From NCBI RefSeq assembly GCF_000007985.2, contig NC_002939.5:1710001-1742000 (forward strand): a DNA stretch of 32,000 nt, in the 5' to 3' direction. The notes below the pieces were generated by a model that was not told where the DNA came from, searched no databases, and saw only the letters and a program-made list of their open reading frames with translations. Within the stretch, counting starts at the first letter, position 1, and every line of letters starts with the position of its first letter. Position numbers and translations under genes: made by a program. This document shows, piece after piece, positions 1 through 32,000 of the stretch. This DNA comes from Geobacter sulfurreducens PCA (lineage in GTDB: Bacteria; Desulfobacterota; Desulfuromonadia; Geobacterales; Geobacteraceae).

Positions 1-115
1 TCATCAGGGGTGTCTGAATGTTCCGGCGGTAGGACAGGATGTCGTAAATCAGACCCAGCGACAGCAATAAGGCGGCATTGTTGACAAGCCCCAGGATGAT
101 GCGTTCATTCACCAT
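1..115 (-). CDS. Partial CDS (N-terminus only, continues past window start): hypothetical membrane or sensor protein
   Basis: Minus-strand ATG at 115 opens a frame that runs off the window: MVNERIILGLVNNAALLLSLGLIYDILSYRRNIQTPLM. The N-terminus is hydrophobic and TM-like. Only 38 codons are visible and the RBS is weak. Confidence 0.4.
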   Translation of the reverse strand, partial: MVNERIILGLVNNAALLLSLGLIYDILSYRRNIQTPLM

Positions 116-300
116 TGCACCCGTGAATTGACCTCGCGATGCACTGCGGACACCCATACTACCACAGGTAAATCGCGGGCATACATAATTTTGTTAACGA
201 GATGCGAATGCGTATACGAAAACCATGCCATGCATGGAATGTCTGGTTGGTAACGATTTAAGGATGTGGATACGCTGAAGGTAACAGTGACGACAGTGGC

Positions 301-344
301 TGCCAGAAACACGAAGGGGGAGGCTTTCGCGCCTCCCCCTTCGT
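301..344 (-). terminator. Rho-independent terminator downstream of the 352-1281 lipoprotein gene
   Basis: A 14-bp perfect stem pairs ACGAAGGGGGAGGC (311-324) with GCCTCCCCCTTCGT (331-344), with a 6-nt loop. On the minus strand it is followed by GTTTCTGG. It lies 8 nt after the stop codon at 352-354. Confidence 0.6.
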
Positions 345-351
345 GTAGTGC

Positions 352-1281
352 TCAGGGAAGGGGAATCAGGGGGATGGTACCCAGGTCGGTTGCCTGTCCG
401 GTCACCACGGAAACGGCTGAAGAGGAGTAGACCTGGAAGCCGTTGGTAGTGATGAATGCCTTGTACGTCACCGGCAGAGTGTTCGGCGGAACGAACGCCG
501 CAAAGGGGGCCTGCCACGCGCCGCCAGTGTAGTTACTGAAGATCAAGCCAGCGGCAATGGGATCGTTGTCGTTGGTTGATCCGCGGCGTTTTACCGACAC
601 CGTTGCGCTTGACCAGGGCATGAATGTCGACATGACGTTTCCGGAAATGGATCCGAACTGGGTAAGGGGATCGGACAGGTGCACGACGCGAATCCCCGTC
701 GGCTTCAGGTTGTAGTCGCCATTGCCCCTCGCAACGATGGCGGTATTGGGGTCGAAGTCTATCATGACCGCATTGATGACCCCGGCCCTGACTTCTACCG
801 GGCCAAGAACCTTAACCCCGGATTGCTGGCCGCTGGGAGTCGTCAGGGGGATCTGCGTGACGGGATCAGCCTTCAGGGTCAGGTAGTTTGCCGGTGCCGG
901 GTCGAGAACAAGCCGGATCTGGCTGTAGGCTCCCGCAGGGAGAACCGCCTCGCCCAGCGCTTCCTGCACGAACTGCAATTGCATCACGTCGATGACCCTG
1001 GATGGGGTGAATCGGGCGATCACCGGCAGGCCGGGGTCGTTGTCGGGCGCATTCTCCCTGCCCGCCGGCACGACACGTATTTCCCTGATGCTGATGATGA
1101 CCTTGTCGAACGAATCGCTCTGTTTGTCGGTAATGGAAAGTTTCAGGGTTCCCGTTGACGCCGCAGTGCTTGCCGATCCGCCATCCCCTCCGCCGCCGCA
1201 TCCGTGCATCAGCATCAGTGCCGCAAGCGCGGCGGCAAGAATCCCCAGTACTCCCATAGCTGACTTTTTCGCGCGTACCAT
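352..1281 (-). CDS. Lipoprotein-like secreted protein, DUF4382-like (family assignment tentative)
   Basis: Start chosen at the internal ATG 1281 (MVRAKKSAMGVLGILAAALAALMLMHGCGGGGDGG). AAAGGAG sits 6 nt upstream. Signal peptide ends in Cys followed by a Gly-rich linker. The segment TLKLSITDKQSDSFDKVIISIREIRVVP resembles DUF4382 beta-rich proteins. Confidence 0.75.
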   Translation of the reverse strand: MVRAKKSAMGVLGILAAALAALMLMHGCGGGGDGGSASTAASTGTLKLSITDKQSDSFDKVIISIREIRVVPAGRENAPDNDPGLPVIARFTPSRVIDVMQLQFVQEALGEAVLPAGAYSQIRLVLDPAPANYLTLKADPVTQIPLTTPSGQQSGVKVLGPVEVRAGVINAVMIDFDPNTAIVARGNGDYNLKPTGIRVVHLSDPLTQFGSISGNVMSTFMPWSSATVSVKRRGSTNDNDPIAAGLIFSNYTGGAWQAPFAAFVPPNTLPVTYKAFITTNGFQVYSSSAVSVVTGQATDLGTIPLIPLP

Positions 1282-1319
1282 TGTCCACTCCTTTCCCCGT
1301 TTCGTCTGGACATCCACGC

Positions 1320-1365
1320 AAAAAAAAACGGGATGCCGAATTTGTGGTGATAGTTCGGCATCCCG
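1320..1365 (-). terminator. Intrinsic terminator forming the expression platform of the GEMM-I candidate
   Basis: On the minus strand, CGGGAUGCCGAA (1365-1354) pairs with UUCGGCAUCCCG (1340-1329): a 12-bp perfect stem with a 13-nt loop, followed by U9 (1328-1320). It lies about 40 nt upstream of the lipoprotein start, and no upstream same-strand gene exists for it to terminate. Confidence 0.65.
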
Positions 1366-1435
1366 GCTGTCTCGGTGAGACCCTGTGGGCTTTCCGCCCC
1401 ATCCTCGCGGATGGTTTAGTAGTATCGTGTATCAC
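1347..1435 (-). ncRNA. Candidate GEMM-I riboswitch aptamer (c-di-GMP-I / 3'3'-cGAMP class)
   Basis: The minus-strand RNA reads GUGAUACACGAUACUACUAAACCAUCCGCGAGGAUGGGGCGGAAAGCCCACAGGGUCUCACCGAGACAGCCGGGAUGCCGAACUAUCAC. GUGAUA and UAUCAC form a closing stem. AAACC is followed by a 6-bp hairpin capped by the GNRA loop GCGA. GGCGGAAAGCC compares with consensus GACGCAAAGCC. A second hairpin is GUCUC-ACC-GAGAC. AGCCGGGAUGCCGAA compares with Vibrio Vc2 AGCGGGGUUACCGA. Aligned by eye only. Confidence 0.6.
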
Positions 1436-1451
1436 GCTCAGTTGTGAAGAA

Positions 1452-1479
1452 AGTCTAACCAGTGATATCTCGATGTCAA
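1452..1479 (-). promoter_or_regulatory. Putative sigma70-type promoter for the riboswitch-lipoprotein transcript
   Basis: Minus strand reads TTGACA (1479-1474), a 16-nt spacer, then TAGACT (1457-1452). It sits about 15 nt upstream of the aptamer 5' stem. Confidence 0.4.
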
Positions 1480-1576
1480 ACTGCGGCTTCACTGGACGGT
1501 GGCAGCCGGAGGGGATGGCATTTGCAGGGAATGACGATAGACTTGATTGGAATGGCTAACTTCAAGGAGGAATGGC

Positions 1577-2401
1577 ATGGACACCATGGGACAGTATCAG
1601 CAGCTGGTTGTCACGTATGCAACGGTAATCGGGACAAAGATCATCGCCGCCATTTTGTTCTGGGTTGTCGGCCGCTGGCTGATCCACCTGGTGCAGCGGA
1701 TGCTTCATCAGGTTCTGGAGAAGCAGAAAGTCGATCCCAGTCTGATGCGGTATCTGGGCAACTTCCTCGGAGTGGCTCTGAACATCGTGCTGGTGGTGGC
1801 GATACTCGGCTACTTCGGGGTGCAGACCACCACCTTCGCCGCATTGGTGGCCGGCGTCGGCATTGCCATTGGCGCTGCCTGGGGTGGGCTCCTTTCCAAC
1901 CTGGCGGCCGGGGCGTTCCTTCTGGTGTTGCGCCCCTTCAAGGTGGGGGATTTCGTCACCGCCGGAGGCATCACCGGCACCGTAAACGAGATAGGCCTCT
2001 TCGTGACCGCCATCAATACCCCTGACAATGTCATGACCATGGTGGGCAACGCCAAAATCTTCAACGATACGATCCAGAACTTTACCATCAATGACTATCG
2101 CCGAGTGGAACTGAAGTGCCAGCTGGCCGGAAGCGCCGATCACGTGGCAGCGATGGCGCTGCTGCGCGAGAAGCTCGCGACGGTGCCGAATGTGCTGACA
2201 ACGCCTGCGGTCGATGTGGAGATCCTCGACTTCACCCTGGTGGGTCCGGTGCTCGCCGTGCGCCCTTACTGTCACAACGACCATTACTGGCAAGTCTATT
2301 TCGACGGCAACCGGACGATACGCGAAGCCCTCGCCGCGGCGGGATTCCCTGCTCCCATGCCGGCCCAGGTGGTGCTGGTCCAGAGTCCGCAGGGGGGATG
2401 A
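1577..2401 (+). CDS. Small-conductance mechanosensitive channel (MscS family)
   Basis: ATG 1577 is preceded by AAGGAGG (1564-1570). Three N-terminal TM segments are followed by the MscS beta-domain signature LRPFKVGDFVTAGGITGTVNEIGLFVTAINTPDNVMTMVGNAKI. Confidence 0.9.
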   Translation: MDTMGQYQQLVVTYATVIGTKIIAAILFWVVGRWLIHLVQRMLHQVLEKQKVDPSLMRYLGNFLGVALNIVLVVAILGYFGVQTTTFAALVAGVGIAIGAAWGGLLSNLAAGAFLLVLRPFKVGDFVTAGGITGTVNEIGLFVTAINTPDNVMTMVGNAKIFNDTIQNFTINDYRRVELKCQLAGSADHVAAMALLREKLATVPNVLTTPAVDVEILDFTLVGPVLAVRPYCHNDHYWQVYFDGNRTIREALAAAGFPAPMPAQVVLVQSPQGG

Positions 2402-2465
2402 CCGGTCATGGTGCCTGGATAGACCGTTCATTGCCTCGGTGCGATTACTGCCCGACCAGGCTGCC

Positions 2466-2493
2466 TTGCGATCCGGCAATCCATCGCTATACT
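2466..2493 (+). promoter_or_regulatory. Putative sigma70-type promoter of the selenopeptide/rSAM cluster
   Basis: TTGCGA (2466-2471), a 16-nt spacer, then TATACT (2488-2493), about 60 nt upstream of ATG 2552. The leader contains a small hairpin ATCGGT-GCA-ACCGAT (2513-2527). Confidence 0.5.
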
Positions 2494-2551
2494 CACTGAA
2501 GTGGTTGTGCTGGATCGGTGCAACCGATGTCTCTGGGCGAGGAGGTAGCGT

Positions 2552-2908
2552 ATGGGTAAGGACAGGATGAAGCAGCTTCTGGCGGGACTCGGCATTGCGT
2601 CGCTGGTTGCCGGTGCCGGAGCCATGGGGCCCGGGCCGGCGCTTGGTACGAGCGGCTGAGGCAAGTCTTCCGGCGCCGGGAGCGCCAAGGAGAAGGCGAA
2701 GAGTGGCTGAGGCGGATCGTCCGGCGCCGGTGGCGCCGCAAAGAAGGATGCCGCAGCAGCCGAAGAGGTAAAGAAGGACCCCGCAGCCCCAGATGTGAAG
2801 AAGGATGCCGCATCCGATACGGCGGCCGACAAAGCTAAGAAGAAGGCCAAGAAAAAGAAGGCCGACAAGCCTGCGGAAAAGAAGACGGAAACACCTGCCA
2901 AGCAGTGA
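2552..2908 (+). CDS. Putative selenocysteine-containing precursor peptide (118 codons, in-frame TGA at 2657-2659 and 2708-2710 read as Sec)
   Basis: GGAGG (2541-2545) lies 6 nt before ATG 2552. Translation: MGKDRMKQLLAGLGIASLVAGAGAMGPGPALGTSG-U-GKSSGAGSAKEKAKSG-U-GGSSGAGGAAKKDAAAAEEVKKDPAAPDVKKDAASDTAADKAKKKAKKKKADKPAEKKTETPAKQ. The frame stays open for 16 and then 65 codons after the two TGAs, with host-like codon bias (16 of 18 tail Lys codons are AAG). A SECIS-like hairpin follows each TGA. A radical SAM/SPASM gene lies immediately downstream. The ORF track misses it because of the TGAs. Confidence 0.6.
2668..2692 (+). promoter_or_regulatory. SECIS-like hairpin 1 (candidate Sec recoding signal)
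   Basis: The upper stem pairs GGCGC (2672-2676) with GCGCC (2682-2686) around the loop CGGGA. The lower stem pairs UUCC (2668-2671) with GGAG (2689-2692), leaving an AA bulge. The GGCGC arm starts 12 nt after UGA 2657-2659. Confidence 0.45.
2722..2738 (+). promoter_or_regulatory. SECIS-like hairpin 2 (candidate Sec recoding signal)
   Basis: CGGCGC(C) (2722-2728) pairs with (G)GCGCCG (2732-2738) around an apical GGU (2729-2731). The GGCGC arm again starts 12 nt after UGA 2708-2710. Confidence 0.45.
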
Positions 2909-2926
2909 GAGTGGCAGGGATATCAC

Positions 2927-2971
2927 CGGAAACGGCGGTTCGCATCCCGAGGGGGTGATCCGCCGTTTCCG
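2927..2971 (+). promoter_or_regulatory. Strong intercistronic hairpin between precursor and maturase genes
   Basis: A 12-bp perfect stem pairs CGGAAACGGCGG (2927-2938) with CCGCCGTTTCCG (2960-2971), with a 21-nt loop. It begins 19 nt after the precursor stop. No U-tract follows. Confidence 0.5.
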
Positions 2972-2984
2972 CTCTCTGGTTCCC

Positions 2985-4400
2985 ATGACTCCCGACAAGA
3001 CTCTCCTTTCCAGTGACGATCGCAAGAATCTGCGCGCTGCACGGCGCCGGGTTGCCGCCATGGCCGATGCTGTGCCCTGCGATAGGGCACGGATACAGGT
3101 GAATCCCCGCCTTGAACTTGTTGCCGTATCCGTCCGTGATACGCCCTCGGAGGGAGTCCCGATGGGGAGCGGCTTCTGGGTGGTCTGGCGCGATCCCTCC
3201 GACGGTGCGGTGCGCTCGGAAGAGGCCGGACCGGCCGACCTGCTCGCCCTGAAGCTCGTCCTGGAGGAGAGGGATGCGGAGGATGCCGCCCGCGAGGCCG
3301 GGGTTCCGGTGGGGAGGATCGACGACTGCCTGTGGGGGGCTGCTGCCCGGGGGCTGATCATCATGCCCCCTTCACGCCTTCGTCGGCCGCCGTCCTGGCC
3401 GGTATCGGCAGAGAGCGAGGACTTGCTCGCGGCTCGGGTATTTACCCTCCAGTGGCACATCACTCAGGAGTGCGACCTCCACTGCCTCCATTGCTATGAC
3501 CGGACCAGCCAAGGTGTCTTTTCACTGCTCCGGGGGGTGGAACTGCTAGACGATCTCCGCAGGTTCTGCGCTGAGCGGTTCGTGCGGGGCCAGGTCTCCT
3601 TTACCGGCGGGAATCCCTTCCTGCACGCGGAGTTCGCGGCATTGTACGGTGCCGCCCTGGATCGTGGCCTGTCCGCCGCAATACTGGGAAACCCGGTGTC
3701 GCGCGAACAGCTCTTGGGCATCGTTGCCCTGGGGCGGCCGGTCTATTACCAGGTGAGTCTCGAAGGGCTGGAGGCCCACAACGATCACATCCGGGGGGCG
3801 GGCCATTTCAGGAGAACCCTTGCCTTTCTCGACCTGCTCCGGGAGGAGGGGATTCCCTGCGAGGTCATGCTGACCCTCACCCGGGACAATATGGACCAGG
3901 TCCTTGCCTTGGGGGAGATCCTGCGGGGCCGCGCCGACGCCTTCAGTTTCAACCGGCTGGCCCCCTTTGGCGAGGGGGCATCCCTGGCGTTGCCAGAACC
4001 CGCGGCATACGAGGCGTTCTTTGATCGGTATGTGGCGGCCATGGAGGAAAACCCGGTCCTTGCCCTGAAGGACAATCTGCTCAATCTGGCGCTCTCCCTC
4101 CGGGGGCGCGTGCTGTTCGACGGTTGCGCCGGTTTCGGCTGCGGCGCCGCGTTTAACTTCCTTTCCGTGCTTGCCGACGGACAGGTCCACGCCTGCCGCA
4201 AGTTTCCGTCACCCATCGGGTCGGTCCACGGGTCCTCCCTGTCCGAGCGCTACGATTCCCCCGCAGCCGAGCGATATCGGTCACGGAGCCTGGCCTGCGA
4301 GGGCTGTCGGCTCTACTCCCGGTGCGGCGGCTGCCCGGCAGTAACTGCCGGCCTCGGGCTGGACCCTCTCCGTGACCGTGATCCCTTCTGTTTCCGGTAA
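2985..4400 (+). CDS. Radical SAM/SPASM domain peptide maturase with N-terminal extension
   Basis: CxxxCxxC cluster motif in WHITQECDLHCLHCYD. C-terminal SPASM-type cysteines occur in CAGFGCGAAFNFLSVLADGQVHACRKF and CEGCRLYSRCGGCPAV. About 150 aa precede the core, including a winged-helix/RRE-like stretch ADLLALKLVLEERDAEDAAREAGVPVGRIDDCLWGAAARGLII. The start is set at the first ATG after the precursor stop. RBS is poor, so the start is uncertain (GTG 2955 is an alternative). Confidence 0.85.
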   Translation: MTPDKTLLSSDDRKNLRAARRRVAAMADAVPCDRARIQVNPRLELVAVSVRDTPSEGVPMGSGFWVVWRDPSDGAVRSEEAGPADLLALKLVLEERDAEDAAREAGVPVGRIDDCLWGAAARGLIIMPPSRLRRPPSWPVSAESEDLLAARVFTLQWHITQECDLHCLHCYDRTSQGVFSLLRGVELLDDLRRFCAERFVRGQVSFTGGNPFLHAEFAALYGAALDRGLSAAILGNPVSREQLLGIVALGRPVYYQVSLEGLEAHNDHIRGAGHFRRTLAFLDLLREEGIPCEVMLTLTRDNMDQVLALGEILRGRADAFSFNRLAPFGEGASLALPEPAAYEAFFDRYVAAMEENPVLALKDNLLNLALSLRGRVLFDGCAGFGCGAAFNFLSVLADGQVHACRKFPSPIGSVHGSSLSERYDSPAAERYRSRSLACEGCRLYSRCGGCPAVTAGLGLDPLRDRDPFCFR

Positions 4401-4569
4401 TCATCCCGCCACGCCTCCACTTGACATCCTTCAGCGAAGAATATACCGTTTTGCGGTGTTTCTCTTTCGTCACAAACCACGCACGTGCCACCGTCACAGC
4501 TGCGGCAGGGCTGCACAGCCGGCGGACGTCCCGTGCAATCGGGTAATATTGTCTGCAAGGATAGATGTG

Positions 4570-6558
4570 ATGTCAAACCTGCTGTATGGCCTGACCCTGT
4601 TCATCGTCGTTGCCCTGACCCTGGCATCCCCGGCCGGGGCCCAGGATGCCATCGCCACTCATCCAATCCAGCCCGCCGGCTATTCTTCCATAAAGGTTTT
4701 CGACCGTAACGGCCGGTTTGCGGGCCGGATTCTTCCCGAAAAGCGCTACTGGGTTCCCATCGACCGCATCCCTGCCTTCCTGCAGAAGGCGGTTGTGGCG
4801 GTGGAGGATGCCCGCTTCTACGAGCATAGCGGCATCGATGTGCGGGGTATCGCCCGTGCCCTGGTGAAGGACGTGGTCAAGGGGCGGCTGGCCGAGGGTG
4901 GCTCGACCATTACCCAGCAGCTGATCAAGAACAAGTATCTCTCCGGCGAGAAGAGCATCGAGCGCAAACTGGAAGAAGCCCGGCTGGCAATGGACTACGA
5001 GAAGAAATACAGCAAGAAGCAGATCCTTGAGATGTATTTCAATGAAATTTACTACGGCCGGGGAGCCTGGGGGATCGCCCAGGCGGCCCGCGTCTACTTC
5101 GACAAGAACCCTGAGGAACTGACCGAGGCCGAATGCGCCCTGCTGGCGGGCGTGCCCAAAAATCCGGGCCGCTACAATCCGTTGGGCAAGGCGGCTGACG
5201 TGGGGCGGCGCAGGGACGTGGTCCTCAAGCGGATGACGGACCTCAATATGATTTCCGCCCGGCAGAAGCAGAAGCTGCGCAGCCAGCGGGTGGCCGTTAC
5301 CCCGCCGGACCAGGCATCGTGGTATCTGGCCCATATCCGGAACCTGCTGGTGGAGCGGTACGGCCCCCAGGTCATCGAGGCGGGGGGACTGGAAGTGACA
5401 GCGGCCATGGATCTGAACCTGCAGAAACTAGCCGAAAAGACCCTGCGGGAAGGGGTGAAGCGGGTTTCGCCCGACCTTCAGGGAGCGCTGATGTCCCTGG
5501 ATCCCGCCACTGGCGATGTACTGGCGGCCGTGGGGGGCGTGGACTTCGCCAAGAGCTCCTATGACCGGGCATTCCTGGCGCGGCGCCAGCCCGGCTCGGC
5601 AATAAAGCCCCTGATCTATGCGGCTGCCCTGGAAAAGGGGATCACTGCCGCGAGCGTCTGGGATGATTCCCCGGTTGCCTACGTCCGCGGCGCCAACCAA
5701 ACCTGGAAGCCCAGGAACTACGGCGGCGAGCAGTACGGGGAACTTTCCCTGAGGAAGGCCCTGGCCTACTCGAACAACGTCATCACAGTCAAGGTGCTGG
5801 AGACGATCGGCGTTCCCTACTTCGTGGAGATTGCCAGGAATCTGGGACTGTCGCTCCGATCGCCCAACGACCTCTCGCTGGCCCTGGGCACCGACGAGGT
5901 GACCCTGCGTGATCTCGTTTCGGCGTACACCCCCCTGGCCAACGGAGGACTCCGGGCCGAAGCCAGGACCGTGCTCCGGATCTACGACAAGCGCCGTCGC
6001 GCCTGGACCGACAATCCGCCGGCCGTCACTCAGGCCATCTCGCCCGCCGCGGCCTATGTCACGACCCAGATGCTCAAGGACGTGATGGTGTACGGCACGG
6101 CCAAGTCGCTCAGGAAGTTCAGCCAGGCCCGGCCGGCCGCCGGCAAGACCGGCACCACCGACGATTACCGGGACGCTTGGTTCATCGGCTATACTCCGGG
6201 TGTCGTTACCGGCATCTGGGTCGGCCACGACAAGCCCAGGCCGGGAGGGAAAGGGTTCACGGGGGGTACCGTGGCCGCGCCCATCTGGGAGCGGTTCATG
6301 GGACCGGCCCTGTCCGGTCGGCCGGCCGCCGACTTCGCCCGGCCGGAAACGGTCGTTGCCGTGACCGTGGACCCTGCCACGGGATACCGGGCAGCGCCGG
6401 AGTGCCCGGAACAGCGGGAAGAATTATTTATTGCCGGCACTGAGCCGGTCGCATACTGCCCTGCCCACGGCGGGGAGCTCCTGATGCCCGAATCGCCCGA
6501 TCTGCCGGTGCCGGAAGGGGAAACCCGGGAGCCTGCGGCCACCGACAATCCGATGTGA
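4570..6558 (+). CDS. mrcA: Class A penicillin-binding protein (PBP1A-type transglycosylase/transpeptidase)
   Basis: AAGGA lies 8 nt before ATG 4570. The N-terminus is MSNLLYGLTLFIVVALTLASPAGA. GT51 motifs are EDARFYEHSGID and GGSTITQQL. Transpeptidase motifs are SAIKP (SxxK), SNN (SxN) and KTGTT (KTG). Confidence 0.9.
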   Translation: MSNLLYGLTLFIVVALTLASPAGAQDAIATHPIQPAGYSSIKVFDRNGRFAGRILPEKRYWVPIDRIPAFLQKAVVAVEDARFYEHSGIDVRGIARALVKDVVKGRLAEGGSTITQQLIKNKYLSGEKSIERKLEEARLAMDYEKKYSKKQILEMYFNEIYYGRGAWGIAQAARVYFDKNPEELTEAECALLAGVPKNPGRYNPLGKAADVGRRRDVVLKRMTDLNMISARQKQKLRSQRVAVTPPDQASWYLAHIRNLLVERYGPQVIEAGGLEVTAAMDLNLQKLAEKTLREGVKRVSPDLQGALMSLDPATGDVLAAVGGVDFAKSSYDRAFLARRQPGSAIKPLIYAAALEKGITAASVWDDSPVAYVRGANQTWKPRNYGGEQYGELSLRKALAYSNNVITVKVLETIGVPYFVEIARNLGLSLRSPNDLSLALGTDEVTLRDLVSAYTPLANGGLRAEARTVLRIYDKRRRAWTDNPPAVTQAISPAAAYVTTQMLKDVMVYGTAKSLRKFSQARPAAGKTGTTDDYRDAWFIGYTPGVVTGIWVGHDKPRPGGKGFTGGTVAAPIWERFMGPALSGRPAADFARPETVVAVTVDPATGYRAAPECPEQREELFIAGTEPVAYCPAHGGELLMPESPDLPVPEGETREPAATDNPM

Positions 6559-6571
6559 CAAGGAGGCGTGC

Positions 6572-6871
6572 ATGAACGTGATGGTTGATCTGTGCATCGT
6601 GCCGATCGGCGTGGGAGTTTCCCTTTCGCCTTACGTGGCGGCCTGTCAGAAGGTGCTTGACGAGGCGGGGCTCAAGACCTCGCTCCATTCCTACGGTACG
6701 AACATCGAGGGGGAGTGGGATGCCGTGTTCGCCGCCGTCAGGCGCTGCCACGAGGTGGTGCACGGGATGGGCGCGCCCCGCATCACCACCACCATCAAGC
6801 TGGGAACCCGCACGGACCGGGTCCAGACCATGGAGGACAAGGTGCGGAGCGTTCAGGAGAAGATGGGGTAG
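6572..6871 (+). CDS. MTH1187/YkoF-like (UPF0045, thiamine-binding type) small protein
   Basis: AGGAGG lies 5 nt upstream of the start. The 99-aa sequence MNVMVDLCIVPIGVGVSLSPYVAACQKVLDEAGLK...GTNIEGEWD is typical of this family. Confidence 0.8.
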   Translation: MNVMVDLCIVPIGVGVSLSPYVAACQKVLDEAGLKTSLHSYGTNIEGEWDAVFAAVRRCHEVVHGMGAPRITTTIKLGTRTDRVQTMEDKVRSVQEKMG

Positions 6872-6915
6872 CCACGAAAGAGGTTCATGTCTGACAGCGA
6901 GAGGAGCTCGAAACC

Positions 6916-9888
6916 ATGAATGCTGCCGGAGCAGCCGGAAGGACCCATACTGCGGAACGGGCGGAGAACCGCCGGTGGCTCCGCGAGCAGATGAATCCCT
7001 ACTTCTTCATTGCCATGAAGGACGAGCCCGAGGCCCTGGCCGTCCTGACCCGCGAACTGGGCATGCTGCGGCGCAACAAGCGCCTGATCCTGGCCGACCG
7101 GGACAAGGCCTTGATCGTTGCCATGGTCAATCAGCCGGGCACCCTGTACGAGACCCTGCGCCGGATCCAGGAGCGGGAGATATCTTACGCCATGATCGCC
7201 CACTCGGACGACCCGATCCCCGGGCTTGACCAGAACCTGGAGATCCAGCGTTTCGAGTTCGACCGCAAGACCAACGATGACATCCTCGCCGGCAGGGACG
7301 TGCAGGTGCCGTTGGGCATCCGGCGCACGGTGGCGGCGGCGGTGCGGAAATACTACCCGGACTTCGATCTGGCCGATCTGGACCGGCTGCTCCGCATCCT
7401 CTGGCTCAACAACGAGAACTATGTCCGCATCTCCCCCCCCCGCAGGGTGGCCCAGGTGCTGCGGCTTCACCAGGAAGGAAACCGTTGCGGCGGCCTCTAC
7501 CTGGACGTGGAGGAGATGGAGAACGGTACGGCCGGCAACGAATCGCGGGTCTTCTTTGCCGTGGGGAACCCCCCCCAGAAGGATTTCCTCCTCCAGGTGA
7601 TGGAGGTTTTCAACCGGCTCGAACTGGGCGTGAACCGCGCCTATTGCCTGACCATCTCCAACGGCATCCATCCCTATTTCCTCGGGACGTTCTATGTGCG
7701 GCGGCGCGACGGAGAAGTGCTGCAGCGGGGGTCCGAGCTCTTCAGCAGGCTCCAGCGGGAACTGTCCAATACCCAACTCTTGGCGACCCGCTCCCATGCC
7801 TACCGCGAGTTCGTGATCACCGGACTCATGAGCGGCGAGGACGCCACCCTCACCAATGCCTTCATCGCCTTCTGTCATTCCAACCTGGCCCACAACCAGC
7901 CCGACCGCTTCGGCCTTGACGACGTGCGCGGCGCCTTCCTGGCCCACCCCGAGATCGCGCTGCAGCTGGCAAAGCTCTTCCGGGCCCGTTTCGACCCGGC
8001 CGTGGAGGGCCGGGCCGAGCTCTACGAGCGGGTGCTGGCCGAAACCCGGCGTGAGGTGGCGGATTACAACACCGGCCACCGCTACCTGGACGAGGTGCGC
8101 AGGACCATCTTCCACTGCTGCCTCACTTTCATCACCCGCACCCTGAAGACCAACTTCTTCGTGCTGGAGAAACAGGCCCTGGCCTTCCGGCTCGACCCCG
8201 CCTACCTGACCGAGCTGGGTACTGATTTTACCGCCGACCTGCCTCCGGCCATGCCCTTCCGAGTCACCTTTTTCTTCAGCCGCTTCGGATTCGGTTACCA
8301 CATCGGTTTCTCCGACATCGCCCGGGGAGGGTGGCGCACGGTCATCTGCCGTACCCCCGACGACCTGGTCACCAACGCCAATACCCTGTTCCGGGAGAAC
8401 TTCGTTCTGGCTCACACCCAGCACCTGAAGAACAAGGACATTTACGAGGGGGGCTCGAAGCTGGTGGTGGCCCTGGATGCCTCGGACCTGAAAGCGAAGG
8501 ACCGGCCCCTGGAGACCTGGCGCCTCTACAAGCTCCAGTACGGCATCACCGGCGCCTTCCTGGATATTTTTACCACCGACAACGGCGTGGCCCGGCATCC
8601 GGCAGTGGTGGACTACTACCGGGAGGACGAGCCCATCGAGCTCGGCCCCGACGAGAACATGCACGACAACATGATCGAGACCATCGCCTGGATGTCGAAA
8701 CGGCGCGGCTACATGCTCGGCATCGGGATCATGTCCAGCAAGCGGGTGGGGATCAACCACAAGGAGTACGGCGTCACCTCCACCGGCGTAGTGGCGTTCG
8801 CCGAGATCACGATGGCGGAGCTGGGCATCGACATCCGGCGGGATCCGTTCACCGTCAAGTTCACCGGCGGTCCCAACGGCGACGTGGCAGGGAACGCCCT
8901 CCGGATCATGCTGGAGCGCTGCCCCAAGGTGAAAATCGGCCTGATCCTCGACGGTACGGCGGCCCTGTGCGACCCCGAGGGCGCGGATCACGGTGAGCTG
9001 GGCCGCATCCTGCTGAAGGAGGACCTGGATGCCTTTGATCCGGCGGCGCTCCATCCGGGCGGGTTCATGCTGTTCCGCACCGGCAGCCGGCGCGAGGGGC
9101 TGCGGGAGCTTTTCCGGCGCGTGATCAAAACCGATGCGGGGCTCGTGGAGGAGTGGATCTCACTGGACGAATTCTCCAAGGAGTTCGGCGAGTTGATATT
9201 CAGCGTGCCGGCGGATCTCTTCATCCCCGCCGGCGGGCGCCCGGAAACAATCGATAAGGACAATTGGGACCAATTCCTCCTGCCTGACGGCACCCCGTCG
9301 GCCAGGGCCATCGTGGAAGGGGCCAACTCTTTCATCACCCCGCCGGCCCGCGTGGAGCTCCAGAAGAAGGGGATCATCGTCATGCGCGACGCCTCTGCCA
9401 ACAAGTGCGGCGTCATTTCTTCATCCTACGAGATCATCGCCAACCTGCTCCTGACGGAGAAGGAATTCATGGAGCACAAGGAGCGCTACGTGGCCGACGT
9501 GCTCCGGATTCTGGAAAAGCGGGCCGGCGACGAGGCCCGGCTGATCCTGAAGCGCCGCCGGGAGCAGCCGGGAACCCTGTGCACCGAGATATCGGACTCC
9601 CTGAGCACCGAGATCAACGCCAATTATGCACGGCTCTTCAGATTCTTCCAGGCCCGCCCTGAGCTCTGCCTGCAGCCTCTCTACCGCCGGGCGATTCTGG
9701 CGCACCTGCCCAAGATCATTGCCGAGGAAGCCCGTTTCCGCCGCCGCCTCACCCAACTGCCCCAGAAGTACCTGTCTGCCATTCTCGCCGCGGAGATCGG
9801 CTCGTCCATGGTCTATCGCGGCGACCGGGAAACCGAGTTCGAGGACATGATCAAGCTCCACCTGATGCGCAGTTTTTCGGCTATATAG
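6916..9888 (+). CDS. Large (~990 aa) NAD-glutamate-dehydrogenase-like protein (Glu/Leu/Phe/Val dehydrogenase superfamily)
   Basis: GAGGAG lies upstream of ATG 6916. There is a Lys/Gly-rich catalytic-like segment NKDIYEGGSKLVV, a dinucleotide-fold-like segment FTGGPNGDVAGNALR, and ANKCGVISSSYE. The size matches the large GDH classes. The call is by resemblance only. Confidence 0.7.
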   Translation: MNAAGAAGRTHTAERAENRRWLREQMNPYFFIAMKDEPEALAVLTRELGMLRRNKRLILADRDKALIVAMVNQPGTLYETLRRIQEREISYAMIAHSDDPIPGLDQNLEIQRFEFDRKTNDDILAGRDVQVPLGIRRTVAAAVRKYYPDFDLADLDRLLRILWLNNENYVRISPPRRVAQVLRLHQEGNRCGGLYLDVEEMENGTAGNESRVFFAVGNPPQKDFLLQVMEVFNRLELGVNRAYCLTISNGIHPYFLGTFYVRRRDGEVLQRGSELFSRLQRELSNTQLLATRSHAYREFVITGLMSGEDATLTNAFIAFCHSNLAHNQPDRFGLDDVRGAFLAHPEIALQLAKLFRARFDPAVEGRAELYERVLAETRREVADYNTGHRYLDEVRRTIFHCCLTFITRTLKTNFFVLEKQALAFRLDPAYLTELGTDFTADLPPAMPFRVTFFFSRFGFGYHIGFSDIARGGWRTVICRTPDDLVTNANTLFRENFVLAHTQHLKNKDIYEGGSKLVVALDASDLKAKDRPLETWRLYKLQYGITGAFLDIFTTDNGVARHPAVVDYYREDEPIELGPDENMHDNMIETIAWMSKRRGYMLGIGIMSSKRVGINHKEYGVTSTGVVAFAEITMAELGIDIRRDPFTVKFTGGPNGDVAGNALRIMLERCPKVKIGLILDGTAALCDPEGADHGELGRILLKEDLDAFDPAALHPGGFMLFRTGSRREGLRELFRRVIKTDAGLVEEWISLDEFSKEFGELIFSVPADLFIPAGGRPETIDKDNWDQFLLPDGTPSARAIVEGANSFITPPARVELQKKGIIVMRDASANKCGVISSSYEIIANLLLTEKEFMEHKERYVADVLRILEKRAGDEARLILKRRREQPGTLCTEISDSLSTEINANYARLFRFFQARPELCLQPLYRRAILAHLPKIIAEEARFRRRLTQLPQKYLSAILAAEIGSSMVYRGDRETEFEDMIKLHLMRSFSAI

Positions 9889-9916
9889 GCGTTCTATTGG
9901 TAAAGGAGAATCAGCC

Positions 9917-10108
9917 ATGTACCTGGCACGAGACAAGAACAACGATCTGTATCTTTTCGAGGCCCTTCCCATCAGGGGCTCCGAGTGCTGGTGGGCCGAA
10001 AAGGGGGTCGACGGCACCTACCTGCGGCTCAATCCGGTACTCTACCCAGAGGTGACATGGGATAAGGAGCCACTGCCCGTGCGGCTCATGGTGATGGAAG
10101 GGGAGTGA
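9917..10108 (+). CDS. Hypothetical small protein (63 aa)
   Basis: AAAGGAG lies 7 nt before the ATG. Codon usage is host-like. No recognisable motif. Confidence 0.5.
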   Translation: MYLARDKNNDLYLFEALPIRGSECWWAEKGVDGTYLRLNPVLYPEVTWDKEPLPVRLMVMEGE

Positions 10109-10216
10109 TTCAGGAGAACGTTACAGCTTCTGCAGGGTGGGAATCATGTTCGAAACGGGGAATAAGGAGGAAATCGGAACAAGGATGCCCTCCTTGCGAA
10201 AGGATGGGAGGAACCA

Positions 10217-10675
10217 ATGAACATCTATCTTGCATCGCCCCTCGGCTTCAGCCCCGAAACGAAGTCCTACCTTGAAAAGGTCAAAGATAAGCTCAAATCT
10301 CTGGGACACGATGTGTTCGACCCCTGGGAACAGGATCACTTTGCCGGGCGCATCGAGCAGGCCTTCCGGATAGAGAGCTTCCACGCCCGGGTGGAAGAGT
10401 TCAGGTCCATTGCGTCGGGCATCGGAGAGATAAACGAAAGCGGCATCATTGCGTGTGACGGATTGCTGGCGATACTGGACGGTGCCGAAATCGACTCGGG
10501 TACTGCCGGTGAGGTGGGATTCGCTTCGGCCCTTGGCAGGAAGTGTTACGGTCTGAGAACGGATATCAGGGACTGCGGGGACTTCGTCGGTATTCCTATA
10601 AATCTGCAGATACTTCGCTTCATCGAGCGTAGCGGCGGTTGTCTGTTCAGGTGTATTGACGATATTCGCCTGTGA
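10217..10675 (+). CDS. Nucleoside 2-deoxyribosyltransferase family protein
   Basis: GGGAGG lies upstream of the start. The N-terminus MNIYLASPLGFS and the segment LAILDGAEIDSGTAGEVGFASALGRKCYGL are typical of the NDT fold. Confidence 0.8.
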   Translation: MNIYLASPLGFSPETKSYLEKVKDKLKSLGHDVFDPWEQDHFAGRIEQAFRIESFHARVEEFRSIASGIGEINESGIIACDGLLAILDGAEIDSGTAGEVGFASALGRKCYGLRTDIRDCGDFVGIPINLQILRFIERSGGCLFRCIDDIRL

Positions 10676-10798
10676 GTCTGTAGTCGGCTTGCCCTTTGCC
10701 GGCTGACGGCAATTTATGGATAGAAAAGCATGTGATCACTGTCGCTGGGCTTCAGTTTGAAAAAATGTACTGAATTCCTGGAGGTTGTAAAAAGTCTC

Positions 10799-10828
10799 TT
10801 GACAGTCTTGCCATTAATTGTCTAGCAT
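10799..10828 (+). promoter_or_regulatory. Putative promoter of the Mn-riboswitch/htpX transcript
   Basis: TTGACA (10799-10804), an 18-nt spacer, then TAGCAT (10823-10828), about 10 nt upstream of the aptamer. Confidence 0.4.
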
Positions 10829-10837
10829 TTCATCAAC

Positions 10838-10940
10838 GTAAAGGGGAGTAGTTATCGGCACCAGAAAATGCCGACCCGGTTTCGTCATTACGGTCGAAGG
10901 ACCCGGAACCGGGGCAGATATCTGCCAACAAGACCTTTAT
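10838..10940 (+). ncRNA. Candidate yybP-ykoY (Mn2+) riboswitch aptamer
   Basis: The hallmark 5' element is GUAAAGGGGAGUAG (10838-10851). The matching 3' element is AACAAGACCUUUA (to 10939; consensus AGCAAGACCUUU). P1.1 pairs UAAAGG with CCUUUA, and P1.2 pairs GUU with AAC. Internal hairpins are UCGGCA/UGCCGA and GGCAG-AUAU-CUGCC. Confidence 0.7.
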
Positions 10941-10975
10941 CCAGGCATATGCCGGGGGTAAAGGTCTTTTTTATT
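10930..10975 (+). terminator. Intrinsic terminator competing with riboswitch P1
   Basis: AAGACCTTTA (10930-10939, the 3' strand of the aptamer P1/L1) is perfectly complementary to TAAAGGTCTT (10959-10968), which is followed by TTTTATTA. Aptamer closure and terminator are mutually exclusive, which predicts an ON switch. Confidence 0.65.
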
Positions 10976-11011
10976 ACCCCCGGCGATAGCAAATCGTCGG
11001 AGGTAATGACA

Positions 11012-11872
11012 ATGAACAGGCTCAAGACAACCCTTCTCCTCTCCCTGCTGACCGTTCTCATGGTCCTCATGGGCAGTGCCCTGGGCGGCAAGTCCGGTAT
11101 GATCACGGCTTTTGTCATAGCCCTTGGCATGAACTTCTTCTCCTACTGGTTTTCCGACAAGATCGTCCTCAAGATGTACGGAGCCCGCGAGGTCGACGAG
11201 CACGACCATCCGCAGTTCTACGGCATGGTTCGCCGCCTGGCCCTTCAGGCGGGGCTCCCCATGCCCAAGGTCTACATCATCCCGTCCGACAGCCCCAACG
11301 CCTTTGCCACGGGAAGGAATCCGCAGCATGCCGCCGTAGCCGCGACAGAAGGCATCTTGCGGATTCTGTCGCCGGATGAACTCGAAGGGGTAATGGCCCA
11401 TGAACTTGCCCACGTCCAGAACCGGGACATCCTGGTGGGAACCATTGCCGCCACCTTCGCCGGTGCAATCTCCATGATCGGCAACATGCTCCAGTGGGGC
11501 GCCATGCTCGGCGTCGGCAGAAACGACGACGAGGAGGGGGGCGCCGGCGGCCTGATGGGTTCGCTGGTCATGGCCATTGTCGCACCCATGGCGGCCATGC
11601 TGATCCAGATGGCGGTCTCGCGCTCCCGGGAGTACCTGGCGGACGAAACCGGCGCAAGGATCTGCGGCAGACCACTGGCACTGGCCAATGCCCTGCGCAA
11701 ACTCCATGTCGCATCTCACAGCATACCCATGCAGGAGGCCAGACCGGCCTCAGCACACATGTTCATCGTTAATCCACTGACCGGGGGCAGCCTCCTCTCC
11801 CTCTTCTCGACCCACCCGCCAATGGAGGAGCGGATTGCCCGGCTTGAAGCGATGTCCAGAACATCAAGGTAA
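11012..11872 (+). CDS. htpX: Zinc metalloprotease HtpX
   Basis: GGAGG (10999-11003) lies 8 nt before ATG 11012. The N-terminus [21 protein letters not shown] is a TM segment. [10 protein letters not shown] provides the HExxH motif. The C-terminus [13 protein letters not shown] is typical of HtpX. Confidence 0.9.
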
Positions 11873-11894
11873 CCAAAGAAAGGAGAACAGCACC

Positions 11895-12188
11895 ATGAAG
11901 TGTCCCGTCTGCACCACCGTCAATCTGGTAATGTCTGAACGCCAGGGAATCGAAATCGATTACTGCCCCGAATGCCGCGGGGTATGGCTGGACCGGGGAG
12001 AACTCGACAAGATCATCGAGCGAACCCAGACCAAGGAGACAGCCGCAACCCACTCGCCACAACCAGCCGCGCAACCGGCATATGCCCCGCAGCAGACAGG
12101 GCACGCACCGGCAGGTTACGGCTACAGCCACGGCCACGGCCACAAACCGTACCGGAAGAAATCGTTTCTGGAAGAACTGTTTGACTGA
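11895..12188 (+). CDS. TFIIB-type zinc-ribbon protein with low-complexity His/Gly/Tyr-rich tail
   Basis: AAAGGAG lies upstream of ATG 11895. CPVC...CPEC forms a zinc ribbon (MKCPVCTTVNLVMSERQGIEIDYCPECRGVWLDRGELDKIIE). The tail contains GYGYSHGHGHKPYRKKSFLEELFD. Confidence 0.75.
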   Translation: MKCPVCTTVNLVMSERQGIEIDYCPECRGVWLDRGELDKIIERTQTKETAATHSPQPAAQPAYAPQQTGHAPAGYGYSHGHGHKPYRKKSFLEELFD

Positions 12189-12260
12189 AACCAGAGCGAA
12201 AGAGCGGTCCCAAGTGGATTCAAGCCAGCCTTGTCAACACTATAGCGAAAGGAGACGCTC

Positions 12261-12476
12261 ATGCCCCACTTCAGAAAAGATTGCAGCACTAAAGAGAAAA
12301 AAGCACGCCGTACTTTGGGTAATCGGCTCGACAACGTGATTTCCATAAGAATCAGCGACCAGGAAAAACGCAATCTTGAGCGCCTTATCAAGCGTTCTTC
12401 CAAGAGTGTCTCGGAGGTCATGCGGGAGGCACTGGAGCTCTGGTCGTACAAGCAGCGTGCTCTATTCAGCGAGTAA
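12261..12476 (+). CDS. Ribbon-helix-helix (CopG/Arc-like) DNA-binding protein
   Basis: AAAGGAG lies upstream of the start. VISIRISDQEKRNLERLIKRSSKSVSEVMREALELW fits a beta-strand-helix-helix pattern. Confidence 0.6.
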   Translation: MPHFRKDCSTKEKKARRTLGNRLDNVISIRISDQEKRNLERLIKRSSKSVSEVMREALELWSYKQRALFSE

Positions 12477-12497
12477 CAGCGAGTCCAGTCTGGAAGT

Positions 12498-12540
12498 CTG
12501 GCCAGTGTCCGTCCGGAGTCTCCGGCTGGACACTGGCCGG
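12498..12540 (+). repeat. Long inverted repeat/hairpin downstream of the RHH gene
   Basis: GGCCAGTGTCC (12500-12510) pairs with GGACACTGGCC (12528-12538), plus flanking pairs, and an inner CCGG/CCGG stem. No clear U-tract follows. Confidence 0.4.
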
Positions 12541-12698
12541 TTATCCGAGCAGCCATTCAACTGGCTCGTGCATTGAGGGTCGCACGGTGGTGCGCACGGT
12601 GCCCCGCACAAGAAGTTCCGTAGTTTGACGCCGCCACGAATAAAAAAATCTTTCAGGATGAAAACGAATAGCCCTCAGAAACGGGAAAGGTAATCACT

Positions 12699-13643
12699 AT
12701 GGCAACATCAACGATATTATGGGGAGGGTTCATACTGCTGGTGGTCATTATGCTGGCCGTTGACCTCGGGATGAACCGCAAGAGTCATAGGGTATCCTTT
12801 AAGGAGGCCCTCGGCTGGAGCATCCTCTGGGTCGGCCTGGCACTGGCCTTCAACGTGGGGATATACTTCGTGTTGGGCCAACAGAAGGCCCTGGAGTTCC
12901 TGACCGGCTACCTGATTGAAAAATCCCTGTCCGTTGACAACCTGTTCGTGTTCATCATGATATTCACGGTCTTCGGGGTTCGCGGCGAACTGCAGGCCCG
13001 GGTGCTGAAGTGGGGTATCCTGGGTGCCCTGATAATGCGGGTAGTTTTCATCTTTCTCGGGGCTGAACTGCTGGAGCGTTTCCAGTGGCTTTTCTACATC
13101 TTCGGTGCAGTGCTGATCTATACAGCCTCCAAGATGGCATTTGGCGCCAGCGAAGAAATGGACCCGGACAAGAATCTCATGGTGAGGTTGGCGCGCAAGG
13201 TTCTGCCCATGACCCGGAAGATCCGTGGCGACTGGTTCTTCACCCGCCGATTGGGCCTCTGGGTTGCCAGTCCGCTATTCATGGTTCTTCTCGTGGTTGA
13301 GAGCAGCGACCTTGTCTTTGCGCTCGATTCGATACCGGCCATCTTTGCCATCACCCTTGACCCCTTTATCGTGCTCACGTCCAACGTGTTTGCCATCATG
13401 GGGCTACGGGCCTTGTATTTCCTGCTGGCAGAAGTAATGGGAATGTTTGCCTATCTGAAGTACGGGATATCATTCATTCTGGCTTTTGTCGGCATAAAGA
13501 TGATTCTGATTATGCTTGGAGTACATATTCCCATTGCCATATCCCTTGGGGTTATCGTCTTGAGTCTGGTAGTTGCCATGGGATTGTCTTTGCTGGCCAA
13601 CCGCATGGGGTATGCCAACAGGGTGTCCGGGGAGATTCCGTAG
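12699..13643 (+). CDS. TerC/Alx family integral membrane protein
   Basis: The protein has multiple TM segments. EFLTGYLIEKSLSVDNLFVFIMIF and the later SDLVFALDSIPAIFAIT are the duplicated TerC signature. Confidence 0.9.
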   Translation: MATSTILWGGFILLVVIMLAVDLGMNRKSHRVSFKEALGWSILWVGLALAFNVGIYFVLGQQKALEFLTGYLIEKSLSVDNLFVFIMIFTVFGVRGELQARVLKWGILGALIMRVVFIFLGAELLERFQWLFYIFGAVLIYTASKMAFGASEEMDPDKNLMVRLARKVLPMTRKIRGDWFFTRRLGLWVASPLFMVLLVVESSDLVFALDSIPAIFAITLDPFIVLTSNVFAIMGLRALYFLLAEVMGMFAYLKYGISFILAFVGIKMILIMLGVHIPIAISLGVIVLSLVVAMGLSLLANRMGYANRVSGEIP

Positions 13644-13855
13644 TCGCGCAGGTCGATAAGGGAACAATTTTCGCTGCATGGCAGAATCCTTTGCAAACAT
13701 CTATTGTCACTGGTGTTAGAGGCCAATACTTACCTTTCCCTCGCTTCTGCGGACATGCCGTGGATGTTGTGAGAGATCGGTTTGGGGACTTCACGGTACG
13801 TTCGGTACTATCCTGCTGATACTCTGATTGCCTTGGGTTGAGGGAGCCGTCAGGA

Positions 13856-14953
13856 ATGAGAATAGCAATCGAGGAGTACTCATCCGCGTGGGAGAGAGCT
13901 TTTCTGGCCGAGCGAAAGCGCCTCTTGGGTACTGCACTCCCAGTAGATGCCCACGTTGAGCATATCGGCAGTACGGCGGTTACAGGGTTGGCTGCAAAGC
14001 CGGTCATTGATATCATGATCGGCCTTCTGAGGGAGAAGGAGCTTGACGTACTGGTCGGTCCTGTCAGAAGTCTCGGCTACGAGTACCTGCCCGAATATGA
14101 GACGGTGATGCCGTTCCGTCGCTTTTTCCGGCGCATCGGTGATGCCGGGGTTTCATTTCATCTGCATGCGGTAGTTAAGGAGACGGCATTCTGGCAGGAT
14201 CACCTGCTGTTCCGCGATCTGCTGCGCGGCGACGATGCCTTGCGAACTGCTTACGAAGCCCTGAAAAAACAGCTGTCTGAGCAGGAGTGGCCATCGGGAG
14301 ACCAGTACGCCGCAGCCAAATTTGGCTTCATTAAGGAAGCACTCTCGCGCGGCCGGATCGCAGGTGCTGGAGCTACCGGTAGGGTTGTCTACCAGGTCTC
14401 CTCGGTGCCGCTGGCACCCGGCGCCTGGTTGCGGCCCTACTACCTGCAGCGTTATGGAGCTATGATCAATGCGGCCATAGCGGCTCTCTCCACCGGTGAA
14501 AAAGCGCTTCTCGCCTATTGCCAGAAGGAGGCATGGCTGCTCCTGGAGATGCCGCAGGAGATCCCGTCTTTGAAGCCCGAACAGCTCAAAATGATGATCG
14601 TGCTTGAAGCCCTTTTCGAGCAGGTGCGGCATGAGGAGGCCCCCACGCTGCCGAGCCGCCTGGCGAGCATATTCACCTGGCCGGTGCCGGGGGTGGCGCA
14701 GCGCTTCAGGGATGCCTATTTCCCCGGCGGGGTCATTCACCGCTGCGTGATCCGGTCCGGCTCTGCCCTCGAATTCGACGGCGCCCTGCTGCCGCCGGGG
14801 ATCAACCTCGACCAGGCCGGCCCGCTTGCCATGGCCGAAGAGGTGAGGCGTGTCCGGCAGCGGGCGGAACGCTACTGGCGCCGCGCCCATGAACCGGAGT
14901 TCCCTGAGCTGCTGGTGCAAGGGACCGTGGAAGTGGTCGGGCGGGAGGGTTGA
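13856..14953 (+). CDS. GrpB-domain protein fused to an uncharacterised ~190-aa C-terminal domain
   Basis: GAGGGAG lies 9 nt before ATG 13856. The N-terminal half carries the GrpB/UPF0157 signature (HIGSTAVTGLAAKPVIDIMIG, FHLHAV). The C-terminal half (from about 14400) has no motif I can name with confidence. Confidence 0.75.
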   Translation: MRIAIEEYSSAWERAFLAERKRLLGTALPVDAHVEHIGSTAVTGLAAKPVIDIMIGLLREKELDVLVGPVRSLGYEYLPEYETVMPFRRFFRRIGDAGVSFHLHAVVKETAFWQDHLLFRDLLRGDDALRTAYEALKKQLSEQEWPSGDQYAAAKFGFIKEALSRGRIAGAGATGRVVYQVSSVPLAPGAWLRPYYLQRYGAMINAAIAALSTGEKALLAYCQKEAWLLLEMPQEIPSLKPEQLKMMIVLEALFEQVRHEEAPTLPSRLASIFTWPVPGVAQRFRDAYFPGGVIHRCVIRSGSALEFDGALLPPGINLDQAGPLAMAEEVRRVRQRAERYWRRAHEPEFPELLVQGTVEVVGREG

Positions 14954-15009
14954 CGTCCGGCCACACAACTAATAGTTGGTGCACGAACGTGCGGTGGGAG
15001 ACTGGAACG

Positions 15010-15537
15010 ATGGATGTCATCTATTATGTCGCAGCAAGCCTGGACGGCTACATTGCCACGCCGGACGGGGGCGTTGCCTGGCTGGCACCGTTCGAAAATG
15101 CCGGCGAGGATTACGGTTACGCTGAATTCTACGCGTCGGTCGATGCCCTGCTTATGGGGAGCGCCACTTACGAGAAAACGCTTTCGTTCGGCGCATGGCC
15201 CTACGAGGGAAAACCTTGCCGCGTCTTTTCAAGGCAAGAGCATGCGGTACCGACTCATGATGTCGTGATTACCGATGCCACACCGGACGACGTGCTCCAT
15301 TCCCTGTTGCGCAACGGCTGCCGGCGCGCCTGGCTGGTCGGGGGCGGTGTGCTGGCGGCGTCATTTCTTCAACGGCGATTGATCAGCGAGTACATCGTTT
15401 CCATCGTCCCGGTCATCTTGGGAGGGGGGATTCCGATGATTTCACCCAACAGAATACGGGAGTCACTGACGCTGCTGGAAACCAAAGTCTGCACCGGTGG
15501 TATCGTGCAGGTCCGATACCGCTCGGAAGGGCACTGA
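15010..15537 (+). CDS. Dihydrofolate reductase-like (RibD C-terminal domain) protein
   Basis: GGGAG lies before ATG 15010. MDVIYYVAASLDGYIATPDGGVAWL and LLMGSATYE are typical of the family. Confidence 0.85.
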   Translation: MDVIYYVAASLDGYIATPDGGVAWLAPFENAGEDYGYAEFYASVDALLMGSATYEKTLSFGAWPYEGKPCRVFSRQEHAVPTHDVVITDATPDDVLHSLLRNGCRRAWLVGGGVLAASFLQRRLISEYIVSIVPVILGGGIPMISPNRIRESLTLLETKVCTGGIVQVRYRSEGH

Positions 15538-15659
15538 TCCGTCGATTACCGCTGTTTGGGTAACATGCGGATCTTTCGTCGACAGGCGGCGGGACGACCT
15601 GGTGAGCAGCTTTGGCATTGATTGCCCTTCGTTACGAAGGGAGTGAGGGTAACAACTTC

Positions 15660-16535
15660 TTGAAGATACGGCTGTTCCTGATAATAACCTTCGTATTGAG
15701 TTGGGGTATGACCTGGACCTATTTCGGGCTGGGAGGAAGAGTCTCCCAACCGCTTTTCTACGTCATATCGGTAGCTGTCATGTTTACACCGTTCCTGGCG
15801 GCTCTCGTCGTGCAACGACTTGTCTGCCGGCAGCCATTTTTAGGGCCACTGGGGTTGGTCGTGCGCCCGAACCGTTGGTATGTGGCGGGTCTGTTCGTTC
15901 CGCCGCTGCTTGCAATGCTTTCTGCAGCCGCAAGTTTGCTGGTCCCCGGGGTAACACTAAGCGCAGACATTTTTGATGCGAATATCATGAAGACTCTGGG
16001 AGAAGCCGTCCCTTCCGAACAAATGGCCCAGGTGCGCCGGCAGATCGCCAGTCTCCCACTGCATCCGGCCTGGTTGATCCTGGTTGGGGGGACGCTTGTT
16101 GGTGCCACGGTCAACGCTGTTGCTGCATTAGGGGAAGAAGTGGGCTGGCGCGGTTTACTGTATATGGAACTCGCCCATCTCGGATTCTGGCGGTCCTCCT
16201 GGCTGATTGGGCTAGTCTGGGGAGCCTGGCATGCACCTATGATCCTCAACGGGTACAACTATCCTGGCCATCCCGTTGCGGGCGTAGCACTCATGGTGGT
16301 ATGGGCAATACTTTTTTCTCCGCTCATCGGGTATGTGCGCAGCAGGACTGGGTCGGTTGTTGCTGCGGCGATGATGCACGGCAGTCTGAACGGCGTAGGC
16401 ATGGCCCCGGCCGCCATTTTGACCGGCGGCGACAGCCTGACCACCGGCATTCTCGGAATTCCGGGGATTGGTGTGCTGACAGTCCTGAATGTCTGCCTGT
16501 ATTTCTTTATTGGTAAGAAAGGTGTGTCCGGATGA
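15660..16535 (+). CDS. CPBP family intramembrane glutamic endopeptidase (CAAX protease/Abi)
   Basis: Multi-TM protein with motifs EEVGWRGLLY (EExxxR) and MMHGSLN. The start is uncertain: TTG 15660 has GAGGG upstream, and the ORF is open from 15612. Confidence 0.8.
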   Translation: MKIRLFLIITFVLSWGMTWTYFGLGGRVSQPLFYVISVAVMFTPFLAALVVQRLVCRQPFLGPLGLVVRPNRWYVAGLFVPPLLAMLSAAASLLVPGVTLSADIFDANIMKTLGEAVPSEQMAQVRRQIASLPLHPAWLILVGGTLVGATVNAVAALGEEVGWRGLLYMELAHLGFWRSSWLIGLVWGAWHAPMILNGYNYPGHPVAGVALMVVWAILFSPLIGYVRSRTGSVVAAAMMHGSLNGVGMAPAAILTGGDSLTTGILGIPGIGVLTVLNVCLYFFIGKKGVSG

Positions 16536-16798
16536 CTGAAATTTTTCCCCAGCAACTCATCGAGGCATTAGTAGCCCGGGAGATCGCTGATGCGACGTTA
16601 CCTTTTGGAATTGTCCAGGGGCACAATGGTGGTGGTCCGGGATACCAGGCAAGCGTCTTCCACCTTCGCGCTTCGGAAGACAGGACGATGACCGTCTGTG
16701 CCATGTGCGCCAGCGAGTGCCCCGGTCTGGCGGAACGCCTTGTCTTCGGGGTCTTTGCTGAACTGACGGGGTGTCGGGCAGCAAGAACTGCCGAATGA
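16532..16798 (+). pseudogene. 88-codon ORF resembling only the C-terminal end of a beta-lactamase-family serine hydrolase (possible gene remnant)
   Basis: The ATG overlaps the CPBP stop (ATGA). GHNGGGPGYQASVFHL resembles the C-terminal GHxGGxxG region of class C beta-lactamase/esterase folds. No SxxK-bearing N-terminal part is present. Confidence 0.35.
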
Positions 16799-16860
16799 AT
16801 GCCGGTGACAGGCGCCGGTTTCGGAGGGGATTCAATGACACAAGGGAAAGGGACGACAGG

Positions 16861-17589
16861 ATGACTTCGGTACAGAACCATTATGACCGGCTACTCGGCC
16901 CACTCTACGGCTGGATGCTGGGAGATGGGGAAAAAGCCAGGGAAAGGGCCCGTCAGGAGCTGCATGATGCGGGAATTTCAGCGGGTGATGGCCTGGCGGT
17001 CGATCTCGGCGCCGGCAATGGCCTGCATGCCGTCCCCCTGGCAGAGTCGGGCTATGCGGTGGTGGCGATCGACACCTGCCAGTCGCTGCTGGATGAACTG
17101 AGAGAGTCATCCGGGACGTTTGCCATCACCGCGGTACGGGACAGCCTCGAAACGTTCCGGCGCCATTGCCCGACAGCACCTGACGTGGTCGTCTGCATGG
17201 GTGATACGCTGACGCACCTCCCATCCCGGGAAGCGGTACAGGGACTCATCTCCGAGGTGGCTGCTTCCCTGGCGCCAGGGGGGATCTTTGTCACGACCTT
17301 TCGCGATTATGTAAGGGGGGTTCTGGAAGGGCCGGCCCGTTTCATCCCGGTGCAGAGCGATGAAGAGAAAATTCTGACCTGCTTCCTCGAATACGGCCGG
17401 GACCGGGTAATAGTGCACGATATACTCCACACTCGCGCCCTGTCAGGGTGGGAGATGACCGTGAGCGCCTACCCCAAGGTCAGGCTCGACCCGGAATGGG
17501 TCGGTGCTCAACTTGGGCAACGGGGCCTGCAGGTCTGCACAGAGCCCGGCCAGCGCGGGATGGTGCGCATCGTGGCGCGGAAAATCTGA
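16861..17589 (+). CDS. Class I SAM-dependent methyltransferase
   Basis: Motif I is VDLGAGNGLHAVPLAESGYAVVAIDTCQ. Post-I and motif II-like segments follow (VVCMGDTLTHL). Confidence 0.85.
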   Translation: MTSVQNHYDRLLGPLYGWMLGDGEKARERARQELHDAGISAGDGLAVDLGAGNGLHAVPLAESGYAVVAIDTCQSLLDELRESSGTFAITAVRDSLETFRRHCPTAPDVVVCMGDTLTHLPSREAVQGLISEVAASLAPGGIFVTTFRDYVRGVLEGPARFIPVQSDEEKILTCFLEYGRDRVIVHDILHTRALSGWEMTVSAYPKVRLDPEWVGAQLGQRGLQVCTEPGQRGMVRIVARKI

Positions 17590-17613
17590 TTAGAATACTC
17601 AATAGAGGAGATC

Positions 17614-18420
17614 ATGAGAAGACTTGAAGGCAAGATTGCGCTGGTCACCGGCGCGGCAAGGGGGATAGGGGAGGCGATTGCCCGTGCCTTCGCAACCGCC
17701 GGGGCATTTGTCTATCTGACAGACATCAATGATGCACAGGGAGCGGTCGTTGCCGGACAAATAGGAGCGGAAGCGGCCTATCGCCGCCTGGATGTCCGGG
17801 AGGAGGCTGACTGGCAGTGTGTCACCACGGAGATTACCGGCCGGCATGGCAGGCTCGATATTGTGGTCAATAACGCGGGGATAACCGGCTTTGAGGACGG
17901 AATGGTCGCGCACGACCCTGAGCATGCCAGTTTGGACAGTTGGCATGCAGTACATCGGACCAATCTCGACGGTGTCTTTCTAGGATGCAAATATGCCATC
18001 CAGGAAATGCGCAGAACAGGTACCGGGTCGATCATCAATATTTCGTCGCGTTCCGGGTTGGTCGGCATACCCGCCGCTGCCGCCTATGCGTCGTCCAAGG
18101 CTGCTGTGCGCAACCACACCAAAACGGTCGCACTCTATTGCGCGGATCAGGGCCTTGCCATTCGCTGCAACTCTCTGCACCCTGCCGCAATTCTCACCCC
18201 CATGTGGGAACCCCTCATTGGGCCGCCGGGGGCGGAGCGGGAGCAACGGATGAAGGAATTCGTTTGGGATACGCCGCTCAGGAGGTTCGGTACTCCGGAG
18301 GAGATTGCCGCAGTGGCTCTCCTGTTGGCCTCGGACGAGGTCACATACATGACCGGCAGCGAAATAACCATTGACGGAGGAATCCTTGCTGGTTCGGTGG
18401 CAAGGCCGAGTGTAGATTAG
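17614..18420 (+). CDS. Short-chain dehydrogenase/reductase (SDR) family oxidoreductase
   Basis: GAGGAG lies upstream of the start. [12 protein letters not shown] is the cofactor-binding motif. NNAG is present. YASSKAA provides the catalytic YxxxK. Confidence 0.9.
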
Positions 18421-18805
18421 CCCGTTACCTGGTATCGTGAAGATGTTTTATGGTTTGGTTGGCCAGTTTCGCCTCGACAGACTGGAGTATTCAACATGCT
18501 TTCCCCTGTTTCTGGGGACACACACCCTTTAAGGACTGACCAAACGTTCGGGATGGGAGTGACATGTTTAGTTGTTTCTAAGTGGTAAATCTCTGCGAAC
18601 TTCATTTATACCCAAGTAGAAGAGGGGGATGCTATGTCCGCTTGCCCCAAATGCAATTCCGGTAATGTGCAGACCTTCAAAATGGCTTGTGTTGATGGCA
18701 GCTAAGCATGGGCACAGGCATGACAAAACCGTGCAGAAATAGCTTGGAGAGTGGGTGTTTGGTTGAGGGTGTGGTTTAAGGGGCAGGTTTTAACTGATTG
18801 ATATT

Positions 18806-18842
18806 AAAATAAAAAACCAGCCAAGTTTCTTTGCTTGGCTGG
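18806..18842 (-). terminator. Rho-independent terminator after tRNA-Val (possibly bidirectional)
   Basis: CCAGCCAAG (18817-18825) pairs with CTTGGCTGG (18834-18842). On the minus strand this is followed by TTTTTTATTTT. Confidence 0.7.
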
Positions 18843-18852
18843 TGGTGTTTTC

Positions 18853-18927
18853 TGGTGGGCGCTACTGGGATTGAACCAGTGACCCCTGCCGTGTGAAGGC
18901 AGTGCTCTCCCGCTGAGCTAAGCGCCC
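18853..18927 (-). tRNA. tRNA-Val (anticodon CAC), CCA end encoded
   Basis: The reverse complement is GGGCGCTTAGCTCAGCGGGAGAGCACTGCCTTCACACGGCAGGGGTCACTGGTTCAATCCCAGTAGCGCCCACCA. The acceptor stem is 7 bp. The D arm is GCTC/GAGC. The anticodon stem is CTGCC/GGCAG with loop TTCACAC. The T arm is ACTGG-TTCAATC-CCAGT. Confidence 0.9.
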
Positions 18928-19075
18928 GTCAAAAAGTAGAGCTGACTTAATATCAAATGCCGTCAATGATGTCAAGGGCTGATTTCTATGGGAAGTGAGG
19001 AGCGGCAATCGACCCAGTCAATGAAGGCATGGTTTCACTGTCGCTAAAAACCCGTTATACTTCCATGAATACGGC

Positions 19076-19105
19076 TTGACAGCGCGCTGAGGCTGTTGTT
19101 ATAGT
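19076..19105 (+). promoter_or_regulatory. Putative strong sigma70-type promoter of the cobO operon
   Basis: TTGACA (19076-19081), an 18-nt spacer, then TATAGT (19100-19105). This leaves a leader of roughly 115 nt before ATG 19225. Confidence 0.55.
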
Positions 19106-19224
19106 CCGTGCCTGTTCTTTATTGAGAATAAAACGGGAGGCGGTTTTGATGGACGGCTTGGCTGCTCTGCCATGATGGTGGCGGATTACGACCCGGGTGT
19201 CCGGCCTCCGCAGGAACGAATCCA

Positions 19225-19755
19225 ATGAAGCTCGACCAGGGATGTATCCAGGTGTACACCGGCAACGGCAAGGGCAAGACCACGGCGGCATTGGGGCTTG
19301 CCTTCCGGGCGGCGGGACGAGGATTTCAGGTTCTCGTCATCCAGTTCATGAAGGGAGGGGGCCCCTACGGCGAGCACGAGGCGGCCAAGCGTCTGGCCCC
19401 GGAGCTGACCATCATCGCCACCGGCCGGCCGGGCTGGGTGAATCGTGAGAACCCCGACCCTGAAGATGTACGTCTTGCCCGCGAGGCGCTCAATATGGCT
19501 CGTGAGGCGCTGACCAGGGAGCACTACGATCTGGTGATCCTCGACGAAATCAACGGCGCCGTCTCGTTCGGCCTCATTCCGGTTGATGACGTTCTGGAAC
19601 TGATGACCCTGAAGCCACCCCGGGTGGAACTGGTCCTCACAGGGCGCAATGCCGATGAACGGGTCATCGCCGCCGCCGATCTGGTCACCGAGATGCGTGA
19701 GATCAAGCACTATTACCGTGCCGGCGTACCGGCACGTACGGGAATCGAAAAATAA
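19225..19755 (+). CDS. cobO: Cob(I)yrinic acid a,c-diamide adenosyltransferase (CobO/BtuR type)
   Basis: [26 protein letters not shown] contains the P-loop. It is followed by [10 protein letters not shown] and LVILDE. Confidence 0.9.
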
Positions 19756-19766
19756 AGGAGATGGTC

Positions 19767-20171
19767 ATGACTGAAAGAACGCTGCGTATTCTCGTTGGCA
19801 AGCCGGGGCTCGACGGCCATGACAGGGGTGCCAAGGTAGTGGCCCGGGCCTTCCGTGATGCCGGTTTCGAGGTGATCTATACCGGCCTCCACCAGACACC
19901 GGAGCAGATCGCGTCCTCCGCCATCCAGGAAGACGTGGACGCCGTGGGGCTCTCGATCCTCTCTGGCGCCCACAATTCGCTTCTGCCGCGCGTCTGCCAG
20001 CTCCTCAAGGAGAAGGGTGCCGACGATATCATCGTGTTCGGCGGCGGCGTGATCCCCGAAGATGATATTCCCGGATTGAAAGGAGCGGGTGTCAGCGAGG
20101 TCTTCACCCCCGGTACCTCTACGGAGGATATCGTCAAATGGGTGCGGGAGAACGTGGCCCCGCGGGCGTAA
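19767..20171 (+). CDS. Cobalamin-binding small subunit of an acyl-CoA (methylmalonyl/isobutyryl-CoA-type) mutase
   Basis: AAGGAG (19755-19760) lies 6 nt before ATG 19767. The DxHxxG B12-binding motif occurs in [13 protein letters not shown], with SILSGAH and FGGGVIP downstream. Confidence 0.85.
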
Positions 20172-20257
20172 CCACCATTATTTCCGGCGTCGTGGCCGCC
20201 CTGCCGGGGTTCTGCCGCGCAGCCGACGTTGATTGATTTTCTGGAAGGAACCTGACG

Positions 20258-21217
20258 ATGTCCCTGGCTTCTCGGATACTCGACGGTGAGTTGCGTGCCG
20301 CTGCCCGACTCATGCGCAACCTGGATGACGGTTTTCGTAGTGCCGTCGACGACATGAAGGAACTCTATTCCCACACCGGGCGCGCGTTCATTCTCGGCAT
20401 CACTGGCCCCCCGGGAGCCGGCAAGTCGACGCTGGTGGACCAGCTTACCGCCGCATACCGTGAGCAGGGGAAACGAGTTGGAGTGGTAGCGATCGACCCC
20501 ACGAGCCCTTTCACGGGGGGAGCCATCCTGGGAGACCGGATCAGGATGAACCGGCATGCCGACGATCCGGGTGTCTTCATCCGCAGTCTCGCCACCCGAG
20601 GCCACATGGGAGGGCTTTCCCGCTCCACCGCCGATGTGGTGAACGTCATGGATGCCATGGGGATGGAGGTCGTCATCATCGAAACCGTGGGGGTGGGGCA
20701 GGATGAAATCGATATCGTCCGGCTGGCCCACACGACGGTGGTGGTGTCGGTGCCCGGGCTTGGCGACGATATCCAGGCGATCAAGGCCGGGGTCCTGGAG
20801 ATCGGCGACGTGTTCGTGGTGAACAAAGCCGACCGGGACGGCGCGGACCGGACCGCCCGTGAGCTGGCGGCCATGCTTGAAATGAAGAAGACCGTGCCGG
20901 GCGACTGGCTGCCCAAGGTCATGATGACCGAGGCGAGCCGCAATCGGGGAATCGCCGAACTGGTAGACGAAATAGCGCTTCACCGCTCATGGCTGGCAGA
21001 TTCGGGAACACTGGAGCGCATCCGCCAGGAACGGTCCGTTCGCCATTTCGAGGAGTTGCTTCGCGAGAGGCTTTTTGCGGAAGTTTTCGGCCATATCCGG
21101 GTGAACGGCCGCTACCGGGAAATTGTAGAGGCCATGGCATCCCGCCGCACCGACCCCTACAGCGCCGTGGACGCCGTGATCTCGGAGCGCCTCGGAACTC
21201 CTTGCCAAGAATCTTGA
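20258..21217 (+). CDS. meaB: Methylmalonyl-CoA mutase-associated GTPase MeaB (ArgK family)
   Basis: The P-loop is GITGPPGAGKSTLV. IIETVGVGQ and VVNKADRD (NKxD) are also present. Confidence 0.9.
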   Translation: MSLASRILDGELRAAARLMRNLDDGFRSAVDDMKELYSHTGRAFILGITGPPGAGKSTLVDQLTAAYREQGKRVGVVAIDPTSPFTGGAILGDRIRMNRHADDPGVFIRSLATRGHMGGLSRSTADVVNVMDAMGMEVVIIETVGVGQDEIDIVRLAHTTVVVSVPGLGDDIQAIKAGVLEIGDVFVVNKADRDGADRTARELAAMLEMKKTVPGDWLPKVMMTEASRNRGIAELVDEIALHRSWLADSGTLERIRQERSVRHFEELLRERLFAEVFGHIRVNGRYREIVEAMASRRTDPYSAVDAVISERLGTPCQES

Positions 21218-21295
21218 CCCGGTGTGCCAATCATGCTAGTTTCACGTAAGAATTCAATGGGGCGACAGCCCCTTTCTTTTTTCCCGGGACCTACC

Positions 21296-22162
21296 ATGAT
21301 CCGCAGATTGGCTGTTGTCATCGCACTCATCATCCTCGCCGCCATCGTTGTGCACGAGCCGGAAATCACGGCCGAGCCGGCGGCTTCTCCTCTGGATCCG
21401 GCCAAGGAGGACCTGTCGCGGGTGGACTATCCGAGCCAACGAGATTTGGATTGGTATCCCCGCTTCATCAGGCCCAACGACTCGCTTGAGTCGCTCTTCG
21501 GCGACGATTGGGTCTACATCGCCCGCTTCAACCGCATCGACCGTCGCCACACGTATCCCGGCATGACCATTAAGGTGCCGCGGGACATGGCGGTCGCCCG
21601 CGCGTACACGCCGCTGCCGAAGGAGTACGAACCGGCCAAGCGCTATGCAAAATATATTCTGGTAAGCCTCACCGAGCAGTGGATCGGGGCCTATGAGCGG
21701 GGAACGCTGAAGTTTTCCATGCCGGCGGCAACCGGCAAAAAGGGAAACGAGACTCCGACGGGGCTTTTCCGGATTGATGCCCGGGATCGCACCCATACCT
21801 CATCGCTTTACCAGACTGATGACAACTCAGCCCAGTATCCCATGGACTATGCCATGAGGTTTTTCATCGATAAGCAGAACGTCGGGTACTGGATTCATGC
21901 CCGCGACCTGCCCGGAAAGCCGGCCTCCCACGGCTGCGTGGGGCTTTTCGACGAGCCTATGCAGAACAGGATGTACGGCATCCCCGCGCGACCCGTGCTG
22001 CATGATTCAAAGAAACTGTATGATTGGGCCGTCGGCGAGGCCGATCATGGCCCCGACAGCGGCACTATTGAGCTTATCGATGGGGGACCCGTCGTGGAGG
22101 TGATCGGCGAGAATCCGGTCTACCAGCCTGCTCCGCTGCGTCCCATGGTTGCTACGCGTTAG
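21296..22162 (+). CDS. L,D-transpeptidase (YkuD family) with LysM-like N-terminal region
   Basis: The signal anchor is MIRRLAVVIALIILAAIVV. The LysM-like segment is SLESLFGDDWVYIARFNRIDRRHTYPGMTIKVP. The catalytic motif is HARDLPGKPASHGCVGL. Start uncertain: no clear RBS, and the ORF is open from 21224. Confidence 0.85.
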   Translation: MIRRLAVVIALIILAAIVVHEPEITAEPAASPLDPAKEDLSRVDYPSQRDLDWYPRFIRPNDSLESLFGDDWVYIARFNRIDRRHTYPGMTIKVPRDMAVARAYTPLPKEYEPAKRYAKYILVSLTEQWIGAYERGTLKFSMPAATGKKGNETPTGLFRIDARDRTHTSSLYQTDDNSAQYPMDYAMRFFIDKQNVGYWIHARDLPGKPASHGCVGLFDEPMQNRMYGIPARPVLHDSKKLYDWAVGEADHGPDSGTIELIDGGPVVEVIGENPVYQPAPLRPMVATR

Positions 22163-22216
22163 CCCGAGCAGCATTCAGTCCTTTACTTTTACCGAGGCTG
22201 CGGCACACTCTTTCCC

Positions 22217-24859
22217 ATGGATGTTATTACCACCCACGTGAACGCCGATTTCGATTGTCTCGGCGCCATGGTCGCGGCCAGTAAACTCTACCCCGACGCC
22301 CTTATGGTCTTCTCCGGTTCCCAGGAAAAGAGCATGAGGGATCTCTTCCTCAAGACAACCGGCTACGCACTCCCCTTTACCCGGCTCAGGGATGTGGATT
22401 TTTCCGATATTACGCGACTGGTTCTCGTAGATTGCCAGCATACCTCGCGTATCGGCCGCTTTGCGGAGGTTGCACGTCGACCCGGCGTCGAGGTCCATAT
22501 CTACGACCACCATCCCGGCTCCAGCGGCGACATCAGGCCGAGCGGCGGAGAGATCCGCGATTGCGGCTCGTCCACGACTATTCTGACCCGAAAGCTCATG
22601 GAGCAGGGCATCGAGGTGACCGCTGTCGAGGCTACCCTCATGATGCTGGGCATCTATGAAGACACGGGCAACTTGACCTTTCCTTCCACCACCCCCGAAG
22701 ACTATGCCGCAGCATCCTGGCTCCTGGAGCGGGGAGCCAACCTGAATATCGTGTCGGATTTCGTCTCTCAGGAGCTGACTGCCGAGCAGGTTGCGCTTCT
22801 GAACGATCTGCTGAAGTCCCTGCGCAGTACGCCGGTGAACGGGGTCGACATCGCCGTTGCCCATGCCACTCTCGACCACTATGTGGGCGACATTGCGGTT
22901 CTTGCCCACATGATGCGCGACATGCAGAACCTGGACGCGATCTTTCTCGTGGTTGGAATGGGGGAGAGGGTCTACCTGGTGGCGCGCAGCCGCATTGCCG
23001 AAGTCGATGCCGGCGCTGTCATGCGCGTCTTCGGCGGGGGAGGGCATGCCACTGCTGCGGCTGCCACGGTAAGGGACCAGACCGTAATCCAGGTTTTGGG
23101 TCGTCTCAACAGACTTCTGCCCGAGCTGGTAAACCCTGTCAGGACAGCCGCTGACCTCATGTCATCGCCGGTGATTACCCTGCCCCTTGCCACGACCATC
23201 ACCGAGGCGCGGGAGATACTCACCCGTTACAATGTGAATGCCATGCCGGTCATGGACGGGGAACGGATGGCGGGGATCATCTCACGCCGGATCGTGGAAA
23301 AGGCGCTCTATCACGGTCTCGGCAACCTGCCCGTGGACGAATACATGCACACGGAGTTTCTGCGGGCCGCTCCCGACACCCCGATCAACGCTATCCAGGA
23401 CTATATCGTCGGCCAGCATCGGCGGCTGGTACCGGTATTCAGCGGTGAACGGCTCGTGGGGGTCATAACGCGGACTGATCTCCTGCGGTATATGTACACC
23501 GGCACGCAGCGCAACGCCGAACCGGTCTATGACCTGGGAAGCGAGAACCTGCCGGTGCGGCGGCGCGAGGTGGTCCATCTCATGAACAGGCACCTGCCGC
23601 GCCCGACGGTCGCCATGCTGCGCGACCTTGGCAAGGTGGGGGATGAACTGGAGCTGCCCGTGTACGCAGTCGGTGGTTTTGTGCGGGATCTGCTTCTGGG
23701 GGCAGAGAACGACGACATCGACGTGTCGGTGGAAGGCGATGGCATCCTGTTCGCCGAGACCGTTGCGAATCGCGTGGGATGCCGGGTGAAAAGTCACGCC
23801 AAATTCGGCACCGCGGTTATTGTCTTTCCTGACGGACTCAAGGTGGACGTCGCGAGCACACGGCTCGAATACTACGAAACGCCGGGCGCCCTGCCCACGG
23901 TGGAGCGTTCGTCGCTCAAGATGGACCTGTACCGGCGTGACTTCACCATCAACACCCTGGCGGTGAAGCTCAACGCGGAAGGGTTCGGTACCCTGATCGA
24001 CTACTTCGGCGCCTATCGCGACCTGCAGGAAAAGACCATCCGGGTGCTCCACAACCTGTCCTTTGTCGAGGACCCGACCAGGGTGTTCCGGGCTATCCGC
24101 TTCGAGCAGCGTCTCGGATTCCCGATCTCGCGACACACGGAAAATCTCATCAAGAACGCGGTGAAAATGGGATTTTTGGACAAGCTGGGGGGGCGGAGGC
24201 TGCTGAACGAACTGGTGCTGATCCTTCGGGAGCGGGAGCCGGTCAAGGCCATCCTCCGGATGTCTGGGCTGGGGCTTCTCCGGTTCATTCACCCGGACCT
24301 GGTCCTGGCGCCCAACACCCTGCAGGTGCTGGACGAGGTCAAGAAGGTGATCACCTGGTTCGATCTCCTCTACCTGGGCGAGAAGGTCGAGACGTGGGTG
24401 GTGTACTTCCTGGCGCTCACCTCGAGTCTGCCGGACGAGGGGTTCTGGGGAACCTGCACGCGGCTTTCCGTATCTGAGCACTACCGGGAAAAACTCATCG
24501 ATATGAGAGTTCACGGCGAGCAGGTCCTGGAGGTCATGACCCGCAAGGCGGCCCGTCGGGAGGATGTGCGCCGCAGCGATATCTACTTCTGGCTCAGGGG
24601 GCTCTCTCCCGAAGTGCTGCTCTACATCATGGCGAAAACCCGGAGTGATGAGGTGAGACGTTACGTTTCCCTGTACGTGACCCAGTTGCGGGGCATCGTT
24701 ACCCATATTACCGGCGATGACCTCAAGACCTTGGGAATCCCTTCAGGGCCGCGATACCGGGAGATCCTCGACCGGGTCCTTACCGCCCGCCTCAACGGCG
24801 AAGCGGCAACCCGCGACGACGAGATGCGCATTGCCGTGCGTCTGGCGGATTCGGCCTGA
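22217..24859 (+). CDS. DHH/DHHA1 - tandem CBS - class II tRNA nucleotidyltransferase/poly(A) polymerase fusion protein (880 aa)
   Basis: DHH motifs are NADFDCLG, VLVDCQH and YDHHPG. The DHHA1 motif is GGGGHATAA. Two CBS repeats span about 23150-23500. The nucleotidyltransferase head is AVGGFVRDLLLGAENDDIDVSVEGD, with RRDFTINTLAV and EDPTRVFRAIRFEQR. Confidence 0.85.
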   Translation: MDVITTHVNADFDCLGAMVAASKLYPDALMVFSGSQEKSMRDLFLKTTGYALPFTRLRDVDFSDITRLVLVDCQHTSRIGRFAEVARRPGVEVHIYDHHPGSSGDIRPSGGEIRDCGSSTTILTRKLMEQGIEVTAVEATLMMLGIYEDTGNLTFPSTTPEDYAAASWLLERGANLNIVSDFVSQELTAEQVALLNDLLKSLRSTPVNGVDIAVAHATLDHYVGDIAVLAHMMRDMQNLDAIFLVVGMGERVYLVARSRIAEVDAGAVMRVFGGGGHATAAAATVRDQTVIQVLGRLNRLLPELVNPVRTAADLMSSPVITLPLATTITEAREILTRYNVNAMPVMDGERMAGIISRRIVEKALYHGLGNLPVDEYMHTEFLRAAPDTPINAIQDYIVGQHRRLVPVFSGERLVGVITRTDLLRYMYTGTQRNAEPVYDLGSENLPVRRREVVHLMNRHLPRPTVAMLRDLGKVGDELELPVYAVGGFVRDLLLGAENDDIDVSVEGDGILFAETVANRVGCRVKSHAKFGTAVIVFPDGLKVDVASTRLEYYETPGALPTVERSSLKMDLYRRDFTINTLAVKLNAEGFGTLIDYFGAYRDLQEKTIRVLHNLSFVEDPTRVFRAIRFEQRLGFPISRHTENLIKNAVKMGFLDKLGGRRLLNELVLILREREPVKAILRMSGLGLLRFIHPDLVLAPNTLQVLDEVKKVITWFDLLYLGEKVETWVVYFLALTSSLPDEGFWGTCTRLSVSEHYREKLIDMRVHGEQVLEVMTRKAARREDVRRSDIYFWLRGLSPEVLLYIMAKTRSDEVRRYVSLYVTQLRGIVTHITGDDLKTLGIPSGPRYREILDRVLTARLNGEAATRDDEMRIAVRLADSA

Positions 24860-24895
24860 CAATCGCCGGAGCCCAGCGCAGGCGCAGTGTGTGGT

Positions 24896-27954
<3,059 letters not shown>

Positions 27955-27993
27955 TGTGTGTGGTTCCTCCGCATCCTTGGATTACCACAGGCG

Positions 27994-28041
27994 GTTGGCC
28001 ATTGTCAACTTGTGTGTAGTGATAGGTTGACAATGGCCAAC
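27994..28041. promoter_or_regulatory. Probable BirA operator (bio operator)
   Basis: A perfect 16-bp inverted repeat: GTTGGCCATTGTCAAC (27994-28009), a 16-nt spacer, then GTTGACAATGGCCAAC (28026-28041). The core TGTCAAC-N16-GTTGACA resembles BirA half-sites TGTnAAC/GTTnACA. It overlaps a minus-strand TTGACA-N18-TAATCC promoter candidate for bioB. Confidence 0.6.
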
Positions 28042-28140
28042 AGAATATGGGTTGATGTCGATTTGGTACATCAAAATAATTACTTGCATTTCCGTTCAAC
28101 GCATGTTAAACATTTGTTTCAAGTAAATCGTTCACTAGAA

Positions 28141-28171
28141 AGTGGGCTCAGCAGCTCACTTTTTTTATTTT
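28141..28171 (+). terminator. Intrinsic terminator/attenuator in the rimP-nusA-infB leader
   Basis: AGTGGGCT (28141-28148) pairs with AGCTCACT (28153-28160) as 8 bp including one G-U pair, around the loop CAGC. It is followed by TTTTTTATTT and ends about 15 nt before the rimP ATG. The upstream neighbour bioB is divergent, so this hairpin does not terminate a preceding gene. Confidence 0.6.
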
Positions 28172-28185
28172 GAGGTTTTTGATTC

Positions 28186-28665
28186 ATGCAGAAGGATGAT
28201 GTTGCCGGTCGGATAACGGCGGTCGCCGAGCAGGTGCTTACCCCTCAAGGGCTGGAACTTGTGGAGGTAGAGTACAAGCGCGAAGGACGGCAGATGGTTC
28301 TGCGTCTCTTTGTCGACAAGCCGGGTGGAATAAGTCTTGACGACTGCGCCGCGGTCAGTCGCGAGTTGTCCGAAATTCTCGATGTCGAAGATTTTATTCG
28401 TGAGAATTACACGCTGGAGGTTTCATCGCCCGGCCTCAACCGTCCCCTGAAGAAAGAGGCGGATTATGAGCGCTATGCCGGGCGCCTTGTCAAGGTGCGC
28501 ACATTCGAGCTCCTGGCGGATGAAGAGGGGAACCGGCGCAAGACGTTCCTGGGTGATCTTGTCGGACTCTCCGACGGGGTCGTCACCCTTACGCTTCGGG
28601 AAGGGCAGCTGGCCCGCATCCCTCTGGATAAGATAGCTAAAGCTAACCTGGAATTCGAGTTTTAG
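28186..28665 (+). CDS. rimP: Ribosome maturation factor RimP
   Basis: [33 protein letters not shown] and [14 protein letters not shown] are RimP signatures. It sits directly upstream of nusA. Confidence 0.9.
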
Positions 28666-28690
28666 AAAGATCAGCTCAAGGAGATTGGAC

Positions 28691-29848
28691 GTGGAAACGA
28701 CCTTCAACCTCAAGCACATTATTGACCAGATCGTCAAGGAGAAGGGGATTGACCGGCACATCGTCGTGGAAGCCCTGGAGCAGGCGGTACTCACCGCTGC
28801 GAACAAGAAGTTCCGCAATACTCGTGATCTTGAGGCCCACTATAACCCGGAAGTTGGCGAAGTTGAGCTCTTTGAGTTCGTTACCGTGGTCGACGAGGTT
28901 CAGGATTCCTACAAGGAAATCGACATGGAAGAGGCCCGGGAGATCGACCCTGACGTGGAAGTGGGCGATTCTCTCGGTATGAAGCTGGATGCAAGCGGTT
29001 TTACCCGTATCGCCGCCCAGACCGCCAAGCAGGTCATCATCCAGAAGGTGCGCGAGGCGGAGCGGGAAACTATTTTCAACGAGTTCAAGGACCGGATCGG
29101 CGAACTGGTGACCGGCGTTGTGCGCCGCTTTGAAAAAGGTGATCTGGTAATCGATCTCGGGCGCGCCGAAGCGGTGCTTTCCCATAAGGAGCAGGCGCCG
29201 CGCGAGGTGTATCGCCAGGGTGACCGCGTTAAGACTCTGATCACCGACATCCGGATGACCCCAAAGGGGCCCCAGATCGTTCTGTCGCGTACCCATCCCG
29301 GCGTCCTTGCCAAGCTTTTCGAGGCGGAGGTTCCGGAGATCGCCGAAGGGATCGTGGAGATCAAGGCCGTTGTACGTGAGCCGGGCAGCCGGGCCAAGAT
29401 CGCCGTCTACTCCCATGATTCCGATGTGGATCCCGTTGGGGCCTGCGTGGGTATGCGGGGTAGCCGCGTGCAGAATGTGGTGTCCGAGCTGAGGGGTGAA
29501 AAGATCGATATCATCCCCTGGTCCGATGACGCGGCACGCTTTGCGTGCAATGCGCTGCAACCGGCCGTGGTGTCGAAGGTGTACATTGACGACGAGAACC
29601 GCTCCATGGAGATAATCGTCGCCGACGACCAACTGTCGCTGGCTATCGGTAAAAAAGGGCAGAACGTGCGGCTTGCCGCAAAGCTTACCGGCTGGCGCAT
29701 CGACATCAAGAGCGAAACCACTGCTGCCGAGGCGGAACTGCTCCAGTATTCCTCCTATGATGGGGCCACCGAAGAGGTTGCTGAAGAGGCCGCCCAAGCC
29801 GTTGAGACCGAAGGCGAAGCGGTTGCAGAGGAGCAGGTGGAAGCATAG
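28691..29848 (+). CDS. nusA: Transcription termination/antitermination factor NusA (short form with acidic tail)
   Basis: AAGGAG (28678-28683) lies 7 nt before GTG 28691; TTG 28685 is too close to the RBS. The S1 and two KH regions include [33 protein letters not shown] and [13 protein letters not shown]. Confidence 0.95.
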
Positions 29849-29851
29849 GTC

Positions 29852-30469
29852 ATGGGAAAGGACGAACCGCGCAGATCCTGTATCGGTTGTCGTCAGGAGA
29901 GGGGCAAGGGCGAACTGCTCCGCTTCGTTCTTGATCCCGAAGGAAGGGTAGTTCCCGATATTGTTGCCAAGCTTCCCGGGCGCGGTGCGTATACGTGCCC
30001 CGATCCCGCCTGTGTGCGGGCCGCTATAGCTCGGAAGCAGTTTGCGCGAGCTTTCAAGGGGGAGGGCAGCGTTGCCCCTGTAGATGCGCTGATCGCCGAG
30101 ATACGGTTACGTCTCGAGGAGCGGATAGCCTCTTATGTGGCCCTGGCCAACAAGGCGGGCAAGGTCGTGTCGGGCAGCGATACGGTGATGGAGCGCCTTC
30201 GGCGCGGCGACCGGCTTGGCCTCGTGATTCTCACGGAAGATATTTCCGCTGATATCGGCGAAAAGGTGACTCACCTGGCCGAGCGATATCAGATACCCTG
30301 TTATCATCTCTTGGACAAGGATCGGGTCGGCGCTCTTCTCGGCAAAGGATTGCGAAGTGTCGTCGCAATCGGGGAGAGCGGCTTTGTCCCGTCCATTCTG
30401 AAAGAATTAGAACGCTACGGTAATTTCCTTGATGGGGGTGCGGTTGATGAGCAAAACCCACGTGTATGA
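29852..30469 (+). CDS. ylxR: YlxR (DUF448) RNA-binding domain fused to L7Ae/YlxQ-like domain
   Basis: The N-terminal half carries [19 protein letters not shown]...LPGRGAYTC, typical of YlxR. The C-terminal half carries [35 protein letters not shown], typical of L7Ae/YlxQ. It lies between nusA and infB. Confidence 0.8.
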
Positions 30470-32000
30470 GCTGGCAAAGAAGATGGGTATTGAAAATAAG
30501 GAGCTCCTTACCCGACTCAAGAGCCTTGGCATTGAGGTGAAAAACCACCTGTCGGTGCTGGAGGAAGACGAGATTTTGAAGGTAACCGCGCCGCCTGCCG
30601 CTCCCCCGAAGAGTGGCCCCCAGGAAGAAGTCAGGGTGACGACAACCGTTATCCGCCGTCGCCGTGTGGCAGAGGCCGCTCCCGCAGAAACGCCGGTCGA
30701 GGCCGTTGCACCTCCGGTTGAAAGTGCGCCTGCTCCGTTGGAAGTCGAGGCAGTCGAAGAGGCCGTCGTTCAGGCGCCGCCCGTAGTCGAGCCCCCCGTG
30801 GCGCGAGAGTCCGAGGCCGCACCTGCGGAAGAACCGGTCGCCGCTGCCGTCAAACCTGCATCCGAGCCCCCGGTTGTGCAAAAGGCTCCGGTTGCGCCTG
30901 CCGCACCTCCGGTTGATGACAAGCCGACGGCCAACAAGGCACGGATTCTTGGCCGGGTCGAGCTCCCCGGCATCACGACCCCCGCACCCAAGCCTGCGGA
31001 CAGACGTGAAGCAACAGCTCCCAAGAAACGGATCGAAGAGCGCATCATGACTCCCTCTCCGACCGATCGGCCGGCGCCGGCGGGCGACGACCGCCGCAAA
31101 GCGGGAACTCCTCCCCCGCCGCCCCGCAAGGGCAAGGAGTTCGTTGCTCCGGCCGAGCCTGAAAGGGGAGCCAAAAAACCCGGCGGAGGCGGTGCGGGCA
31201 AGAAAAAAGAAGCGTTCAAGAAGACTGAACTTCTCGAAAAGCGCGAACGGATTTTTGAGCCCGGGCCAAAGACGGGTAAAGGCAAGAAGCGCGAGAGGGA
31301 TATGGTTTCTCTCGGCAGAAAGACCGAGATTACGGTGCCCAAGGCAATCAAGCGGATCATCAAGATCTCCGAATCGATTACCGTGGGCGAACTGGCCAAG
31401 CGGATGGGGGTTAAGGCGACCGATCTTATCCGCGTCCTCATGAAAATGGGGATGATGGTCACCATAAACCATCCCCTTGACGTGGACACCGCCACCCTTG
31501 TTGCGTCCGAATTCGGGTACGAAATCGAGAACGTTGCAATCGATGTGGACGAAATGCTCGAATCGGTGCCCGATGCGCCCGAGAGCCTCACGAAGCGGCC
31601 GCCGGTGGTCACTATCATGGGACACGTCGATCACGGCAAGACGTCGCTTCTGGATGCAATTCGTGAAGCCAACGTCATCGCCGGCGAAGCCGGCGGCATC
31701 ACCCAGCACATCGGTGCCTACGACGTGGAGTTGAATGGCCGGAAGATCACCTTCCTCGATACGCCGGGCCACGAGGCATTTACTGCCATGCGCGCCCGCG
31801 GTGCCAAGGTCACTGACATCGTCATCCTCGTGGTGGCCGCCGATGACGGCGTGATGCCCCAGACCCGCGAGGCGGTGAACCACTCCAAGGCCGCCGGTGT
31901 TCCCATCATCGTTGCCATCAACAAGATCGACAAGCCCGAGGCAAAGCCCGAACGGGTGAAACAGGAGCTCATGGAATTCGGTCTGGTTTCCGAGGAGTGG
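30447..32000 (+). CDS. infB: Translation initiation factor IF-2 (partial, continues past window end)
   Basis: ATG 30447 gives [35 protein letters not shown] Pro/Ala-rich linker follows. The G domain then begins: [25 protein letters not shown] and NKIDK. The frame is open to position 32000. It is missing from the ORF track because no stop lies in the window. Confidence 0.95.

Follow-up and report, generated by a model that had tools for sequence, protein, structure and literature searches.

The sbtA–sbtM cassette of Geobacter sulfurreducens: a candidate double-selenocysteine peptide and its radical SAM/SPASM maturase

The analyzed window, a stretch of 32,000 nt from the Geobacter sulfurreducens genome, contains two neighboring genes that both lie on the + strand, as do all features described below. 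The first, sbtA (2552–2908), is predicted to encode a thio(seleno)oxazole RiPP precursor; it lies directly 5′ of sbtM (2985–4400), which encodes a radical SAM/SPASM thio(seleno)oxazole maturase of 471 aa. The sbtA frame comprises 118 codons and translates as MGKDRMKQLLAGLGIASLVAGAGAMGPGPALGTSG, a TGA, GKSSGAGSAKEKAKSG, a second TGA, and a last part that runs from GGSSGAGG to PAKQ and ends at the TGA stop at 2906–2908. The two internal TGA codons, candidate selenocysteine (Sec) codons for residues 36 and 53, are found at 2657–2659 and 2708–2710, each in a Ser-Gly-TGA-Gly context, and 65 codons remain open after the second, all as the initial annotation had read them. The peptide thus carries the Gly-(Sec/Cys)-Gly motif of SbtA proteins twice, in the form S-G-U-G. 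Upstream, a Shine–Dalgarno sequence read from the DNA (AGGAGG, 2540–2545) precedes ATG 2552 with the 6-nt spacing given earlier for GGAGG, and the proposed promoter was recovered as a sigma-70-like candidate (TTGCGA-16-TATACT, 2466–2493), a pattern match only, in a consensus scan that returned 1 site vs 0.1 expected in shuffles. Translation from ATG 2552 yields a peptide that begins with MGKDRMKQ; the N-terminus quoted in the initial annotation started from the second methionine and has to be corrected, while the signal peptide-like layout described there stands. The ATG 2552 start is supported by the NCBIfam SbtA profile, since its alignment begins at residue 1.

Family models assign both genes. 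The SbtA equivalog model TIGR04081 scored the peptide at 38.2 bits (cut-off 30.5, E = 8.5e-10), with SbtA residues 1–27 aligned to profile positions 1–27 of 27. A Pfam domain search of the peptide gave no match; precomputed annotation of a 35-aa sbtA product lists PF27804, “GSU1558_StbA-like”. For SbtM, the equivalog model TIGR04082 reached 610.8 bits (cut-off 350), and the next best model (ACGX system) stayed at 150.6 against 400. The pair therefore belongs to the “selenobiotic” family of Haft and Basu (2011); the initial annotation had named this family as a possible home for the locus, and the locus turns out to be the deposited GSU1558/GSU1560 pair itself. The window matches CP010430.1 (G. 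sulfurreducens AM-1; PMC4427408) with 100% identity over 5596 nt, GSU1558 (AAR34932.1) corresponds to the first 35 aa of SbtA, and the RefSeq protein WP_235045007.1, “SbtM”, is identical to the product of 2985–4400. The deposited names of the GSU1558 and GSU1560 proteins are “selenobiotic family” and “SbtM”. The locus is the known sbtA–sbtM cassette of G. sulfurreducens, and its identification here is a rediscovery: the gene pair, the two Sec, the family models, and the enzyme chemistry are all already in public databases and papers. A full-text literature search returned no paper for GSU1558, GSU1559, or GSU1560. Compared with the described SbtA/SbtM system, all elements are present (leader, SGUG, hairpins following the UGA codons, an adjoining maturase at equivalog level, and a Geobacter host), and nothing essential differs, the proteins being sequence-identical to those deposited.

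We compared 84 related loci, which contain 47 distinct SbtA peptides, 45 of them Sec-containing, with 98 distinct TGA sites. A peptide frame lies 5′ of a homologous enzyme gene, in the same layout as here, in about 60 of the 84 loci (47 distinct peptides), and this sbtA–sbtM arrangement is far beyond chance. CP010430.1 and automatic gene calls list the sbtA product at 35 aa, as would be the case if both TGAs were ordinary stops, only a 35-residue peptide were made, and the downstream 250 nt served as the untranslated leader of the enzyme gene. Such a product would comprise little beyond a signal peptide, and the homologues argue against it. Each of the 45 Sec-containing homologues has TGA at the site equivalent to codon 36, and beyond this first TGA the frame stays open for 27–94 codons (median 69) in every one of them; a disrupted frame at this point had been named beforehand as evidence against Sec decoding. 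At the site equivalent to the second TGA, three related loci (L001, L079, and L084) have TGA and two (L002 and L003) have TGT (Cys), one instance of the TGA to TGC/TGT exchanges seen at the same peptide position among SbtA homologues. The TGA positions are thus kept or exchanged for Cys codons with the downstream frame preserved, which is the pattern that the initial annotation had asked of orthologues, and the SGUG repeats are in frame.

Each UGA of sbtA is followed by a putative recoding signal. A SECIS-type hairpin (GGCGC / CGGGA / GCGCC, 2672–2686) begins 12 nt after the first UGA and is in register with a helix that co-varies across the family; a second (CGGCGCC / GGT / GGCGCCG, 2722–2738) begins 11 nt after the second UGA. 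In relatives from subsp. ethanolicus, C2725 is replaced by T, a synonymous change with which hairpin 2 keeps a G-U pair. A hairpin downstream of each UGA is characteristic of the SbtA family: With a helix of at least 5 bp starting 8–22 nt 3′ of the TGA as the criterion, hairpins were found at 93 of the 98 distinct TGA sites (95%), compared with 4 of 15 Cys-codon sites (Fisher p = 8.5e-9), and at background rates of 20% of control positions and 10% of shuffles. Hairpins are accordingly lost where Sec is replaced by Cys. Across the 98 sites, 84.5% of helix cells can pair, vs 22–43% when the partner strand is slid, and cells with double changes number 147, vs 52.6 in shuffles, with 0 of 500 shuffles reaching 147. 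One pair alternates between CG (53), UA (43), and UG (2) and is never unpaired. Moreover, 26 hairpins lie entirely past the real stop codon, so that it is the RNA rather than the peptide that is under constraint.

The minimal SECIS element of E. coli is a short hairpin about 11 nt after the UGA with a loop that contains a G followed by G or U. The sbtA hairpins resemble this fdhF-type SECIS/SelB recoding in their in-frame UGA, the distance of about 11 nt, and a short hairpin with such a loop. The SbtA family differs from it in packing two to five recoding sites into about 100 codons and, for a C-terminal Sec, in placing the hairpin in the 3′ untranslated region; no Rfam model covers the SbtA hairpins. 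Over 2450–3000, Rfam identified neither a SECIS nor any other family of note, whether the gathering threshold or E ≤ 10 was applied; the relaxed limit let through nothing but chance matches to microRNAs and sRNAs with E > 0.8. The 3′ UTR position of hairpins that serve C-terminal Sec was not found stated in the literature surveyed; Haft and Basu (2011) or Lewis et al (2021) may already have it.

The 65 codons after the second UGA (2711–2905) encode a tail rich in Lys, Ala, Asp, and Pro. As the initial annotation had pointed out, its codon choice is host-like, with AAG used for 16 of the 18 tail Lys codons (24 Lys in the whole precursor). Nine G. sulfurreducens samples have zero differences in sbtA and therefore hold no substitution information, so tail substitutions were taken from the subsp. 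ethanolicus relatives at about 95% identity. These show 12–13 substitutions, of which 9–10 fall on third codon positions and 8–9 are synonymous vs 4 non-synonymous, plus an in-frame 6-nt indel; the 48 nt between both UGAs are invariant. The orthologue at L079 likewise has a Lys-rich tail, which finishes in KTEPPAKQ and thus shares the PAKQ end, with TAG as its stop. This pattern of third-position bias with an in-frame indel indicates that the tail is translated; the tail is probably disordered. Many other clades differ from SbtA of G. sulfurreducens, which has a Lys-rich tail without a third Sec: their tails are acidic, contain two Cys, and carry GGSGU(G/S)GHK at the C-terminus.

A review published in 2026 describes TIGR04081 as an SGUG family with 2 Sec (PMC13188914), and the motif of SbtA has also been given as GGUG (PMC9204691). 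Against the open frames, the codon exchanges, the co-varying hairpins, the tail substitutions, and this published listing, termination at the first TGA appears extremely improbable. These comparisons support decoding of the two TGAs of sbtA as Sec and bear out the proposal of a ribosomal double-Sec peptide paired with a radical SAM/SPASM maturase. G. sulfurreducens is a documented Sec decoder with 8 known selenoprotein families, including SelD and FdhA (PMC1794560). The 32,000-nt window itself contains no selA, selB, selC, or selD, and its sole tRNA is tRNA-Val. The consequence for annotation is that GenBank records including CP010430.1 end SbtA after 35 residues and draw the enzyme gene too long, so that it also covers the SbtA tail.

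The neighboring enzyme, already recognized in the initial annotation as a radical SAM/SPASM protein, matches PF04055 (51.3 bits), PF13186 (25.9 bits), and TIGR04085 (29.9 bits) in addition to TIGR04082. Its radical SAM motif CxxxCxxC reads CDLHCLHC at residues 163–170, and seven further Cys are located at residues 381–450, in the C-terminal region with the SPASM-domain matches, with one more at 469. An alternative start at 2976 is an in-frame CTG and was rejected; the real start is ATG 2985. SbtM shares the CxxxCxxC core and the SPASM auxiliary clusters with the sactipeptide/ranthipeptide maturases (AlbA, SkfB, CteB, and PapB) and the anaerobic sulfatase-maturing enzyme, and, like SbtM, these SPASM maturases act on Cys in a ribosomal peptide. 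Its PDB relatives are all distant, the best being SkfB (6efn, E = 4.6e-7). Assignment as a sactipeptide or ranthipeptide synthase was rejected, the scores against the respective cut-offs being 39.9 vs 850 for AlbA, 45.1 vs 340 for PapB, 48.9 vs 625 for StsB, and 28.8 vs 300 for SkfB. The chemistry also differs: enzymes of the AlbA/SkfB/CteB/PapB type form thioether cross-links or formylglycine, in contrast to the oxazole ring with a free chalcogen attributed to SbtM. In vitro conversion of a Gly-Cys/Sec motif to a thio(seleno)oxazole by SbtM has been reported (Lewis et al, Biochemistry 2021; PMC9204691, PMC11002830), with a ring that leaves the chalcogen free (PMC9204691). The enzyme assayed was WP_083768621, a homologue of the copy described here (PMC11002830), and the substrate was a model peptide (PMC9204691). 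The initial annotation had stated that product, chemistry, and function were never determined; this in vitro work of 2021 overturns the statement for the chemistry.

The N-terminal region of SbtA starts with basic residues, continues into a hydrophobic core that spans about 15 residues, and closes with small ones, a pattern from which residues 1–32 (2552–2647) are predicted to form a Sec-type signal peptide, with cleavage probably after A-L-G, directly before TSGUG. In many SbtA homologues, an AXA sequence (LQA, LHA, TQA, AHA, or AAA) stands directly before xSGUG, and in 9 of the 47 distinct homologues a lipobox (L..GC) takes its place. The leader thus resembles the signal peptides of Sec-pathway substrates or lipoproteins and hints at export of the selenooxazole peptide. 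RiPP precursors mostly carry leaders that are bound by their maturases, and the N-terminus of SbtA could instead be such a leader, bound by SbtM and not acting as an export signal, with the product staying in the cytoplasm or leaving via an unlinked transporter. Precisely this stretch underlies the NCBIfam SbtA model, which shows it to be the most conserved part of SbtA, and the roughly 150 residues ahead of the radical SAM core of SbtM, which match no Pfam model, could be a recognition domain. However, a basic start with a hydrophobic core has the character of an export signal, and alternation of AXA with a lipobox Cys immediately ahead of the core typically distinguishes substrates of signal peptidase I from those of signal peptidase II, and in a leader it would make no evident sense. 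Furthermore, no protease or transporter was found conserved beside sbtA–sbtM in 32 loci, the signal peptide of bufferins sets a precedent in being dispensable for modification, and SbtM is reported to have worked in vitro on a synthetic “minimal peptide” (PMC9204691). The N-terminal 160 residues of SbtM gave no Pfam match even at E ≤ 10, so that a peptide-recognition domain could not be shown. On balance, a purely leader-like role of the N-terminus is unlikely, and we favor the signal peptide. The alternation of signal peptide and lipobox was not found stated in the literature surveyed, and Haft and Basu (2011) or Lewis et al (2021) may already contain it.

Between the two genes, a strong stem-loop (2927–2971) folds with −39.5 kcal/mol (z = −2.8), an energy matched by 0 of 200 shuffles. 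GC-rich hairpins of different sequence occupy the same place between sbtA and sbtM in L079, L001, L002, L003, and L084. The stem-loop possibly acts as a leaky terminator or an mRNA stabilizer. The cassette is situated among housekeeping genes (MscS, PBP1A, and glutamate dehydrogenase), and a search for conserved neighbors in 32 related loci returned sbtM only. Neighbors conserved within subclades are unrelated housekeeping genes, namely a XerC/D-type integrase, a peroxiredoxin, DUF362, and UPF0047.

These data can be combined into an account of Sec decoding, modification by SbtM, and likely export that we regard as very probable as a whole. Translation of sbtA would begin at ATG 2552, and the hairpin 11–12 nt 3′ of each UGA (2657 and 2708) would recruit SelB carrying Sec-tRNA(Sec). 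Sec would be inserted at residues 36 and 53, and readthrough to the stop at 2906 would yield a precursor of 118 residues. Up to this point, the account builds on what was observed here: both genes belong to their families, the recoding signals are conserved, and the tail is translated. By analogy with the in vitro chemistry of the homologous enzyme on its model peptide, SbtM in the cytoplasm would then oxidize each Gly-Sec to a 5-selenooxazole, each site losing 4 H. Residues 1–32 would most likely then serve as a Sec-pathway signal peptide, and after cleavage at the putative site, a peptide of 86 residues would reach the periplasm or the medium, with a Gly-rich head bearing two selenooxazole-selenolates and a polycationic, disordered tail. 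Any metal-binding or redox function is presumptive.

A functional parallel is provided by the bufferins (BufA, modified by the MNIO enzyme BufB with BufC), which contain the same heterocycle, a 5-thiooxazole formed from a Cys-type residue, are large for RiPPs, and suggest by analogy that SbtA may bind soft metals in the periplasm. The two systems differ in that bufferins use Cys, fold into small proteins, and are modified by an O2-dependent multinuclear iron oxidase, whereas SbtA uses Sec, is of low complexity, and is paired with an anaerobic radical SAM/SPASM enzyme. MNIO (DUF692) or DUF2063 domains were not found in the genes flanking sbtA–sbtM or in the six subclade-conserved neighbor ORFs that were scanned, and only sbtM is conserved in the 32 loci; the likeness is therefore functional and does not imply membership. 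SbtA does not belong to the bufferins: the two resemble each other by convergence, and a shared function is putative.

The mature peptide may instead be an antimicrobial directed against competitors rather than a metal-binding or redox peptide for the producer. The 2026 review labels the family “Selenobacteriocin” (PMC13188914), and the polycationic tail with its 18 Lys recalls many membrane-active peptides. The tails of other clades are acidic rather than cationic, however, and in the 32 loci the pair has no conserved immunity gene, dedicated exporter, or regulator beside it. The cassette also resides in a housekeeping-gene setting and shows no sequence differences among many G. sulfurreducens samples, whereas bacteriocin loci typically vary. 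Copper binding is the role of the only 5-thiooxazole peptides for which one has been demonstrated. We consider a role in competition quite improbable. As a tentative proposal, held with less than even confidence, SbtA may be no classical leader-guided RiPP but a peptide exported by the Sec pathway, processed by signal peptidase I here and lipobox-anchored elsewhere, whose selenooxazole-selenolates would bind soft metals or perform redox reactions in the periplasm of strict anaerobes.

The signal peptide and lipobox variants, the absence of a dedicated exporter, the loss of hairpins at Cys sites, and the intergenic stem-loop can help to study the function of SbtA, and since G. sulfurreducens is genetically tractable, it is suited to work on the mature product. 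If the proposal is true, SbtA would parallel the copper-sequestering bufferins with a chemistry based on selenium and independent of oxygen, at which evolution would have arrived convergently by way of a radical SAM enzyme.

In the window, sbtA (2552–2908, forward strand) opens at ATG 2552, 6 nt downstream of an AGGAGG ribosome-binding site (2540–2545) and behind a single sigma-70-like site identified by consensus scan (2466–2493; 0.1 expected in shuffles). Its frame reads MGKDRMKQLLAGLGIASLVAGAGAMGPGPALGTSG-TGA-GKSSGAGSAKEKAKSG-TGA-GGSSGAGG..., followed by a Lys/Ala/Asp-rich part that ends ...PAKQ-TGA. Translation places the in-frame TGA codons at 2657 and 2708, with 65 codons between the second TGA and the stop (2906–2908), and the tail shows host-like codon choice, with 16 of its 18 Lys codons being AAG. 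The gene 3' of sbtA, sbtM (2985–4400, forward strand), encodes a radical SAM/SPASM enzyme. These analyses confirm the observations of the initial annotation and support its interpretation as a double-selenocysteine peptide paired with a maturase. Each internal UGA is followed by a SECIS-type hairpin on the forward strand, the first (2672–2686, GGCGC-CGGGA-GCGCC) 12 nt past the first UGA and the second (2722–2738, CGGCGCC-GGT-GGCGCCG) 11 nt past the second, and no Rfam model matches either hairpin. A further stem-loop lies between sbtA and sbtM (2927–2971, forward strand; −39.5 kcal/mol, 0 of 200 shuffles as strong). GC-rich hairpins of other sequence occupy the same intergenic spot in five related loci (L079, L001, L002, L003, and L084), and the element may be a leaky terminator or stabiliser that sets the precursor:enzyme ratio.

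The sbtA–sbtM system has been described before, including this very gene pair. With Sec entered as Cys, the peptide matches NCBIfam TIGR04081 (38.2 bits, cut-off 30.5), and residues 1–27 cover all 27 profile positions, supporting a start at ATG 2552. The enzyme matches TIGR04082, "thio(seleno)oxazole modification radical SAM maturase SbtM" (610.8 bits, cut-off 350), and scores far under the cut-offs of all other radical SAM peptide-maturase models. The window is 100% identical across 5596 nt to CP010430.1, from Geobacter sulfurreducens AM-1 (PMC4427408), in which sbtA is annotated as ending at the first TGA (2552–2659, 35 aa) and the enzyme gene is drawn from ATG 2805 to 4400 (531 aa), out of frame over the sbtA tail. 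By exact-sequence look-up, the 35 residues ahead of the first TGA correspond to GSU1558 (AAR34932.1), which also carries the name "radical SAM modification target selenobiotic family peptide", and the enzyme ORF has the database records AAR34934.2 / AJY71557.1, "selenobiotic family peptide radical SAM maturase". The 471-residue RefSeq "SbtM" (WP_235045007.1) is the exact translation of 2985–4400 and starts at ATG 2985, while other deposited versions range from 412 to 539 aa; a start at 2976 was rejected, as it is an in-frame CTG.

The "selenobiotic" family named in the initial annotation agrees with published accounts. Bandarian's account (PMC9204691) traces the peptide–enzyme pairing to Haft's 2011 survey, gives the SbtA motif as GGUG (U, selenocysteine), describes the pair as restricted to Geobacter and Desulfobacteria, and considers that SbtA exceeds its originally annotated length and has two or more Sec. 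Prokaryotic selenoproteins were reviewed again in 2026, with the entry "Selenobacteriocin, TIGR04081, SGUG, 2 Sec" (PMC13188914). The statement that the chemistry had never been determined is out of date: the same account (PMC9204691) reports a loss of 4 Da when SbtM acts on a Gly-Cys or Gly-Sec peptide, giving a thio(seleno)oxazole that is still iodoacetamide-reactive, and the enzyme assayed was WP_083768621 (reviewed in PMC11002830).

Substitution patterns indicate that the sbtA tail is translated. Relatives of about 95% identity, including G. sulfurreducens subsp. ethanolicus AP028061.1 (loci L098–L103), differ from the window past the second TGA by 12–13 substitutions, 9–10 of them at third codon positions. 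The tail changes comprise 8–9 synonymous and 4 non-synonymous substitutions and one in-frame 6-nt indel; the 48 nt separating the two TGAs are unchanged, and the single change in the second hairpin (C2725 to T) is synonymous and retains a G-U pair. The more distant locus L079 also encodes a Lys-rich tail and reads KTEPPAKQ followed by TAG where the window reads KTETPAKQ followed by TGA, so the third TGA of the window is the real stop.

Evidence for Sec decoding comes from 31 genomic and 53 metagenomic loci with SbtM relatives, all at most 62% identical to the enzyme of the window. In about 60 of these 84 loci, a leader profile located sbtA directly 5' of the SbtM relative and on its strand, yielding 47 distinct peptides. 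Of these, 45 have between one and five TGAs, flanked as [GSAT][GSAT]-TGA-[GSAT], and every one of the 45 frames remains open beyond its first TGA for 27–94 codons (median 69). The second site is either TGA or a Cys codon (TGT in L002 and L003; TGC in L005, L006, L011, L014, and L038), which is the exchange that the initial annotation proposed to look for. A hairpin with a stem of 5 bp or more beginning 8–22 nt past the TGA is present at 93 of 98 distinct TGA sites, compared with 4 of 15 Cys-codon sites (Fisher p = 8.5e-9), 20% of control positions inside sbtM, and 10% of shuffles. Loop positions 2–3 are G, then G/T (CGTGA, AGGTG, AGTTG, or GTC/GTT with one additional closing pair). An unguided MAFFT alignment brought the hairpins into register; on it, the helix is 84.5% paired, versus 22–43% with the 3' arm slid, and double-change cells number 147 versus 52.6 in shuffles (0 of 500 as high); one helix pair is CG 53, UA 43, and UG 2 times and never unpaired. 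Moreover, 26 distinct hairpins serving C-terminal TGAs sit wholly past a real TAA/TAG/TGA stop, in the 3' untranslated region (for example, L005:1249–1293, L006:3689–3733, L012:3663–3707, and L025:3722–3766), in clades whose last Sec lies 2–6 codons ahead of the stop (...GGSGUGGHK*, ...SGUS*). What is conserved is therefore RNA structure rather than a peptide motif. In L028:3645–3698 and L024:3758–3811, two candidate Sec UGAs only 9 nt apart (SGUSGUS*, SGUGGUS...) have one common downstream hairpin, so that the first lies about 9 nt farther from it than most sites. Eight selenoprotein families, SelD and FdhA among them, are on record for G. sulfurreducens from comparative genomics (PMC1794560), so Sec machinery is expected in the species; the only tRNA of the window itself is tRNA-Val.

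Several homologues depart from this architecture. Replacement of the second Sec by Cys (TGC; L011:3394–3627, L038:1883–2092, and L005:1021–1263 versus L020:3268–3510) usually goes with loss of the hairpin, but L011 retains the whole structure at the TGC site and L038 part of it, an apparent sign of a recent Sec-to-Cys change. The C-terminal Sec kept by close relatives of L011 is also absent from L011. The homologue L013:1429–1668, adjoining an SbtM homologue in a Desulfobacteria MAG, contains no Sec, has Cys in every TSCSG/SSCSG repeat (seven counted), carries a lipobox in its leader, and is missing the hairpin at most sites. In a large clade (L005, L006, L008, L011, L014, L015, L020, L022, and L085), the tail is acidic and contains two conserved Cys 7–10 residues apart (for example, CPEEGEMTEEC), usually along with a final GGSGU(G/S)GHK; neither feature occurs in the clade of the window.

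In the pathway we propose, two SelB-dependent recoding events would yield a 118-residue precursor, in which cytoplasmic SbtM would convert Gly35-Sec36 and Gly52-Sec53 to selenooxazoles. SbtM contains CxxxCxxC at 163–170 and seven Cys at 381–450, in a C-terminal region matching SPASM models, and its N-terminus is not hydrophobic. SbtA would then be exported, judging from an N-terminal pattern of a basic start (MGKDRMKQ), a hydrophobic core, and small residues (A-L-G) just ahead of TSGUG. Many homologues have AXA (LQA, LHA, TQA, AHA, AAA) immediately ahead of xSGUG, and a lipobox-like L..G/A-C replaces this end in 9 of the 47 distinct leaders (L009, L013, L016, L023, L037, L048, L061, L062, and L081). 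This is the pattern expected for substrates of signal peptidase I versus II, and points to a family with both lipid-anchored and soluble members. No conserved protease, transporter, or other gene was found beside the pair in 32 loci. On the strand opposite the cassette, a c-di-GMP-I (GEMM-I) riboswitch aptamer (1354–1430, reverse strand; 40.4 bits, gathering score 35) lies within the leader upstream of a gene for a DUF4382 protein (ORF 352–1317, reverse strand).

As for function, the label "selenobacteriocin" implies an antimicrobial, a role that we rate lower because the locus lacks immunity and export genes and does not vary among many samples. The proposed logic of SbtA, a heterocycle-bearing peptide with a Sec-type leader, resembles that of bufferins. 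These 5-thiooxazole peptides carry Sec signal peptides, sequester periplasmic copper, and are, according to their authors, the first RiPPs known with Sec signals (10.1101/2024.03.18.585515). The acidic-tail clade, with its two Cys and C-terminal motif, is likewise reminiscent of the two heterocycles and one disulfide of bufferins. By analogy with the export and copper binding of bufferins, we favour, as a hypothesis, a role for SbtA in periplasmic soft-metal binding or redox chemistry.

Follow-up and report, generated by a model that had tools for sequence, protein, structure and literature searches.

Two in-frame UGA codons, each with its own SECIS-like hairpin, in the sbtA gene of Geobacter sulfurreducens

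The gene at 2552–2908 on the forward strand of a 32,000-nucleotide stretch of Geobacter sulfurreducens PCA DNA (the window; contig NC_002939.5, positions 1,710,001 to 1,742,000) is assigned as sbtA, which encodes the ribosomally synthesized precursor of a thio(seleno)oxazole natural product. Both of its in-frame UGA codons are very probably decoded as selenocysteine (Sec), each through a SECIS hairpin of its own, with the product matured by the radical SAM enzyme SbtM encoded immediately downstream. The gene pair is a member of the known, named and catalogued SbtA/SbtM system, as judged by profile matches and gene order, and the family, its Sec content, the SGUG motif and the presence of SECIS elements were already published. 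The present analysis adds confirmatory results: a family-wide SECIS consensus, evidence from untranslated hairpin copies, Cys variants and synonymous sites, and a corrected local gene model in which SbtA has 118 residues with two Sec and SbtM probably starts at 2985. The recoding event was found without tools. Standard gene callers miss it, and the relatives examined are all annotated as a 35-residue stub.

The sbtA reading frame comprises 118 codons, of which numbers 36 and 53 are assigned to Sec. A Shine-Dalgarno sequence read from the letters (AGGAGG, 2540–2545, +) lies 6 nt ahead of the ATG at 2552, and a consensus scan that found one promoter-like site against 0.2 expected in shuffles weakly suggests a promoter 5′ of the gene (TTGCGA, 16 nt, TATACT; 2466–2493, +). 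The UGA codons at 2657–2659 (T-S-G-U-G) and 2708–2710 (K-S-G-U-G) are in the same frame as the ATG, and the genuine stop is the UGA at 2906–2908. The translation reads MGKDRMKQLLAGLGIASLVAGAGAMGPGPALGTSG-U-GKSSGAGSAKEKAKSG-U-GGSSGAGGAAKKD..., followed by a Lys/Ala-rich tail that ends in ...TETPAKQ, and the peptide as a whole is rich in Gly, Ala and Ser. The contexts of the two Sec, TSG-U-G (codon 36) and KSG-U-G (codon 53), correspond to the family motif with at least two sites, and SGUG is the published form of that motif. The original prediction held that the two UGAs lie 51 nt apart in a nearly duplicated unit. The coordinates give a distance of exactly 51 nt, or 17 codons, and Tandem Repeats Finder returns a 51-nt period at 2650–2747 with 1.9 copies, 76% matches and a score of 119, which bears out both parts of the claim. 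A second, shorter repeat of 27 nt (9 codons; 2740–2812, +; 2.5 copies in Tandem Repeats Finder) encodes the KKDAAxxxV units of the Lys/Ala-rich tail.

Profile searches place both genes in the thio(seleno)oxazole family. With U replaced by C, residues 1–27 of the SbtA peptide match the NCBIfam model TIGR04081 ('SbtA family thio(seleno)oxazole RiPP natural product precursor') at 38.2 bits against a cut-off of 30.5. The next open reading frame, sbtM (2985–4400, +), matches TIGR04082 ('thio(seleno)oxazole modification radical SAM maturase SbtM') at 610.9 bits against a cut-off of 350, and carries the Pfam Radical_SAM and SPASM domains. Its closest database relative is 95% identical and bears the NCBI name SbtM [Geobacter sulfurreducens]. 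The start at 2985 is the probable one judging from the 463–479 amino acid lengths of related proteins. A scan of the full SbtA peptide against a local copy of Pfam gave no match; the label PF27804 GSU1558_StbA-like is present, as a precomputed annotation, on the 35-residue stubs of relatives. The remaining genes of the window are housekeeping genes (MscS, PBP1A, HtpX, TerC, A-adding tRNA nucleotidyltransferase, bioABD and nusA). Neither selA, selB, selC, selD nor any other selenium-utilization gene or tRNA-Sec was found in the 32-kb window, and the Sec-decoding machinery of the host was taken from the literature, where G. sulfurreducens is known to decode Sec and its selenoproteins comprise SelD, FdhA and six others (PMC1794560).

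Each in-frame UGA is followed by a compact GC-rich hairpin. Hairpin 1 (2666–2693, +) has a core stem of GGCGC (2672–2676) paired with GCGCC (2682–2686) around the loop CGGGA (2677–2681), and is supported by the fold, by the covariance model described below and by its invariance. In the fold, UCUUC (2666–2670) also pairs with GGAGA (2689–2693) to form a lower stem, with C2671 and A2687-A2688 unpaired. The register of this lower stem shifts in relatives, and it was treated as optional and not as a conserved part of the element. Hairpin 2 (2722–2738, +), supported by the fold and the covariance model, pairs CGGCGCC (2722–2728) with GGCGCCG (2732–2738) around the loop GGU (2729–2731). With the U of the UGA as nt 1, its stem begins at nt 15, and its loop bases are G22, G23 and U24. 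The spacer between the UGA and the GGCGC stem is 12 nt in both copies, or 11 nt in the second copy when its extra C-G pair is counted. The folding energies are −15.0 kcal/mol for site 1 (−9.3 for the core hairpin alone) and −15.5 kcal/mol for site 2. The fold thus reproduces the two hairpins that had been predicted by eye 12 nt after each UGA.

The bSECISearch model of Zhang and Gladyshev describes bacterial SECIS elements by a loop of 3–9 nt, a stem of 4–16 bp with an MFE of −7.5 kcal/mol or lower, a G in the first two loop positions that is usually followed by G or U, and a UGA-to-loop distance of 16–37 nt (PMC13188914). Both window sites fall within all four constraints: site 1 has a 5-bp stem, a 5-nt loop and a UGA-to-loop distance of 17 nt, and site 2 has a 7-bp stem, a 3-nt loop and a distance of 18 nt. 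Coding also continues past the UGA, compensatory changes occur in orthologues, and Cys homologues exist at the Sec position. These fits support the predicted SECIS-like geometry with a G/U loop, although the model is permissive and agreement with it is necessary but not sufficient, so that the specific support comes from comparison across the family.

The element of E. coli fdhF is a 40-nt SECIS with an essential upper stem-loop at nt 15–31, G23/U24 in the loop and a bulged U17 (PMC8659212). The window hairpins likewise follow directly 3′ of the UGA, inside the open reading frame. Site 2 has the same 11-nt spacer, the same stem start at nt 15, and G23 and U24 in its loop, whereas site 1 has G23 at the same spacing to within one nt but G24 in place of U24. 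The bulged U17 is absent from both sites, which have uninterrupted GC stems and show no sequence likeness to fdhF beyond the loop. By this comparison the window elements would work like fdhF-type SECIS without being of the fdhF type in detail.

Folding of the window sequence alone does not distinguish the hairpins from shuffles of the same GC-rich composition (z = −0.1 to −1.8). Folding energy was dropped as evidence because it is not discriminating in such GC-rich sequence, and comparative tests were used instead. A search of 2300–3100 against Rfam at E ≤ 10 returned no SECIS and only chance-level snoRNA, miRNA and snaR matches. The evidence that the hairpins exceed chance is accordingly comparative in kind. 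For this comparison, 31 loci with SbtM relatives at 43–55% identity and six closer loci at 67–95% identity were fetched, and the comparison set comprised 30 sbtA genes, including the window's own, each upstream of sbtM. All 30 loci examined that carry sbtA have it next to sbtM.

The hairpin is a regular companion of the UGA codon in this set. Under a criterion of a perfect stem of at least 5 bp with a 3–7 nt loop, starting 10–20 nt after the codon, a hairpin follows 65 of the 68 (96%) non-redundant UGA sites, against 5 of 15 sites where the motif has a Cys codon and 33% of the remaining codons of these genes. Almost all of the 66 orthologue loops scored read N-G-[G/U]-N-N or G-[G/U]-N, and many orthologue sites have a 14–15 nt spacer. 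SbtA precursors carry from two to five Sec sites as in-frame UGAs, in contexts of the form [G/S/A]-U-[G/S/T/N/A], and a separate hairpin for each site is the family norm; the Malonomonas rubra precursor has five in-frame UGAs. The prediction had called two SECIS elements so close together in one tiny gene unusual. Their closeness is real, but within the SbtA family it is not unusual.

Covariation was assessed in an alignment of 52 orthologue sites with a 7-bp stem, from which the window was left out (alignment A1). In register, 85% of the stem cells are paired, compared with 24–49% when the 3′ partner is slid by 1–3 columns. The three inner stem pairs are paired in all 52 sequences, and six of the seven stem pairs have changed on both sides. 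Pair 30-40, for example, is CG in 26 sequences, UA in 25 and UG in one, and pair 31-39 is GC in 39, AU in 10 and GU in three. The covariation score of 0.527 compares with 0.250 in shuffles, none of 500 of which reaches it, and with 0.029–0.113 in the slid registers. The hairpins do not vary inside the close Geobacter clade, and the covariation comes from the more distant orthologues only.

A covariance model (R1) was built from the same alignment, again with the window excluded, and both strands of the whole window were scanned without filters. The best match is site 2 (2702–2752; 49.6 bits, E = 1.9e-11) and the second is site 1 (2651–2701; 31.0 bits, E = 9.5e-7). The next match, at 21485–21536 on the reverse strand, scores 10 bits (E = 0.19) and was rejected, as it lies antisense to a real forward-strand gene at 21224–22162. 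On 77 kb of non-training loci, all 16 matches at E ≤ 0.01 lie upstream of sbtM, and the matches in the six loci of closer relatives coincide with mapped sbtA sites. Over about 110 kb, the family-specific model detects sbtA Sec sites and gives no false positives. Two of the checks named with the original prediction, a covariance model and a search for conservation and covariation in orthologues, therefore came out in its favor: for a model trained on orthologues alone, the two window sites are the top matches in 32 kb, and the hairpins are conserved and covary.

The stems could in principle be a by-product of Gly-Ala codons with no function at the RNA level, any read-through occurring by other means. 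GGCGCC is self-complementary and encodes Gly-Ala, the SbtA peptide is G/A/S-rich, and the single-sequence energies are no better than those of shuffles. Four observations run against this reading, and the first comes from Sec sites at the C-terminus of orthologous precursors, such as ...GSGUGGKK-stop and ...KSGUS-stop. At least 14 such sites have their hairpin beyond the stop codon, in non-coding RNA, with matching geometry and loop, as in UGA GGU GGU AAA AAA UAA GUGGUGC-CGUGA-GCACCAC. Second, the covarying stems make use of other codons, with G-T...G-A encoded by GGCAC/GUGCC and G-A...S-T by GGUGC/GCACC, in orthologue codon sets such as GGC-ACA...GGU-GCC and GGU-GCC...AGC-ACC. Third, most Cys-codon sites of the same motif lack the hairpin.

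The fourth observation is the freezing of synonymous sites in the hairpins relative to the rest of the gene. In the window and seven close relatives, the ten hairpin codons were compared with the others of the first 64 codons. Synonymous changes amount to 4 of 70 in the hairpin codons and to 112 of 281 in the others, a suppression of about seven-fold (Fisher p = 4e-9). All four changes in hairpin codons are compatible with the structure: one converts a G-C pair to G-U and three fall at the third loop base. In hairpin 1, the 15 bases of the hairpin do not vary in seven relatives while the flanking synonymous sites vary. The repetition of GGCGCC Gly-Ala codons, which was one of the outcomes that would have undone the prediction, is therefore judged excluded by these sequence comparisons as the sole source of the hairpins, and a purely codon-driven origin is exceedingly improbable.

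A different structural reading is that the two palindromic CCGGCGCCGG segments pair across the 51-nt unit, and that one long-range helix couples or regulates the decoding of both UGAs. The minimum-energy fold of 2640–2760 does pair 2670–2680 with 2720–2730, at −56.2 kcal/mol and z = −2.0. In most orthologues, however, successive stems differ (GGCAC/GUGCC followed by GGUGC/GCACC) and cannot cross-pair, and their local hairpins still form. It is the local hairpin that is conserved and that covaries, and a translating ribosome would separate the two halves of such a helix. A coupling helix is hardly credible on these grounds, and the local hairpins are taken as the functional elements.

Translation through both UGAs is supported by the coding sequence itself. 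In the closest relatives, with SbtM 67–95% identical, in-frame conservation of the SbtA peptide continues beyond both UGAs to a common ...PAKQ end. Compared with one of these (L039), substitutions between the UGAs and after them concentrate at third codon positions, with counts of 0/0/5 and 9/8/23 at the first, second and third positions. The first UGA is kept in 7 of 7 close relatives. At the second site the aligned codon is Cys (UGC or UGU) in three loci (L002, L003 and L038), and one further precursor (L013) has Cys throughout. Alternation of Sec and Cys at aligned positions is a classic pattern. The hairpin is retained at two Cys sites, site 2 of L038 and residue 57 of the precursor in locus L011, as would be expected of a recent change from Sec to Cys.

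These results bear on the possibility that the first UGA is a true stop. The product would then be a 35-residue peptide, and the downstream repeat and hairpins would be untranslated regulatory RNA, for example an attenuator, ahead of sbtM. Automated annotation gives a 35-residue product in every relative, and a strong hairpin does precede sbtM. The in-frame conservation extends about 80 codons further with its third-position bias, though, and orthologues show Cys codons in alternation with UGA at the Sec positions. The family is moreover catalogued as a two-Sec selenoprotein (PMC13188914), newer annotations extend the peptide to at least two SeCys (PMC9204691), and the Gly-Cys/SeCys motif on which SbtM acts in vitro (PMC9204691) is absent from a peptide that ends in ...TSG. 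Termination at the first UGA is very improbable, and decoding of both UGAs as Sec remains the preferred reading.

The strong hairpin between sbtA and sbtM lies at 2927–2971 (+) and has an MFE of −40.4 kcal/mol (z = −3.07). Similar hairpins are found 3′ of sbtA in two other loci (L033 and L037). The element is likely an attenuator or an RNA-stabilizing element. A use of this hairpin to decode the UGA at 2906 as a third Sec codon was considered and rejected. The corresponding codon is TAA or TAG in four loci (L035, L039, L037a and L038), the downstream frame is not conserved, and the scan with the covariance model gave no match at 2927–2971.

The proposed mechanism follows the bacterial scheme. 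Each UGA would be read as Sec with the aid of its own hairpin 11–12 nt downstream, which has a GC stem of 5–7 bp and a small loop with G followed by G or U. The analogy with E. coli and Moorella suggests that the C-terminal domain of SelB would bind the hairpin loop when the ribosome arrives at the UGA, about 11 nt upstream, and that SelB would deliver Sec-tRNA(Sec) while the UGA is in the A site. SbtM would then oxidatively cyclize each Gly-Sec unit to a selenooxazole. SelB binding and Sec insertion at both sites are assigned here through that analogy.

The SbtA/SbtM system was reportedly introduced by Haft and Basu in 2011 and taken up by Lewis et al. in 2021 for Geobacter lovleyi SbtM. To our knowledge, no other radical-SAM RiPP system has been reported to act on selenocysteine. 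The window shares with it both HMMs, the adjacent genes, SGUG twice and a SECIS directly after the UGA, and shows no difference in kind. The window's clade differs from many other SbtA members in having two Sec 17 codons apart and a Lys-rich tail, without a C-terminal Sec site of the GSGUGGHK type. As recounted in PMC9204691, Haft noted sbtM beside a peptide gene containing a stop codon with a SECIS immediately after it, and newer annotations show a conserved GGUG-type motif with two or more SeCys. The same source describes SbtM as turning the Gly-Cys/SeCys unit of a peptide into a thio(seleno)oxazole, with the biochemistry of the G. lovleyi enzyme carried out on short or minimal peptide substrates (PMC9204691). 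No report of in vivo Sec incorporation into SbtA was found in the literature consulted. Among the bacterial selenoprotein families tabulated in a 2026 review is 'Selenobacteriocin, TIGR04081, motif SGUG, 2 Sec' (PMC13188914). Eukaryotic selenoprotein P also has several Sec per polypeptide, and there two SECIS elements in the 3′-UTR serve many UGAs at a distance (PMC8659212), whereas SbtA would need an adjacent in-ORF hairpin for every UGA.

The only UGA on which a bacterial SECIS acts is the one immediately 5′ of it. Because the element must sit directly 3′ of its own UGA, each Sec needs a private copy, and a private SECIS for each Sec leads to a 51-nt module in two copies, consisting of SG-UGA-G, spacer, hairpin and linker. 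Because the hairpin lies inside the open reading frame, the residues that follow each Sec are confined to S-G-A-G-(S/G)-A, in agreement with the predicted constraint on the SSGAG(S/G)A residues. In the loci examined, the internal spacing between Sec residues is never below 15 codons, and in the all-Cys precursor of L013 the SCSG motifs are 5–6 codons apart. These spacings suggest that SECIS geometry shapes the natural product, a generalization with roughly an even chance of being right. Under it, Sec-containing precursors could not space their modifiable residues closer than about 15–17 codons and would have to encode G-(A/T)-(G/V)-(G/S)-(A/T) after Sec. Lineages that switched to Cys would lose the hairpin, sometimes by way of fossil hairpins such as those of L038 and L011, and could collapse the spacing to 5–6 codons, as in L013.

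The sbtA gene presents a case in which an in-ORF bacterial SECIS would force a modular gene structure and dictate the peptide sequence. If this is true generally, SECIS geometry would set a design rule for multi-Sec RiPP scaffolds that had not been stated before, and it could guide the engineering of selenopeptides.

The SbtA precursor encoded by Malonomonas rubra DSM 5091 (locus L012, 3312–3680 in the coordinates of that locus, one of the loci of SbtM relatives used for comparison) has five Sec codons. Three of the five lie in near-identical 21-codon repeats (SGUGGQTEGAVSTDEEKKPA), each Sec site of which has a private GGUGC-CGUGA-GCACC hairpin, and the fifth Sec stands at the C-terminus, its hairpin being 3' of the stop codon. 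The SbtA of a Desulfobacteria MAG (L013, 1429–1668) is all-Cys and contains seven SCSG motifs. These motifs are 5 to 6 codons apart, with one interval of 12, whereas the internal Sec sites of Sec-bearing precursors are separated by at least 15 codons. None of the L013 SCSG sites showed the canonical hairpin of SECIS type. UGC (Cys) codons occupy former Sec positions at L038 1230–1280 and near position 3457 of L011, and the hairpin is kept in both. R1, the covariance model of sbtA SECIS sites built from orthologue sites without the window, gives the L038 site 30.1 bits even though the UGA is absent. The hairpins at these Cys codons look like fossil SECIS elements, the mark of a recent Sec-to-Cys conversion.

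The sbtA C-termini of L016, L020, L024 and L028 carry two UGAs spaced 2 to 3 codons apart with one hairpin downstream (motifs SGUSU, SSUNU, SGUGGU and SGUSGUS). The second UGA of each pair may be the stop codon, or it may be a second Sec codon that uses the same hairpin.

The C-terminal tail of the window SbtA is rich in Lys and Ala and contains KKDAAxxxV units, which are encoded by a second tandem repeat (2740–2812, + strand; 27-nt period, 2.5 copies). Indels in this repeat region account for the different tail lengths among relatives. On the opposite strand, a 633-codon open frame (1562–3463, − strand) overlaps mscS, sbtA and the 5' end of sbtM; it was judged to be no gene but an antisense artefact of GC-rich sequence. 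The 529-residue G. sulfurreducens SbtM at NCBI starts within the sbtA tail in a different frame (region 2805–2984, + strand), which gives it an Arg-rich N-terminus. Because its relatives are 463 to 479 residues long, the protein lengths favor the ATG at 2985 as the more likely sbtM start; the public annotation probably begins too far upstream.

A very stable hairpin (2927–2971, + strand) sits in the gap that separates the stop codon of sbtA (2906) from the start of sbtM (2985). It consists of a 12-bp core plus an inner stem, with a folding energy of −40.4 kcal/mol (z = −3.07). A simple terminator scan made no call at this hairpin. Comparable hairpins occur 3' of sbtA in L033 and L037, and one in L037 is followed by a U-run. 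The 2927–2971 structure is probably an attenuator or stabilizer that sets the precursor:maturase ratio.

Automated gene calls in L032–L039 all end sbtA at the first UGA, and the resulting 35-residue products carry the precomputed label PF27804 GSU1558_StbA-like. In L037 (617–1354), one sbtM is preceded by two tandem sbtA paralogues, and in each paralogue 17 codons separate the two Sec sites. The immediate flanks of the L032–L039 loci showed no gene for a dedicated protease or transporter. The neighbors of the sbtA-sbtM pair vary among these relatives, and therefore what is conserved is the cassette of these two genes.

Follow-up and report, generated by a model that had tools for sequence, protein, structure and literature searches.

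In 2011, Haft predicted the SbtM "selenobiotic" family of radical SAM maturases, the biochemistry of which was established by the Bandarian laboratory (PMC9204691); the SbtA/SbtM system is already known, its chemistry having been predicted in 2011 and demonstrated in 2021. SbtM removes four hydrogens from a Gly-Cys or Gly-Sec unit to generate a thio(seleno)oxazole, a loss of 4 Da, through abstraction of a beta-hydrogen and closure of a ring with the carbonyl of the preceding Gly (PMC9204691; PMC11002830). The reaction yields absorbance at 304 nm, transfers deuterium from Cys C-beta to 5'-deoxyadenosine, involves three 4Fe-4S clusters, and takes place on SeCys as it does on Cys (PMC9204691; PMC11002830); the product has lost both beta-hydrogens, keeps an iodoacetamide-reactive chalcogen, and displays aromatic 13C signals (PMC9204691). 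The published model begins with an oxidation similar to that performed by anSME (PMC9204691), and the characterized enzyme is WP_083768621 (PMC11002830). The precursor SbtA is unrelated to the cyanobacterial bicarbonate transporter of the same name. Both the mature product and the biological role are unknown for most such clusters (PMC9204691).

A second group of peptides carries comparable heterocycles. The BufA peptides known as bufferins, on which the MNIO enzyme BufB acts together with BufC, its DUF2063 partner, contain Cys-derived thiooxazoles, and their precursors have Sec-type signal peptides in place of classical leaders (PMC12452194); once exported, bufferins sequester copper in the periplasm (PMC12452194). 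The identity of the heterocycle in related MNIO products, 5-thiooxazole or oxazolone-thioamide, has been debated. The modified SbtM substrate has been listed among the compounds absorbing at about 305 nm (302 to 305 nm) (PMC12668002; PMC12538549) and grouped with those that contain a 5-thiooxazole (PMC12668002).

Identity and layout of the sbtA-sbtM locus

The window, by which we mean the whole 32,000-nt stretch of Geobacter sulfurreducens PCA DNA that was analyzed, contains an sbtA/sbtM pair that, as judged from sequence, is very probably a two-gene RiPP cassette of the thio(seleno)oxazole type (Table 1). The enzyme encoded at 2985-4400 matched NCBIfam TIGR04082, the curated equivalog model for "thio(seleno)oxazole modification radical SAM maturase SbtM," with 610.9 bits (E 2e-183; cutoff 350), residues 15 to 470 aligning with profile positions 50 to 516, and residues 1 to 27 of the adjoining peptide matched TIGR04081, the model for the SbtA precursor, with 38.2 bits against a cutoff of 30.5. 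An earlier note on this DNA had described a RiPP-type radical SAM/SPASM maturase serving the adjoining Sec peptide, and both matches, each above its cutoff, bear out that description; the note had named membership in a family of known nonpeptide function as refuting its reading, and TIGR04082 is a peptide-modifying family. Its proposal of novel enzymology is ruled out by the 2011 prediction, by the Bandarian characterization (PMC9204691), and by the naming of the exact gene in databases. The 531-aa open reading frame at 2805-4400, which contains sbtM, is 100% identical to G. sulfurreducens AAR34934.2, a gene that public databases name SbtM or "selenobiotic family" maturase, and other members of its cluster go by SbtM or selenobiotic maturase. 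What had been proposed as "novel selenium chemistry" has been published already and the locus counts as explained; our comparative observations on the cassette are incremental and do not constitute a discovery.

All features tested agree with the SbtM/SbtA system represented by TIGR04082 and TIGR04081, so that the G. sulfurreducens pair is the same system: the order of domains, an adjoining Sec precursor with the G-U-G motif, SECIS hairpins, and the restriction to two genes are held in common. The differences are small. G. sulfurreducens SbtM lacks the first 49 or so positions of the TIGR04082 profile (a minor variant), whereas some members, including that of Trichlorobacter lovleyi (52% sequence identity), have an extra N-terminal segment, and in G. 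sulfurreducens SbtA, the two Sec residues precede a Lys/Ala-rich tail of 65 residues that does not end in a further Sec unit. Relatives are found in at least 571 species-level genomes from several phyla. The characterized WP_083768621 was not matched to any homologue found here, and no experiments on the G. sulfurreducens SbtA and SbtM proteins were found in the literature searched; the thio(seleno)oxazole chemistry is assigned to G. sulfurreducens SbtM by family membership.

Table 1. Features of the sbtA-sbtM region (window coordinates)
Feature	Position	Strand	Basis or comment
Sigma-70-like promoter candidate (TTGCGA, 16-nt spacer, TATACT)	2466..2493	+	Consensus match, 9/12; upstream of sbtA
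Shine-Dalgarno sequence GAGGAGG	2539..2545	+	Read from sequence; 6 nt ahead of the sbtA ATG
sbtA precursor gene	2552..2908	+	Translation, 118 codons and stop at 2906-2908; TIGR04081
First UGA, putatively read as Sec (codon 36, T-S-G-U-G-K)	2657..2659	+	Translation, hairpin
SECIS-like hairpin 1 (GGCGC CGGGA GCGCC)	2672..2686	+	Starts 15 nt after the U of UGA
Second UGA, putatively read as Sec (codon 53, K-S-G-U-G-G)	2708..2710	+	Translation, hairpin
SECIS-like hairpin 2 (GGCGCC GGU GGCGCC)	2723..2737	+	Comparison of UGA sites
Intercistronic stem-loop, 12-bp outer stem	2927..2971	+	RNA fold; between sbtA and sbtM
sbtM, predicted thio(seleno)oxazole-forming radical SAM/SPASM maturase	2985..4400	+	471 aa, stop at 4398-4400; TIGR04082
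RRE-like core of the N-terminal domain (residues 37 to 122)	3093..3350	+	AlphaFold2 prediction, three strands then three helices
CxxxCxxC radical SAM cluster motif (C163, C167, C170)	3471..3494	+	CDLHCLHC in sequence; invariant in 74 homologues
SPASM region, eight invariant Cys	4125..4391	+	Pfam SPASM and TIGR04085 matches; 74-sequence alignment
Terminator-like hairpin, T-rich tail	4443..4469	+	Consensus match; 43 nt past the sbtM stop

The start of sbtM at 2985 is backed by the alignment of homologues and by 471-aa RefSeq versions. The 531-aa reading frame, starting at 2805, was considered as the true protein and rejected: its first 60 residues have no counterpart in homologues and correspond to the sbtA tail in an alternative frame plus the intergenic spacer. 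The sbtA gene ends 77 nt ahead of the sbtM start, and the RNA of 2900-2990 folds with -41 kcal/mol (z = -2.86; 1 of 200 shuffles folds as well); in related loci, too, the spacer between sbtA and sbtM commonly contains a strong hairpin. A consensus scan of 2300-4700 found two promoter-like sites against 0.3 expected in shuffles.

Of 80 related loci, 65 have a confidently recognized SbtA-like leader adjoining sbtM, in 57 cases upstream and on the same strand, and the adjacency of peptide and enzyme, which the earlier note had proposed to check across relatives, is therefore conserved. The pair is flanked upstream by a gene for MscS and downstream by one for a penicillin-binding protein of the PBP1A family, neither of which encodes a peptidase or an ABC exporter, and no third conserved gene (protease, exporter, or Sec machinery) was found within 5 kb on either side in 81 loci, where the commonest neighbor cluster occurred in 9. 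The earlier remark that no leader peptidase or ABC exporter adjoins the pair was thus correct and, since no third gene is conserved, the missing protease or exporter is a trait of the family.

Putative selenocysteine codons of the precursor

In SbtA, a leader that resembles a signal peptide (residues 1 to about 32) is followed by two S-G-U-G units and then by a tail rich in Lys, Ala, and Asp. The translation contains no Cys, and codons 36 and 53 are in-frame TGA, in agreement with the prior reading of the two Sec as the sole Cys-like residues of the putative core. Pfam returned no match to the SbtA peptide; in a 96%-identical G. sulfurreducens genome, sbtA is called as a 35-aa product that carries PF27804 (GSU1558_StbA-like). 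Related SbtA peptides have 1 to 5 [G/S]-U-[G/S] units each, set in cores of Gly/Ser/Ala-rich repeats, in which the sole conserved feature is this unit followed by a SECIS-encoded GAG[G/S]. Cys takes the place of Sec at some orthologous sites, for example, in the second S-G-U-G unit of loci L003 and L004 (KSG-C-GGS and KTG-C-GGS), and in about six loci, the precursor has Cys at all such sites.

Of the 157 distinct UGA sites in related loci, 125 (80%) have a hairpin of at least 6 bp just past them, where mononucleotide shuffles lead one to expect 22.8; loop centers lie at +22 or +25 nt, with 34 distinct inner stem sequences; at Cys codons in the same motif, which served as a control, a hairpin was present at only 4 of 27 sites (15%). 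In the 96%-identical genome, the 5' arm of hairpin 2 reads GGUGCC, and the pair is kept as G-U. Minimum-energy folds of the single 60-nt sequences after each UGA were like those of shuffles (z = +0.5 and -1.25), and no Rfam family covered the SECIS hairpins or the intergenic stem-loop, either in the whole window at gathering thresholds or in 1250-3100 at an E value of 1 or less; the hairpins are convincing because they were compared across 157 sites. From these hairpins and their conservation throughout the family, we infer Sec insertion in SbtA itself: sbtA would be translated through two UGA codons as Sec, and the SECIS hairpin about 15 nt past each UGA would direct the insertion.

If the UGA codons were instead plain stops, translation would yield a selenium-free peptide of 35 aa, and the substrate of the radical SAM enzyme would be something else. 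Public gene calls do end SbtA at 35 aa, the SbtA HMM spans residues 1 to 27 only, and none of selA, selB, selC, and selD lies in the window, the Sec machinery of G. sulfurreducens being something that we take to be present. Such termination is hard to reconcile with SECIS-like hairpins at a fixed distance after four-fifths of UGA sites but rarely after equivalent Cys codons, with the alternation of Sec and Cys at orthologous sites, or with a reading frame that is kept past both UGAs, even across a 6-nt in-frame indel that lies downstream of both in a comparison of two G. sulfurreducens genomes; moreover, without read-through there would be no repeated [G/S]-U-[G/S] units. We therefore give termination at the UGA codons almost no credence and retain the reading of both as Sec.

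The maturase and its predicted chemistry

The canonical CDLHCLHC motif and the Cys-rich SPASM C terminus that had been recognized in SbtM were both upheld by Pfam, which placed Radical_SAM at residues 159 to 307 (E 2e-13) and SPASM at residues 386 to 441 (E 1.2e-5), and by an alignment of 74 sequences, in which the Cys residues concerned are invariant; those of the C terminus are C381, C386, C404, C438, C441, C447, C450, and C469, arranged in the patterns C386-x12-G399-x4-C404 and CxxCx5CxxC. The AlphaFold2 model of full-length SbtM (pLDDT 89.4) found its best PDB matches in the peptide maturases SuiB, CteB, and SkfB, with alignments of 424 to 456 columns, followed by PqqE and anSME. Over the full length, the closest structures are those of the RRE-containing maturases SuiB (streptide; 5v1q/5v1s/5v1t) and CteB (ranthipeptide; 5wgg/5why), with E about 3e-16 over 447 to 458 aligned columns; they share with SbtM the order of an N-terminal domain (peptide-binding in both, putatively so in SbtM), a radical SAM barrel, and SPASM; sequence identity is, however, 16 to 19%, the N-terminal domain of SbtM has no sequence similarity to theirs, and the chemistry differs, SuiB forming a Lys-Trp C-C crosslink and CteB a Cys-to-Thr thioether. 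The anSME structures (PDB 4k36 and 4k39) align with the SbtM model with TM-scores of 0.53 to 0.67 (0.53 when normalized to the query, 0.66 when normalized to the target). Both enzymes combine a radical SAM core with a SPASM domain carrying two auxiliary clusters, and both abstract a beta-hydrogen from peptidyl Cys, but anSME has no N-terminal RRE-like domain and performs a single two-electron oxidation to formylglycine with loss of the sulfur, whereas SbtM carries out two oxidations and keeps S or Se in an oxazole ring.

The residues ahead of the radical SAM core of SbtM (1 to 150) are conserved across the family. In the full-length model, strands are predicted at 43-50, 62-69, and 76-80 and helices at 83-93, 98-105, and 109-122, the same strands and helices appear in a model of the domain only, and pLDDT exceeds 90 over most of residues 61 to 130. 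The strand-strand-strand-helix-helix-helix order fits the winged-helix fold of PqqD-like RiPP recognition elements (RREs), and the full-length structural alignments to SuiB and CteB span the N-terminal domains of those enzymes. Foldseek with the isolated domain gave no match at an E value of 0.001 or less; its weak matches were TglHI chain A (E 0.02 to 0.04, probability 0.97; PDB 8hi7 and 8hci, where the output does not state whether the chain is TglH or TglI), TbiB1 (E 0.36), and MccB (E 1.0), and since these matches to RRE entries are weak, we do not claim RRE membership. Pfam had no match to residues 1 to 150 at an E value of 10 or less, and a PDB sequence-profile search with the domain found no RRE protein at the same threshold; its sole match, VirB9 (E 0.7), was dismissed as chance. 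Thus, of the proposal that the N-terminal extension is RRE-like, the predicted three-strand/three-helix order stands, whereas sequence similarity to RREs is absent from both the Pfam and PDB profile searches, and the assignment, which rests on topology and weak fold matches, is tentative.

We suggest that the three-strand/three-helix domain docks the conserved SbtA leader. The [4Fe-4S] cluster bound by CxxxCxxC would cleave SAM, and the resulting 5'-deoxyadenosyl radical would take a beta-hydrogen from Sec, the selenium of which is probably bound by a SPASM auxiliary cluster during the abstraction. Next, the carbonyl oxygen of the Gly ahead of Sec may attack the resulting selenoaldehyde-like intermediate, and a second SAM-dependent oxidation would aromatize the ring to a 5-selenooxazole, with a net loss of four hydrogens per site.

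Two other outcomes of chemistry at the Sec residues have to be weighed. SbtM could crosslink Sec to the carbon of an acceptor residue as a selenoether, by analogy with the Cys crosslinks that sactipeptide and ranthipeptide synthases make; the RRE-like/radical SAM/SPASM architecture is common to such synthases, the ranthipeptide synthase CteB is among the best structural matches, and SbtM has weak HMM matches to StsB, AlbA, and PapB, which mature sactipeptides and ranthipeptides. These scores fall far below the respective cutoffs (48.9 versus 625, 39.9 versus 850, and 45.1 versus 340), whereas that of TIGR04082 is exceeded by 260 bits; no acceptor position is conserved in SbtA cores, where the only conserved unit is G/S-U-G/S; and a change of -4 Da with loss of both beta-hydrogens and an alkylatable chalcogen is incompatible with a thioether or selenoether (PMC9204691). 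Alternatively, the enzyme could stop at an anSME-like step, converting Sec or Cys into a seleno- or thioaldehyde that is hydrolyzed to formylglycine with no heterocycle, in keeping with the clear structural relationship to anSME (PDB 4k36 and 4k39) and with the anSME-like oxidation that starts the published model (PMC9204691). The family product, however, keeps S or Se, loses four hydrogens rather than two, and shows aromatic 13C signals (PMC9204691), and no anSME equivalog is present among the best 25 of the 42 NCBIfam families matched at an E value of 0.01 or less. We regard the crosslink and the early stop as very improbable, each to the same degree. Of the selenium chemistries raised in the earlier note, Sec oxidation is close to the published mechanism, and the selenoether gives way to the thio(seleno)oxazole that was reported as the product (PMC9204691; PMC11002830).

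Leader, probable export, and possible role of SbtA

SbtA leaders have 1 to 5 Lys or Arg residues (mostly 2 to 4) in the first 12 positions, followed by an uncharged stretch of 14 to 28, and a lipobox-like Cys occurs at about residues 28 to 30 in at least 24 of 66 SbtA peptides. The basic start and long uncharged stretch agree with the previous description of the precursor N terminus as signal-peptide-like, and on this pattern, the leader resembles the signal peptides of Sec substrates or of lipoproteins. Once modified, SbtA is probably exported and cleaved by signal peptidase, and export by means of such a signal peptide would explain why the cassette needs no protease or transporter of its own.

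The resemblance to bufferins extends beyond the leaders, as the modified SbtM substrate has the same absorbance at about 305 nm (PMC12668002; PMC12538549). Bufferins are modified by an enzyme of an unrelated class, with multinuclear iron and a dependence on O2, in contrast to the anaerobic radical SAM enzyme SbtM, and bufferins use Cys where SbtA uses Sec. We suggest, tentatively and as a possibility rather than an expectation, that SbtA is a polypeptide exported by the Sec pathway, lipid anchored in many lineages, whose selenooxazoles bind metal in the periplasm, and not a small diffusible "selenobiotic." The handles on its role are the signal-peptide/lipobox leader, the strict two-gene cassette, the wide spread, and the SECIS hairpins that dictate GAG[G/S].

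If this suggestion is correct, the SbtA leader would both be recognized by the SbtM N-terminal domain and serve as a signal peptide, and export with a leader of such dual function would account for the constant absence of a protease or exporter from the cassette. SbtA would then be the radical-SAM-made, selenium-containing counterpart of the copper-sequestering bufferins, and two unrelated enzyme classes would have converged on the same heterocycle, installed on substrates that bear signal peptides.

Identity and organization of the sbtA-sbtM pair

The two plus-strand genes that make up the region are already known, a textbook case of a curated family. SbtM scored 610.9 bits against the NCBIfam model TIGR04082, "thio(seleno)oxazole modification radical SAM maturase SbtM" (curated cutoff, 350); the second-best model, that of the ACGX-system radical SAM family, gave 150.6 bits (cutoff, 400), and the sactipeptide and ranthipeptide models of the same collection scored far under their cutoffs. 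SbtA, scanned with C in place of U, passed TIGR04081 (38.2 bits; cutoff, 30.5). AAR34934.2 of Geobacter sulfurreducens is 100% identical to a mechanical ORF of 531 amino acids that opens at 2805, and other proteins in its cluster bear the names SbtM or "selenobiotic family peptide radical SAM maturase." The gene order is shared by another G. sulfurreducens genome, 96% identical in DNA at the locus (DUF4382, MscS, a 35-amino-acid product carrying PF27804 GSU1558_StbA-like, the radical SAM gene, PBP1A, thiamine-binding protein, and GDH). Scores, identity, and shared order thus define the pair as a G. sulfurreducens member of the family predicted by Haft in 2011 (PMC9204691), and it is in this model organism that the peptide family is named.

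With U at the in-frame TGA codons, SbtA reads MGKDRMKQLLAGLGIASLVAGAGAMGPGPALGTSG-U-GKSSGAGSAKEKAKSG-U-GGSSGAGGAAKKD...PAKQ and contains no cysteine, leaving the two Sec as the sole Cys-like residues, as the earlier note had proposed. Its description of the enzyme was also accurate: SbtM carries the CDLHCLHC motif (C163, C167, and C170), Pfam Radical_SAM and SPASM domains, eight C-terminal Cys that are invariant among 74 homologues, and about 150 residues N-terminal to the radical SAM core that match no Pfam family. Its cluster-binding residues are thus intact. A start at 2805 was rejected: the first 60 residues of the 531-amino-acid ORF are the sbtA tail and intergenic spacer in an alternative frame and have no counterpart in homologues, and the start was therefore placed at 2985, giving the form used in some RefSeq versions. 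Public annotation of the locus is inconsistent (2805-2984 in the window; 2736-2843 in the related locus L081): G. sulfurreducens records give sbtM products of 412, 418, 471, 481, 492, 529, 531, and 539 amino acids, the long ones taking in the sbtA tail in another frame, and sbtA is annotated as a 35-amino-acid product ending at the first UGA.

Features of the window by position
Feature	Position	Strand	Remark
DUF4382 ORF	352-1317	-	product N terminus lipoprotein-like
GEMM-I (c-di-GMP-I) riboswitch aptamer	1353-1430	-	40.4 bits; gathering score, 35
Promoter-like site	2466-2493		consensus match only
sbtA	2552-2908	+	GAGGAGG ribosome-binding site 6 nt before start
First in-frame TGA	2657		
First G-A-G-[G/S] motif site	2666-2686		
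SECIS-like hairpin 1	2672-2686	+	GGCGC CGGGA GCGCC
Second in-frame TGA	2708		
Second G-A-G-[G/S] motif site	2717-2737		
SECIS-like hairpin 2	2723-2737	+	GGCGCC GGU GGCGCC
Intergenic stem-loop	2927-2971		very stable
sbtM	2985-4400	+	471 aa
Terminator-like hairpin	4443-4459		consensus match only
PBP1A-family penicillin-binding protein	4570-6558		
MTH1187-family thiamine-binding protein	6572-6871		
Large glutamate dehydrogenase-like ORF	6916-9888		990 aa
HtpX	10868-11872		
TerC/Alx membrane protein	12699-13643		
tRNA-Val(CAC)	18853-18927	-	

The putative promoter and terminator would bracket the two-gene unit. Between sbtA and sbtM, positions 2900-2990 fold at -41 kcal/mol (z = -2.9), and the spacers of most related loci hold hairpins of comparable strength; the stem-loop may act as an attenuator or stabilize the transcript and so set how much precursor is made relative to enzyme. 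Housekeeping genes surround the pair, and selA, selB, selC, and selD are absent from the 32,000-nt window. The GEMM-I aptamer lies upstream of the DUF4382 gene; in a permissive scan, the GGC-variant model scored 38.3 bits at this site, under its gathering score of 59.

Conserved pairing and probable recoding of UGA

Relatives were located in no fewer than 571 species-level genomes, including metagenome-assembled genomes labeled Nitrospirota, Brocadiaceae/Brocadiia, Acidobacteria, Lentisphaerae, and Leptospirales and others labeled as the Candidatus genera Tantalella and Erginobacter (among the loci compared, L008, L033, L034, L036, L040, L051, L061, L074, and L076). The earlier note had called for an examination of neighborhood conservation, and the pairing proved to be conserved: an HMM built from leader sequences (E <= 1e-4) found an SbtA-like leader in 65 of the best 80 loci. 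On the sbtM strand, 57 of these lie upstream and 5 downstream, and the remaining 3 are encoded opposite; in 6 of the 15 loci lacking a confident leader, the sequence available upstream was shorter than 600 nt. When all ORFs of at least 90 amino acids within 5 kb on either side of sbtM were clustered across 81 loci, no conserved third gene emerged, the commonest neighbor family being present in 9. The cassette thus comprises two genes, and the absence of an adjacent protease or exporter, correctly observed before, characterizes the family as a whole rather than this genome. L057 has two tandem sbtA genes (5109-5351 and 5460-5762) before a single sbtM, and L063 and L077 are separate, nearly identical cassettes that share a chromosome (CAXXIG010000003.1) and lie 1.7 Mb from each other.

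The peptides contain one to five [G/S]-U-[G/S] units, and about six loci have Cys-only precursors. Sec and Cys alternate at some orthologous sites, for example KSG-U-GGS in L002 and KSG-C-GGS in L003, a pattern classically diagnostic of genuine selenoprotein genes. SECIS hairpins (at least 6 bp, with a loop of 3 to 7 nt) accompany 125 of 157 distinct UGA contexts, against 22.8 expected from mononucleotide shuffles, but only 4 of 27 equivalent Cys codons of the peptide motif, used as controls; in 2 of those 4, it is the hairpin that lies past the stop codon. Loop centers cluster at +22 and +25 nt, the commonest loops being AGGUA, AGGUG, CGGGA, GGU, and GGUC, and the inner stems comprise 34 different sequences, so that pairing has been kept despite sequence change. 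A 6-nt indel that distinguishes the two G. sulfurreducens genomes lies 3' of both UGAs and keeps the frame. Sec would be expected at these codons in G. sulfurreducens.

The G-A-G-[G/S] motif a few residues past each Sec, here and in related loci L001-L080, is the translated GC-rich SECIS stem (GGC GCC GGN ...); Cys-type precursors (e.g., L019, L022, L036, and L076) have neither hairpin nor motif. The motif probably reflects an RNA rather than a protein constraint. Many precursors end in ...S-G-U-G-G-x-K and a stop (L010, L015, L033, L048, L052, L054, L057, L059, and others), and the hairpin of their last Sec spans or falls beyond the stop codon, which is not where a bacterial SECIS usually lies; the TAG stop is often within the stem, as in AAAUAGUGC...GCACUAU. 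In L038, L040, L055, L056, L062, L063, and L077, several precursors end in ...K-S-G-U-S-U-S or tandem UGA; Sec and real stop are hard to tell apart there, and the peptide C terminus is therefore ambiguous.

Chemistry and the N-terminal domain of SbtM

Haft described sbtM as colocalized with a peptide gene having a stop codon and, after it, a selenocysteine insertion sequence, and later annotation extended the peptide to include two or more SeCys in a conserved Gly-flanked motif (PMC9204691). In vitro, a Cys or SeCys substrate loses 4 amu, hydrogen from the Cys beta-carbon passes to 5'-deoxyadenosine, and the product, which gives aromatic 13C signals and can still be alkylated, has a chromophore at 304 nm that is red-shifted by 9 nm in the Se form; Fe/S content is sufficient for three 4Fe-4S clusters (PMC9204691). 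A 2024 review gives the same account (PMC11002830), and recent papers on multinuclear iron enzymes (MNIO) list the modified substrate among compounds absorbing at about 305 nm (302 to 305 nm) (PMC12668002, PMC12538549), one placing it with 5-thiooxazole-containing compounds (PMC12668002). By this literature on the family, the window's enzyme would abstract a beta-hydrogen, remove four hydrogens to yield a selenooxazole, and hold three clusters. Of the chemistries on selenium envisaged in the earlier note, Sec oxidation comes close to the published mechanism, whereas a selenoether crosslink is unsupported, the family product being alkylatable, aromatic, and 4 amu lighter (PMC9204691); nor is the enzymology novel, having already been published (PMC9204691, PMC11002830). 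The observation is thus confirmed and its interpretation partly supported.

AlphaFold2, with a 74-sequence alignment, modeled SbtM with confidence, at a pLDDT of 89.4 and a pTM of 0.90. The N-terminal domain (helix 10-25; strands 43-50, 62-69, and 76-80; helices 83-93, 98-105, and 109-122) has the three-strand, three-helix order of an RiPP recognition element (RRE). The top structural matches of the full model were SuiB, CteB, and SkfB (E about 1e-14 to 3e-16), the SuiB and CteB alignments covering 447 to 458 columns with N-terminal domains included; PqqE and anSME came next, aligned over the catalytic part only. For the domain modeled alone (residues 1-150; pLDDT 85.2), no PDB entry reached E <= 0.001. 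The best fold match, a weak one, was chain A of the TglHI holoenzyme, which may be either TglH or TglI (E 0.02-0.04; probability 0.97-0.98), followed by the lasso-peptide RRE TbiB1 (E 0.36) and MccB (E 1.0). TglHI joins an RRE-bearing partner to an MNIO enzyme; apart from SbtM, the known makers of thiooxazoles are MNIO systems. The partner, TglI, has its RRE domain at the C terminus (PMC10880893). Sequence methods found no RRE similarity in the SbtM domain; on the structural model, an RRE-like role is plausible, in which it would bind the SbtA leader.

The SbtA leader as a candidate export signal

Among 66 distinct peptides, residues 1-12 contain one to five Lys/Arg, mostly two to four, followed by an uncharged stretch of 14 to 28 residues. 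At least 24 of the 66 leaders end in a lipobox-like motif (L/V-x-G/A-C; e.g., LPGC, LSGC, or VAGC) whose Cys falls near residues 28 to 30 (L006, L010, L015, L017, L021, L034, L040, L044, L048, L054, L063, and others), a lower bound, since the pattern missed likely cases such as GIGC and TVGC. This Cys lies outside the G-x-G context of modified residues, and even peptides with Sec at every modified position retain it as Cys, as would be expected of a site of lipidation more than of a substrate site. The lipobox-like ending suggests that in these lineages the modified product is a lipoprotein. Geobacter-type leaders, including the window's Cys-free ...AGAGAMGPGPALG-TSG-U, end in small residues, as for signal peptidase I. 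Export would proceed through the Sec pathway, with cleavage by signal peptidase.

Bufferins, the thiooxazole-bearing, periplasmic copper-binding RiPPs made by MNIO enzymes, contain a signal peptide suspected of forming part of the recognition sequence (PMC12452194). They are a documented precedent for RiPPs with a signal peptide; the likeness of the SbtA leader is one of sequence pattern only. From this precedent and that pattern, we infer that SbtA may be a bufferin counterpart, exported to the periplasm, where its selenooxazoles would bind metal. The residual value of the locus lies in the role of the mature selenooxazole product, together with small comparative observations.
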